64,000 bases of DNA. Source: Malacoraja senta. Lineage: Eukaryota. Shown here piece by piece: positions 1 through 64,000 of the stretch. The first letter of the stretch is position 1, and every line of letters begins with the position of its first letter. The notes under the pieces were generated by a model. The model was not told the DNA's origin and searched no databases. It worked only from the letters and a program-made list of their open reading frames with translations. The stretch covers positions 19,718,001 to 19,782,000 of the forward strand of contig CM075987.1 of assembly GCA_038087875.1 (NCBI GenBank). Reading direction: 5' to 3'. A program made the translations under genes and the position numbers.

Positions 1-490
1 GGAGAAAGCTAGAAGTGATGTGGGAGTTTGGCAAGTGATAGGTGGTTACAGGTGAGGACTTTTTTTGATTGGCATATGGCTGAACAAAGGTCAGATAATT
101 CTTTAATTTTAGCTAACTAACCTATAACACCACCCATCCCCTTTCCCCATCCCCCTCTCCCCCTCTCTTCCCTGTGCTCCAACTGCATGCACATTAGTTT
201 CTCTCTTTCCCCTTCCTCTTTCCCCTTCCACTTATATTCCTTCCCCTGACTTCCATTTCGCGACTCTTCTCGTCTCCTTATCTCACACTTTTTGTCTTTT
301 CATCTCTGGTCTTTGTCCAACCATCTGCCAATCAAAAATCCCCCTTACCTGTATCTACCTGTAACTTTCCAAACTTGGCCCTCCCCCACCTCTCTCCACC
401 TTTCTCTCCCCCACCCCCACCCCCTCCACTGTAGTCAAGAAGGATCCCGACCCAACAACGTTGCCTATCTATGTTCTCCAGAAATGCTGT
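1..490 (+). mobile_element. Degenerate Penelope-like element (PLE) 3'/pseudo-LTR remnant; about 1-95 is an inverted piece
   Basis: Pyrimidine-rich tract then GAAGGATCCCGACCCAACAACGTTGCCTATCTATGTTCTCCAGAAATGCTG, similar to the region downstream of the GIY-YIG remnant at 36570-37210. Confidence 0.6.
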
Positions 491-1734
491 TTGGTTAATA
501 AATTCTTACATACTGTACATCAAGGGAAGGAGACGGAGAGATCTGTAAATGAACAGTGATAACCAGTGTGGAAGAACTATCTGTAATTCCATGTAAAGCT
601 TCTACCCTGCTCACTGAATTACATTTGCGCATTGATAACGTTTTGCTTATCATGTCATTAATTTAAGCTCAGATTCTGTCAGGGCCTTTTTTCATATATA
701 CAGACGGCAGTAGTTATTTGGAGGAGATCCTTTGATATGTTTCCTTTGACTTAACCAAATCTTTGCTGAACCATTCGATCAGTTTAGTCAACATCCCGGG
801 AAATAAAAGGAAATAAAAGTTTACATTTCCTCAGTAATCATCCAGGTCAAAATGATGAAGAGCCAAACGCCAAAGTTTCAACTTGACATTTGACAATATA
901 ATATTTGGATTTCAATCATATCCTGGTTGATTAAATGGTAGAAAGAGTCTTTTACTCCTTTGAATCTGTTGATCATGACAGATCTGTATCGTTACTCCAG
1001 TTCGCCAACTATTTCCCTCTGCCTTTTAACCATGTTGTCTTAAAATTAATAATCCTGTGAACATTCACAACAGTTTATAAGGATCATTCAGCCTGGAATG
1101 CTGACTACACTACTGTTAGAACATGCAATTTATTTTCAATTTATGTTTTTTTTCCCCAAAATGTTCAGCAACAAGATTCAGTGCACATATTTCAGCACAA
1201 GTTCAACGCAGGTGAAGATGGAAACTCAGTACAATGTAATGTCCCTTTAAACTTTTACTCTGGGGAGGGGGGGAATGGATTGTTGCCAATTTTCTGCTCT
1301 TAACCACCATCAACAATCATCAGCTTAGAATACTGAGCGACTTGAGGCCCCAGCTGTCAACAAGGGGAAAGGCATTGGCTGAATGAAACCATTTAATGAT
1401 ATGTTGTGTTTCTAAATTAGTGCATTTTTGAACCACAGGGGATAAGTTTAATTCCAGATGAGTGATGTTTGGCAAACACAACGAGGCCACAGTAAGTAGG
1501 AGGTGAAGAATCTACTTGGCAGCAAGGACTGGTCAGATTGTGGGGACTTCATGTAGCTTTCCTGCTTCTAGCTGCGCACTTGCCCACTGCCCTGAAGAGC
1601 ATTTGAACACAAGTGGCCAGGTTAAGGGTCAGAGGCCTGACCTTTCAGCAAAGAAGCCCCAGTTCTCCTCACCTGGCAATCAGTTAATTGAATCGCAATT
1701 TCTTTCTCTTTGTTTTCAAATGGCTGCATTGTTG

Positions 1735-1876
1735 CGAGTTTGGGACCAGGAAGAAGGTCCCGGGAGAACTGAGGCACCCAGGGGAAACCATGTGGTCACA
1801 GGGAGAATGAGGGCCAGGATAAACTTAGATCTCTGGAGCTGTGAGGCAGCATTTCTACCCGCAGTACCACTGTGCT
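1735..1876 (-). mobile_element. tRNA-derived SINE fragment (5' part)
   Basis: Similar to the better-preserved SINE copies at 5036-5335, 42995-43282 and 54440-54753. Confidence 0.65.
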
Positions 1877-2848
1877 ATTTTAAACTTTAAAGCAGTTTTA
1901 TAACCAATTTCAGAACAGAAGCTAACATTGGAAATACTCATAGATGAATCTCTACACTATTTTAAAAGAGATATGAATCACCAGATTCTTTTATACACTG
2001 CTGGTGAAGTAATTTTCATTTGAAGGCTTTAACTATTTGTTTAATGGAGCAGCCATTTCTAATTGCCACCATTTCTAGGTTTTGATGCTGTTAATTTGTC
2101 TGTCAATTCATATGTGGACCTCAAGTTCCCCTAAACTCTGCCCAATATTAAAAGGCTACACCATGAAATATATTTAAAATCATTTTTCCCCACGATAACT
2201 TGTCAAGTATCTCCTTGTAAACTCTTTATACTTGCCTTGTGTGGATCAGCAATCTTTGTAGATGGTGTCACTGCTTTTCAACAGGACATGAAATAGTTGC
2301 TTGAACACCACACAGCTTTTGCAACAAAGTCGACTTATTTCGACGATCCTGCATTTTTCAGTGATCATGTCCAGTTTGAAGGGTAACTTCCAATGTTTGC
2401 AATGTTCTGACGCAGCTTACTCTCTCTGCAAATATAATCAGTCACCGTGTATTTACTTGCAGTAACCCCAGTGAGACATGTCAGGCTGACGTGGACGCCT
2501 AAACCACCCAGTCTTGCAGCTGGTGACTGTCACTTCACAAACATGTGGACCAACTCCCTGTACCACCTACTCACTGAAACTGTTGGCCTCTGTCTCAGAG
2601 ATGAGCTCATGGAGCTGCCGATCAAAAGGGTCTGCAGGCATTCATTTGCTTTCTAAGGGCTTCAAAGCCGCAAAACCCAGAACCTCAACAGAGAAGGCTT
2701 GCACACCCTCACAAATCGGTGTTGAAATTCCTTTTCATGAACCATTGAAACCAATCAATCTCTATTCATGGCTGAGTTGCTCAAAGCAGTGTTTGAAGTC
2801 CAACCAGTTCCAGCTGCTTCATCAATTATTTTTTTTCCATCATATGTC

Positions 2849-3330
2849 AGAAGTAGCAATGTTTACTGATGATTGCATCTTATTGCCATTGGCAACTCCT
2901 CAGCAAATGAGACAATCCATGGCTGCCTGCACCAAGACTGAAACATCATTCAGCCATGGGTTGATAGGTGGCAGGTAGTCATGCTTCAACAGTGCCAGGC
3001 ATGTTGCAGCACTCTATATCAACTCCCTGAGATTTATCATCCCATGGCATCATTGACCAAAAACCCAACTAGATCAGGTTAGAGACTGATAAACTGTGGT
3101 GATGATTCACCCCTTGACACACCAAAGTTTTTCCGCCATCAGGTTGGATGCTGAACACTTAAAGAGCTTGACACATCCCACGATGAAGCAGTCTGCTTGG
3201 TCAGCACCCCATCCATCATCCTTTACGTTAATCGCGCCACTACTGGCACTCTCTGTGTATGGTCTGAATCTTCTGAAAAATGTACTGCAATGACTTACTG
3301 AGCCAATGCTTCCATCACCTCCCAACCCCA
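2849..3330 (+). mobile_element. Old CR1-group LINE RT/3' fragment
   Basis: Translates as VAMFTDDCIL (FADD-like), then in a shifted frame ETIHGCLHQD*NIIQPWVDRWQV; stops and frameshifts. Confidence 0.6.
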
Positions 3331-3664
3331 TGCGTAAGGTGAATCGTGCATAGATGTATCAGGTGCAACTTCCCAATCTGTGGGGCTTCCACCAGAGCAG
3401 GCCCAGAATGACTTTTATGTACAATTTATTCATTTAAAAAAGGTTCTGAATGGGTCCAGATTCTCGGCCACTGATGCTAGAATTAAAATGAGGCTGTATT
3501 CCTATCTGGAGAAAACCAATAGCAAGAAACACATTGCACATTCTTGGGAGCCAACACTCAGTGAAGGCAAACGTCTAAGATGAAGTTCACCATCACCTTC
3601 ACTGTGTCAGATTTTGTCAATTGAGGCAACGAGTGTTTGAAAATCAGGATCTAAGATCACAGAA

Positions 3665-3975
3665 GTCATGGCAGCTCTACTTCCTGCTCTCCTGCATACT
3701 TTTGAGCATGTCTACTTATCGCAGGTACTTCAGAGAAATGGGAACAGACCACCAACATTGCCTCTGCAAAATCCTCCAAATCTATTAGAAAGATAAGTAA
3801 ATTAACACCTGTGTCATATTCAGGAAAAACATCTTTAGCACTGAGGCCATCATTACTGCATTGTGCAGGCCTCCATTGTGCACCTGACACCAAACTCCCA
3901 GCAGATGTGCGCTTTTCTGAGCACTGGGAAGGCGTTGCAGGGGACGGCGGAAAACATTCAGGAATGTTCTGTTGG
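3665..3975 (+). mobile_element. Degenerate RTE-like LINE 3' ORF fragment
   Basis: Frameshifted remnants resembling the RTE C-terminal LPKQ..FSE..G.R..GG.RK.F pattern. Confidence 0.4.
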
Positions 3976-5035
3976 TCTCCTTGGGGAAAAATGACATCAT
4001 ATCCACAAGTTGAACATAGAACAGTGTAGTGCAGCAGAGGAACAGGCCTTTCAGCCCACTGTGTCATGTTGAACAACATGACAAGTTAAACCAATCTGCT
4101 CTGCCTACACGTCGTCCATATCCATCCATTTCCTGCATATCTCTCTGCCTCTCTAAAAGCTTCCAGCCTCCACCACTGGGAAGTGAAGGAGGAGTTTTCA
4201 GGATGGTGCTAAATTTCTCAAGTACATGCATTGGGAGCAGAGGGAGGTCCAGCTCAAATGGTGGAAGGAAGGAACCATCTCACAAAGTATCCATGTTATC
4301 AAGATTTCCACAGCCGCAGCCCCCACTGGTGAAAGAGTCTAGCACTTAGTACTCAGGGAACTAGAGTGGAATCATGTCACCTTTGATACCCAGTTACTGC
4401 CTAAAGTCAGTGCTGGCTGTGCATGTCTGCTGGTTCCCTGCCTATTGCATGCACTGATTGTGAAATCCATGTTTGAAAAATACACTGCAATATTCAGGTA
4501 GTGTTTTAATCTGCTAACATAGAAATAGAGGTAAGTTTGCGGGATATCAATATTCTCCCTCAACATTTTATACTTTTCCATATCAAATAACACAAAAAAG
4601 CGACAGTTTTCCTTGTAATTTGAGATCACTCAACCCCATTAATGTTGCTGATCCCACTGAACATATCAATGTTTACAGCGCTTAATCTCTCACATACATA
4701 CTACTGAGTTTGAATCCCAACTTTTACAGCAATTTTATGACTGTCCCTTTTCATTTCTGTGCAAATTTCTGAACTTCTCCGGGAGAAGAAGCTTTGAATG
4801 ACTTGACAATCCGACCGCCTCCCAGTTCTCCCTCATCTGCTCAGTTGACGCAATTTGTTTACTCAATCACATGTGAATCCTCTCAGTTTGTTGTAACTTC
4901 CATCAAATTCTCTGGGATTTGGGCTATGACTCCATAATAGGACACAGCCTCTGCACCAGTATGTTTGCTTGCAAGCATTCTATGTAACCGGTAATTGATT
5001 ATTTAAACCATTGACCACTTCCTGCTAAATTGGAT

Positions 5036-5335
5036 AAGATACTGCACAGAAACAGGCCCTTTGCACCCCCCCCCTCCCTTCCCGAGGCCACGCCGACCAT
5101 CAATTACCCGTTCACTCGAGTTATCCCACTTTCTCATCCACTCCCAACACACTAGGGGTAATTTACAGATGCAAATTGACCTACAAACCAGCACATCTTT
5201 TGTATGTGGGAGAAACCGTATCACACCGAGGAAACCCATGCTGTCAGAGAGAATGTGCAAACTCCACACAGACAGCACCCGAGGTTGGAATTGAGCCCGG
5301 GTTGTGAGGCAGCAGCTCCACCAGCTGAGCCACTC
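5036..5335 (-). mobile_element. tRNA-derived SINE with CR1-like tail, near full length
   Basis: Minus strand starts GTGGCTCAGCTGG (A box) and CGGGCTCAATTCC (B-box-like), has the GTGTGGAGTTTGCACATTCTC core and a GGGCCTGTTTCTGTGCAGTA tail. Confidence 0.8.
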
Positions 5336-5865
5336 TGCTCTTTTTGTTACTTTTTGTGGCAATCCCACAGAATACAGATAGGTCCTAAACACTGCTTCAC
5401 ACAGAGAGAAAGAGAATTACTTGGCTCCTGATTTCTGATTTCTCCCCCATCAACCCAACACGAGTTAATTCCAGATGTTACTTCTTGATTGATTCTTCCC
5501 CCAGGTTTGATTAATTTCTTATGTTTAATCAACAACCTCCTAAAGTTTCAGTTGGCAAGTGTAATCATGAAGAATCCAGGCTGGGGTCTGCACTGAGTGG
5601 ACACAGGCAGGCCTAAGGCCATCACAATGGGACGGCTCCATCTGCTGAGTGATCTCCAATTGTGGCTGCATCTCGGCTTCCAAATCACTCCAGGGTATAG
5701 CAATCCCCTCCTCCCCTCCTCTCTGTGTGCTTTTGCAGGAGAGTTAAACCAGTTGTTGGGGCTTTAACAAGATTTATCATCTTGACTGCTATTTATTTAG
5801 AATTCTGCCTTCATCTGCAGGTCAGGCTGAATCAGTCTGAAGTAAATTAAAATGGACTCCAAATT

Positions 5866-6020
5866 TTGGAATAACTCAACGGCTCAGGCATCTCTGGAGA
5901 ACTTAGGATAGGTGACATTGCCGGTCAGGACCATGTTCTCCAGAAATGCTGCCTGACCTGCTGAGTTACTCCAGCACTGTGTCTTTTTGGTAGTCCAGTA
6001 TGTGTAGTTCCTTCTTTCTA
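5866..6020. mobile_element. PLE-derived short repeat with internal inversion
   Basis: Minus-oriented GGAATAACTCAACGGCTCAGGCATCTCTGGAG followed by plus-oriented ATGCTGCCTGACCTGCTGAGTTACTCCAGCA. Confidence 0.7.
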
Positions 6021-6289
6021 AATTAAAATGGGCTTTATTCTTGCTGTGCTTTCCCTTTGAATTTCTTTAAAATAATCTGATTCCCGATTCAATAGTGACA
6101 GCAAAACTTGGAGCCATCCTACCAGCTTGCATGTGGATAACCCGTGTTTCCATTATTGCTTGACCATCTGTGTAATCTCTTCTGATTATTTCAACAGTGG
6201 TATCAAAAGCTGTGACCACAAAACAGAAGCAGCTGCGATGTTTCCTGTTAATCGTTGTCAGGAAATTAAGGTTCTAAACACACAAAAAA

Positions 6290-7222
6290 GACTCAAGTCA
6301 AGAATTGTCATATGTACTGAAACAGAACAATTAAATTCTTACTTGCAACCGCAGAACAGCTCTGTGAACACAGCACTCAATTGATAACATAATAATAAAA
6401 CAAACAAAAAAAGTTAAATAAATTTAAAAATATATTAGTGCAAAATAAAACAAAGGCTCAAAGTCCTTAGTGCAACCAAGACAGTTAGTAGTTTGACTCT
6501 TAGTTGGTATTTGTAGCTGTTTCAAATGCCGGAAGAAGCTGTTCCCGAACCTGAAGGTGATGGTTTTCAGACTCCTATACATTCTTCCCGAAGGGTCCTT
6601 TATGATGCTGGCTACCTTTTTTAAGGCAGCACCGCCAATAGATTGCTTTGATGGTAGGAAGGTCAGAACCCGTGATGGACTGGGCAGTGTCCAACACGTT
6701 TTGTAATCTCCTTCGTTCCTGGGCATTCAATTTGCCGAACCAGGCCACGATGTAACCAGTCAATATGCTCTCTACCACACATCTGTTGAGGTTCAAGAGA
6801 GTATTCATCAACATACCAAATCTCGTCAATCTTCGAAGGAAGTAGAGGCGTTGATGGGCTTTCTTTTTGATCGCATCCAGGACAGATCTTCAGAGATAGG
6901 CACGCCCAGGAACTTGAAGTTGTTGACTCTCTCCAACACCATCCCGTCAATGAAGACAGATTTGTGGATCCTCAGCCTTTTAATGTCAACGGTCAGTTCC
7001 TTGGTCTTACTGACGTTGAGACTAAGATTGTTGTTGTGGCACCATTCAATCAGACGATTGATCTCCCTCCTATGGTCCGACACATTATTACCCAGAAATC
7101 ATCCGACAATAGTGGCGATGTCAGCAAATTAAAGATGGAGTTGGAACTGTATCCGGCTACACAATCATGGATGTAGAGTGAGGAGAGCAGAAGATTGAGC
7201 AAACAGCCGTGAGGTGCCTCTA
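6290..7222 (-). mobile_element. Rex1/Babar-type LINE, 5'-truncated and frameshifted
   Basis: ORFs give EWCHNNNLSLNVSKTKELTVD, RCVVESILTGYIVAWFG and RRRLQNVLDTAQSITG; similar to 31484-32672; microsatellite-like 3' end. Confidence 0.85.
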
Positions 7223-7559
7223 TTGGTGATTGAGGGGGCCGGTTGACTTGGCCTGTTTCAAAATTGAGTGTAAATAATATCTCAACATCTCAACTGTCTG
7301 CTGCCCTGCTCCAATCTTTGCTCCCACAAACTCCCCACCCCAATATGTCATGGGGACACTCTCAGTGGTCAAAAGGTAACATGTACCTTGATACAGTGAA
7401 ATTCAGTAAAAGTTTACTGTTCATCAGCATAGACATAAATAAACACAAAAGTGCAAGAATTACAGTGCAGGAATGCAATTGTTCTTTGAGGCGGTACACA
7501 AATAGTCGCCAGGTTTCTGGTGCCATCTTGTACCCTTCAAGTTTCACGTTCTTAAAATA

Positions 7560-8390
7560 GTCTTATCTTTGCCTTAAAGACCCATTGACCTGGAAATGGC
7601 ATTGGGTTGGTGCTGCTAATGTTCAGAATGGCACACCACCATCCTTAGAGTTGTACATACAGTTCCACCATAATGTTTTTCAAAAGACACAACACCAACT
7701 GCTTCTTAATTTCAAAATACCCCTCCCTGATGTCATCATTATTCATGTCCATGTCCTGATTGGTGAATACCGATGCAAGATAATCATTTGCGACTGTGCC
7801 CACTTCCTCTGAAGCTTTGCGTAAATTCCCTCCTTTATCCTTGAGTGGACCTACCGCTTCCCTAGCTACTCTCTTACTTTTAACATGTATTTAAAATGCC
7901 TTGGGATTCTCCTCAATACTACTTGCCAAGAATATATCTGAGCTCCCATTGGCTCTTCTAATTCAACATTAAGGTTCTTTCATGTTTCCCTCATATACCT
8001 CAAGGGCCTTGTCCAATTTCAGTTGCTTAAATCTTACATGTTCTTCATTTTTCTTCTGGACTAAACTGATAATATCTCTTGTCATCCAAGGTTATTGAAC
8101 CTTGCCATCCTTATCTTTCACCCTCACAGGAACATGCTGATCCTAAACTCTCTAACTAACTGGCCTTTAAAAGTCCGCAGATATCCGCTGTGGATGCTAC
8201 CAATCTACTTTTTCCCATTCCTGCCTAATACTATTAGCCCTTTCCCAATTTAGTCTTGCAGCTGAAGACCAGATTTATCTATCTATTGCTATCTTAAAAT
8301 GTATAAAATTATGATTGCCAAAAGTTACCCAACTGAAAGTTCGATCACTTTGCTGGGCTTATTTCCAAGTACAAAGTCTCATATCGCCGT
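7560..8390 (-). mobile_element. Old CR1 ORF2 fragment (endonuclease-linker region)
   Basis: Similar to the reverse complement of 18300-18850 and to 23000-23560. Confidence 0.65.
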
Positions 8391-10199
8391 GGGTTGAAAA
8401 TTTTGAACTAAGACTGGTTGGCATTTGCATCAACAGACCTGATTAGGGAGGTGTTGTTAAGATACAGATCACCCACCATTGAATGGAATAGTAGCACAGG
8501 TTCGAGGGGCTGATCGGCCAGCGTGTAGTCATGTGTGTCCCTTTTGTGTTCATATTGATGCTACTCTACATAGTGAGAGCAACAGCACTGTCTTTTTGAT
8601 TACCCTGATAAAAATTTCACAAAATGCCTTCTCTTAGCTGCAGGAAATAATGACTCCATCAAAGCAATAGTCACACCATTCAGACTCCGAGGAGAAAGGA
8701 TGTTTGAAGTACCACAACAGCTGGCACTTGGTACAGGTCTGATGCATCTGCACCTTCATAGACTACATCAGTGTGGAGTGATGATGGTACGATTCTTAAC
8801 ATTCAGGCCAGGAATGGTTTCTGGTGGTTGATGTGAGAGGTTGATGGTTGCTGACCTTCCTGTGCGAGGGATGGAAACAGACAAACCATGGGCTCTGGGT
8901 ACTCTCAAGTCTCTGCCTCTCTTCTGTGAGGTGCACCTCCCACCAAAGTTCAGTGTTCTGTATTTAATTGGTTATTATTGATGTGAAATTCACATGGTGG
9001 CATTTTCTAGGGTTTTCTCAAAACTGTTCCATTACTGTGTCATTAGGAATGCTGTATCTTTTTTGCTGGTTCAGCAGATGAAGCCCATCTCAAAGGATCA
9101 GCTCAACTATCTTGAGAAGGGTCCTGACCCAAAACTTTGCCTGAACATTCCCTTCACAGATGCTGCCTGACCCGCTGAGTTCTCCAGTACTTTGTATATT
9201 GGGAAGAGTCCTTCAAAGGGGCGCCAACACGTGATCTCATGATGGAGATTGCCTGTTTGTAATGGAGGGTTGGTTGGTGGATTCACGAGGTGGGGTAAAG
9301 CCTCAAGAACTGCATACAGTTCACGCTTTTCATATACAACTCAGATTGAGAGAGTGCAAGATACTAAACAGGATCAACCTCTGCCTCCTAGGAGCCCAGC
9401 CAAATTGGTTACAGGCAGCCGGTAAGAGGTATAAACCGGCACACATGGCGCCTGTTGCTTGTTGCAACCTCTGGCTGGTCTTGCAGGAGCCTCGGGGCAG
9501 GCATCTTTGTGCAGGCAGATCAGAAAAGATTCCAGCGCTATTCCATCCCAATGTGTGATTTTAATGTCCCCATGCGATTTCCTCCCACCCAGGTAAATAT
9601 GGCTGTGGCATTCCTTTGATGGAAACAAGGAGCATTTTGCTCTACTGTAGATTTTCCTTTATTAAAGTGATAGGCCGTGGCAAAGTTTGTGTTGCCACTT
9701 GGCACAGCTGCCTGAACCGCACCAGCGTTGGCATCCCTTGCACATTCTTTCTTTATTTTGTCTACTTTATTTTTCCTGTTTGTTTATGGATTTTTGTGGA
9801 TTAAAAAAATAAATTACGGTATGCAAAGTGCTTTCCTTCTTACAGATTTATTCTTCACCCTCAACTGATGACAGGGTACATTACAGCAATAAAACATTGC
9901 ACCCTGCCTTTAACATTTATTTGAAGAAAATAAATATTCTAAACAAAAGTGTGAATAATCTCTTGAATGTAAAAGGAAGTCTAACGCATCTGTCAAGGCC
10001 TTGGGATATGGTAAGTATCTCACAACCATGCTTGAAAATGTAGTCAGTGTTCCAATGGCATAATATACACATCCACCTTTTATTTGTTCCCATTTTTTGC
10101 TGTAACAATTTCCGTGTGTCACACTCCTTCCTTAATAAAAGAGATGGGGCACAATACTTAACCTTTATTGTAGACTTTAGGCTAAACCTCATTTGATAA

Positions 10200-10750
10200 T
10201 CCAGTGCAGTATTGAGGAAATCCAAAAAAATCACCTTTCAAATGAGACATCAAGTCCCTCTTTGACCTTTCGATTGAAGGTGGCCGTTAACCTTTAAGTA
10301 AACAAATATCTCTTGCATTCTCATTGGATATATTAGGAACAGCCTTGTATTTCTGGTTCCTGATTCCGAAAATATTTTTGCCACATCCAACCAAACAACC
10401 TGGTTCATAAACTTGAGAACCTCAATCACGTCACCTTGTCTTTTCTAGTTCCAGAAAAAAAGAAAACATAACGGTTCAATCTCTCCCCTACTTGGAATAA
10501 TTTCTCAGTGTTATTTTATTAAAAGTTAATTTTCAATTAACTTTTTATTAAAGGAAAAAGCCTTCTGCACTTATTCTATGTCAATTTTCATAATACATGG
10601 ACCAGAACTGTGCAATCCTCCAAGCATGCATTGAACAAAGTTCTGTGCAAGTCTCAAGTAACTTTTCCTTCCACAATACTGTCTTCTGTCGCTGAAAAAG
10701 TGAATCCCAGAGCTTGTTTTGCAACTATTAACTTTTCCATGTTTAAACCT
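10200..10750 (-). mobile_element. Highly decayed CR1 3' fragment
   Basis: GACCAGAACTGTGCA and TTGAGAACCTCAATCACGTCACC motifs match other CR1 copies in the window. Confidence 0.45.
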
Positions 10751-11445
10751 GTGTTTAGTCCCTTTTGTGCTTTGAGCATCTGTAATGACCATTCTCTGTT
10801 CCTGGAAAATAAATGGAAAAGGGGTACAGATTACTCCCCTTTACAGAGGCACTAAACTTCATCTCTGGCTGATGAGCAATAATCAGTTGCAGTTGGTAGG
10901 GATACTGAATTGGAGAAGCGCTCACTTGCTTGAGCTTCTAAGATCAACCTATCTAAATCCATTGGTTGCACATTTGCAATCTACGCACGGAAGAACCTGC
11001 AGCAGAAATTGAGAAGCAAGGAACTACAGATGCTGGAATCTTGAATAAAAAACAAAGAGTGGGGTTTCTCAGCATTTGGTGTTCTACGCAACGGCAAGCT
11101 GTGGCTTTTCTGGCAATCCAGCAACACTTAAAGGACTGCTGCTTCCATTTACAGCGGAGCAGCACTGCATGGTGCAGAGAAGGTAACGCATTTAATGTGA
11201 TGTCCCGCTGGAGGATGCTGTCTTCAAGGACTCTTTTTTTTTTGTACCAGAATTATTTCTTCTTATGTAGACCCAAATTGCCAGGAGCTGGTAGTTAAAG
11301 TGAAGCCAACTATTTGGGAAATCATTTGCAACAAACGTGAATATCATCTAGTTCATGCAGTATGCAGGGCCGGCCTTAGGAGGTGCGGGGCCCAATTGGG
11401 AACAATTTTGGTGAGCCCCAGGTTCCCAGCCAAGGTCTGTAGAAT

Positions 11446-11510
11446 CATAGAAATAGAAATAAAGTCTATTATAGACTTTATAAGTCTATTATAGACTTTA
11501 TATCTCTATG
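11446..11510. mobile_element. 65-bp palindromic mini-insertion nested in the hAT element
   Basis: CATAGA...TCTATG ends, 7-bp direct repeat GTAGAAT (11439-11445, 11511-11517), internal 20-bp tandem duplication. Confidence 0.7.
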
Positions 11511-11829
11511 GTAGAATTGAAAGTAATCAAAATGTGTGCTTAAAAAGTGCCTGCGAGTTAATGGACCAAACAGATCGAAGCTACATTGTAATATAACATT
11601 GCATACATGTAAGCCTACAAGTAACAAACAAAATGTGTAGATCACCTGTGAAAAGTACAAAGTTACAATACCACTTGTTTCAGTGACTGTGAAATGATTA
11701 AAAAAAAAGTAATTTAATTAACTAGATCCTGGAACACCAATAACCATTGGTGAAAAACCAGTCCAGGCATTAAATTTTGGGCTTCAGCCCCATCCTACCC
11801 TTTGGGCTTCTACCCCATCTAAACTTAAT

Positions 11830-12110
11830 TGTGTGTGTGTGTGCGTTAGTTGTCTGTGCGTGATGTGTGTGTGTGTGTGCGTAGAAGGGAAGGAGAGAAG
11901 GGAGGGCGGGAGAGAAGGGGGGAAGGACAGCAGGGAAGGAGGAAAGTAGAGAAAGAAGGGATGGAGGGAAGGAGAGAAGGGAAAAGAGAGAGAGGAAGGA
12001 GGGAGGGAAGGAGAGGAGGGAAGAAGGGAGGTAGGGAAGGGAAGGAGAGAAGGGAGGGAGGGAAGTAGAGAAAGAAGGGATGGAGGGAAGGAGATAAGGG
12101 AGGGAGAGGG
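11830..12110. repeat. (GT)n microsatellite followed by a GA-rich low-complexity tract
   Basis: Direct reading; accounts for the spurious Pro/Ser/Leu-rich ORFs here. Confidence 0.9.
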
Positions 12111-13234
12111 CCGGCGGCAGGAGCAGATGCCGGGGTCCGGGCGGACGGGTGTGAGCTGAGGCCGAGGTTTGTAAACGTTGCTCCAACCCGTGGCCTGGCC
12201 GTCCCTGTATTGTTCACCGCCTCTCCCCGGGGAGAGACAGGGGTGGAGCCGGGGCCGTGCGCGTGAAGCATGGCGACTGGAGGGGCGGGAGCGCTGCCCC
12301 GGGACCGTGAGGGAACGACCCACCTCCCCCCCTCCATTCCCCCTAACGCCCCCTTCACCCCTCTACTCTCTCTCTACCCCTCTCTCCCCCCTCCACCCGG
12401 GGTAGATCTACCCGAGCCGAGAGTAGATTGCTCTAGCGCGGGGCCCCCTTAGGCGCGGGGCCCAATTGGGAGCAATTGGTCCAATCGGTTTAAGGCCGGC
12501 CCTGGCAGTATGTATGTACAGTTCAGGAAGTGGATGGTTTACAGATCAAACTTTACTTTTGGCCTTTTGTGCCTGTTATGTTTTTCTATCCTGAATAAGA
12601 TTCAGAAGGGGAAATAGAGAATGGCACATGTAACATGTCTGTGAAACGCATGCTACGGGTGGCCGACAAGGCAGAGGAATCTGCAGGTTTAGGTTATCCT
12701 TTGGGCTAGTTAATGAACTTGTGCATTTGGGTTTTGTGTATCCTTTATTTTAAACAAATGTTTTGAGGAAGCTTTGAAGACCTTGTCAATTATACACAAG
12801 CCAGCATGAGTTCAATAATGGGCCACAAGCATGACAGTCCCAGCAGAGGTCTACAGGACATGCCTCCATGGCAGAGACCCTAAGAATAGTTGCTGATTTT
12901 TACACAGATGCCCTCGACATTTTTGATGTGCCCTAGATAAAAAAAGAGCTGTGTTTCCATTCGCAACAAGGTCAGAGATCAGTTTCAGCTTGAATGGATA
13001 TGGTTTCAAGTAGACCAGTGCCTGTGGAATTGCTTGAATGGATGCAAATAATGTATCTCAGTAGTGCATCAGGTCTGTGCTACCATTCCCAACTACTGCA
13101 AGCACACATAGTGGAAGATAATATGACTGTTGGCAGATTCAACAGCTGTGGGAAATTGGCCAGTTCTACCTTACAGCCAGATGATGTAGACAACTGTGTT
13201 TTTGAGAGAGTAACAGATAACGTATCTAATTCAT

Positions 13235-13545
13235 ATGTTCATAAGTCATAGGAGCAGAATTAGACCATTCGGCCCATCGTGTCAACTCCACCATTCAATC
13301 ACGGCTGATCTATCTTTCCCTTTCAACCCCATTCTCCTGCTTTATATCTGTAACCTTTGATACCCTTACTAATTAAGAATCTGTCAATCTCTGCTTTAAA
13401 AATACCCAAAGACAGCCCCCGCAGCCATCTGTGGCAATGAATTCCACGGATTCAACACCCTCTGACTAAAGAAATTCCTCCTCATCTCCTTCCCAAAGGG
13501 ACAACCTTTTATTCTGAGGCTGTGCCCTCTGGTCTTAGATTCACC
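13235..13545 (-). mobile_element. CR1 3' end fragment
   Basis: CATAGGAGCAGAATTAGACCATTCGGCCC ... CCATTCAATCACGGCTGATC matches the CR1 3' UTR at 21296-21391 (reverse complement). Confidence 0.85.
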
Positions 13546-15175
13546 CATAAGGACAAGGATGGCTTGTTTTCCTGGTCAAGGAGACATTTGGTAAGATTGG
13601 GGATAATAACTCAACAACACAGTTCAATCATAGTGACACACTTGTGAACTGAGTTCATTCTCATATAATGTGATTTCGTTGCACATGCATTAAATATCCT
13701 GGTGCAGACTACCAATGAGTAGATTCAGAGCATCTTGGTGCACCTTCAGCCTCTGCTGATCTGCTGTTAACTGTGGGTGTGTGTCAAACACAAAGTGCTG
13801 CAGGAGGAGCGGCTGATAAAGTCTGAGGTTTAGCTTATCGTGTGGAATCATGGAATGATGCAGCACAACACAAGGTCTGTCATACCATTGTTCATTTGCC
13901 AGTTTTTGAAAAAGCTGTCCAATTTGTTCCACTCACCAACTCCTCACTCACAGACCTGCATTTTCTTTCTCTTTAAGTAATTCCCTTTTGAAACTTCTTA
14001 TTGAATCTGTTTTGACCGTTCATTTTGACCGTGCTCACAGGCAGCAATTTGCTGCAATTTCATTCCTTATTTCACCAAATTGAAACACGATATGCCAAAG
14101 GTCTGACAGCTACACTACACCTATCCGAAGCGAAGTGAGCACGTATAAACCTTGCTCATCCAAATCCAATGTGGCTTTGGACTCCACTGACTGCAGGAAC
14201 AAGACGTGGAAATTCTTTGTACATTGCCAAACGGGAGCTATAATACGACATGTTCGCCTGCCGTAGACTGTAAATCAGTGGCAAGAACAGGGGATAAGAT
14301 AATTGCACATTTCCTAACGTTCTGCCTTTTCCAGCCACCTTCACCACTTGTTTGACTTAAGATAGCTTGAATATGATTAACAAGCTGTAAGAGCGATGGC
14401 ATAGTTGTAATTGAAGAGCCTCTGGGAAGAATTTTGAATATGTTTAACCTGTATTAAGTATAGATATGCCAGAAACACTGGTGAATTTGCATCACATATG
14501 GAGATTTCATGTTCTAAACCGCCCTCCCTCCCCAAAGTTTAAATGGAAAGCAGGACTCAATTGCAATAGGAGCCAAAACATTTCATTAAATGTAATCATG
14601 TGGCCATCAGAAATTCACCATATGTGCCCCTGTATGCTGTTTACTTGTTATGCTAAACTTTGTTTGATGTGCTACCAATGCATAATTGTAATCCAGGCCA
14701 AAAGCCTCGGGCCTTGCCCTGTCACACTTAATTTTCAATTTTAGATTATAATGGAAATTAGAGCCAGACCAGCAGAGTGCAAAAAGGAAAGGTGTGTCTG
14801 TTGTGTGTGTTGCGCTATAACAGCAGGCAACGGTCATTGTGTTTCATCCAAATACCTCACAGCTTCATAAAACAAAATTGGCAAGGTTAACACCCATCTT
14901 GTACCCTGGCCCACATTTCCATAGTAACTGCTAGACTGGAATGATGCTACTTTTTCCCAGAACTCTAAAGGATGGCAGTTCCACTCACCACAAATTAGGA
15001 TCTCCTGCAACAAAACTATTGTGTTTCGATTTCCTTTAAAATAGAAGGAACTGCTTTGCTGAAACACAAAGTGCGAGAGTAACACAGCAGGTCACTGGAG
15101 AGAATGGATAGGTGAAGGTTGGTGACCCTTCTTCAGGCTTGATATACTGTCTTTCAAAACCTCTTGAAGTACTTT

Positions 15176-15500
15176 GAGTCATAGAGTCATACAGTGTGGA
15201 AACAGGCCCTTCGCCCCAACTTGCCCACACTGACCAACATGTCCCATCTACATTAGTCCCATTTGCCTGCGTTTGTCCCTCTAAACCTGTCCTATCCATG
15301 TACCTGTCTAAATGCTTCTTAAACGCTGTAATAGTCCCTGCCTCAACTACCTCATCTGGCAGCTCATTTCATACTCCTACCACCCTCAGATTCCTATAAA
15401 ATCTTTCCCCTTTCACCTTAAGCCTATACCCTCTAGCTCTTGATTCCCCTACTCTGGGCAAGAGACTCGGTGCATCTACCCGATATATTCCACTCATACT
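15176..15500 (-). mobile_element. CR1 3' end fragment, preceded by a PLE-derived repeat at about 15045-15140
   Basis: GAGTCATAGAGTCATACAGTGTGGAAACAGGCCCTTCG tail; similar to 21798-22150. Confidence 0.85.
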
Positions 15501-16326
15501 TTGCATTCATGAAATCATTTTTGAAATGTAGTTATTGTTGAGATGAAGTCAATTTGTCCTGGTCAATGTCCTCAAAGAGCATTTAAATCGGTCTCTGGGA
15601 TGTTGGTTCCGTGATGAATATTGTCAGGAATACCACAGGGTCTCCTTTGCTTTGAACAGTAGAACAAGACCATTTACATTGAGCCAAGAGAACAGATCTA
15701 ATCTAAACATGATGCCTCTGCCATTCAACTATGTCTGAGTTGCTGACTTGTAGTTCAAGTCCTTGAAGTGCGTCATTGAGTTGTCCAGAGTTGGATAAAT
15801 TGAGTAACCCAAAAAGAGAAGAGAGAAATGTACATTAGAAGCAAGTATCCTCGCTCTCAGACCACAATTCTCATTTTGCACAGCTACATCATTCCGTCAT
15901 GATTATTATGCATTAATGTAATATATTTATTTAACGTTCTATGGTACTGAATTTATACCTGATGCTCTCAGCATAATATTGTAACATCTAATTTTGTCAA
16001 CAAAAAATAAAGAAACTCAGCAGATCAGGAAGCATCTGTGGAGGGGATGGACAGGTGATGTTTTAGGTTGGGACCCCCCCCTCCCCCACACTCCCCTTCT
16101 GCCTGATGCCATCGACCTGCTTCCCAATTTGTTATGCAGTACTCCTCATACACCACAGGGTGGCACCATGGCAGTGAATTTCCAGGAGATCCAGGCACAG
16201 AGCAGATCCTTGTTGTCACATTGGACCCATGGACATCCTTGACTCCACACAACCTCCTCTTCCTCTTTTCTCACTCAGTCATGTGCCGTCATGCCTGTCT
16301 GCATCCCCTCGCTGGTCTTCCCTTGC

Positions 16327-16655
16327 TGAATGAAGTATTTAAAATTATTAGATGCATGGATGTAGACAGAATCTTGTTCCCAGCATTTAAATGTCAAAGA
16401 TTAGAGGGCACAGCTTTAAGGTGAGAGGGGCAAAGTTGAAAGGAGATATGTGGAACGTTTTTTACATAGCGTGTGGTGGGTGCCTGGAATGTGCAGTCAT
16501 GGAAGCAGATATGATAGTGAAATTCATAGGCTCTTAGATAGGCACATGGATGTGGACGGACATGGATCAGGTGCAGGCAGAGGAGATTAGCTTAACCTGC
16601 CATCACATTGTGGTCTGAAGGTCCTGTTCCTCTGTGGTACTGTTCTATGTTCTAT
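16327..16655 (+). mobile_element. CR1 3' end fragment
   Basis: EVFKII remnant, AGAGGGCACAGCTTTAAGGTGAGAGGGG and GAAGGTCCTGTTCC tail. Confidence 0.8.
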
Positions 16656-17099
16656 AAGCCTCTGCCGCCCCGGATGCCATCTGCTCTCGCCCTGCTGTAA
16701 CCAGAAGTGGAAACCATGGCCACTGTCCATCACCTGTGTTACCTCCTCATAGCTTCTGATTTGATTAATTATCACTGATATTATTGAGTAAAGCAAAGGT
16801 CCTCATTTAATTGGTGTGACCTTGGACAGGTACATTGATCAGGAAGATTAAGAGAGATATGGGCCAAAAGCAGGCAAGTGGGACCAGCTTAGATGGGGCA
16901 TCTCAGTCAGCATTCACTAGTTGGGCTGAAAGGCATGTCTCCATGCTGCATTCTCAATTTAATAACATTGTTAATTAACATTGTTAATAAATAATCTAAT
17001 GTTTTTTTACCAATTTTCTTCCCATTTATCTAATCCTTGTAGCCCCACTGTTTTTGACTTAATGTATTCTGTGGAAGTTGCTTTAAATTTGTCAACCAT

Positions 17100-19410
17100 T
17101 CTGAGAACGGAGGGTGAGTAGCCAGAGCTTGTGATCCATATTGATACCAATGACATGGGTAGGAAGGGAGATAGGTCATGCAAAGAGAATTTAGGGAGTT
17201 AGTAATAGCTTGAAAAACTGAGAGACAAGAATGCTGGTATCCTGTGTGGAACACAAAGTGTTGGAGTAGCTCAGCGGGTCAGGCAACAGCTCTGGAGAAC
17301 ATGAATAGGTGCTGTTTTGGGTGGGGCCCTTCTTCAGAAACAGCATATCCAAGGTTTTGATGTCAGAATTACCAGCAGCATCACTATTGAGGCAAGGAAT
17401 AGAAATATAGTGCAGTTGAACACATGGCTAAGGAACTTGTTCAGGTGAGAGGGCTTCGGATCTATGGACAAATGGGTGCTCGTCCTGTGCAGATAGGACC
17501 CGTACCAGAAGAGCAAGTTGCACCTGAATTTTAATATCCTGGCTGGGGGGTTCAGTACTGCTAATTCAAGGGGTTTAATCAAGAGTGGCAAGAGCCGGGA
17601 ACACTAGCAGCAGGTCAGCAAATAGAAGGACTGATGGGAAGATAGAGGCCATGAGTAGTAAATCTCAAAGAAGGACAAGCAGGGAGAGGTTAATGAACAT
17701 AGTGAAACTAATGAGCTGAAGTGTGGTTATTTCAAAGCAAGGAATATCATGGACAAAGCGGATGAACTTAAAGTCTGCATTTGTGCATGGAACTATGATA
17801 TTGTGGCCAGTAAGGCGAGTTGTTCACGAGAGAAACTAAGTTGGCAGCTTAACGTTCCAGTGTTTTGATGTTTCGGATGTAACAGAGAAGGAGGTAAAAG
17901 AGGTGGAGGAGTTGCTCACCAATGAGGTAGAATGTCTCCTCGGCACTCGGAAAAGACATACTGTAGGGTTGAGGCAATGTGGGTTGAGCTCAAAAATAAG
18001 AATGGTGCAATTGCTTCTCAATATCTTCCCGGGAAATAGAGGAGCAGATATGTAGACATGTGGAAAGATGTAAAAGCAACAGATTTATTGTAGTGGGTGA
18101 CTTTAACTTCCCCAATATTGACCGTGATTTCCTTGCATCTGTGATGCAAGAGGCTTGGATGGAAACTTGTTAGGTGTAACCAAGAGAGTTCTTAAAACAG
18201 TATGTGGATAGTCCAACTTGAGGAGGGATCATACAAGATCCTGTATGGGGAACCTGGCAAGGTGACTTGTGTTTCAGTGGAAGAGCATTTTGGGAATAGT
18301 TATCATAACCATAGATTTTTAGATAGTTATAAATAAGGATATGTCTGGACCTTTTGGGAAAGTATTAAATTGGATTAGGGCAGACTGTAACATTATTTGG
18401 CAAGTTCTAAGAGAGTAAATTAGGAGCAGCTGTTATTGAGAAAGTCCACATCTGACATGTGGGAGTTGTTTACGGACCAGCGACCAGCTGATCTGAGTTC
18501 AGGACAGGCTTGTTCCAGTAAAGATGAGGGATAAGGATGGTAATGTAAGGGAACCTTGGATGACAAGAGAGGTTCTACATTTAGTCAAAAATAAAAGGAA
18601 GCATATGTAAGGTTGAGGAAGATGAAATCAGACAGGGGCTTTGAGGAACATAAAGCAAGGAGGAAAGAACTCAAGCAGGCAATCAGAAGTGCCAAAAGGG
18701 GCCATGAAATGTCATTAGCAAGTCAGATTTTAAAAAATCCCAAAGCAATTTTACTTACATGAAAAACAAGAGGTTAGCTAGGGATAGGGGAAAATCACTC
18801 AAGGATAAAGGAGGGAGTTTATGCCTGCAGTCAGAGGATGTAGCTAAGGGCCTAAACAAGTACTCTACATTATTATTCACCAAGGATAAAGAAGGGCATG
18901 GATGATAGTGAGATGGGTGTGGGGAAGACTAATTAATGAGAGCAGTTTGAGATCAGGAAGCAGATGGTGTTGGATCTCTTGACAAGCATTAAGGTGGATA
19001 AATCCCCAGGACCTGATGGGTTTTATCTCAGGTTATTGAGAGAGGCAAGAGAAGAGATTACAGGGACCTTGATGAAGATCTTTAAAACCTTTCTAGCCAT
19101 AGGGGATCTGGTATATGGTATGCTTGCCTTTATCGGTCAAAGCATTGAGTCTAAGAGTCAGGAAGTCATGTTGAGACTTTTTAAAACTTTGATAGGACTA
19201 TATTTGAAGTATTGTGTGCAATTTTGGTTATCCCATTAGCATGAAGTTGATGCAATAGTGGTGTTTAGGAGGCTTTTAGACAGGCACATGTATCTGCAGG
19301 AAATGGAGGGACATGGATTACATGCAGGCAGAGGAGATTAGTTTAATTTGGCATCATGTTCAGCGCAGACACTGTGTGCCGAAGGTCCTGTTCCTGTGCT
19401 GTACTGTTCA
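17100..19410 (+). mobile_element. Decayed long CR1: ORF1 esterase remnant, ORF2 endonuclease and linker, internally deleted RT, 3' tail
   Basis: PELVIHIDTND (ORF1 SGNH-like), VVGDFNFPNID (APE endonuclease), IKVDKSPGPDGFYLRLLRE, YGMLAFIGQSIE and YCVQFW; PLE repeat inserted at about 17247-17337. Confidence 0.85.
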
Positions 19411-19988
19411 GTTTAATTACCTGGCTTCATCATTGCTGAAATGTTTTCAATGTCTGAATGATTTACAATTGTCTTATTATCATGATCACTTCAGCCTTGA
19501 TGTGGCGACATGTTTGCCTTTGAGCCGTTTGCTTGTTGGTTCAAATCGTTCTCTGGACCTTGATAACGAGTAATTATATAGGAGGTGTTGCCATTTGGAT
19601 GTGACTTTAATCTGTCATCCCAGACACTTAAGTGATGCATTGGCATTATTGGAAGAAGAATAGGGTTCTCTAAATGTCTGGCCAACATTTATTCATACAT
19701 GCAGACCACATTTTACTTGAAGCACATTGTCAACTATGGGAGTTGGCAGTGTACTCTTGTGTTTGCCAAGCAGAAAAGCAATATACTTAAAAAAGTGATT
19801 AACCAGCTGTGAACCACTTTAAAATGGTTTGAGATGTAAAAAGTTTTGCATAAATTATAGAACAACAAACATATTCTTCTGAATGCAAGCACGTAATGGT
19901 TACGCAAGGAATGGAATGATATGGATCACATGTAGGCAGCGGAGATTAGTTTAAGTTGGTATGTTCAGCATGGACATCATGGGCCAAA

Positions 19989-21391
19989 GACCAGTTAGTC
20001 TAACGTCGGTAGTGGGGAAACTGCTAGAGTCAGTTATTAAAGATGGGATAGCAGCACATTTGGAAAGTGGTGAAATCATTGGACAAAGTCAGCATGGATT
20101 TACGAAAGGTAAATCATGTCTGACGAATCTTATAGAATTTTTCGAGGATGTAACTAGTAGCGTGGATAGGGGAGAACCAGTGGATGTGGTGTATCTGGAC
20201 TTCCAGAAGGCTTTCGACAAGGTCCCACATAAGAGATTAGTATACAAACTTAAAGCACATGGCATTGGGGGTTCAGTATTGATGTGGATAGAGAACTGGC
20301 TGGCAAACAGGAAGCAAAGAGTAGGAGTAAACGGGTCCTTTTCACAATGGCAGGCAGTGACTAGTGGGGTACCGCAAGGCTCAGTGCTGGGACCCCAGCT
20401 ATTTACAATATATATTAATGATCTGGATGAGGGAATTGAAGGCAATATCTCCAAGTTTGTGGATGACACTAAGCTGGGGGGCAGTGTTAGCTGTGAGGAG
20501 GATGCTAGGAGACTGCAAGGTGACTTGGATAGGCTGGGTGAGTGGGCAAATGTTTGGCAGATGCAGTATAATGTGGATAAATGTGAGGTTATCCATTTTG
20601 GTGGCAAAAACAGGAAAGCAGACTATTATCTAAATGGTGGCCGACTAGGAAAAGGGGAGATGCAGCGAGACCTGGGTGTCATGGTACACCAGTCATTGAA
20701 AGTAGGCATGCAGGTGCAGCAGGCAGTGAAGAAAGCAAATGGTATGTTAGCTTTCATAGCAATAGGATTTGAGTATAGGAGCAGGGAGGTTCTACTGCAG
20801 TTGTACAGGGTCTTGGTGAGACCACACCTGGAGTATTGCGTACAGTTTTGGTCTCCAAATCTGAGGAAGGACATTATTGCCATAGAGGGAGTGCAGAGAA
20901 GGTTCACCAGACTGATTCCTGGGATGTCAGGACTGTCTTATGAAGAAAGACTGGATAGACTTGGTTTATACTCTCTAGAATTTAGGAGATTGAGAGGGGA
21001 TCTTATAGAAACTTACAAAATTCTTAAGGGGTTGGACAGGCTAGATGCAGGAAGATTGTTCCCGATGTTGGGGAAGTCCAGGACAAAGGGTCACAGCTTA
21101 AGGATAAGGGGGAAATCCTTTAAAACCGAGATGAGAAGAACTTTTTTCACACAGAGAGTGGTGAATCTCTGGAACTCTCTGCCACAGAGGGTAGTCGAGG
21201 CCAGTTCATTGGCTATATTTAAGAGGGAGTTAGATGTGGCCCTTGTGGCTAAAGGGATCAGAGGGTATGGAGAGAAGGCAGGTACGGGATACTGAGTTGG
21301 ATGATCAGCCATGATCATATTGAATGGCGGTGCAGGCTCGAAGGGCCGAATGGCCTACTCCTGGACCTAATTTCTATGTTTCTATGTTTCT
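19989..21391 (+). mobile_element. Young 5'-truncated CR1 LINE with uninterrupted RT-to-stop ORF2 and 3' UTR
   Basis: RPVSLTSVVGKLLE, QHGF, LDFQKAFDKV, SGVPQGSVLGP, SKFVDDTK; stop at 21295; 3' UTR ends in (TTTCTATG)n; inserted in an older CR1 tail (about 19905-19988 and 21392-21415). Confidence 0.97.
19991..21295 (+). pseudogene. CR1 ORF2 reverse transcriptase domain (N-terminally truncated, no endonuclease)
   Basis: ORF track 19961..21295; the first nine or so residues come from flanking older CR1 tail sequence, not from this element. Confidence 0.9.
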
Positions 21392-21424
21392 AAAAGGCCT
21401 GTTCCTGTGATGTATAATTCCATG

Positions 21425-21575
21425 TGGACACAGGAAACTGCAACACAAAGTGCTGCAATAATCAGCGGGTCAGGCAGCATTTCCAGACATGGATAGCAGA
21501 TCAGAAACGTCACCTATCCATGTGCTCCAGAGATGCTGCCTGGCCCGCTGATTACTGCAGCACTTTGTATTCTGT
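21425..21575. mobile_element. PLE-derived fold-back repeat
   Basis: ACAAAGTGCTGCAATAATCAGCGGGTCAGGCAGCAT and ATGCTGCCTGGCCCGCTGATTACTGCAGCACTTTGT form inverted arms. Confidence 0.75.
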
Positions 21576-21797
21576 ACAGTTAAGTGCTTTATGTGGATGT
21601 TGCAGAGATATACCCCATTCCCCCAAACAGTCATTAAAAATATGAAATATGCTTATAACCCAATGGTATGAACATTGAATTCTTTAATTTTTGGTAACAT
21701 TTCTCATCCCCCCCTCCCCCCCCCCCACCAGCTCCCCCCCCCCCCCCCCACCCCCTTTCCTATGCCCCACCCTGATGCATACCCATTTCTCCATATT

Positions 21798-23830
21798 AGA
21801 GTCAGAGAGTCAAACATTGTGGAAACAGGCCCATCGGCCCAACTTGCCCACACCGGCCAACAATGTCCCAGCTACATTAGTCCCACTTGCGTGCGGTTTG
21901 TCCATTTCCCTCCAAACCTGTCCTATCCATGTACCTGTCTACTGTTTCTTAAATGATGGGATAGTCCCAGCCTCAACTACTTCCTCTGGCAGCTTGTTCC
22001 ATACACCCACCATCCTTTGTGTGAAAAAGTTACCTCTCGGATTCTTATTAAATCTTTCCCCCTTCACCTTGAATCTATGTCCTTTGGTCCTCGATTCCCC
22101 TACCCTGGGCAAGAGACTGTGCATCTACCCGATCTATTCCTCATGATTTTGTACACCTCTATAAGATCACCCCTCATCCTCCTGCGCTCCATGGAATAGA
22201 GACCCAGCCTACTCAACCTCTCCCTATAGCCCACACTCTCTAGTCCTGGCAACATCCTCGTAAATCTTTTCTGAACCCTTTCAAGCTTGATAATATCTTT
22301 CCTATAACATGGTGCTCAGAACTGAACACAATATTCTAAATGCGGTCTCAGCAATGTCTTATACAACTGTAACATGACCTCCAAATTTCTATACTCAAGA
22401 CTGATGAAGGCCAAAGTGCCAAAAGCCTTTTTGACCACCTTATCTACCTGCAACTCGATCTTCAAGGAACCATGCACCTGTACTCCTAGATCCCTCTGCT
22501 CTACAACACTACCCAGAGGCCTACCATTTACTGTGTAGGTCCTGTCCTTGTTCGACGTCCAAAATGCAACACCTCACGCTTCTATGTATTAAATTCCATC
22601 AACCATTCCTCCCCCCACCTGGCCAATCGATCCAGATCCTGCTGCAATCTTTCACAACCATCTTCACTATCTGCAAAACCACTCACTTTTTTATTATCAG
22701 CATTCTTGCTAATCTTGCCCTGTGTGTTCTCATCCAAATCTTTGATGTAGATGAGAAATAGTAATGGGCCCAGCACCGAACCCTGAGGCTCACCACTAGT
22801 CACAGGCCTCCAGTCCGAAAAGCACTACAGTACCTACCTTCAAACACGACAGTACCTTCAGTACTTCTTTGACGGTAACACTGACTGCTTTCAAGACACT
22901 TCCATTGACTGCCCCAAGTTCCTCCGTCGTACTGTCTTTCTCCTCGGTAAATACAGAGGAGAAATACTCATTGAGGACCTTGCCCATCTCCAGTGGCTTC
23001 ACACAGAGGTGACCGCTTTGATTCCTGAGAGGTCCCACTCTCTAGTTACCCTTTTCCCCCTTATGTATTTATAAAAACTTTTGGGATTGTCCTTAATGCT
23101 ACCCGCCAGGGCTATCTCCTGGCCCCTTTTTGCCCTTCTGATCTCCTTAGTTCCCGAAACTCCTCCAGGGATGCACTTGATCCCAGCTGCCTAAACCTAT
23201 CCCATGTATCCTTCTTGTTTGTGACCAACGCCTTAATTTCCCTCGTCAGCCAAGCTTCCTTACGTTTGCCTGCTTTGCCCTTCACTTTAATGGGGACGTA
23301 CATATCCTGAGCTTTCGTCAGCACACTTTTAAAAATATTCCACTTGCCCGATGTTCCTTTCCCCTCAAATAACCTGCTCCAGTCAACTTGAGCGAGACCT
23401 TCTCTCATACCCTCAAAGTTGGCCTTACCCCAGTTGAGCATTTTAACACGTGGACCCTCTCCGTCCCTATCCATAACTATCTTCAACCTGATCGAACTGT
23501 GGTCACTGGTCCCAAAAGGCTCCTCCACAAACACTTCATTAATTTGCCCTTCCCAATTTCCCAAGACTAGATCCATCGTTGCCCTCTCACGTGTGGGGGG
23601 CTCTACGTACTGCTTAAGAAAACTCTCTGGAACAATTTTAGGAATTGCACCCCATTTAAACCCTTCACACTATGATTTTCCAAGTCTATATTTGGAAAGT
23701 TAAAAACCCCTACTACAACAACCTTATTTAACCTGCAGCTGATGCAATCTCCTGGCATATTTGTTCTTCTAATTCTCCTTGACTGTTCGGGGGTCTGTAG
23801 TATACCCCCAACAAGGTGATCATCCATTTT
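21798..23830 (-). mobile_element. CR1 ORF2 (endonuclease, linker, deleted RT) with 3' tail
   Basis: VVVGVFNFPNID, DLVLGN, SDHSSIR, TSGEPQGSVLGPLLFLIYI and RTKGHRFKVKGERF; internal deletion near 22830. Confidence 0.92.
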
Positions 23831-23849
23831 TTGTTCCTCAGCTGTGCCC

Positions 23850-24182
23850 ACTTTCACCTTCCCTCTGTCCCCTTCCACTGTAACCTTCGCCGGCTTTACA
23901 TTTCACTCCTCTCCTTATCTGATACTTTTTTGTCTCCTTGCTGTCTCTAGACTTTGTCCACACACCTCCTGATGAAATTCCCCTCACCTGTATTCACCTA
24001 TCACTTTATCCCATCTGCACTTCTTTTCCAGCTTTCATCCCCTTCTAACAATCACTCTGAGAAAGGGTGCAGACCAAAACATCATCTATCCATGTCCTCC
24101 AGAGATGCTGCCTGACCCACTGAGTTACTCCAGCAATTTGTGTGTTTTTTTGGTAAACCAGCATCTACAGTTCCTTGTGTCA
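23850..24182 (+). mobile_element. PLE 3'/pseudo-LTR remnant
   Basis: CT-rich tract, degenerate CTGAGAAAGGG..AAAACATC motif, GATGCTGCCTGACCCACTGAGTTACTCCAGCA and CCAGCATCTACAGTTCCTTGTGTC tail. Confidence 0.75.
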
Positions 24183-25214
24183 ACATATTAAGGTTGTTTT
24201 ATTAATATAATGTATATTTGACCAGACCCTCCAAAAGGTGTGAAATATGTTCCTATGTACTCTCCTTGTTTCCCGAACCTGTCAGTGTTCACTTGAGGCA
24301 TCAGACTGAAGGTGTAAAACAATGTCTTCATGTTCCATTTGAATTCTGCAGTGAATTTGTAGCCCACTTACTGCGTAGCAGAATAATGTCCACATTCAGG
24401 AAAAGGGATGTTGCTCAACATTTTTAAAATTGCACCCCACATTCAGTCAGCCACAGCTAATTTAGCAATGGTTTTAATTTTGGAATGAGTGCAAGTTAGT
24501 GGTTAACATATAAGCACAAGGGTAAAAGAAGCATCCTAATCATCTTGAGCTTCGAAAATTCACCCGCAGTGACAGCAGCTGGGCTCCACGTTCGATTTGG
24601 AAGGCAACGTTACAAGGACCAGTGGAAACATCAATCTAAAAGTCAGGCAAATGTTGAATAGAGCACAGGAAATCTACCGTCTGTTGTAGAATGCATGAAC
24701 CACCATCTCTTCTGGGACACAACATGTAGGAGTTGGAAAATATCAGAATATCTAGGCTTTATTCCAAGACACAAACTGCTGGGAAGAAAAGAACCCAAAT
24801 TTCTATGTAAAATTATTTATAATACAATTACCTTAAAGGGACATGTGAACACCGAGTGGGTGTGATATTTTATAACAACAAAACAAAAGCTGAGGTTGAG
24901 GCCTAAAGCAGTCAATGTAACATTGATATGAGGTGTCCATCATCTCCATGCATTTCCCCAGCTACGGTTGGTAGAGTTGTTACTTTTAGGGCAAAATGAC
25001 AGCAGCCAAGCATTAGACAACTGTGAATAACCTTCAATACAACAACAAGCTGAGTTTCTTTATAACCATATGCTGGTGGAAACAGATGGATAAACATTTA
25101 AAACTTCAACTGCATGATGGAGTCCCACTGCACATGGACATGTTGGAACGATGCTGTAGACAGAAAGAATTTGTGTGGAGTCCAGGGTTCACCTTTAGAA
25201 CAAACTTTTATTAT

Positions 25215-25335
25215 AGTCTGATGAAGAGTCCCCACCTGAAACGTTGCCTATTCATATCCTCCAGGGATGCTGCGTGATCTGCTGACTTATTCCAGCACTT
25301 TGTGTGATATGCAAGCCAAGGAGTTCCTTGTGTCT
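25215..25335 (+). mobile_element. PLE-derived repeat with a CTGATGA...GAAACGTT hammerhead-like core
   Basis: GTCTGATGAAGAGTCCCCACCTGAAACGTTGCC at 25216-25248; stem II is degenerate. Confidence 0.65.
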
Positions 25336-26509
25336 ACTCCTTGTGCATGCAGCTGATTGTGTCTACTCTTTATTGCAAGTGGACCAACTTGGAACACATC
25401 TATCCTTGGTCAGATGTTCTCAAATCCAAAATGACATTATTTTTGTAATATTCATTATCTACTTTCCACCTGCTATATCTACTTTCTGTCATCAGACGTC
25501 TGAAGGGTCCTTCCTAAAGTAGGGTACAGTCCCTATTTTCCAAACTACCTCATTGCGTACATTTGACTTTGTCTCTGGAACTGTTACGTTACAATGTTGA
25601 GAAACTATATTCTGCACTCTGGCATCTTTCTCTTTGCTCTACTTTTTTACTTGTGTTTGGCTTATAGTTTATTCATACATAACAAAAATCCAATTTGATT
25701 GGATAGCACATAAGCAGAAGTTTTTCACTGTACCTCAGTATACGTGCCAATAATAAACCTGAAGTTGTTTTTGCTGCCCTGTGCTCTGGAATGCCGTATG
25801 CTACATAAGCCATATGCATTCCGTTTTTATCATGAATGTACAATGATGAATTCCTGCCCTAGAATCTGTGTGTGGTTGCTATGGAGTATCCAGGGATGGG
25901 TTCACTGTTGTTCACTTTTACCTTGCTACTGTTCACTGGCCCTGTGGACAAGAACATAGATGGCAGAGACCATCTATTATCCAGTTTCAATCAATTTTCA
26001 GTGAGGTCTATTGTGCAGCCTTGAGAATCATCCCACTTTCTGCCTTATCACACTGTGTCCCTTTCCAGCTGCCGAGATCCTCATATTCCTTAAGATATGG
26101 GAGGCTCTTCAGCCCATCGGGTCTATGCCATTGTCAGGATGTTCCTATTCCTCCATTTAATTCCCTGTAAGCATTTCTTCCCCACATTCCCTTACCCTTC
26201 TCTACCCTGTCCCTCACTGGCCTTCTTGTTATCTGCTACACTATTTTACCCATTAGGATGTAGGAGGCAATTACAATATTGAGCAAAAACCCACCAGGTC
26301 ACAGAGAGAACATGTAAACACCACAAAGATAGCTTCTGAGGACAGGACTGAATCATAGATTGCATGGGAGCAGCACAAACCGCCGCATTAGAACATTACA
26401 TTTTGAGCAAATTATTTGAAATAACTATTTTTAGCAAAAATATATTTTTATATAGATGTCGTTTGAGTTGTGTCCCTTTTTCAGACTGATCATCAGTTTG
26501 AAGAAGTGT

Positions 26510-26647
26510 CTTAGGGCTAAAGGAATCAAGGGATATGGGGAAAAAGCAGGAACGGGGTACTGATTTTAGATGTTCAGACATGATCATATTGAATGGCGGT
26601 TATAGCTCGAAGGGCTGAATGACCTACTCCTATTTGTATGTTTCCAT
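26510..26647 (+). mobile_element. CR1 3' tail inserted into a PLE-derived repeat (about 26455-26730)
   Basis: Matches 21245-21385; PLE motif is split on either side (TTTGAAGAAG ... CCCAACCTAAAATGCC). Confidence 0.75.
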
Positions 26648-28392
26648 GAATCCCAACCTAAAATGCCGACTGTCCACTCCCTCCACAGATGCTGACTGAA
26701 CCACTAAATTTCACCAGCACTTTGTGTTTTGACACATGAGTAGAATGTTGTCTTGCGGTAGTAGTGATGTAGCATATGGGAGTTCATCACTCACCTGCAG
26801 AGTGGCAGAGAAATGCCTCTTGCTCACTTGCACATCTCGTCAGTATGGGCAGAGTCCCGCTCAGTGCATGTTAAACACTGGCCCTGTGGACAAGAACATA
26901 GATGGCAGAGACCATCTACTTAAGATTCTGCGTGTCAGAGTCTCAGCTTCAAGTCCATAAAATGCAGTGATAACAGAAAGGTCTGAATGCCAGTAGGAAA
27001 TTGCACCATTCGCTACTCATCCCCAATGTTCCTGGATTGTAAGGCCATGTTAGAGGTCATCTTGAAAGTCGATCACACCACTGTCGGGCTGAAGTCACAA
27101 AGAAGCCAGAGAGGATGAAGTGGACATCCGAGAACCAGCTGGTAATTGCATGGTCATCATTGCTAAAACTAGCTGTTATTTTATTTAATTCTAGATTATT
27201 AACTGAATGTTAAATTCTTTAGCTGTTATAATGGGATTTTCTCAGATCTGTGAATTGTTAGTCCAGGCCTCTGGTAATTTGACTGCTGCAGCACTTCCAG
27301 ACAGCATTGATTCACTGCAATTTACTACCACCACAACAAGTCCATGGCAGACGCCATTTCTCCGGCCATACACTCATACCGGGAACATCTCGATAGGAAG
27401 AACACCTATGTCAGTAGCATTGAGGTGGTTTCACCAGCAGTGTATGTTGCTGGTTTTAGCTTCAATTTTGTCAGGAAGGCTAAAAATGGATGGTGTGCCA
27501 GTGGTGACATCATTACATGCACGTTCTTGGAGCAGGTCCAATGCTGAAGCATGCATCCTGCATAGGACTGCCAGACTAACTTTGCATTTGCATCTGGAAC
27601 ATGCTGCTGCTGCAATCCACTCCTGATAAAAATCAACATCGGTGCGATTAGCACTTTAAAAGTTGACACTAATTAATCCAGTTTCTAAACTCAAGTATCC
27701 ACTCTAAAGATTAAAAGATTAGCATCAACTCTTATTCGGATGGAATACCAGCACAGAGGAAACCAAATGCCATGGAACAAGAAATATCCCCATATTCAGA
27801 CAGAATGGCATAACATTGAACCTAACCAAATGCATCTAAATACATGTTTCCCTTTCCTGTTTTGATCAAGTAAATCTTTACGCTGTAAAAGGTAAGCAGT
27901 GCGTTGGATTTTTCTTCAGGTGATATGGAATATTGCAGATTCCACTCGCAATCTGGCTGCCAAATCTTTCAGGTCATGGTTTGATTTGTGCACATTAGTA
28001 CCATATGCAGATTTTCTTACTGCCTTGTGGCTTTTTGTGGTGTACTAAAACGTTTCTCCCTTCTTGCAATTTCTGTTCTCAATTAATTTTGCTTTTTTTA
28101 AAATTGTTTTTGGATGTATTTTGTACTTAGATAGGTGAAAGGGGCCTCGGAAAATGAATGGATTTTCACTCCCGGCACTTCGGTGCTTCTGTTCCTGATT
28201 GAATTAAACATGGAGATCAAAGTAAAATTGTTTTTCTGAGCAATTTTAGTTACAAGAATGAAGCAAAGGATTTGTAAATAAAGGGTAGATTAGATCTAAG
28301 ATAAAAGAGTTCCCAGCACACTTTTAATATAAATGTTACTCTGAAGTAATGAAAAGCAATACTAAGCAACTTCAAATATTCTCTTCATTAGA

Positions 28393-28656
28393 ACACAAAA
28401 TGCTGGAGTAACTCAGTGGGTCAGACATCTCTGGAGGACTTGGATAAGCGATGTTTTGGCTCGTGGCCCCTTCTAAAGAATGCAGAATGGTCCGTCCTCA
28501 GTAGAGGCCTTTTCTTTGTACCTTCATAAAGTCTGAAGAGGAATCCCAACCTAAAACGTTGCCTATCTGTGTCCTTCAGAGATGATGACCCACTACGTAA
28601 CTCCAGCATTTTGCATTCTATGCAAGATTGCAGCATCTGCAATTCCTTGTGTCTCC
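28393..28656. mobile_element. Older PLE-derived fold-back repeat
   Basis: Minus arm about 28393-28475, plus arm about 28530-28656 with GTCTGAAGAGGAATCCCAACCTAAAACGTTGCC. Confidence 0.7.
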
Positions 28657-28874
28657 ATTGGTTTCATTATATATGTTTGGCTTAAGTAAGATTATTTTTA
28701 AACAAGTGTAATGTTAGACACTAATGTTGACTCTTGTCAAGGTGTTACCTGCATTTAGTGGAATCATATTCCTCACAGGAACACTGGATAGATGGAGATG
28801 CAATAGCAGCTTTCGGAAAGAATTCGGTATATATTTTCAAAATAAAATTGAAACAGAGTTATCAAGAGTGTTTA

Positions 28875-29103
28875 GGTAGACAAAAATGCTGGAGAAACTC
28901 AGCGGGTGAGGCAGCATCTATGGAGCGAAAGAAATAGGCAACGTTTCGGGCTGAAACCCTTCTTCAGACTGAAGACTTCTGGTTTCGGCCCGAAACGTTG
29001 CCTATTTCCTTCGCTCCATAGATGCTGCCTCACCCGCTGAGTTTCTCCAGCATTTTCGTCTACCTTCGATTTTCCAGCATCTGCAGTTCCTTCTTAAACT
29101 AAA
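28875..29103. mobile_element. Young PLE-derived fold-back insertion
   Basis: About 85-bp near-perfect inverted arms (28875-28959 and 28981-29065); 15-bp TSD TATCAAGAGTGTTTA (28860-28874, 29104-29118). Confidence 0.9.
28937..28969 (-). ncRNA. Short-stem-III type I hammerhead-ribozyme-like motif
   Basis: Minus strand GU-CUGAAGA-A-GGG-UUUCAG-CCC-GAAAC-GUU-GCC. Confidence 0.6.
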
Positions 29104-30424
29104 TATCAAGAGTGTTTAATTGTCTTATGCACCAGGAAGGTAACAATGAAATTGCTGCAGCTTTACAGGCACATTATCACAACAACAATACAATACATTA
29201 CCATTTAACACCAGGTAACCAGAATATTATAATGTAAGTCAAAGTATATAGTGTGATCAAAACAAAGTATATTGATTGTTAGTCCATAGTAGATGGAGAA
29301 CGACCATAAGAGTGAACTAATTATTCATCTCTTTCAAAGAGTAAGTGCAGGTGTGACAGGCCTAGTGGTCCTCTTCTGCATTGTGTGATTCTATAAATCC
29401 CTCCTGCTCCATTTTTGTAGGTAGTACTGCCCAGAAATGTTTCAGATTCAGATGTTTCAGATTCATCTCCATGGTTAGTGTGATCAGGAGGGAAGTCAGT
29501 TCGCCACACCAAGGACATAAAGCTTGAAATGTTCTCCTACTGAAGCTGTAGATGTGAGAAATAATAACTTTTAAACCTGATATTGGTAGCCTACTGAAGG
29601 CTAGTGGTACTAAGGGACAAGAAGGGGGCACAGTTATGTCCCAAGGTAAAGTTGAGTGATAGAACATTCAGGTGGAAGTGACTTGATTGTTATTGTTTCC
29701 ATGTTGCTGATGGGAGTTTTATGGGATCCATTGTTGCAAAGTTTGAAGCTGAAATTTCTTTTGAAGTGTCATCAACCTGAAAATATAATATGATTAGACT
29801 CTATAAGTGCATACTTCACTTTTCCCAGTCAGCACTCAGCATAATGTAACCCACAGGCTGTGTACTGTTTTATAACAGAGGTCTAATGCCTCAGCCTGGA
29901 TGGTCTACTCTTGGTCCGGTGTACCCATGTCATGATAGGCAGTGCTGACCTTTTTTTAGACTGGAACAATCTGGGTTTCATTTCTTGTTCCAAACTGTAG
30001 ACTTTTCTTGCCATTGCCAAAAGGAGCTACCTCTTTTTTTTCAGGACCTCCTTAGTGAAGAGTTCCAAATTCGCCTCTTTAAATTTTGCCTTCAGGCACT
30101 TTCCAGCTTCCTTTGGGATTTAAAAAAAAGGTCTTTTGGAAACATCTACACTCACAGCTGCCTCTTTAGTACAGGGTTTACATTATTAACATGCAGTTTA
30201 CATCACCATCCTGACCAATGTTTTGCTGCAACACAGATACTAAAAGTTTCTGATTTTATTTAACTTGAAGAACACAATTGTTTTGGACATAACAGTTCAG
30301 TATATCTGTAACACAATTGATAAATTAGGCCAGAATGCATTTATGTAGACCTAAACTAAAGTTATAAATCAACAGGCCATAATATGCCACAGGAGTGAAT
30401 CTAACAGTGAGTGCCTCTAGTTCA

Positions 30425-30652
30425 ACATAGAAACATAGAAAATAGGTGCAGAAAATAGGTGCAGGAGTAGGCCATTCGGCCCTTCGAGCCTGCACCGCCT
30501 GCACCGCCATTCAATATGATCATGGCTGATCATCCAACTCAGTATCCTGTACCTGCTTTCTCTCCATACCCCCTGATCCCTTTAGCCACAAGGGCCACAT
30601 CTAACTCCCTCTTAAATATAGCCAATGAACTGGCCTCAACTACCTTCTGTAG
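30425..30652 (-). mobile_element. Young CR1 3' end fragment
   Basis: Near-identical to 45611-45820 and to the reverse complement of 21185-21391; has two small internal tandem duplications. Confidence 0.92.
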
Positions 30653-30810
30653 CAGAGAACCTGCCTCTGTCTATTTTACCACCATCAGATTTACCACCAT
30701 CAGAATTACCACCATTCAAAGGAAACCAGCGCCAGGGACTAGTGTGGACAGGAAAAGTAACTGTGCATCTCTTTAGCCTAGGTCAAAAAATTGCAAGGCA
30801 AAAAGCATAA

Positions 30811-31085
30811 AGGGCCTGTCCCACTTGGGCGACCTAATCCGCGAGTTCTGGTGAGTTTGCCCCCGACTCATACTCGCAGCATGGTCGACACGAGGTCGTA
30901 GGAGGTCTTCGTAACACTCCTTCAAGCTCGAGAGTGGTCTCCGCGTATTCAAGGCCTCAGCTAGGTCGCGGCGTTTTTTTCAATATGTTAAAAAATGCCC
31001 GCGAGTAAAAAAAGATCATCATGGAAAAAATCTATACTTTTTTTACTCGTAGGTTTAGTCGTAGTAGGTCGTAGTAGGTCAACAT
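30811..31085. mobile_element. Truncated PIF/Harbinger-like MITE
   Basis: TAA then AGGGCCTGTCCCACTT terminus, CpG-rich body related to 41806-42127; right end missing. Confidence 0.6.
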
Positions 31086-31483
31086 GAAATCTATGACAAA
31101 ATAGTGACAGATGGAGCAGAAAATATTAGTTTGAGATGAGGAAAAAATATATACAAGTAAGTTACAATTTTTTAATTTCTAGCAATTTGTATTTGCATGG
31201 GGACCCAAGTGCTTGTTTCCCAATCTAGGTGCTTGTTTTTATGAAGTGAACAGAGAAAGTGGGTATCCCTAACAACTTTTGTACTTAGGTGAGTTTACTG
31301 TAGTATTTCCACATGTATTGTTGTGAACAGATTTCAGCTCAATGTTATTTTGATGCAAATTATAGCTTAATACCTTTTTAAAACATGGATCTAATTTGAT
31401 CGTTCGGTATGATTTGAATACTGGTTACCATGTTGTCGGTTGCAGAAAATACAGTTATATTTAGAACATAATACACATTTCAT

Positions 31484-32672
31484 GTTCAAATTCAAGTTAG
31501 TTTATTGTCATGTGTCCCTGATAAGACAATGAAATTCTTGCTTTGCTTCAGCACAACAGAACATAGAAGGCATTGACTACAAAACAGATCAGTGTGTCCA
31601 TATATCATTATATAAATATATACACACATGAATAAATAAACTGATAAAGTGCAAATAACAGATAATGGGCTATTAATGTTCATAGTTTTGTCCGAGCCAA
31701 GTTTAATAGCCTGATGGCTGTGGGGAAGTAGTTATTCCTGAACCTGGTCGTTGCAGTCTTCAGGCTCCTGTACCTTCTACTTGAAGGTAGCAGGGAGATG
31801 AGTGTGTGGCCAGGATGGTGTGGGTCTTTGATGATACTGCCAGCCTTTTTGAGGCAGCGACTGCGATAGATCCCCTCGATGGAAGGGAGGTCAGAGCCGA
31901 TGATGGACTGGGCAGTGTTTACTACTCTTTGTAGTCTTTTTCTCTCCAGGGCGCTCAAGTTGCCGAACCAAGCCACGATGCAACCGGTCAGCATGCTCTC
32001 TACTGTGCACCTGTAGAAGTTAGAGAGTCCTCCTTGACAAACCGACTCTCCGTAATCTTCTCAGGAAGTAGAGGCGCTGATGTGCTTTCTTAATAGTAGC
32101 ATCAGTGTTCTCAGACCAGGAAAGATCTTCAGAGATATGCACACCCAGGAATTTAAAGCTCTTGACCCTTTCAACCATCGACCCATTGATATAAACGGGA
32201 CTGTGGGTCCCCATCCTACTCCTTCCAAAGTCCACAATCAGTTCCTTGGTTTTGCTGGTGTTGAGGGCCAGGTTATTGTGCGGGCACCATATGGACAGTT
32301 GCTCGATTTCTCTTCTGTACTCTGACTCATCCCCATCAGTGATACGTCCCACAACAGTGGTGTCGTCAGCGAACTTGATGATGGAGTTCGCACTATGACT
32401 GGCTATGCAGTCATGAGTATAGAGTGAGTACAGCAGGGGGCTGAGCATGCAGCCTTGAGGTGCTCCCGTGCTGATTGTTATCAAGTCTGACACATTTCCA
32501 CCAATACGAACAGACTGTAGTCTGAGAGTGAGGAAGTCGAGGATCCAATTGCAGAGGGATGCGCAGAGACCCAGTTCTGCGAGTTTGGTAACCAGCTTGG
32601 AAGGGATGATTGTATTAAATGCCGAGCTGTAATCGATGAATAACAGCCTGACATATGAGTTTTTGTTGTCCA
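31484..32672 (-). mobile_element. Rex1/Babar-type LINE, 5'-truncated, well preserved
   Basis: [47 protein letters not shown] and [13 protein letters not shown]; one frameshift near 32020 separates the 217-aa and 104-aa ORFs; 3' UTR with AATAAA. Confidence 0.93.
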
Positions 32673-33137
32673 ATTATTGAATAACAAGATTTATCTCCTC
32701 ATAATAAATTCTTAAAGGAGCTTGGTTTTTTGTGGTGATTTGCCAGTGATTTTTTTGTTTTACAAATGAATAAAGGTGGAGCTAACAATCCAAAATCCCT
32801 TGCTTTTTCCTAAATAGCTCTTTGGTCCCGTTGTCATTTTGATAAACCAGTCCTAGATCTTCATGGTAGAGAAGATAAGAGTGTCTTTACAGGAGCCAAT
32901 TCTGGTAGACCAAGGCATCTGAGAGTCAATGGACACCTTGCAACTCCTGTAGGCTGGGAGATTAGGAAGCACTGCCTAAGAAGATAAATCTTTGTGAGAG
33001 CTTTGCCATTGATTTTCTAGTGGCTCTGTTCCCAGTGATATATTAAAAAGAGTTGATTTTTAAAAGAAAGGAGAAACTGCAGCACCTGCTGCCAATAAAG
33101 GCAGGATAATTTTGCCAAACCATTTGCAGAGGATAGA

Positions 33138-33311
33138 AGGTACACAAAAATGCTGGAGAAACTCAGCGGGTGCAGCAGCATCCATGGAGCGAAGGAAACA
33201 GGCAACGTCTCGGGCCGAAACCCTTCTTCAGATGCTGCTGCACCCGCTGAGTTTCTCCAGCATTTTTGTGTACCTTCGATTTTCCAGCATCTGCAGTTCC
33301 TTCTTTAACAC
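33138..33311. mobile_element. Young PLE-derived fold-back insertion
   Basis: 13-bp TSD TGCAGAGGATAGA (33125-33137, 33312-33324); inverted arms; hammerhead GAAA mutated to GAGA. Confidence 0.88.
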
Positions 33312-34149
33312 TGCAGAGGATAGAGGTTAGTTGTGAAATATCAATGTAAAGTCCAATTCAGTTATGTTTAGAAAATCAGTCTTTGGTTTAGAGTAATGTG
33401 CTTCATCCAATGTGTAGAATTAGCTTCATCCATTTGGGAGTAATTTTGTCACAAGAGGTAGCTGAATATCAATGAGAATTAGTCATAAAGACACGAGTCA
33501 ACCAATCATCTGTTGTTTACAATGTTGCAATTTTCAGGACACGATATCAAATTCTTTAACTTCAAGTGACTTCCATTTTCGGCCATTTCCACCTGCAATT
33601 ATTTTGGCTTGGATTTCCCTTCTTTTTCTACAGTCGCATGGCCATTTCATTAGCAGTACATTGCGCAGGCAAAAAAACCGCTTAACTTGATATTAACATC
33701 TACTGAGCTGCCATATCAAATCATTTGATCTCTCCCTATCAAAGATATTCAAGAGTCAAGAGTGTTTTATTGTCATATGTCCCAGATGGGACAATGACAT
33801 TCCTACTTGCTGCAGCACAACAGAATATGTGAATATGTAAACATATTACATAATGGGGGAAGAGAGAAAATACAAAAATAAATAAATATTTCCCTTATTT
33901 ATCCCCATCCCTCCCCCCACCTCTGCTTCATAAACGAATGTGTTCTCTCTTTCTCAGTTCTAATGAAATGTTAACCGTTTCTCTGTCCATTGAAGCTGCT
34001 TGTGCTGCTGTGTGTTTTTAGCAATTTGTGTTTTTATTTCAGCCTTCCTGCATCTGCAATTTAAAAAAAATAATTTAAAATGAAAGCTCAGTTCCCTCTG
34101 TCAATGTGCTGGCTGAGTCTGCATTGTGGTAGGATGAAATCATAGTTTC

Positions 34150-34500
34150 ATAATGTCAAATAGCACAGAAACAGGCCTTTTAGGCCACCATGCCTACTAT
34201 TAAGCACCTATCTATGCTACCAAGAATTTAGTCCATTGTCTTCTACGCTTTGGTGATTCAAGTGTTCAACTGGATGCTGATTCAGTGTTAAGGAAACTGT
34301 TGCCACATCAACCTTAGAAAGTATCTTCCAACCTCCTATAGGTGAAAAAATCCATACTCAGATCTCCTCTAAACCTCTTACCCCATACCCTAAATCTACA
34401 GACTCTAGTTTTAAATAGTTATGGATAATAGTTTCCTACTATCCACCCTGTGCATATCTACCCTATCTACCTTATGTCCCTTGTAATTTTGTATACCTGT
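34150..34500 (-). mobile_element. Old CR1 3' fragment
   Basis: AGCACAGAAACAGGCCTT tail and CAGATCTCCTCTAAACCTCTTACCCC motif. Confidence 0.65.
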
Positions 34501-35811
34501 TTTTGGGAGAATCTCTTTTTATCTGCCATTACTGATGGGTCACCATGGAGCAGGTATGTTAAAAACTGGAGTATGTATGTGCTTACTGCATGGCGAAGAG
34601 TTGGCAGTTGTGTGAAACTTAAGCAGGCAAAAAGGAGAACTGAGATGGCTCCCAATATAGAAAGTTGCCCTGGGTGCAAAAGGGTACTAATGCAAAGAGA
34701 TTGCCATGGGTAATTGTAAAACAACGTTTTAACACTAAAAACACTTAAAAACAGAACTAATGAATTTCTAGGCATTCTGTTTGTGAATGAGAGACTGTTC
34801 CGCTTGCTATTATGGTTGATTTTCAAAGTACCTAAGTTAAAGGCGATCGTCAGAAGAAGTGGGGATCTGCAAGAAAAGCCTTTTCACACATCATGTCATG
34901 ATCTGGAAATGCTTGCCTGGGAATAGAGTGGAAGCAGACTTTGTTGTTGATTTCAGAAGAGCTCAAGATAGATAATCGAGGAAGAAAAACATTTGTGAGG
35001 CTCCAGGGAAAGAATTGGTGAATGGAAATGAGTTTTTTCATACCAAGAGCCAACACAGGCCTGCTGGGTTACAAGAACCCTCTTCATTGCTGCAATGATT
35101 CTATAAATCTCAATACACATGATGGCTAAAAAAATACTCTAACAATAATTAGTTTAACTTTTAAAAACTGATCAGCAAAGTTCACTTATTGCTAAAGATC
35201 TACTCTGAAAATACATTAATTCAACCTTGCAGTTTAATATGGAGATAATAAAATGTTAATATTAACCAAGTCTGGAGTTTGTAATAAAGAAATTTCCTTG
35301 AGGAGCCAACTCCTGGATAGACAATTAGAATTTAGCCTTTCCATTAAAACTTACAAGCCAGTAATGTGGCCATTTCCAAATGAACACAGAAACATTATCA
35401 GCTTAGTGACCAATGCTGTAATGTAAAACATCTGCAGTGTTATAAAATATTAATTTGTTCTATCCAGGTCCCCTCTCTCAATGATATAGCTTTTTTTTAA
35501 TCCATTTATGAAAGGAAAAGAAATATAATTTGGGGGGGAAAAGTTGTGAATTTTTTAAAGCATTTACAATTTTGAATATCAAATTTTCAGATATTGCACA
35601 TTGACCCTCATTTAAGAAATTATATTGTGACTTTATTGAACAATTTACAGATTCATATCTTAAAAGTGATGCAATTTCTCCATTTACCCATCAGCATATA
35701 GGAGAATAACATGATCATGGCAAATGTACGATAGTTGCTATCAATTCCTGGAAGGAATTCAGGAGAAACATCAAGGAATGCTCCGAAAGTGGGAATCATT
35801 ACCACAAGAAG

Positions 35812-36447
35812 AGAGTCAAGAGTGTTCAATTATCATATGTACTGACAACAAAACAATGACATTCTTATTTGCCACAGTAGCTTGCCACTGAGTGCAATAG
35901 CATATAGATAAATATATTATAATCAATAATATCTTAATAAATTAATAACTGTTATACTAGATAACCATATCATGCAAAACTGAAGTCCGGAATGCAACCA
36001 AAGAGTCCATGGAAGATCATAGGTAGACACAAAATGCTGGAGTAACTCAGCAGGTGAGGTAGCATCTATGGAGAGAAGGAATTGGCGATGTTTCGTGCAC
36101 TACAGCCATGGAAGATCATCATTGCTGGGGTTGATGTTGTAGAGTTTTCAGGAGCCGGATGATTGCTCTGAATAGACTGCCATTGAACCTGGTGGTCCTA
36201 GTTTTCAACCTCTTGTACCTTCTCCCCGATGGTGGTAGTGGAATGAAAATGTGGTCAGGGTGATGTGTAGCTTTGATGATATTGGCTTCCTTTTTGAAGA
36301 AGCGCCTCCTATAGATCCCTTCGATGGTGGGGAGGTCAGTAGCTGTGACTGATCGCGTAGTGTCTCTGTAGTCTCATTCATTTCTGGGCATTAGTTGAAT
36401 CTAGCAGTGATATAACCAATCAGTTTGCTCGCTACCATATACCTAGA
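35812..36447 (-). mobile_element. Rex1/Babar 3' fragment, interrupted by a PLE piece at 36021-36105
   Basis: Similar to 31500-32015; insertion flanked by 14-bp TSD CCATGGAAGATCAT (36007-36020, 36106-36119). Confidence 0.8.
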
Positions 36448-36569
36448 TGAGATGAATAGCATAATATTTTTAAGAGGAAGACAGATGAAAGCCTTAAGGA
36501 GAAATGGTTAGCAAATGATGGCAAAGTAGAAAATGATGGCAAACACTGCCAAGGACTAAATATAATAAA

Positions 36570-37210
36570 AAAGGAACTGCAGTTGTTTGTTTATAGCAAA
36601 GATAGACACAAAGTGCTGGAGTAACTCAATGGGCCAGGCAGCATCTCTGAAGAAAAAATGCAGTTTGATGTTTCAGGTCGAGACCCTTCTTCTGATCGAT
36701 TGTAGGGGAGGGGGACTGGAAACAATAAAAGACCAGGACAAATCAGGGCCAGCAACAAATGACCTCAGGCAGGGTGCTTCCTTAATAGGTCAATTATTCA
36801 CTAAGGACAGTGTGATCCCAAGAAAGATACATCGTTACAAACTGTGGAACTGGTTAACTGACTTTCAATGGAAAAAGGGGGGGTAAGGAGGAGAGGGGAG
36901 TGTCTGTATAAATGACCTAAAATCGGAGAATTCAACATTCACACCTGGGCTGTAAGCCAATTTGCATGTGGCCTTCCTCTGGCAAAGGAGGAGTCCCTGG
37001 ACAGGAAGGACAGTATATGAATAGGAAGGGGAGTTAAAATGGTTAGCAACCGGGAGATCCAGTAGGCCTTGGCGGACTAAGCGTAGGTGTTCAGCGAAAT
37101 GGTCGCCCAGTTTATGCTTGGTCTTAATGAGGTAAAGGAGCCCTCATTGGGAACACTGGATACAGTAGATGAGGTTAGAGGAGGTGCATGTGAACCTCTG
37201 TCTCACCTGG
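36570..37210 (-). mobile_element. Penelope-like element 3' part: GIY-YIG endonuclease remnant plus pseudo-LTR
   Basis: Minus strand translates QVRQRFTCTSSNLIYCIQCSQ*GLLYLIKTKHKLGDHFAEHLRLVRQGLLDLPVANHFNS; degenerate hammerhead-like motif at about 36665-36695 downstream. Confidence 0.88.
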
Positions 37211-39356
37211 AATACATTTAATACTGCCTGGAAATACATTTAATATAATAGAACTGCCATGGACTGTAGACATAGAGCTATGATTGTCTATTTAACATTG
37301 TCAAAGTAAACTTTAAAGATACTAAAGTAAAATTGTAATACATCTGAAGAAGATTGACTCTACTGTCATCATTCTGGTTATTGGCAGGTACCTGTGTGGA
37401 GGCCAGTTTTCATTCAGTGAAACAACCGGTGGAAATCTCGATAAGCAACATAATTCCCAAAGCTCTTTGGCCAAAATCTGATTATTCATCTGGCAAAAAC
37501 TTAACATAGAATTCATTGGCACCTCAATCATAATCCCGTTAAAGATGTGTTTGGAATCTTGAGGCAGTTCTTCACATGATGAATTGACTTTTCCTTGCAT
37601 ATTTCTGATAAGCCTGTAAAGAAATGTATGATTGTGAAGTGGATTGTGACCTAGATAAATGCAAGGGAAAAAGAAAATGAATGTTAAAATGGGGGGAGTG
37701 GGGGAGAGAGGGTTAGGGAATGGTGGGAGACTAGCTTTGGTGAGGATGAAACTAACGTTTACCAGTAAAATCACCATCTTTTCCGCCACATTTATTCACT
37801 AACATCTGTTTACCTTTAACTGCTACAGCAGGTTCTGGAACCAATAGCAACACTCGTTTCCTCAAATGCAAGGATAAGAATGGCATTCACCGTGTAAAGC
37901 AATTATGGGATGTGATTCCAGTTGACTGAGTCAGGAAATTAACCCAGGAGTGTATTTTTGCCATTAATTATCATTGTAATTTTAGTTGCCCCCCTCACAC
38001 ATGCACTTCCCGACTCTTTGGCTCCCAGTTTCAGAATGCTTAAATCTGTTTTTAGATCCCCAATGCTCTCTTTATCCCTATCTATGTTATCTCTTACATA
38101 TTCTTGATGTCTATGTTCCTATAATTTTGGTATTTTGAGCATCCCTGATTTTAATCACATTATTGTGCTTACCATTGCCAAAGCTTTAAGATCTGAAATT
38201 CTCTTCTTAGATCACTCCACTCCACCTCTCTTTCTTCTTGAAGCCACCACTTAGCATCTGATTCTTTGATCTGGCTTTTTTGTCATTTACCGACAAATGA
38301 CAAAAAAGCCAGGCTTGTCCTGGCATGAAATTTAGCTTTATAGTGTAGACACAAAAATATATTATTTAATTATAGGGTTATTGTTGAGATATAATGATTT
38401 ATACCTGAGAGTTGCTCTAAGATAATTACACCAGAACATTTTACATCAAGTTTTCAGCTTTTTATCTTCTGGTTATATTTATATGATATTCAACTATATT
38501 TCTAGAAAAACATTTATGTTTAAATGTCTCCTTACTGTAGAAGCTGAAAGCCAACAAGCTGTGATTTAGTGAAGAGAAAATATGGAAAACAGATATTAAA
38601 TTGCCTCAGGCAATAATTATGTTTCTGTCGGTAATATTTATAGATATAATTGTTATATATTAATATAAGGGATAATTTAAAACATCTGATTTTCACCCAG
38701 AGCCCTTAATCTCAGAAAATTAAAATTCTGGCAGATGGCGACAACTGTCCTTCCAGCCTTCAGGGTTCTTCACACTTAACTGACATCTGGATTCAATCTG
38801 AAGAAATATCCAGCACAAAACCGAACCAATTTACTTCTCTCTATCCTTTTTTGTGACTGAAACATGCTCATAATTGGAGAAGAAGCCCATCGTCTTTGAG
38901 TGCATTAAACAATATGAAGATCTAAAGCTTCTAACTTTATAACTGGCACAGGAAACTATGCGTTTCTGGAAGTGCATTGAAACACAGATCCAATTCATCT
39001 GATACTGTTAATACTGGCTGGTATTTCTTGCCTCCCATCTAACCAACAGGATTAAGTGATCTTCTTTAATCTAAATCGAGTTCAGCCAGTAGACGCTGTA
39101 ATTGCACTCATTCTTCTTTGCATTCATTTGTCAGCACATGTGGTTGCTTGCAAATTCAAAGACCAGATTGCAAATGGAAGACTGAAGACATTTTTTGTTG
39201 CTCACTGCTTCCAACAACAAAAAGAAGAAAATTTAGCAATGGTTTATAACGTCCATGTTGCCCTCTCTGAGAGTTAATGCACTAATAAATACTATTACAT
39301 TTGTAATACTCCAAGGAAAACTATTCATGGTGAGCAAGCAATGTATAATAAGCATG

Positions 39357-39446
39357 GATAATCACAAAAAGCTGGAGTAACTCAGCGGGACAGGCAGCAT
39401 CTCTAGAAAGAAGGAATGGGTGACGTTTCGGGTCGAGACCCTTCTA
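39357..39446 (-). mobile_element. PLE-derived short repeat
   Basis: Minus strand GAAGGGTCTCGACCCGAAACGTCACCCATTCC (stem II, GAAAC, GUC; the CUGA is lost). Confidence 0.8.
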
Positions 39447-39827
39447 GATGGCATCAATCAAGCCCCATCATTAAGAAATAATTATTTCATTTAATATTTT
39501 CACCTCAGTGCTCCAGACAAGATAGATTGATGGCCACTGTAGGTCCATACACTTTTGAGATACTTTGATTTTTTCCTCACATCAATTAATAGTCTTCTGA
39601 CTGAAATATATTTTTTCTGATATTTTCCCCTCATCACTTCTCATGTTACTTGAAGGGGTAAACACATGCTTTCTTTCCAATGTAGGTCTTGTGGTGGCCA
39701 GAAGGATACATGCAAGAATGGCTTGGAATGATCTGCTTTTGTTTGAATGCTCTTACTTTCAGGTGAAGTGTCTGTTACTTTCAGGTGAAGTATCTGCTAC
39801 TTTTCAGAGATAGACAGAAGGGTCACC

Positions 39828-40009
39828 TGAGACCCACACCTTGACCACACTCTCATTTCACTCCTGCCTTCGGGAAGAAGGTATAGGAGTCTGAAAACCA
39901 TAACACTGAGGTTCAGGAGCAGCTTCTTCCCAAAATATATCACAACTCCCAAATAAGATCCGAACTACATTGACTTGGGGGCATTGTTTTTGTCTTTGCA
40001 CTATTGCTG

Positions 40010-40065
<56 letters not shown>

Positions 40066-40178
40066 ATATAAATTGTTTATTATTCACAGAGTACTATGTG
40101 TAGGTTTCAGTTTCTGTTGTGATGCTGCAAGTAATAATTTCATTGTTCCATTTTGGGACATGACAATAAAACACTCTT
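39828..40178 (+). mobile_element. Rex1/Babar 3' end containing a (TA)n tract at about 40010-40070
   Basis: HTLISLLPSGRRYRSLKT remnant; GACAATAAAACACTCTT tail. Confidence 0.8.
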
Positions 40179-40179
40179 A

Positions 40180-40525
40180 GAAGAATGAGAAGTGAACTCA
40201 CTGAAACTTACAAAATTCTTAGAAGGCTTGATAGGCTGGACACAGGGAAATTGTTTCAAACGACCAAGTGATCTAGAACTGGAATGAGTCCTAGAACAAG
40301 GGAGGGATATTTAGCACTCAGATAAGGAGAATTTTTTGCGTACAGAGAGTCATGAGCTTTTGGAATTCTCTATGAAGATGGGCCGTGGAGACAGCCATTG
40401 ACTCCCAAATAAGAGATTGATAGATTTATGGATATCTAGAACATCAAGAATTATGAGAATAGTGCAGTAAAATGGTGTTGAGATCAAAGATTTATTGCGA
40501 TCTTGATGAATAGTACAAAAGATTC
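40180..40525 (+). mobile_element. CR1 3' fragment
   Basis: RRMRSELTETYKILRRLDRLD remnant. Confidence 0.8.
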
Positions 40526-40527
40526 AA

Positions 40528-40925
40528 GTGTAGAAACAAGAACTGCAGATGCTGGTTTACAAAATAAAGATACAAGGTCCTGGAGTAACTCAGCAGGTCA
40601 GGGTGCACCTGTGGGGAACATGGACAGGTGACTTTTCGGGTCGGGACCTTTCTTCAGGCTGATTGTCGGGGAAGAAAGCTGGAAGAGAGGAGTGGCAGGA
40701 CAAAGCCTGCATGTAATAGGTGTAACATCTGCATATCAAAACTCTCTCTCTCCTATATCCACATACTACTTCCCAGGTTTTATGCTGCCCCTCCACTCTT
40801 CCTGCTTTCTTCTCAACCCCTATCATCTGTTTATAGTAGGGTCCTGACACGAAACATCACCTACCCATGTTCTCCAGAGATGCTGCCTGACCCGATGAGC
40901 TACTCCAGCACTTTGTGTCTTTTTT
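40528..40925. mobile_element. PLE pseudo-LTR remnants in inverted arrangement
   Basis: Minus arm about 40528-40725, plus arm about 40730-40925. Confidence 0.75.
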
Positions 40926-41179
40926 TCTATGAATACAAGTTGCTCTTGTTTTGCACTCCAATCAGCCAAGCAATTGTTTGGTAAAAGTTTTATCTTATTT
41001 CACTACTACCATCGGGAAGAAGGTGACAGGAAAACCGCAAGCACTAGGTTCAAGAATAGCTTCTTCTGAGCAACCATCAGACTCTAGAACGCTGCACGAC
41101 ACTAACCATTACCTCAGCAATTATGATCTTCTATGGACTGTGTCTTTGATTGCACTATCGACTTCTGTTTTCACACTAT

Positions 41180-41570
41180 TAAGAAGGATGTAAAGTTTTG
41201 GAAAGGGTGTAGATGAGGTTTACCTGAATGCTGCCTGGATTGGAAGGTTTTAGCTATGAAGAAAGGTTGGACCTACTTGGAACGCCAGAGGTAGAGTGGT
41301 GACCTGATTGAAGTTTATAAAATTATGCATAGATATGAAGACAGTCAGAACCTTTTTCTTAGGGTGAAAATGTCAAAAAATAACGGGGATAACTTTAAGG
41401 TGCTGGTATTGGAGGCAGATACAATAGTGGCATTTAAGAATCTCTTGGATAGGCACGTGAACATGCAGGGACTGGAGGGAAATGGATCATATGCAGGCAG
41501 AGGAGAGAGTTAACTTGACATCATGTTTGGCGGAGACATAGTGGGAAGGTCCTATTTTATGTACTGTCAT
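41180..41570 (+). mobile_element. CR1 3' fragment inserted within a Rex1 3' remnant (about 41000-41180 and 41570-41716)
   Basis: MLPGLEGFSYEERLDLLG remnant. Confidence 0.75.
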
Positions 41571-41805
41571 GCTTGCACTAAGAATTTTGTTTTCTTTGCA
41601 TTAATATGAGCATTAATATTATCTGTGTATTATGTTTAAAGGCCTATAATGCTGCTGCAAGTAAGAACTCCATTATTCCATTGTCCATACATATTATAAC
41701 ACAAACATTCTTGACTCGTTGTATTGTACTGTTCTATGCATGGTTACCTAGTGTAATGAGTCGAGTCGTACACTATCTGGGCGTAACATTGTTCAGTATC
41801 AGTTA

Positions 41806-42127
41806 AGGCCCTATCCCACTTTCCCGAGTTACTCACGAACTCTCCCGAGTTTTCCCCTTGATTCGAACTCGGGGAATGTCGGGTAATGTCGGTAGCGAGC
41901 TCGTAGGAGCCCGATGGAGTTCGTAGATGTTTCGTAGCGGCTCGTAATGCCAGCCGTAGGAATTCTGGGCATTAGGTAAGTCGGGACATTTTTTCATCAT
42001 GTTGAAAAATGTCCACGAGTTAGAAAATTAGCCCCGAGTACCTACGAACGGCTATTACCATAATTCTCCGAGTTCGAATCAAGGGGAAAACTCGGGAGAG
42101 TTCGTGAGTAACTCGGGAAAGTGGGAC
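41806..42127. mobile_element. PIF/Harbinger-like MITE with long TIRs; last bases of the right end missing
   Basis: About 65-bp near-perfect inverted repeats (41813-41877, 42063-42126); preceded by TTA. Confidence 0.75.
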
Positions 42128-42910
42128 GCATCACATGTGAGCGTTTTGGGTAACTACAAAGCGAAATAGGCGAGGGTGGGTGCGCTGGCCAGCTGCAACT
42201 TAAGCATATCAAAAGCTCTTTGGTGCTGCGGATACCAGGACCATGCAGTGCTTTGTGTGTCAGTTCCCGCAGAGGGGCAGATATATCGCTGAGATTGGGA
42301 ATAAATTTCCCCAGGCAGTTGACCATTCCAAGGAACCTTTGTAGAGTCGTAACATCAGTAGGAGCCGGCATTTCTTTGATAGCAGCAGTCTTCGATGGGT
42401 CTGGTCTGAGACCATCACTTGTGAAAACATGTCCGACGTAGGTAACTTCCGGGACCCGAAACTTGCACTTCAGGGGATTGAGTTTGAGCTGAATGTCTTT
42501 GGCACGGTCCAGCACTTTCTTCAGATTAGCGTCATGCTCAGCCAAATTGCACCCGTAGACGAGAATGTCATCAACAATAATGGCGCATGGATACCCCGCA
42601 AACAGTTGTTCCATCGTGCGTTGGAAAACCTCGCTGGCAGAGTTGATGCCAATGGGCATTCTCAGGAATTTGTAACGGCCGAAGGGGGTGCCGAACGTAG
42701 TAAGGTTGGATGAGTCTGGGTCCAGCGGAATCTGCCAAAACAAACTTTTGGCATCCAGAACGGAGAACACTGATGCGTTGCCTATTTGAGCAGCAACTTC
42801 CGCTACAGTTTGCATAGGGTAGTGCGGTCATTTGATAACTGCGTTGCGATCCCTGGGGTTTATGCAGATACAGATTTCCTCCTTGTTCTTCTTTGTTGCA
42901 ACCACCATGG
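42124..42910 (-). mobile_element. Ty3/Gypsy LTR-retrotransposon pol fragment (RT up to the start of RNase H), no LTRs seen
   Basis: MVVATKKNKEEICICINPRD, FSVLDAKSLFWQI, TTFGTPFGRYKFLRMPIG, IIVDDILVYG, QRFLGMVNCLGKFIPNL and, after a frameshift, LTCDAS. Confidence 0.92.
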
Positions 42911-42994
42911 TTTAATACTATTTTTAATTCATTGTTACCTAGTATTAGGTAGCTAGTTATTCATTGTTACCTAGTAATTCATTGTTTAGTTTAC

Positions 42995-43282
42995 TTTAGA
43001 GATACAGCATGGAAACAGGCCCTTCTGCTCCGAGTTCATGCTGACTTTTTCACACTAGTACAATGTAATCTCATTTTTGCATTCACTTGCGAAATGCTAG
43101 CGGCTATTTACAGAGGCCAATTCCAATACAAACCCACATGTTTTGGGAATATGAGAGGAAACTGGAGGAAACCCACACAATCACAAAGAGAATGTGAAAA
43201 CTCCACACAACACCGGAGATCAGGATCGAACCTGGATCTCTGGTGCTGTGAGGCAGTAGCTCTACCAGCTATGCCACAGTAC
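42995..43282 (-). mobile_element. tRNA-derived SINE
   Basis: Minus strand TGGCATAGCTGGTAGAG (A box) and AGGTTCGATCC (B box); CR1-like tail. Confidence 0.82.
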
Positions 43283-43451
43283 TGACTTGTATTATTGATG
43301 ATTATATATTGATCTGGTGTTTTGCACTGAAGCTAAGCTGAAGCAAGAAGGAATTTAACTGTTGTTTTGCTGGTACAAATGATAATTAAACACTCTTGAC
43401 TCTTGTGAGTTTTTAATTCATTTGAGGCTGATCGCTACATGCAGCGGTAAT

Positions 43452-43910
43452 GTGCAGGAACGAACTGCAGATGCTGATTTACACCGAAGATAGGCACAGA
43501 ATGCTGGAGTAACTCAGCGGGACAGGCAGCATCTCTGGAGAGAAGGAATGGGTGACATTTCGGGTCGAGACCCTTCAGACCGAGAGTCAGGGGAGATGTA
43601 AACTAGAGATATGGAAGAGTGAGGTGTGAGTGTGTGTGTGTGAAAAGGACAGGTCAAAGCAGACCATGGTCAAGGAAATGTAGAACGGTTCATTATTAGC
43701 TGAGAAGGTGACAACGCGACATACAATCAGTAAAATTAACTAGGACAGTTAAACGAGTCGGAGAACGAAGGTGGGGGAGGGACGGAGAGAGAGAGAGAAA
43801 GCAAGGGTTACTTGAAGTTAGATAAATCAAATTTAGATAGCTGGTTTGTAATAAGCCGAAGCGAAATATGAGGCGCTTTTCCACCAATTTGCGTTGCGAC
43901 TCACACTGAC
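43452..43910 (-). mobile_element. Penelope-like element 3' end
   Basis: CQCESQRKLVEKRLIFRFGLLQ (C-terminus of PLE GIY-YIG region); hammerhead-like motif with a 3-nt deletion at about 43550-43582. Confidence 0.85.
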
Positions 43911-44719
43911 ATTCTGCAGTAATGTTTGCGGCCCTCGTGCCAGCGGCGGCCCTCGTGCCCGGCGGCGGTTGGGCGAGGCGCGCGCGCGCTGGCTCTATTC
44001 CTCCATCGCCCTGAAGAGTTTGTGCCGTCCGCTGGCGCTGACATGTAGTCACCGTTCATCGGTCTTGATAGAGAACATTTAAAGTGTGATGCGAGCTGAA
44101 AAGATGACCCGGGGACTCAAACGGTCTGGCAGAATGGAGCTGTCCAACTCTCTTCCTCTGTGGTCCATGCTCAATGTCCATGACCAAGTGCAGGCTAGAT
44201 GCATGGTCAAACAAAGAGCGATGGCTCAGGCTCAGTGACTGTACCTGTAGTCAGGGCCAACATTACTGGGGCAATTGTATTGGTGAGTCTTGCTGATGAC
44301 AGACTTTTGGCAAGAGATACTTCTCATACTCTTGCCAAGCTTTATGCATTGTGTACTTCAGTGGACAGATCTATAACATTGGTGGAATGGACACAAGAAG
44401 ATATAATCCTAAACACCGAATTGTGCCAATAATGTGCTGGCAGTTAGCCTTAAAAGCCAGTGTGATAATTAAATTGTTATGAACTGGTTTGCTTTTGGAT
44501 TTAATACCATTTACAAGTCCAACGTTATGTTATCTTGATGTTATGACTTGGAGAAACCTAATTTTACCTCACTGTCTATCTCTTCCACTCCCCCCCCCCC
44601 CCCCCCCCGCCCATTTTTTCGGATACAGGGGAAGATAGGAGCAGGAACACATTACTCAGGCCTATGAACTTGAGATTGTAATTTAACAAAAAAATCCACA
44701 ACCTTCTCCTGTGGTATCG

Positions 44720-45608
44720 ATAGAGTGATACAGCGTGGTTGTGTTTGGCTCATATCCCTCTTAATCTATCCTATCCATATACCTGTCTCATTGCTTCTTA
44801 AACGTTGTGATAGTCCCTGCCTCATTTACCTCCATCTTGTAACCTGGTGCAAAGACAATAACCTCCTCTGACAGCTCGTTCCATACACCCAACACCCTTT
44901 GCGTGACTAAGTCACCCCTCAGATTCCTATCAAATCTTTCCCCTCCACCTTAAACCTATGTTCTCTGGTTCTCGATTTCCCCACTGGGCAAGAGGCTCTG
45001 TGCTTCCACCTGATCTATTCCTCTCATGATTTTAGACACCTCTATAAGACCCCCTCCTCATCCCCTTGCGCTCTAGGGAATAGGGTCCTAGCCTGCTCAA
45101 CCTCCCTATAGTTCTGGCCCTCGAGTCCTGGCAACATCCTTGTAAATCTTCTCTGCACCCTTTCCAACTTAACAACATATTTCCTATAACATGGTGCCTG
45201 CATTCCTAGGTTCTTCGACTCTACTCTAAAACACTTCCCAGAGCCATGCTATTCATTATGTAGGTCCTGTCCATGTTAGTCTTCCAAAATGCAACACCTC
45301 ACATTTCTCTGTATTAAATTCCATTAACCATTCCTCAGCCCACCTGGCCAACCGATCAAGATCCTGCTGCAATTTTTGACAACTATTTTCACCACCTTCA
45401 ATATCACCCACTTTTGTATCATCTGCAAATTTGCTAATCTTACCATGTACATTCTTATTCAAATCATTGATATAGATGACAAACAATAATGGGCCCAGCA
45501 CCAAACCCTGAGGCACACCACTAGTCATAGGTCTCCAGTTCGAGAAGCAACCTTCCACCATCACGCTCTGCTTCCATCCATGAAGCCAATTCTTTATCCA
45601 TTCAGCGA
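44720..45608 (-). mobile_element. CR1 RT/3' fragment
   Basis: TSGVPQGLVLGPLLFVIYINDL, SKFADDTKVG; 3' tail at about 44720-44800. Confidence 0.9.
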
Positions 45609-45610
45609 TA

Positions 45611-46421
45611 TACATAGATACATAGAAAATAGGTGCAGGAGTAGGCCATTCGGCCCTTCGAGCCTGCACCGCCATTCAATATGATCATGGCTGATCATCC
45701 AACTCAGTATCCCGTACCTGCCTTCTCTCCATACCCCCTGATCCCCTTAGCCACAAGGGCCACATCTAACTCCCTCTTAAATATAGCCAATGAACTGGCC
45801 TCAACTACCCTCTGTGGCAGAGAGTTCCAGAGATTCACCACTCTCTGTGTGAAAAAGTTTTTCCTCATCTCGGTCTTAAAGGATTTCCCCCTTATCCTTC
45901 AGCTGTGACCCCTTGTCCTGGACTTCCCCAACATCGGGAACAATCTTCCTGCATCTAGCCTGTCCAACCCCATAAGAATTTTGTACGTTTCTATAAGATC
46001 CCCTCTCAATCTCCTAAATTCTAGCGAGTATAAGCCAAGTCTATCCAGTCTTTCTTCATATGAAAGTCCTGACATCCCAGGAATCAGTCTGGTGAACCTT
46101 CTCTGCACTCCCTCTATGGCTATAATGTCCTTCCTCAGATTTGGACACCAAAACTGTACGCAATACTCTAGGTGTGGTCTCACCAAGACCCTGTACAACT
46201 GCAGTATAACCTCCCTGCTCCTATACTCAAATCCTCTTGCTATGAAGGCCAACATACCATTCGCTTTCTTCACTGCCTGCTGCACCTGCATGCCTACTTT
46301 CAATGACTGGTGTACCATGACACCCAGGTCTCGCTGCATCTCCCCATTTCCTAATCGGACACCATTTAGATAATAGTCTGCCTTCGCGTTTTTGCCACCA
46401 AAGTGGATAACCTCACATTTA
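45611..46421 (-). mobile_element. Young 5'-truncated CR1, same subfamily as 19989-21391
   Basis: KCEVIHFGGKN ... RPHLEYCVQFW ... GLYSLEFRRLRGDLIETYKIL; near-identical 3' UTR. Confidence 0.95.
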
Positions 46422-46424
46422 TTG

Positions 46425-47463
46425 CATAGGATCCCCAACTGGAGTACACGCAGTGAACTGCAGGTAAGCACTTACCATGGCTTCCAGTGTAACGGGCCCA
46501 TCTTCTGTCCCAGCATCTGGACTCCACGGTGACTGATTCCACACTCGCGGACCCCGGGCCGTCTATCCCCGCGGTCAGGGGTGGGGTGTGGGGGGTGGGG
46601 GGGGGAGGTCAGGGGGGTGGTGCCGATGCAGCGCGGTCAGAGACTCTGGGTGGGTGGAGGGACCAGACTGTCCCCAACTCTGCTGCAGCTGACAGGGACG
46701 TTGCTGGGTGGTCCGGGGGGGGTGTGGTTGGGGGATGGTCGGGGGGGATGGGGGTGGTCGGGGGGGTCGGGTAGGTGGGTGGTCGGGGGGGGGGGGGTGG
46801 GAGGTTTGTGGGGGGGGGAGTGGTCGGGGTGGCAGGGTGCTGATGCAACGTGGTCAGTGACTGGGTGGGCGGAGGGTCCAGACTGTTCCCAACTCTGCTG
46901 CAGCTGACGGGGATGTTGCCGGGTAGTCGGGGGTGGTCGTGGGGGGGGGGTGTGGTCAGTGGGGGGGGAGTCAGTGACTCTGGGTGGGCGGAGGGACCAA
47001 ACTGTCCCCAACTCTGCTGCAGATGACGGGGACCTTTCCGGGTTTTCGTCCCCGTGTGTTTGCTGCCAGGAGCCGTGGCCCCGCTCCACCTGGCCCCGTG
47101 TGTGGGTGCTGCCGACCCACAGCCCGTGACAGTGCGGCCACACAGGGGGAGGGTGGGCGGAGGACGGCCGTGGCCGGACAGCGCTGACCCTGGGGGGAGA
47201 GTGGGGGCTGTCCCGAGGGATGCGCTCCTTTGGCCACTTACACCTTGGTGCTCGGGTTCAGAGCAAAGATACTAGAGGATTTGGTTCAGAGTGCTCAGTC
47301 ACCCTCCACAATTATTTACAGCGCAAAATGTTACCATTTCGTCGTTTTTTATCAAGTAAAAAAGTACCCGTTTCATGTGCCATGTCCTCCAGAGGGATTG
47401 AGCTGCTCCGTGCGTCACGCCCTTTGACCCGATGACCTTATGTGCACCCACCCCCCCCTATAG
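46425..47463 (-). mobile_element. Unclassified GC-rich element, probably a non-autonomous DNA transposon, with a THAP-like remnant and internal repeats
   Basis: Sharp GC/CpG step against AT-rich flanks; three copies of a roughly 60-bp unit; minus-strand MVTFCAVNNC from 47337; left end abuts the CR1. Confidence 0.45.
47264..47283. mobile_element. 20-bp TIR remnant between 8-bp direct repeats
   Basis: GTTCAGAG-CAAAGATACTAGAGGA-TTTG-GTTCAGAG. Confidence 0.8.
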
Positions 47464-47784
47464 TCGACTGAAATCTACCTATGCTAGATTTAAAATTAAC
47501 AATTGATATGTGCCTCATCTGAAAGACTTGACTCTCATTAATCTTCAAATTGTAGACTCCTCAAACATGGGACATTGTGCCGCAGTCACCCTTATCTGTT
47601 TCTTTCAACTGGTTTCCTGATAAGAGAAATAAATTATTTCTATTTATCCCATTAGGATTTTCATCATTTTACAAACTTTGCTTAAATCTCCCCTTTGTCC
47701 ATATATTGTGACAAAAACATGCCTAGTCTAGGTCATCTCCCCAACTATAATTCCCCTGCTCTGGCAACATTCTTGTAAACCTTT

Positions 47785-47975
47785 TTTCTCTCTCTGTCTC
47801 CGTCTCTCTATCTCTCTCTTTCTCCCTCATTCTCCATCTCTCTCTGTCTATCTCTATCTATCAATCTCTATTTATCTATATCTATCTCTCTCTTTCTCAA
47901 TTTCCATCTCCGTCTATATCTATTGAACTATCTATATATCGAACTATCTATATATCGAACTATCTATATATCGAA

Positions 47976-48060
<85 letters not shown>

Positions 48061-48075
48061 AATTATCTATATACA

Positions 48076-48125
<50 letters not shown>
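47785..48125. repeat. Compound microsatellite: (TC)n, 16-bp ATCGAACTATCTATAT repeats, (TATC)n, (TA)n
   Basis: Direct reading; lies within old minus-strand CR1 debris (about 47600-48860). Confidence 0.95.
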
Positions 48126-49319
48126 TTTCCAAATTGTAGTTTGTGACAGTTCTAACCTGTAGAATAGTGCAAGCAACCTTTGCTATGGCCTCATATTTTA
48201 TAGAGTATTATAGTGTAATTTTCTAGCTCTTGTAGTCTTTGCTCAGTCAGTAAAGGCAAGTACCATGCCGCTTTAACCGATATAACTACCTGTGCTGCCA
48301 ACATATGCATTCAATCACACTTGTTAAGACTGAAATCCACTTGTCATTTCCATGCTCCACTAACTGGCCCATAGTTATATTCTTGGAGACTTCAACTTTC
48401 CTTTTAATTGTTGACCACATTGTTGGAGTTACTGGCATCAGCAAACTGCCTAACTATGGCCTCTATATTTTAAACCAAAATGAACCGTTTTTTAAAAAAG
48501 CACTTGGTACTGAGCCCTGTAGGACCCCATTGCCTGCTATCAAACATAATCGCGTCCTGTCACTGAACCAATTTTTAATTCCATTTGCTACTTTACCTGG
48601 ATCTCTAGGTTTAAAAAATTCTTGGTCAATCTGCCATGTAGGACTTTGTTCAATGCCTTGCTAAAATTCATATACACTACATTAAATGCATTACTTTTGA
48701 CCAATTTCCTCATTAATTGCTCCTTCCTTTGAATCTCTAAATCCCTCAGAATCTTTCATAGACTTTCCATGACTGATGTTAATTGGAAAGCATTTACTAA
48801 GTCTATAACTTTTATAAAACTATGATACCAATTCGGCAACTTTATTGTTCTCAGACACCTTAATTGTAGTCAAAGTGTATTGGAAAATGATAGTCAGGAC
48901 CAGCGCCTTATACCCCTGCTTGCTTCTCTTAAGAGCCTGCAAAACATTTTAACTGAATCTGGCAATTTATCCATTCTTGAAGGAACAAGATTGTTAACAT
49001 TTATCATTGTAAACATTTTATTTTTTCCCCTGTAAAATTAATGCCCCTTTAAACCCCCTCTTCTGATTTGTATCACCAAGTTCTCGTGCTCTGGCTCAAA
49101 TAACAGTAAGACAGGTTACCAGTTCCAATGTAGCCGCCTGATTAACTGTGAAACTGCTAATGACATGTAGTTTGGTTCCCACTGACTAACCTTGCAAATG
49201 AAATCACAATTTGAAATTAAAGATGATAAATTCTAACAGAAAAGCTTAACTACATTTTAGAATGAAATCCCCCTTCCACTCTGACCTCTTTATTCTTGTC
49301 CTAAGAAAGTCTGATTTTA

Positions 49320-49625
49320 GGTGACACCGCTAGTAGAGCTTTTGCCTCACAGCTCCAGTGACAGGTGTTTGATCCTGATCTCCGGCACTGTCTGAGTGGA
49401 CTTTGCATGCTCTCCCTGCGACCGCATGGGTTTCCTCTGGATGGTCTGGTTGCTTCCCTCATCGCTAATACGTGCCGGTTGGTAGATAAATTGGCCACTA
49501 TAAATTGCCCCTCTATGTAGGTAGAATTTTGGGGGAGTTAAAGGGAATATGAGGCAAATAAAATGGGATTAGTGTAAATGGGAGGTTAATGATTGAGGGC
49601 CTGCTTGATATTGTATGCCTCTGTC
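49320..49625 (+). mobile_element. tRNA-derived SINE
   Basis: GTAGAGCTTTTGCCTCACAGCTCCAGTGAC and GTTTGATCC head, with the shared core. Confidence 0.75.
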
Positions 49626-49824
49626 ACTAAATCTTCCAAAAGCCATATTACAATCTTCAAGATTCAGCACTGAATTAATAGTGTTAGGGGCCAAGAATAG
49701 AGAGTCGGAGAAAACAACATTCTAAATATTATTAAGTTTTTCTGTTAATATGTCTTAATTTCAGTCTTAAATATCCAACCTTTCCAGTTTGTGTCCGACT
49801 GGTAAGTTACATTGACCCAAACAG

Positions 49825-50312
49825 CAGGAAAACAGGCCTTTTGGCTCAACTTGTGGTCTCTCTGCACTAGTCTCGCTTACCTGCATTTTGTCCATATTCC
49901 TCAACTTTTCCTATTCCTGTCCAAGTGTCTTTTAAATGCTGTTATAGTACTTGCCTGAACTACTTCCTCCGGCAGCTCGATCCATATTTCCACCACCTTG
50001 AAAAAGTTGCCCCTTGGTTTCCGATTAAATCTTACCCCTCTCATCTTAACCTATGTCCTCTGGTTTTGATTCCCCTATCCTGGGTAAAAGACTGTACATT
50101 CATCCTATGTATTCTACTTATGATTTTATATACTTCTATAAGATCATCCCTCAGCCTCCTGCACTTCAAAGAATAAAGTCCTAGCCTGCCCCACCTCTCC
50201 TTATTGCTCAGTTCCGCGAGTCCTGGCAACATCCTCGTAAATCTTCTCTGCACTCTTTCCAGCTTCATGACATCCTTTCCATAGCAAGGTGACCAAAACT
50301 GAACACAGTACA
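49825..50312 (-). mobile_element. CR1 3' fragment
   Basis: YCVQFWSPCYGKDVMKLERVQRRFTRMLPGL. Confidence 0.9.
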
Positions 50313-50397
50313 TGATGGAAAGTTATCAGTATTAACCTGCTTGACCTACTGGATGTTTCTAGCATCATCTTTTATTTCGCATTTAGAGTAACTGCAG

Positions 50398-50530
50398 GGT
50401 CTGAGGAAAGGTTCTGACTCAAAACATCACCTATCCATGTTCTTCAGAGATGCGGTCTGACGTGCTGAGTTACTCCAGCACTTTGTGCCCTTTTGATAAA
50501 CTGACATTTGCAGTTCCTTGCTTCTACAAA
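50398..50530 (+). mobile_element. PLE-derived repeat
   Basis: GGTCTGAGGAAAGGTTCTGACTCAAAACATCACC ... GCTGAGTTACTCCAGCA. Confidence 0.7.
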
Positions 50531-51529
50531 GGTTTATACCTCACTGTTCCAGCATTTTTTCATCTATTTTCTTTTTCAGTTTACATCTTCTTGAGATAGA
50601 TCCATTGCATTTAATAAATCTCCATCAGCCTCTCTAAACTGGCATTAGTTTCGTCATTTGGTTTCTCTTTGTCTGCATGCTCTCACAGATACTCCCTTTG
50701 TACTCTCCATCCCTCTACTTTAAAAAGTGTTTTGCTTCTACATTTTTTTGCTCTGATAAAAGGTCATCAACCTGAAACATTACCTCTGTTAAGAGTTTAA
50801 GACTATCTGAATTTTTCTGCATGTCAAAATTTTGTTATCCAATTTCCTGCCTCATGTGTTTTTATTTCATTTTCTGATTTACTGATTTCAAATTCTAATT
50901 CAATGAATTATCAGGCTAATAATAACGTAGAAAAGTCAACCCACTCCAGGTTTAATGTTTTTTTTCAAAGGTATTATTGTTTACATAGGCTTTACAAAAA
51001 AAAGAGTAATAGGAGAGTTTTTGACCAGATCTTGTGTTAAAGGTTCACTGATTAATTGTACCACATGGACTATTCCATCACTTTTGTTTGGAGTAATATT
51101 ATGGTCCTAAAATAATAGGAGGTGTGGAATTCATAGTGGAACTGTTTGTGTGTAAAAATATTAGCAACGTGTGAGGTTTTTGCGTCATTCTTCTGTGTCA
51201 CACAGCCACTTTCTGCATTAGCTGAATAAATGGATGGCTTATTTGTCTGCCAGAATTACAAGACTTTGGCAACTATATTCACAAACCCACAGGAATCAAC
51301 AGCATGCTGAAGACCAGCAACAGCACTATTTTAAATGAAATTACCTGGTTCAAAGTCTACACTGATTTCTGTAATGTAGATTTTGATTTTGAATAGCAGT
51401 TCTATAATCCTCTTAAAACTAGAACTTATCATTACATTTAATGTTGTTTAAGTTTAGAACTAAAATAATTCCCTTGTCAAAAATTCAACCATAAAACAAA
51501 TAAGGAAATGGCAGAATACTTAAACACCT

Positions 51530-52990
51530 ACCACAGAAACATCTTCACAGAAAAACATCCAAGAAATCTGATATAAATACCAAAGAACCGAGGATCTGGG
51601 GAAAATAAGGAAGTATAAGTTAAAAAATCACTCAGGAAGTTGGTGAGACTGAAAATCAATACATTTCAAGGACTAAAGATCTACACTCAAGAATTTTGAT
51701 TTAAGATTGAGGAAGCTCAATTTATCACCTAAAATTGCAAAGATTTTGGTTGGTTTATGTAGATGAAAGGTAGCTAACGTGACCCCACGTTAGAAGGAGT
51801 GAAAACTGTCTTGCCGTGTATCCACATTGCTTGTCAGACTGTGTCCCACTCCCACCTCTATTCTAACACTCTCTTCCCCACCCCCCCCTCCCCCCACTCA
51901 ACCAGTACAGTCTCGAAATATTTCTCATCCATGTTCTCCAAATATACTGCCTGACCTGCTGAGTTATTTGTTTAAGAAGGAACTGCAGATGCTGGAAAAT
52001 CGAAGGTAGACAAAAATGCTGGAGAAACTCAGCGGAGGAAATAGGCAACGTTTCAGGCCGAAACCCTTCTTCAGACTGATGTGTCTACCTGCTGAGTTAT
52101 TTCACCAGTTTGTTTTGTAAACCATCATCTGCAGTTCCTTGTTGTACATGGAATAGAATGATAGGAATGAACAAACTGCGTGAATTAATGAAAGGAAATT
52201 TGTATTTGATTAATTTACTAAAGTTCATTTGAGGATGCGAGGAGTTAGAATAGATAAGGGGGAAACCAATGAGTGTGGTATATCTGGATTTTGAAAAATC
52301 CCACTCAGGTCAAGGCCAATAGTATTTTTGCCTTTGAGTACAAGAGTAAAGATGTCGCAATGCAATTATTTAGGACCTTGGCTAGATCACACTTGGAGTG
52401 TTGTGTATGAATTTGGTCATCACTACAAAATATATATACTTCGAATGATGATTTATGAAACTTGTTCAAGATGTGGGTTTGCTGTATGCACTGTATACTA
52501 AAAATACAAATCAAAAAATAAAACTGCAGATGTGAGAAATCTGAAATAAAAACAAAAATGTTCAAAACCTTAGCAGACCAGGCCCCTGCTAAGTATTTCC
52601 AGCATTTTCTATTTATTTTATTGTCTAGAATGCAAAAAATGAGAAGAGATTTTGTTGGAATTTCTACCACTTTTACTGGCCATATGCAAGGGAGGATGTT
52701 TCCATAGCCTAGAACTAGTGGCACAGTTTCAGAATAATGAGGAGGCAATTTAGCATTGAGATGAGGAGAAATCCTTTCCTGCAGAGCATGATGAATCTTT
52801 GGAATTTGCTATCCTGGAGGGCTGTGGAGGTTCAGTGATTTAGTTCATTCAAAGCAGGTTGACAGATTTCTGGATATTAAGAAAATCAAGACATTTGTGA
52901 ATATTATGGGAAAAAAATATTGAGTGGAATGTCAGCCATGATCTTGAATGGAAGGCTCAAAGGACTAAATGCCCTCGTATTGTGATTTCT
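51530..52990 (+). mobile_element. Old fragmented CR1 ORF2 with nested PLE repeats (51830-52148, about 52520-52620)
   Basis: IDKGETNECG.YLDFEK-like and FEYKSKDVAMQLFRTLARSHLECCV remnants; CR1 3' UTR at about 52930-52990. Confidence 0.7.
51970..52086 (-). mobile_element. Young PLE-derived insertion nested in an older copy of the same superfamily
   Basis: 16-bp TSD ACCTGCTGAGTTATTT (51954-51969, 52087-52102); hammerhead-like core at 52044-52076. Confidence 0.85.
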
Positions 52991-53371
52991 TACAATCTTA
53001 TATGATTAGGTTATTAACCATTTAAACCAGGTTAATAAATCAAAGTATATCACAACATACAGGAGACATTATCTGTTTATTTCCTTACAGTTTGTGTACT
53101 GTGATCTGTCTGCCCAAATGCCTTAATTAATGCACCATCAGGTGCTACAGAATGGATGGTGGTGGGGTACTTTTTCAAGTGGAATAGACTGGTGATTATG
53201 AAATTGAGTGATGGATTTTGTCACCTATATCATTTCCTTAATGTTATGCTTGTTGCTTTTCCAATGTTGACGGACCAAATTGCAGTACATGGTAATATTT
53301 TCTAGCATCCTTTGTATTTAATTTCCATGACACATTCTTCTATTCCTTACTCTGTCATGTATAGTTTCCAG

Positions 53372-53404
53372 CAAAGATACTAGAGGAGCGCTCTAGTATC
53401 TTTG
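53372..53404. mobile_element. 33-bp palindromic TIR-only insertion between 8-bp direct repeats
   Basis: GTTTCCAG-CAAAGATACTAGAG-GAGCG-CTCTAGTATCTTTG-GTTTCCAG. Confidence 0.9.
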
Positions 53405-54044
53405 GTTTCCAGTTGAATGTATCTATGTTGGTTGCCTCAAATACTATTTGTAGTAGCTCGTTAACATCTTTTATGTACATTGTAGATTCTTTTGACTTCA
53501 CTGATAGATCTGTTTGTGACTTTGTTACATTTATTGTCTCTGTTTTTTCTGGTTGTATTCTAGCTCATGTGGAAACATCTTCTCCATGTCTGCTTTATTA
53601 AACAGTTCCTGAAGAATATCAAATTATAACTTCACCTATCACTCATTCTCAGTATTGTTTTTTCTAGACAAAAGAATCCCGAGTTTGTCTAATTTTTCTG
53701 AATATGTACAGCTTCTCAATTCTGCTACCATTAATATGTACAGCTTATCATTTCCTCAGCAGTTCCTCCATTTCCTTGGAGATGGAGACTGATTTAAAAT
53801 GAGTAATACCACAAGGGCATGAAAATAAGTAGAACAAGGTTCAGGAGAATGTAAATGCCGGTTAAAAATCAAAAAGATTGTGCTTTAAATGAATTTCCAT
53901 CAACATAATCTTTATCTAATAACTCCAGATGTCCATTTCACGTGGATGATTTAAAAAAAAAACATTACACTAACATGACGGAACATCACAAGAAGGAATG
54001 CAGGATGTCTCCAGTCACAAATTAAAATTCAAATGTCTATTTTA

Positions 54045-55240
54045 GATGAGGACTACCAATATAATTTTGTGTGCCATCGTAGTGGACCAAATCACAAACA
54101 GTGACGAGACAGAGTATAGGAAGGAGATAAAGAGCATAGTAACATGATATCAGGACAAAAATCTTTCCGTCAATCACCAAGAGAAAGTAGCTAGTTACTG
54201 AGATCACAAAACTAGATGGTGTACATGCCCTAGATGGTGTACAAAACTAGATGGTGTACAACCTAGTCTGCATCAATGGTGCCAAAGTGGAAATGATTGA
54301 GAGCTTCAGGTTCCTAGGTGTTAAAATTACCACCAATTTATCTTGCACCAATCACCTTGAAATTAAAAAAGATCACCAATGCCTCCACTTCCTCAGAAGA
54401 CTCAATAAGTTTGGCATATCCCCAATGGCTCTTATCAACACGGCACAGAGGCGCAGTGGTAGAGTTGATGCCTTACAGCGAATGCAGCGCCGGAGACCCG
54501 GGTTTCATCCCGACTAAGGGAGCTGTCTGAACGGAGTTTGTACATTCTCCCCGTGACCTGCGTGGGTTTTCTCCGAGATCTTTGGTTTCCTCCCACCATC
54601 CAAAGACGTACAGGTATGTAGGTAAATTGGCCTGGTAAATGTTTAAAAAAACTGTCCCAGTGTGTGTAGAATAGTGTTAATGTGCAGGGAGCGCTGGTCG
54701 GCGCGGAACTGGTGGGCTGAAGGGCCTGTTTCTGCTCTGTATCTCTAAACTAAATAACATTCTACAGATGCACCTTAGAAAGCATCCTATTGAGATGTAT
54801 CACAGCTAGGTTTTGCAACTACTCTGCCCAAGATTGCAAGGTTACAAGAAAGTAGCCCAATCCATCATGCAAATCAGCCTCCCATCTTTCTTTCCGCATC
54901 ACCTCCATATGCAATTTACACTGCCTTGGGAAAGCAGCAAATATAATCATTCTGGTAATTCCCTCTTCTATCTTTTTTCTGTCAGGCAGAAGATATAAAA
55001 CATATCACCAGATTCATGAACTTATGGGACTACTGAACGGTCTCCCATAAGTTATGGGTAAAGTCCCAATTTTCTAACCTACCTCATTGCAGCTCTTGGA
55101 AATTTTGCTTATCTGCTCTTTTTCCGTAGCTGTAACACTCTAATGCTGTGCCACTAGATTCAGCACTCTGGTATTTTCCATTTTCCACTACCTGTTGTAC
55201 TTGTGTATGGCTTGATGGTACTCATGTATGGTATGATGTT
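54045..55240 (+). mobile_element. Decayed Rex1/Babar LINE interrupted by a SINE
   Basis: INGAKVEMIESFRFLGVKIT and HQCLHFLRRLNKFG; resumes at about 54757 with TTCTACAGATGCACCTTAGAAAGCATCCT. Confidence 0.8.
54440..54753 (+). mobile_element. Well-preserved tRNA-derived SINE with CR1-like tail
   Basis: GGCGCAGTGGTAGAG (A box), CGGGTTTCATCCC (B-box-like), ends GAAGGGCCTGTTTCTGCTCTGTATCTCTAAACTAAA. Confidence 0.88.
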
Positions 55241-56514
55241 ATATTTGATACTGTCCTGTGGTGCTGCTGGCAAAATGTCATCATGGTATGGCACCATTTG
55301 TTTTTTAGCAGCAACTAAGAATTTAATTGTTCTGTTTCAATATATATGACAATGATAAACCAATGCCAATCATTTTGCAGGCAGTATGCAAAACGAGGAA
55401 GAATCTAATGTAATGGATCTCTGTTTGCATTTCTGAACATGTGGATTGCAAAATGCATGTTGGTGAATAGGCATTAGCAGGGATCATAGTTGGAAGTTTC
55501 CTTTTGTCTTTATGATATGGTTAAAATCTAACATGAGAAAATTTTGAGCGTCACAAAATATTTATCATGATTTATAGCATTTATTAAATAGATTCACTAC
55601 TACATCATGTCTAAATGCAAAAAAAAAAAAAAAAAATTAGAATGATTTGCAGAAGCTGGCAGTTACCCATGTTCCAGATTATTCACAATAGTACATTAAT
55701 ACGAAAAAAACTAATGATTCTTAAGGATTTTCATGATTTTGTCTGAAATATTTCAATGTTAGCTCAAGTGTTTAATTTTGAATACATGTGTGCAGGCATA
55801 GTGAATAAAACGAAACTGCACTGTAAATGCTTGTATTTTCAAAAATTCCATGGAAGTGTCAACAACCTCAAAAGATATGGTGCCAATGTTTGTCAGGATG
55901 CGAAAGATTAAAGACTGTAGTTAATATCTGAGCACCCATTCATTTTATTTGAGATCACTGAGGATACGAGAACCCTCTTTACTGTTCCAATATGTCCACA
56001 AGTTGCTGCCAGCCGCTCATAAAGTATTGCCATTGTTTATAGAAATTATACTTGCTGCCATTTCAGTGATTTTGCTGGCTATTTCCCTTAAAACTGCCAC
56101 AGTGTTAAATCTACCCATTTGCCTTATCATTTGCTGGAGTATTTAAGTTCTATCAATGTGGAATGTAAAGCATAGTACAGATTGTTAAATGTAGAGGATT
56201 CTCTACCCTGTACGGCTGTGGATAGATTCAGGTTGGCTTTTAAAGTTAAAGGTAAACTAAACTTCAGCAAAGGATATTAGGGTCTCTTGTCCATAATGAG
56301 GGAAGCGTGTTCTCTTACTTAATTTGCCTTTTCTTCCAAATTCTATAGAAGACCATTGAGCAGTGGGGTGTGCAGTGTTTTGCAGTCCCTTGAGAGCTAG
56401 AGATCTGCCATAACAGCTGTGCAACCAAGTGCTTGTGGCTGTTTGATTTACCTTCTGAGTTTTTCTGTAGATACGGTCCTTTACAGGTAAGGAAATGATT
56501 ACTTCAGCATTGTC

Positions 56515-56833
56515 AAGTCCTTTGATTATCCTAGTGCGCAGAATCATTTTCCTTGGGTAGGGGAATCAAGAACTAGAGGGCATACATTTAAATTGAGAGG
56601 AGAAAAATTTAATAGGAATCCGAGGGGCAACCTCTTCACACTGAGGGTGATGGGTATATGGAATGAGAAGCCAGACAAAGTGGTTGAGGCCATTTAAAAG
56701 ACATTTACAGATATATGGATAGGAAACGTTTAGAGGGATATGGGGCAGGCTTGAGCAAATGGGACTAGCTGAGATGGGGCATCTTGGTCATCATGCACTT
56801 GGGCTGAACAGCCTGTTTTGGTGCTGTATGACT
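56515..56833 (+). mobile_element. CR1 3' fragment
   Basis: GESRTRGHTFKLRGEKFNRNPRGNLFTLRV remnant plus tail. Confidence 0.85.
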
Positions 56834-58031
56834 GCCATCACAAATTATTTTCAGTTCTAAAATAAAGAGCTACTTTAGCACGATCACTCATTCTGGTAGC
56901 ACTCTCGCGTTTTGTTTGCGCCTTCTCCAGTATCTCTAGTTCCTTGTAATGGTATGGAAATTGGAACTATTCATAGCACTGTCATGAGTGATCTGCCCAA
57001 AGTTATACTTTTATGGAGTCTGAAGGCAAGAATATGGTGAACCACTGGTTTATAAATGTTTTTAATAAACTCCTGAAGTCTCAGGTTTGGGGTGTGCCTT
57101 GTTACCATTAGAACTGTTGATACTAAGTACAATTTTTCCTTCATTTTGCCAAGGGTGTGCCATAACTTAGTTTAAAAGATCCATTCACTTTCGCTGAGAC
57201 CACCATGGATAGGAGCACCCTTTCTACTGCTTCCAATTTATCCACAAGGATGCTGCCAGTTGAATCTGTTGCCAGTCTCTCATAAAGTGCAACCATTGTT
57301 CAAGGAAATTATTATTGCTGTCAGCTTCAGTGAATTTTTGTTGGCTGCTTCCCTCAAAGTTGCCCACACTACACTATTAGATCTTGCAATTTGTCTTCAT
57401 TTAGTGGAAGGCTAAAATTTTTAAAAGACCATCGGTAAGTTGTGTCAAGACTGGTGCAGTATCTTATGTTTTGTTCTCAATGCCACCTGGAAGATTTAGT
57501 GAAGATTTTGGAATCAGAAATATGTTTTTAGATAGGACCTCAATCAGTAATAGAATCTCAAGTAAGAGCAATAGCATTATAGAGACGTTGAGTGGGAGAG
57601 AAAATAAGACTACAAGCAGGAAATGATGTGAAATGGAAATGAGGTTTGAAGGGGAAATAGAAGCTTGAGCAGGATAAAAATGAAGGAGATCTTTGTTGTG
57701 AAGCGTGATATTAGGTCATGTGATATACTAAGGCATGCCATTTTACTGTTTATATTAAAAAAGGATACCTGGCTGCATATTTCCTTTATTGCCCAATGCC
57801 ACTGGTATTCCACAAGATGTTGGTGCAAAGCTGTAACTTCTACAGTCCAAAGCAAAAGGTGTGATACTTTAAAGTGTTAATCCTGAGCTGATGCCTCCTG
57901 TTTCATGCCCTTCATCCATGAAAGAATTGCAATAAATTTTGAATTCAAATGTAATTTGAACTATCATTAATTTCATTTTTAATAATTTCTATAAAACAAA
58001 GTTTTGCAAGATGGATTGTCTCTGCAACCAT

Positions 58032-58259
58032 GTTGTTAAAGAAGGAACTGCAGATGCTGGAAAATCGAAGGTACACAAAAATGCTGGAGAAACTCAGCGG
58101 GTGCAGCAGCATCTATGGAGCGAAGGAAATAGGCAACGTTTCGGGCCGAAACCCTTCTTCAGACATATAGATGTGGGTTTCGGCCCGAAACGTTGCCTAT
58201 TTCCTTCGCTCCATAGATGCTGCTGCACCCGCTGAGTTTCTCCAGCATTTTTGTGTACC
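58032..58259. mobile_element. Young PLE-derived fold-back insertion
   Basis: About 85-bp apparently perfect inverted arms (58070-58154, 58176-58260); 15-bp TSD TGTCTCTGCAACCAT (58017-58031, 58260-58274). Confidence 0.92.
58132..58164 (-). ncRNA. Short-stem-III type I hammerhead-ribozyme-like motif
   Basis: Minus strand GU-CUGAAGA-A-GGG-UUUCGG-CCC-GAAAC-GUU-GCC; palindromic AACGUU in place of a stem III hairpin. Confidence 0.62.
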
Positions 58260-58309
58260 TGTCTCTGCAACCATTTGGGTTGCCAGTTTTTTCTTTGAGT
58301 GGGTAAGCA

Positions 58310-58446
58310 ACACACCAACCAACATGTCCCATCTACACTAGTCCCACTTACCTGCGTTTGGCCCATATCCCTCTAAACCTGTCTTATCCATGTACCTGTC
58401 TAATTGCTTCTTAAACGTTGCGATAGTCCCTGCTTCAACCACCTCC
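58310..58446 (-). mobile_element. CR1 3' tail
   Basis: EVVEAGTIATFKKQLDRYMDKTGLEGYGPNAGKWD. Confidence 0.85.
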
Positions 58447-58885
58447 ATCATGTAACCTGGTGCCAAGTCAACAACCTTTTCCTCAACGTCAGCAAGACAA
58501 AGGAGTTTGTGATCGATTTCAGGAAGCGAAAAGGTACACATACCCCGGCATACATCGACAGCGCCGAAGTAAAGATGGTTGAAAGCTTCACGTTCCTAGG
58601 AGTAAATATCACTAGCAACTTGTCTTTGACCAGCCATATCGAAGCATTGGCCAAGAAAGCATACCAATGCCTTTACTTCCTTAGAAGGCTTAGGAAGTTT
58701 GGCATGTCCCTAACAACTCTCACCAACATCTACAGATGTGCCATAAAAAGCATTTTATCAGGATGATCACAGTATGGTTTGGGAAGAGCTCCATTCAAGA
58801 CCACAAGAAATTGCAGAGAATGGTGGACGCAGCCCAAACTATCACGCAAACTAACTTCCCGTCCATTGACCATCTACGCTTCATT
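58447..58885 (+). mobile_element. Rex1/Babar LINE fragment
   Basis: [41 protein letters not shown] and KKLQRMVDAAQTIT. Confidence 0.9.
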
Positions 58886-59067
58886 TTAGAATACTGTTTG
58901 CAAGATGTTCTCACAAATAGCTGCTTATCTGGTAGCATGGACATTCCCAGTGTAACATCTATATGTGTGTAGTAATGAGTTAGTATTTGATGTGACCAGG
59001 CCTACGTTTGGAAAGGATTTTTAGCTCTACATTGCTTCTATTTATGTTCCCATTCTCTAAAGACTTG

Positions 59068-59200
59068 ATCTGAAGGCTGAAGCAGGGTCCCTACCTGAAA
59101 CGTCATCTATCCATGTTCTCTAGAGATGCTTACTGACCTGCTGAGTAACTCCAGTGCTTTTGTGTCTCTTTTTTTAAACGGGCAACTGGTTCCTAGTGTT
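59068..59200 (+). mobile_element. PLE-derived repeat
   Basis: CTGAAGCAGGGTCCCTACCTGAAACGTCATC ... GACCTGCTGAGTAACTCCAGTG. Confidence 0.7.
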
Positions 59201-62200
59201 CGCATTCTCTCTGTTATCTCCAAACAATTATTTCATATTTTATTTCTTCACAACAAAGGAGCCCATTGGACCATAAAGTGCATGCCAACCCTGAGGGCAA
59301 GCCCATTAATCCTATTTCTCCACTAATTTCCCAGTAATCCATTATCTCATGGTTGCCCAGTCACAGCCCATGATGTGTAATTACAATAACCAATTAGCCT
59401 AACAATCAACGTGTCTTTGGGATGTAATAGGGGACAGGAGAACTTGGAGGAAACCTATGTAGTCACAGGGAGAATATACAAACTGCACGCGGACTGCTTT
59501 GGAAGTCAACCTGAACATGGCTCTAGGACTATGGGACACTCCGAAATTTCACTGATGGTGAAAATACTACACATTTGTTTGCTAAATTCCTTGTCCTAGA
59601 TTGATTTTTAAGGGAACATTAAGTAGATCGTCATTCAAATTTTAAAACTTAAGATACAAAATCTTAATTCAGAAACAGGTCCCACAACTTAATCTGTTAA
59701 TGATATTTCCTGGACTTGCACATTAAAAGGAATTTCTTTGGATTTCACTTTGCACTTTGCTCCTCTGTTTTGTTTATCTATTTTATGCCATATAAACTGA
59801 TTGCATTTTATTGCATAAGTGTACAATAATTTTAACTGTAATAATGGTTGTAAATAATATCACTTGATTTTGTTGATGCGATTGAATCATATTCTGAAAA
59901 CAAACAAATGTTATAACAACATAAATATTTAAATAAATAAAGCTTTATCATAAGGAATGTGGCTAAATTTAGTCTGGGGTATGTATTCACTGATCAGTGA
60001 ATAGAATCATTTAAAACTATTTGTAAAATTAAACTATGCTGATTGCTAGAGTCATCTTGTTTTCATATCACTGGTAAAACATTTCAGTTTTTTACAGGAG
60101 GTAGAATCTGGCAAATGTTATATCTTAACTCAGTTATGAATGACTAACAATGAATATGCAGCTCTAGATAAAGAATTGATGTGCATTACCGGCAATCCTA
60201 TTTTGTTGCTTACATAAGACATTAATAATAATAGGGGCAACGTGAGATTAATCTCTGTTTACAGACTCTGTACATCAGCTCGACATGAACATTGAATCAA
60301 TGAGCGTATTGGTTTACCTATCGTAAAAATAACCTTAACTAATTCTGTTCCATAATATTCCAAAACTAATCTATATTATAACGGACTATTTAATTGAGCA
60401 ACGATCTCCAATTTCAGAATAGGCAGTAATCAAATCACCAAGAAGAGACAAAAACCAGATCAATGAACATAAGGTCTTTGGAAAAGTAATTCCATTACAT
60501 TTTTCAGATCCCAGGTTTAATTAAGTAAGTTTGCAAGAGACGGAATCAGTTTTGCAAGTATACCTTTTTAATATCTTTTGACTTGAATTTTGGAGTCTGT
60601 GGCATAACTGCAGCACGATATCTGTGGTGTGAAATTCCCTTTTCTCCATTGTTTGTTGGTCTATATTGTCAGATGAAGGGAGTTCTTAGTACATGTAATC
60701 ATCAAGTTGGCTGAGCACCAGTCATATTTAAGAATTCTCACAGTTAGCAAAGCAAGACAATTAATAAAGACTGGAATGTATAAATATTATTATACTAGAA
60801 AATGAATCATAACACATACAATCCTTTCAACAGATTTTGTTTTAGACCATTATGTTTTGAAATATTGAGGTGAAGGAATTACAATCCAAGTTGGAGTATT
60901 TGAAGAATGTTAATAGTGGCACTAAAATCATTACAACTTCATGTATCAATACAATATTTTCAGCTTAATTTTGTATAGAGAATGGATTTGAAAATATCTC
61001 ATATTCGTTCTAGTTCTGGTTTCCTTTTTTGTTAGAGAAGGCTGCAAATCGCACAGCCTGTGTAGGAAGGTAGAAACACCATTGCCAAATTTGGTATGAA
61101 TCCACACCAATGTGGAATCCCAAGGTTATTTCATTTCATGATGGTGAATATCACTTTTTTCATCTTCATTACAACAACAAAATTTAAACAATGTAATTCT
61201 TTCTATTAATCATATATTTAAACCATTCCTAAAATTTGCCAGGGTCTTTGGTTTAATCTACAACAGTTGTGCATTCTGCAGGATTGTTCTATAGGTGTGG
61301 GTGGGATTTAGAAAAAGGAAGCTGGAATCCCAAAGTTTTAACACTTCTGTCTTTCATCCATGACAGATGCCATGATCAAAAGTGAACATCGTTATCCATC
61401 AAGATTACCAGACCAGCGGGAATGATCCTGGAGCAGGTAGGACAAGATAGGTCTGATTTATAAACGGACTTATTGGGGACAAAGGTCAACTATTTTCCAA
61501 TCCTGAAGGATACGAATCTCCATTTTAGGGACTGGTTGGTCTCTCATCTTTTGTTGTAGGGATGATGGTCTGATTACAAACCCTAGGAAAATTGGATGTC
61601 AGACCTTGGAATAGAGCTTGTGTGATGTTGGGAAGCTTGGGGAGGTTGCATGGAAGTTTATTGGGAGTGCAGTAAATCTACCTGTTTTTGAGGCAAATAT
61701 ATCTATGAAACAAGTTGAAGGCTACGTTACCATTTCATTCTGTAATTAAAACCCTCTTGAGACATGACTGCCAATCCTTGTCAACCATGTAAATCCTAAA
61801 AGCAGATTGGTTGAAATGGAAGCAAGGGAAAATTTAAGATTTTTCAAAAAAAAACCTTTAACGTTCTAATTTAATCCCAACCTATCAACTTTCAGGTAGA
61901 TACCCAGTAAAGTCCTTCTCATAGACTTGATTGTATGTCTGAGATTCCTTAATCATTAAAATTGTCTTCATAATTTTAAACTCTTTTTTTTACATAATTC
62001 CACATCTTCCTTTGTTTGGGCAAAATCAATTTAAAATGTTCAAATATGTATTTGTATTTTCCTTACATCAGATGGTAATGTGCTGGCTGCCGTCCATCAA
62101 CTCAACAAATTTCTTAAGCACGAAGAACAAAACTGCATTCTGTACTACCACCGTGGGTCTAGTTAAGATTTTATTTAGATTCGTCATCGCATCTCAACTT

Positions 62201-63689
62201 TCATATTCTGCATTTCCTGCCCTATAAGCAAGCATCTTGTTTGTCTTTTAATTCATTGAGATACTAGTTTTAATTTATTATAAATTCAAAAATTCTGCAA
62301 TCTTTTTACAATGTGCAACATCGTACGTGCAAACATTAAGTACTCTCATTGCTTTATATCAAAGCATATATTGGCATTTCTCAGTGAAGTAAATGCCACA
62401 AGCCATCGCAAGTCACTGCCAAAATAAAACAGAAAATGCTGATAAAAACCACCAGGTCATGTAGCATCTGTGGAGAGTGAAACAGAGTTTATGACCTTTC
62501 ATCATAACTGGGCAGAATTAGAGGTAAAACAAGGTTAATAGTTCAGAGAGACGAAGGACTATTCAAAATTGAAAATCTGCTAGGTAGTGGAGGGTAAGAG
62601 TTATATAGTATGGAAACAGGCCCTTTGGCTCAACTTTCTCATGCAAACCAAGGTGCTCTATCTAGTCATCCCATTTGCCCGTGTTTGGTCCATATTCCTC
62701 TTTGAAGAAAAAGATGATGAACCCAGGTGAAAGAGGCTAGTAAAGGCATTAGCGAATAACGCAGGAAAACATGGGAACGGAGCATAGGGAGGACCTGTAA
62801 TTTCAAATTTTATTAATCTTTTCCCATTTAAATTGACTGGAACTACTTCTAATTAGTAACTGCCAAATTCAACCTCTCTGTTTCCTTCTAACAAGCTTTT
62901 AATCCAACCTTTCCCCCTCCTCTTTATTTTAGATTCCTTCAATCTCCCAAATAATTTATTGTACAGTACAATGTAAATGACTGACGGCCTGGAAACCCAG
63001 ACTCTGCTTGAGCATTTTCCTGTGCAATTGTAATATTGAAATGACTGATAAAACAAAATGTGTTCTATAGGGTACAAAGCCGATGATTTTTCCACGTTAG
63101 CTATAGGAAATTATATATCTTTATAAAATATTGTAGCAAATACTCAGCTTTCTACACCATTATTTCTTTATTAATAACAACATAACTTTTGTGTGTCATT
63201 TTAACGTCTTCTTGGCATCCCTTCAATCTAACTGAACATTAAAAGTTAACAAATTCCCTTAATAAAAATACTGCCTCCATTCCTGGATTCCCTCATTGCA
63301 ATTCTGGCAGATTACCTTGTCAAGGGAGGCAAAAAATCAAGCCAGCATTTCTACTCTTACTCTACATGAAATCTCATTACACCAGTACAACACATGATGG
63401 CTAATGATGCATAGTTTGTCTTAGAGAAAACTTTGAATATTGAGAGGATTGCTGTTGTATAATTGCAGGTAGCACTCAAGAATTTAGAATTGTTTGTTTT
63501 ACTCTTTTGAATAACTAGAAATATTGGTGTTTGTGTTTGTAAATTGATTAAATGTGCACTAATGGAATAGTTTCATCATCAAGAAAAAAACATACAATTC
63601 TCACAGTCCAGGTTTGTGCTTTATAATGAATAAAGTGCTTTTAACTACAAAAATAAATGTGGTTTGATCCTGCTATTATTTACATGATT

Positions 63690-64000
63690 TTAGAGGAATC
63701 TTTAATATGTATATAAAATTCTAAGAGGCATAGGCAGGGTGTATTTTCAGAAACATTTTCCATTGGTAAGGCTATCAAAAGCAAGAAGATTTAAGATAAG
63801 AGGAAGTGATTTTAAAAGGTATTTGAGGGAAACGTTTCTCACACACATAGTGCTAGTTTATGGAACTCGCTGCTGGGGGAAGTAGTGAAATTATAAACGA
63901 GCACTAAATTTAAAAGACATTTGGACAGGCACTTGAATAAATGGGCATAAAAGGATATGGACCTAATGTGGGCTAATGGGATTAGAGTAGATGGGAAAAA
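63690..64000 (+). mobile_element. CR1 3' fragment running off the window
   Basis: YKILRGIGRV remnant, TGGAACTCGCTGCTGGGGGAAGTAGTG and TTTAAAAGACATTTGGACAGG. Confidence 0.8.

Follow-up and report, generated by a model that had tools for sequence, protein, structure and literature searches.

The window, that is the whole stretch of 64,000 nucleotides analysed here, is repeat-rich, with about 40% GC and LINE reverse-transcriptase fragments, and no host gene was recognised in it. Its short interspersed repeats suggest a cartilaginous fish. At 53372–53404 it carries a 33-bp insert whose two inverted arms, perfect over 14 bp, flank a 5-nt centre; identical 8-mers (53364–53371 and 53405–53412) enclose the insert. 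The insert has CA...TG termini with a short terminal inverted repeat (TIR). One further exact occurrence of the 14-nt arm is found in the window, at 47264, 6.1 kb from the focal site; there the insert measures 20 bp (16 nt and 4 nt of the same ends) and lies between its own exact 8-bp repeat. The features of the two sites, with the target-site duplications abbreviated TSD, are the following:

53364..53371, no strand: left 8-bp TSD, present as a single copy at the empty site in 3/3 relatives
53372..53388, + strand: putative retained left transposon end, 17 nt (a length suggested by the junction classes), of which the first 14 nt are the perfect arm
53389..53390, no strand: two junction bases, CG, unexplained by identical 17-nt tails; probable repair insertion
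53391..53404, - strand: putative remnant of the right transposon end (14 nt), matching 53372–53385 perfectly in inverted orientation
53405..53412, no strand: right 8-bp TSD
47256..47263, no strand: second site, left 8-bp duplication, differing in sequence from that of the focal site
47264..47279, + strand: second site, 16 nt identical to 53372–53387
47280..47283, - strand: second site, last 4 nt of the right end
47284..47291, no strand: second site, right 8-bp duplication, exact

Chance is an unlikely source of either site. Structures with arms of at least 10, repeats of at least 7 and a length of at most 100 were absent from 30 Markov-3 simulations of the window, and the focal DNA hairpin has a z of -7.6, none of 200 shuffles being equally stable. 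For the second site, exact 14-mer matches occurred in none of 300 simulated windows, and the chance that an exact 8-bp repeat closes within 25 positions is about 5 in 10,000.

The second copy sits inside a GC-rich block (46423–47485) which has three imperfect internal repeats and adjoins a 5′-truncated LINE. We considered this block as a P-like host element and rejected it: its ends are inverted over six bases, but a TSD is lacking and the block occurs just once in the window. Elsewhere, positions 11357–12512 hold a non-coding element of 1,140 bp. Its terminal inverted repeats are perfect over 14 bp, its 8-bp TSD is exact, and we take its ends to resemble those of hAT-type MITEs. A 27-bp CA...TG segment at 25310–25350, with 8-bp inverted arms and 7-bp repeats with one mismatch, is possibly an old footprint of another family with a 7-bp TSD, a weak case given 3 such loose matches in 40 simulations. 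Head-to-head pairs of an abundant short repeat, with inverted arms of 85–86 bp around about 20 nt, lie at 28874–29065, 58069–58260 and 33138–33310. Two LINE reverse-transcriptase fragments (20577–21387 and 45612–46422) are 96% identical in opposite orientation; together with a 446-aa open frame (RVT_1) at 19955–21295, they suggest young LINE activity.

The parent element was looked for in several ways. Among the 450 of the 582 stop-free open reading frames of the window (at least 45 aa) that were scanned with Pfam, no transposase was found, and so no THAP + P-type RNase H (DDE) enzyme with a GTP-binding insertion, the matches being to RVT_1 and ALKBH8_N only. In JGI metagenomes the two-arm pattern gave 0 matches and the 17-nt end gave 40, none with the partner end; three of the 40 had a loose nearby repeat 31–43 nt on, which we read as chance. 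The 16-nt end gave 30 matches in IMG/VR, one of them with a loose partner, also read as chance since two mismatches were allowed in both the arm and a low-complexity repeat. Rfam gave no match over 44–58 kb of the window, and among the matches listed for the end sequence in the literature only unrelated topics appeared.

Empty sites in relatives and copies at other loci

Four of 24 runs were compared with the window over 52700–54100: a second sample of the same species (X20) and three other organisms, whose flanks differ from the window by substitutions at 3.2% (X1), 4.0% (X23) and 6.8% (X9). In 3/3 of these relatives position 53363 is joined to 53405, so that 41 bases (33+8) are skipped and eight letters fit on either side. 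The short side of the joint measures 255 letters in X23 and X9 and just 29 in X1; in X23 and X9 one contig spans the empty site straight. Because the relatives show a joint skipping these 41 bases, the focal structure is an insertion and not decayed old sequence. Ancestrally the locus held the 8-mer once; the duplication and the 33 bp were gained in the lineage of the window's species. X20 carries the insert in one piece, with two other letters and no gaps; no empty-site joint was listed for this run, and no polymorphism of the insert was seen in the two samples of the species.

The structure is therefore a true insertion and exactly what the earlier note had described, namely 8-bp repeats around a 33-bp palindrome with inverted arms. 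Its proposal of recent activity is borne out in a weak sense: the insert is younger than the split from the closest relative compared (3.2% local divergence), and nothing tighter bounds its age. We discarded the perfection of the arms as proof of very young age, because 44 positions would stay unmutated with a probability of 0.49 at 1.6% divergence.

The palindrome also occurs on dozens of contigs from other loci in three of the four runs (X20, X1 and X23). The summed contig depth at its centre is about 1,200x, 250x and 210x the flank depth, respectively, values which are not copy numbers. Unrelated flanks begin exactly at the left boundary in 24, 23 and 12 contigs of the same three runs. In each of them a GT-N4-AC octamer closes the consensus of the loose ends that precede 53372 (agreement 0.43–0.47, from contigs selected by mismatch at 53371). 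This motif is common to P, Hermes and hobo, and we dropped it as a test between P and hAT. Likewise, a 7–8-bp TSD made on insertion, here represented by exact 8-bp repeats at two sites, is a feature of both the P superfamily and hAT. CA...TG ends, which had been taken as a P-superfamily sign, are found in diverse transposon families (PMC2577343) and are non-diagnostic. In X9, the most distant organism compared, depth over the palindrome is about 4x that of the flanks and no centre variants were listed; either the family expanded mainly after the X9 split or it has diverged ends in X9.

Two outcomes named beforehand as fatal to a footprint reading did not occur: the copies are not all one identical 33-bp sequence, and another TSD-flanked copy does exist (47256–47291), one that the earlier note had missed. 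High copy number, as expected of a MITE, is seen in the dozens of contigs and the high summed depth of three of the four runs; the homogeneous length and sequence of a MITE are not, the classes being of 20, 31, 32, 33 and 34 bp, though a few master subfamilies may lie behind them.

Central junctions and their likely counterparts in Drosophila

Junction classes were deduced from the gap positions of 12 listed gap rows, 51 further rows existing besides. Six of the 12 fall in the element, five of them at 53388–53390 (nt 17–19 of the insert), and these central five hold 100 of 101 contig-row counts, in which one contig can count twice. We modelled joins of 14–17 nt from each end, aligned to the focal copy. 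With identical 17-nt tails, the model predicts five of the six listed element rows, as forms of 31–34 bp whose largest is 17+17. In this model a T gained after 53389 or a C gained after 53390 would be two equal alignments of the 34-bp 17+17 form, the loss of 53390 would be 17+15 or 16+16, the loss of two bases at 53388 would be 17+14 and the loss of 53388 would be 16+15. Among the listed rows, those of the 34-bp form carry most depth in X20, and the classes appear to reach a ceiling at 34 = 17+17.

The alternative model, using the focal copy's own right end, fits two of the observed listed rows as well, but its diagnostic rows (a G gained at 53387/53388, and the separate losses of 53387 and of 53389) do not appear among those listed. 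Asymmetric ends, read as 17+16 or as 17+17 with a 1-nt overlap, are disfavoured by this absence. The focal copy is probably better read as 17 nt, 2 extra bases and 14 nt than as 17+16; the decomposition of 33 into 17+16 put forward earlier is probably wrong, since under identical tails 17+16 would give another centre. As judged from the gap rows, the pattern of a P footprint, at most 17 nt per end with a variable central junction, is found in five of the six listed element rows and in the 16+4 copy. Mutation at the tip, which can affect perfect palindromes, would look much like such junction variety.

Drosophila P transposase makes a 17-nt staggered cut and 8-bp TSDs (PMC7776569), and donor sites after end joining retain the two TSD copies together with at most 17 nt of either end (PMC2895639). 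The fly junctions, tabulated from Rad51-deficient male germ lines, comprise 30- and 32-nt microhomology joins, blunt 17+17 and 16+17 joins, 17 + 2 inserted + 16, and a lopsided 16+4 class (PMC2895639, Tables 1–3), the last recovered in three isolates (Table 1). The sites described here resemble them in the intact 8-bp TSD on both sides and in the terminal sequence of at most 17 nt per side. The blunt 17+17 and 16+17, 30–32-nt, small-insertion and lopsided 16+4 classes also have likely counterparts, the two window copies and the five classes fitting. They differ from the fly junctions in terminal sequence, in their vertebrate host and in being natural, apparently fixed and numerous, whereas the latter come from laboratory crosses; the transposase here is putative.

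In vertebrates the closest comparison is zebrafish Pdre, which has a 13-bp perfect TIR and an 8-bp TSD, and whose zfTHAP9 excises in cells but did not integrate in cell assays (PMC10983969). Vertebrate host, 8-bp TSD and short perfect TIR are shared. The Pdre TIR differs after the first two bases, and the Pdre copies described in the available part of that report are long or internally deleted rather than scars of about 34 bp. Moreover, zfTHAP9 left larger flanking deletions, with no integration reported there (PMC10983969), whereas here the TSDs are exact and the empty site demonstrates insertion. P MITEs of Anopheles (PMC1562414) and Drosophila BuT5 (PMC3698922) are likewise non-coding, with P-like ends, an 8-bp TSD and many copies. 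As described in those sources, they keep longer 5′ and 3′ P sequence and an internal part (about 1 kb in BuT5, PMC3698922), unlike the 20–34 bp with a variable centre seen here. In listings of the open-licence literature we found no account of natural P-type footprints from a vertebrate and none of P elements from sharks or rays, and the term ‘P element’ is absent from the available main text of two elasmobranch genome papers. The family may already have a Repbase or Dfam consensus.

Origin and meaning of the probable scars

What lies at the focal site is a real lineage-specific insertion belonging to a multi-copy family of 20–34-bp end-only remnants, and most likely working like a P-element excision footprint. 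We put the probability that the 41-bp insert is a germ-line excision footprint of a P-superfamily cut-and-paste element at about 0.68. Insertion, 8-bp duplication, multiplicity, the variable centre and one lopsided copy are observed; a parent of greater length, a staggered cut, repair by end joining and an enzyme of P type would complete the scheme as follows. A longer element with these ends would first have integrated, with duplication of 8 bp at the target. Its later excision, if it resembled that of Drosophila P, would have involved a staggered cut some 17 nt inward from either terminus, so that 3′ tails of transposon sequence stayed on the host flanks. End joining would then have united the tails after variable trimming or with small insertions, which would account for 17+17, 17+15, 16+16, 17+14, the focal 17+2+14 and, at the second site, 16+4. 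Such germ-line excisions would have recurred many times in the lineage of organisms G, A and I; the one at the focal locus would postdate the split of G from the others. The resulting scars are probably inert, being too short for internal transposase-binding sites: because such sites lie internal to the 31-bp TIR of Drosophila P (PMC7776569), scars holding at most 34 bp of ends would be without them.

The earlier preference for a P-type excision footprint over a uniform micro-MITE thus gained support from the non-identical copies, from the other TSD-flanked copy and from the listed variants, which top out at 34 = 17+17. Its P/THAP9-related part is another matter, in that solely the geometry of the footprint would point to that label.

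A mobile micro-MITE would explain several of these observations. On this view a P or hAT transposase would act in trans on a 34-bp perfect palindrome, and the variety at the centre would stem from a small number of master copies or from mutation at the hairpin tip. The many loci, with centre depths of about 1,200x, 250x and 210x the flanks in X20, X1 and X23 (no copy number), the few dominant classes common to three species and the lack of any parent element seen would all suit it. We nevertheless consider it unlikely: nothing in a MITE gives a reason for the largest listed class to equal 2 x 17 nt precisely, the 16+4 copy lacks the right arm although its TSD is perfect, P elements require internal binding sites beyond the TIR, and the P MITEs described retain subterminal sequence.

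An 8-bp TSD, a GT-N4-AC target preference and a short TIR are equally features of hAT elements (Hermes, hobo, Tol2), and the first and last are found here. The copies might then derive from a hAT or other 8-bp-TSD element by extreme internal deletion, through abortive gap repair in which a few bases are re-synthesised per end and then joined. In Ac, P, Tc1 and Mutator, such repair yields deletion derivatives (PMC3814204). The ends and the target consensus suit hAT just as well, and a hAT-like 1,140-bp element with an 8-bp TSD is present in the same window. Gap repair, however, should give a broad length range and not classes packed at 31–34 bp. hAT excision usually alters the TSD through hairpin opening, whereas both window copies keep exact TSDs. 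Because the hairpins of hAT excision form on flanking DNA (PMC3878927), TIR tails are not expected from it, and the available text of that source does not describe about 17 nt of each TIR being left. If the copies are footprints, their retention of up to 17 nt per end with exact TSDs departs from flank-hairpin excision without long TIR remnants, an argument that is silent on a hAT micro-MITE. Taken together, we regard the gap-repair origin as improbable. For chance or a local duplication or inversion unrelated to transposons, only the absence of a visible parent element could be invoked. This is refuted by the 0 in 30 simulations, by the same ends at a second TSD-flanked site and at many loci in three species, and by the clean empty site in relatives, which leave it practically no probability.

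A far-reaching form of the P-type footprint reading would be that a vertebrate lineage, probably of cartilaginous fish, hosted a fully transposition-competent P-superfamily element with a Drosophila-like 17-nt stagger, which left hundreds to thousands of heritable scars; an intact integration-competent transposase may then be recoverable, and the 34-bp scars may themselves be mobile. We consider this doubtful, although worth stating.

The presence of similar scars at other spots suggests that the unusual cutting pattern of the fly also operated in the germ line of a vertebrate. Biochemical work established the 17-nt staggered cut for Drosophila P, and natural scars could tell whether vertebrate P-like transposases share it. 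With them the question could be answered in vivo without any need to clone the enzyme, past activity could be dated, and the outcomes of germ-line end joining could be sampled across many loci. Scars of 40 bp are easily overlooked by repeat annotation, and their empty and filled states are clean phylogenetic markers. Should the 34-bp unit turn out to be mobile instead, its size would be unusually small for a transposon; if the novel P reading is true, the scars would read out both cleavage geometry and germ-line end joining in a vertebrate.
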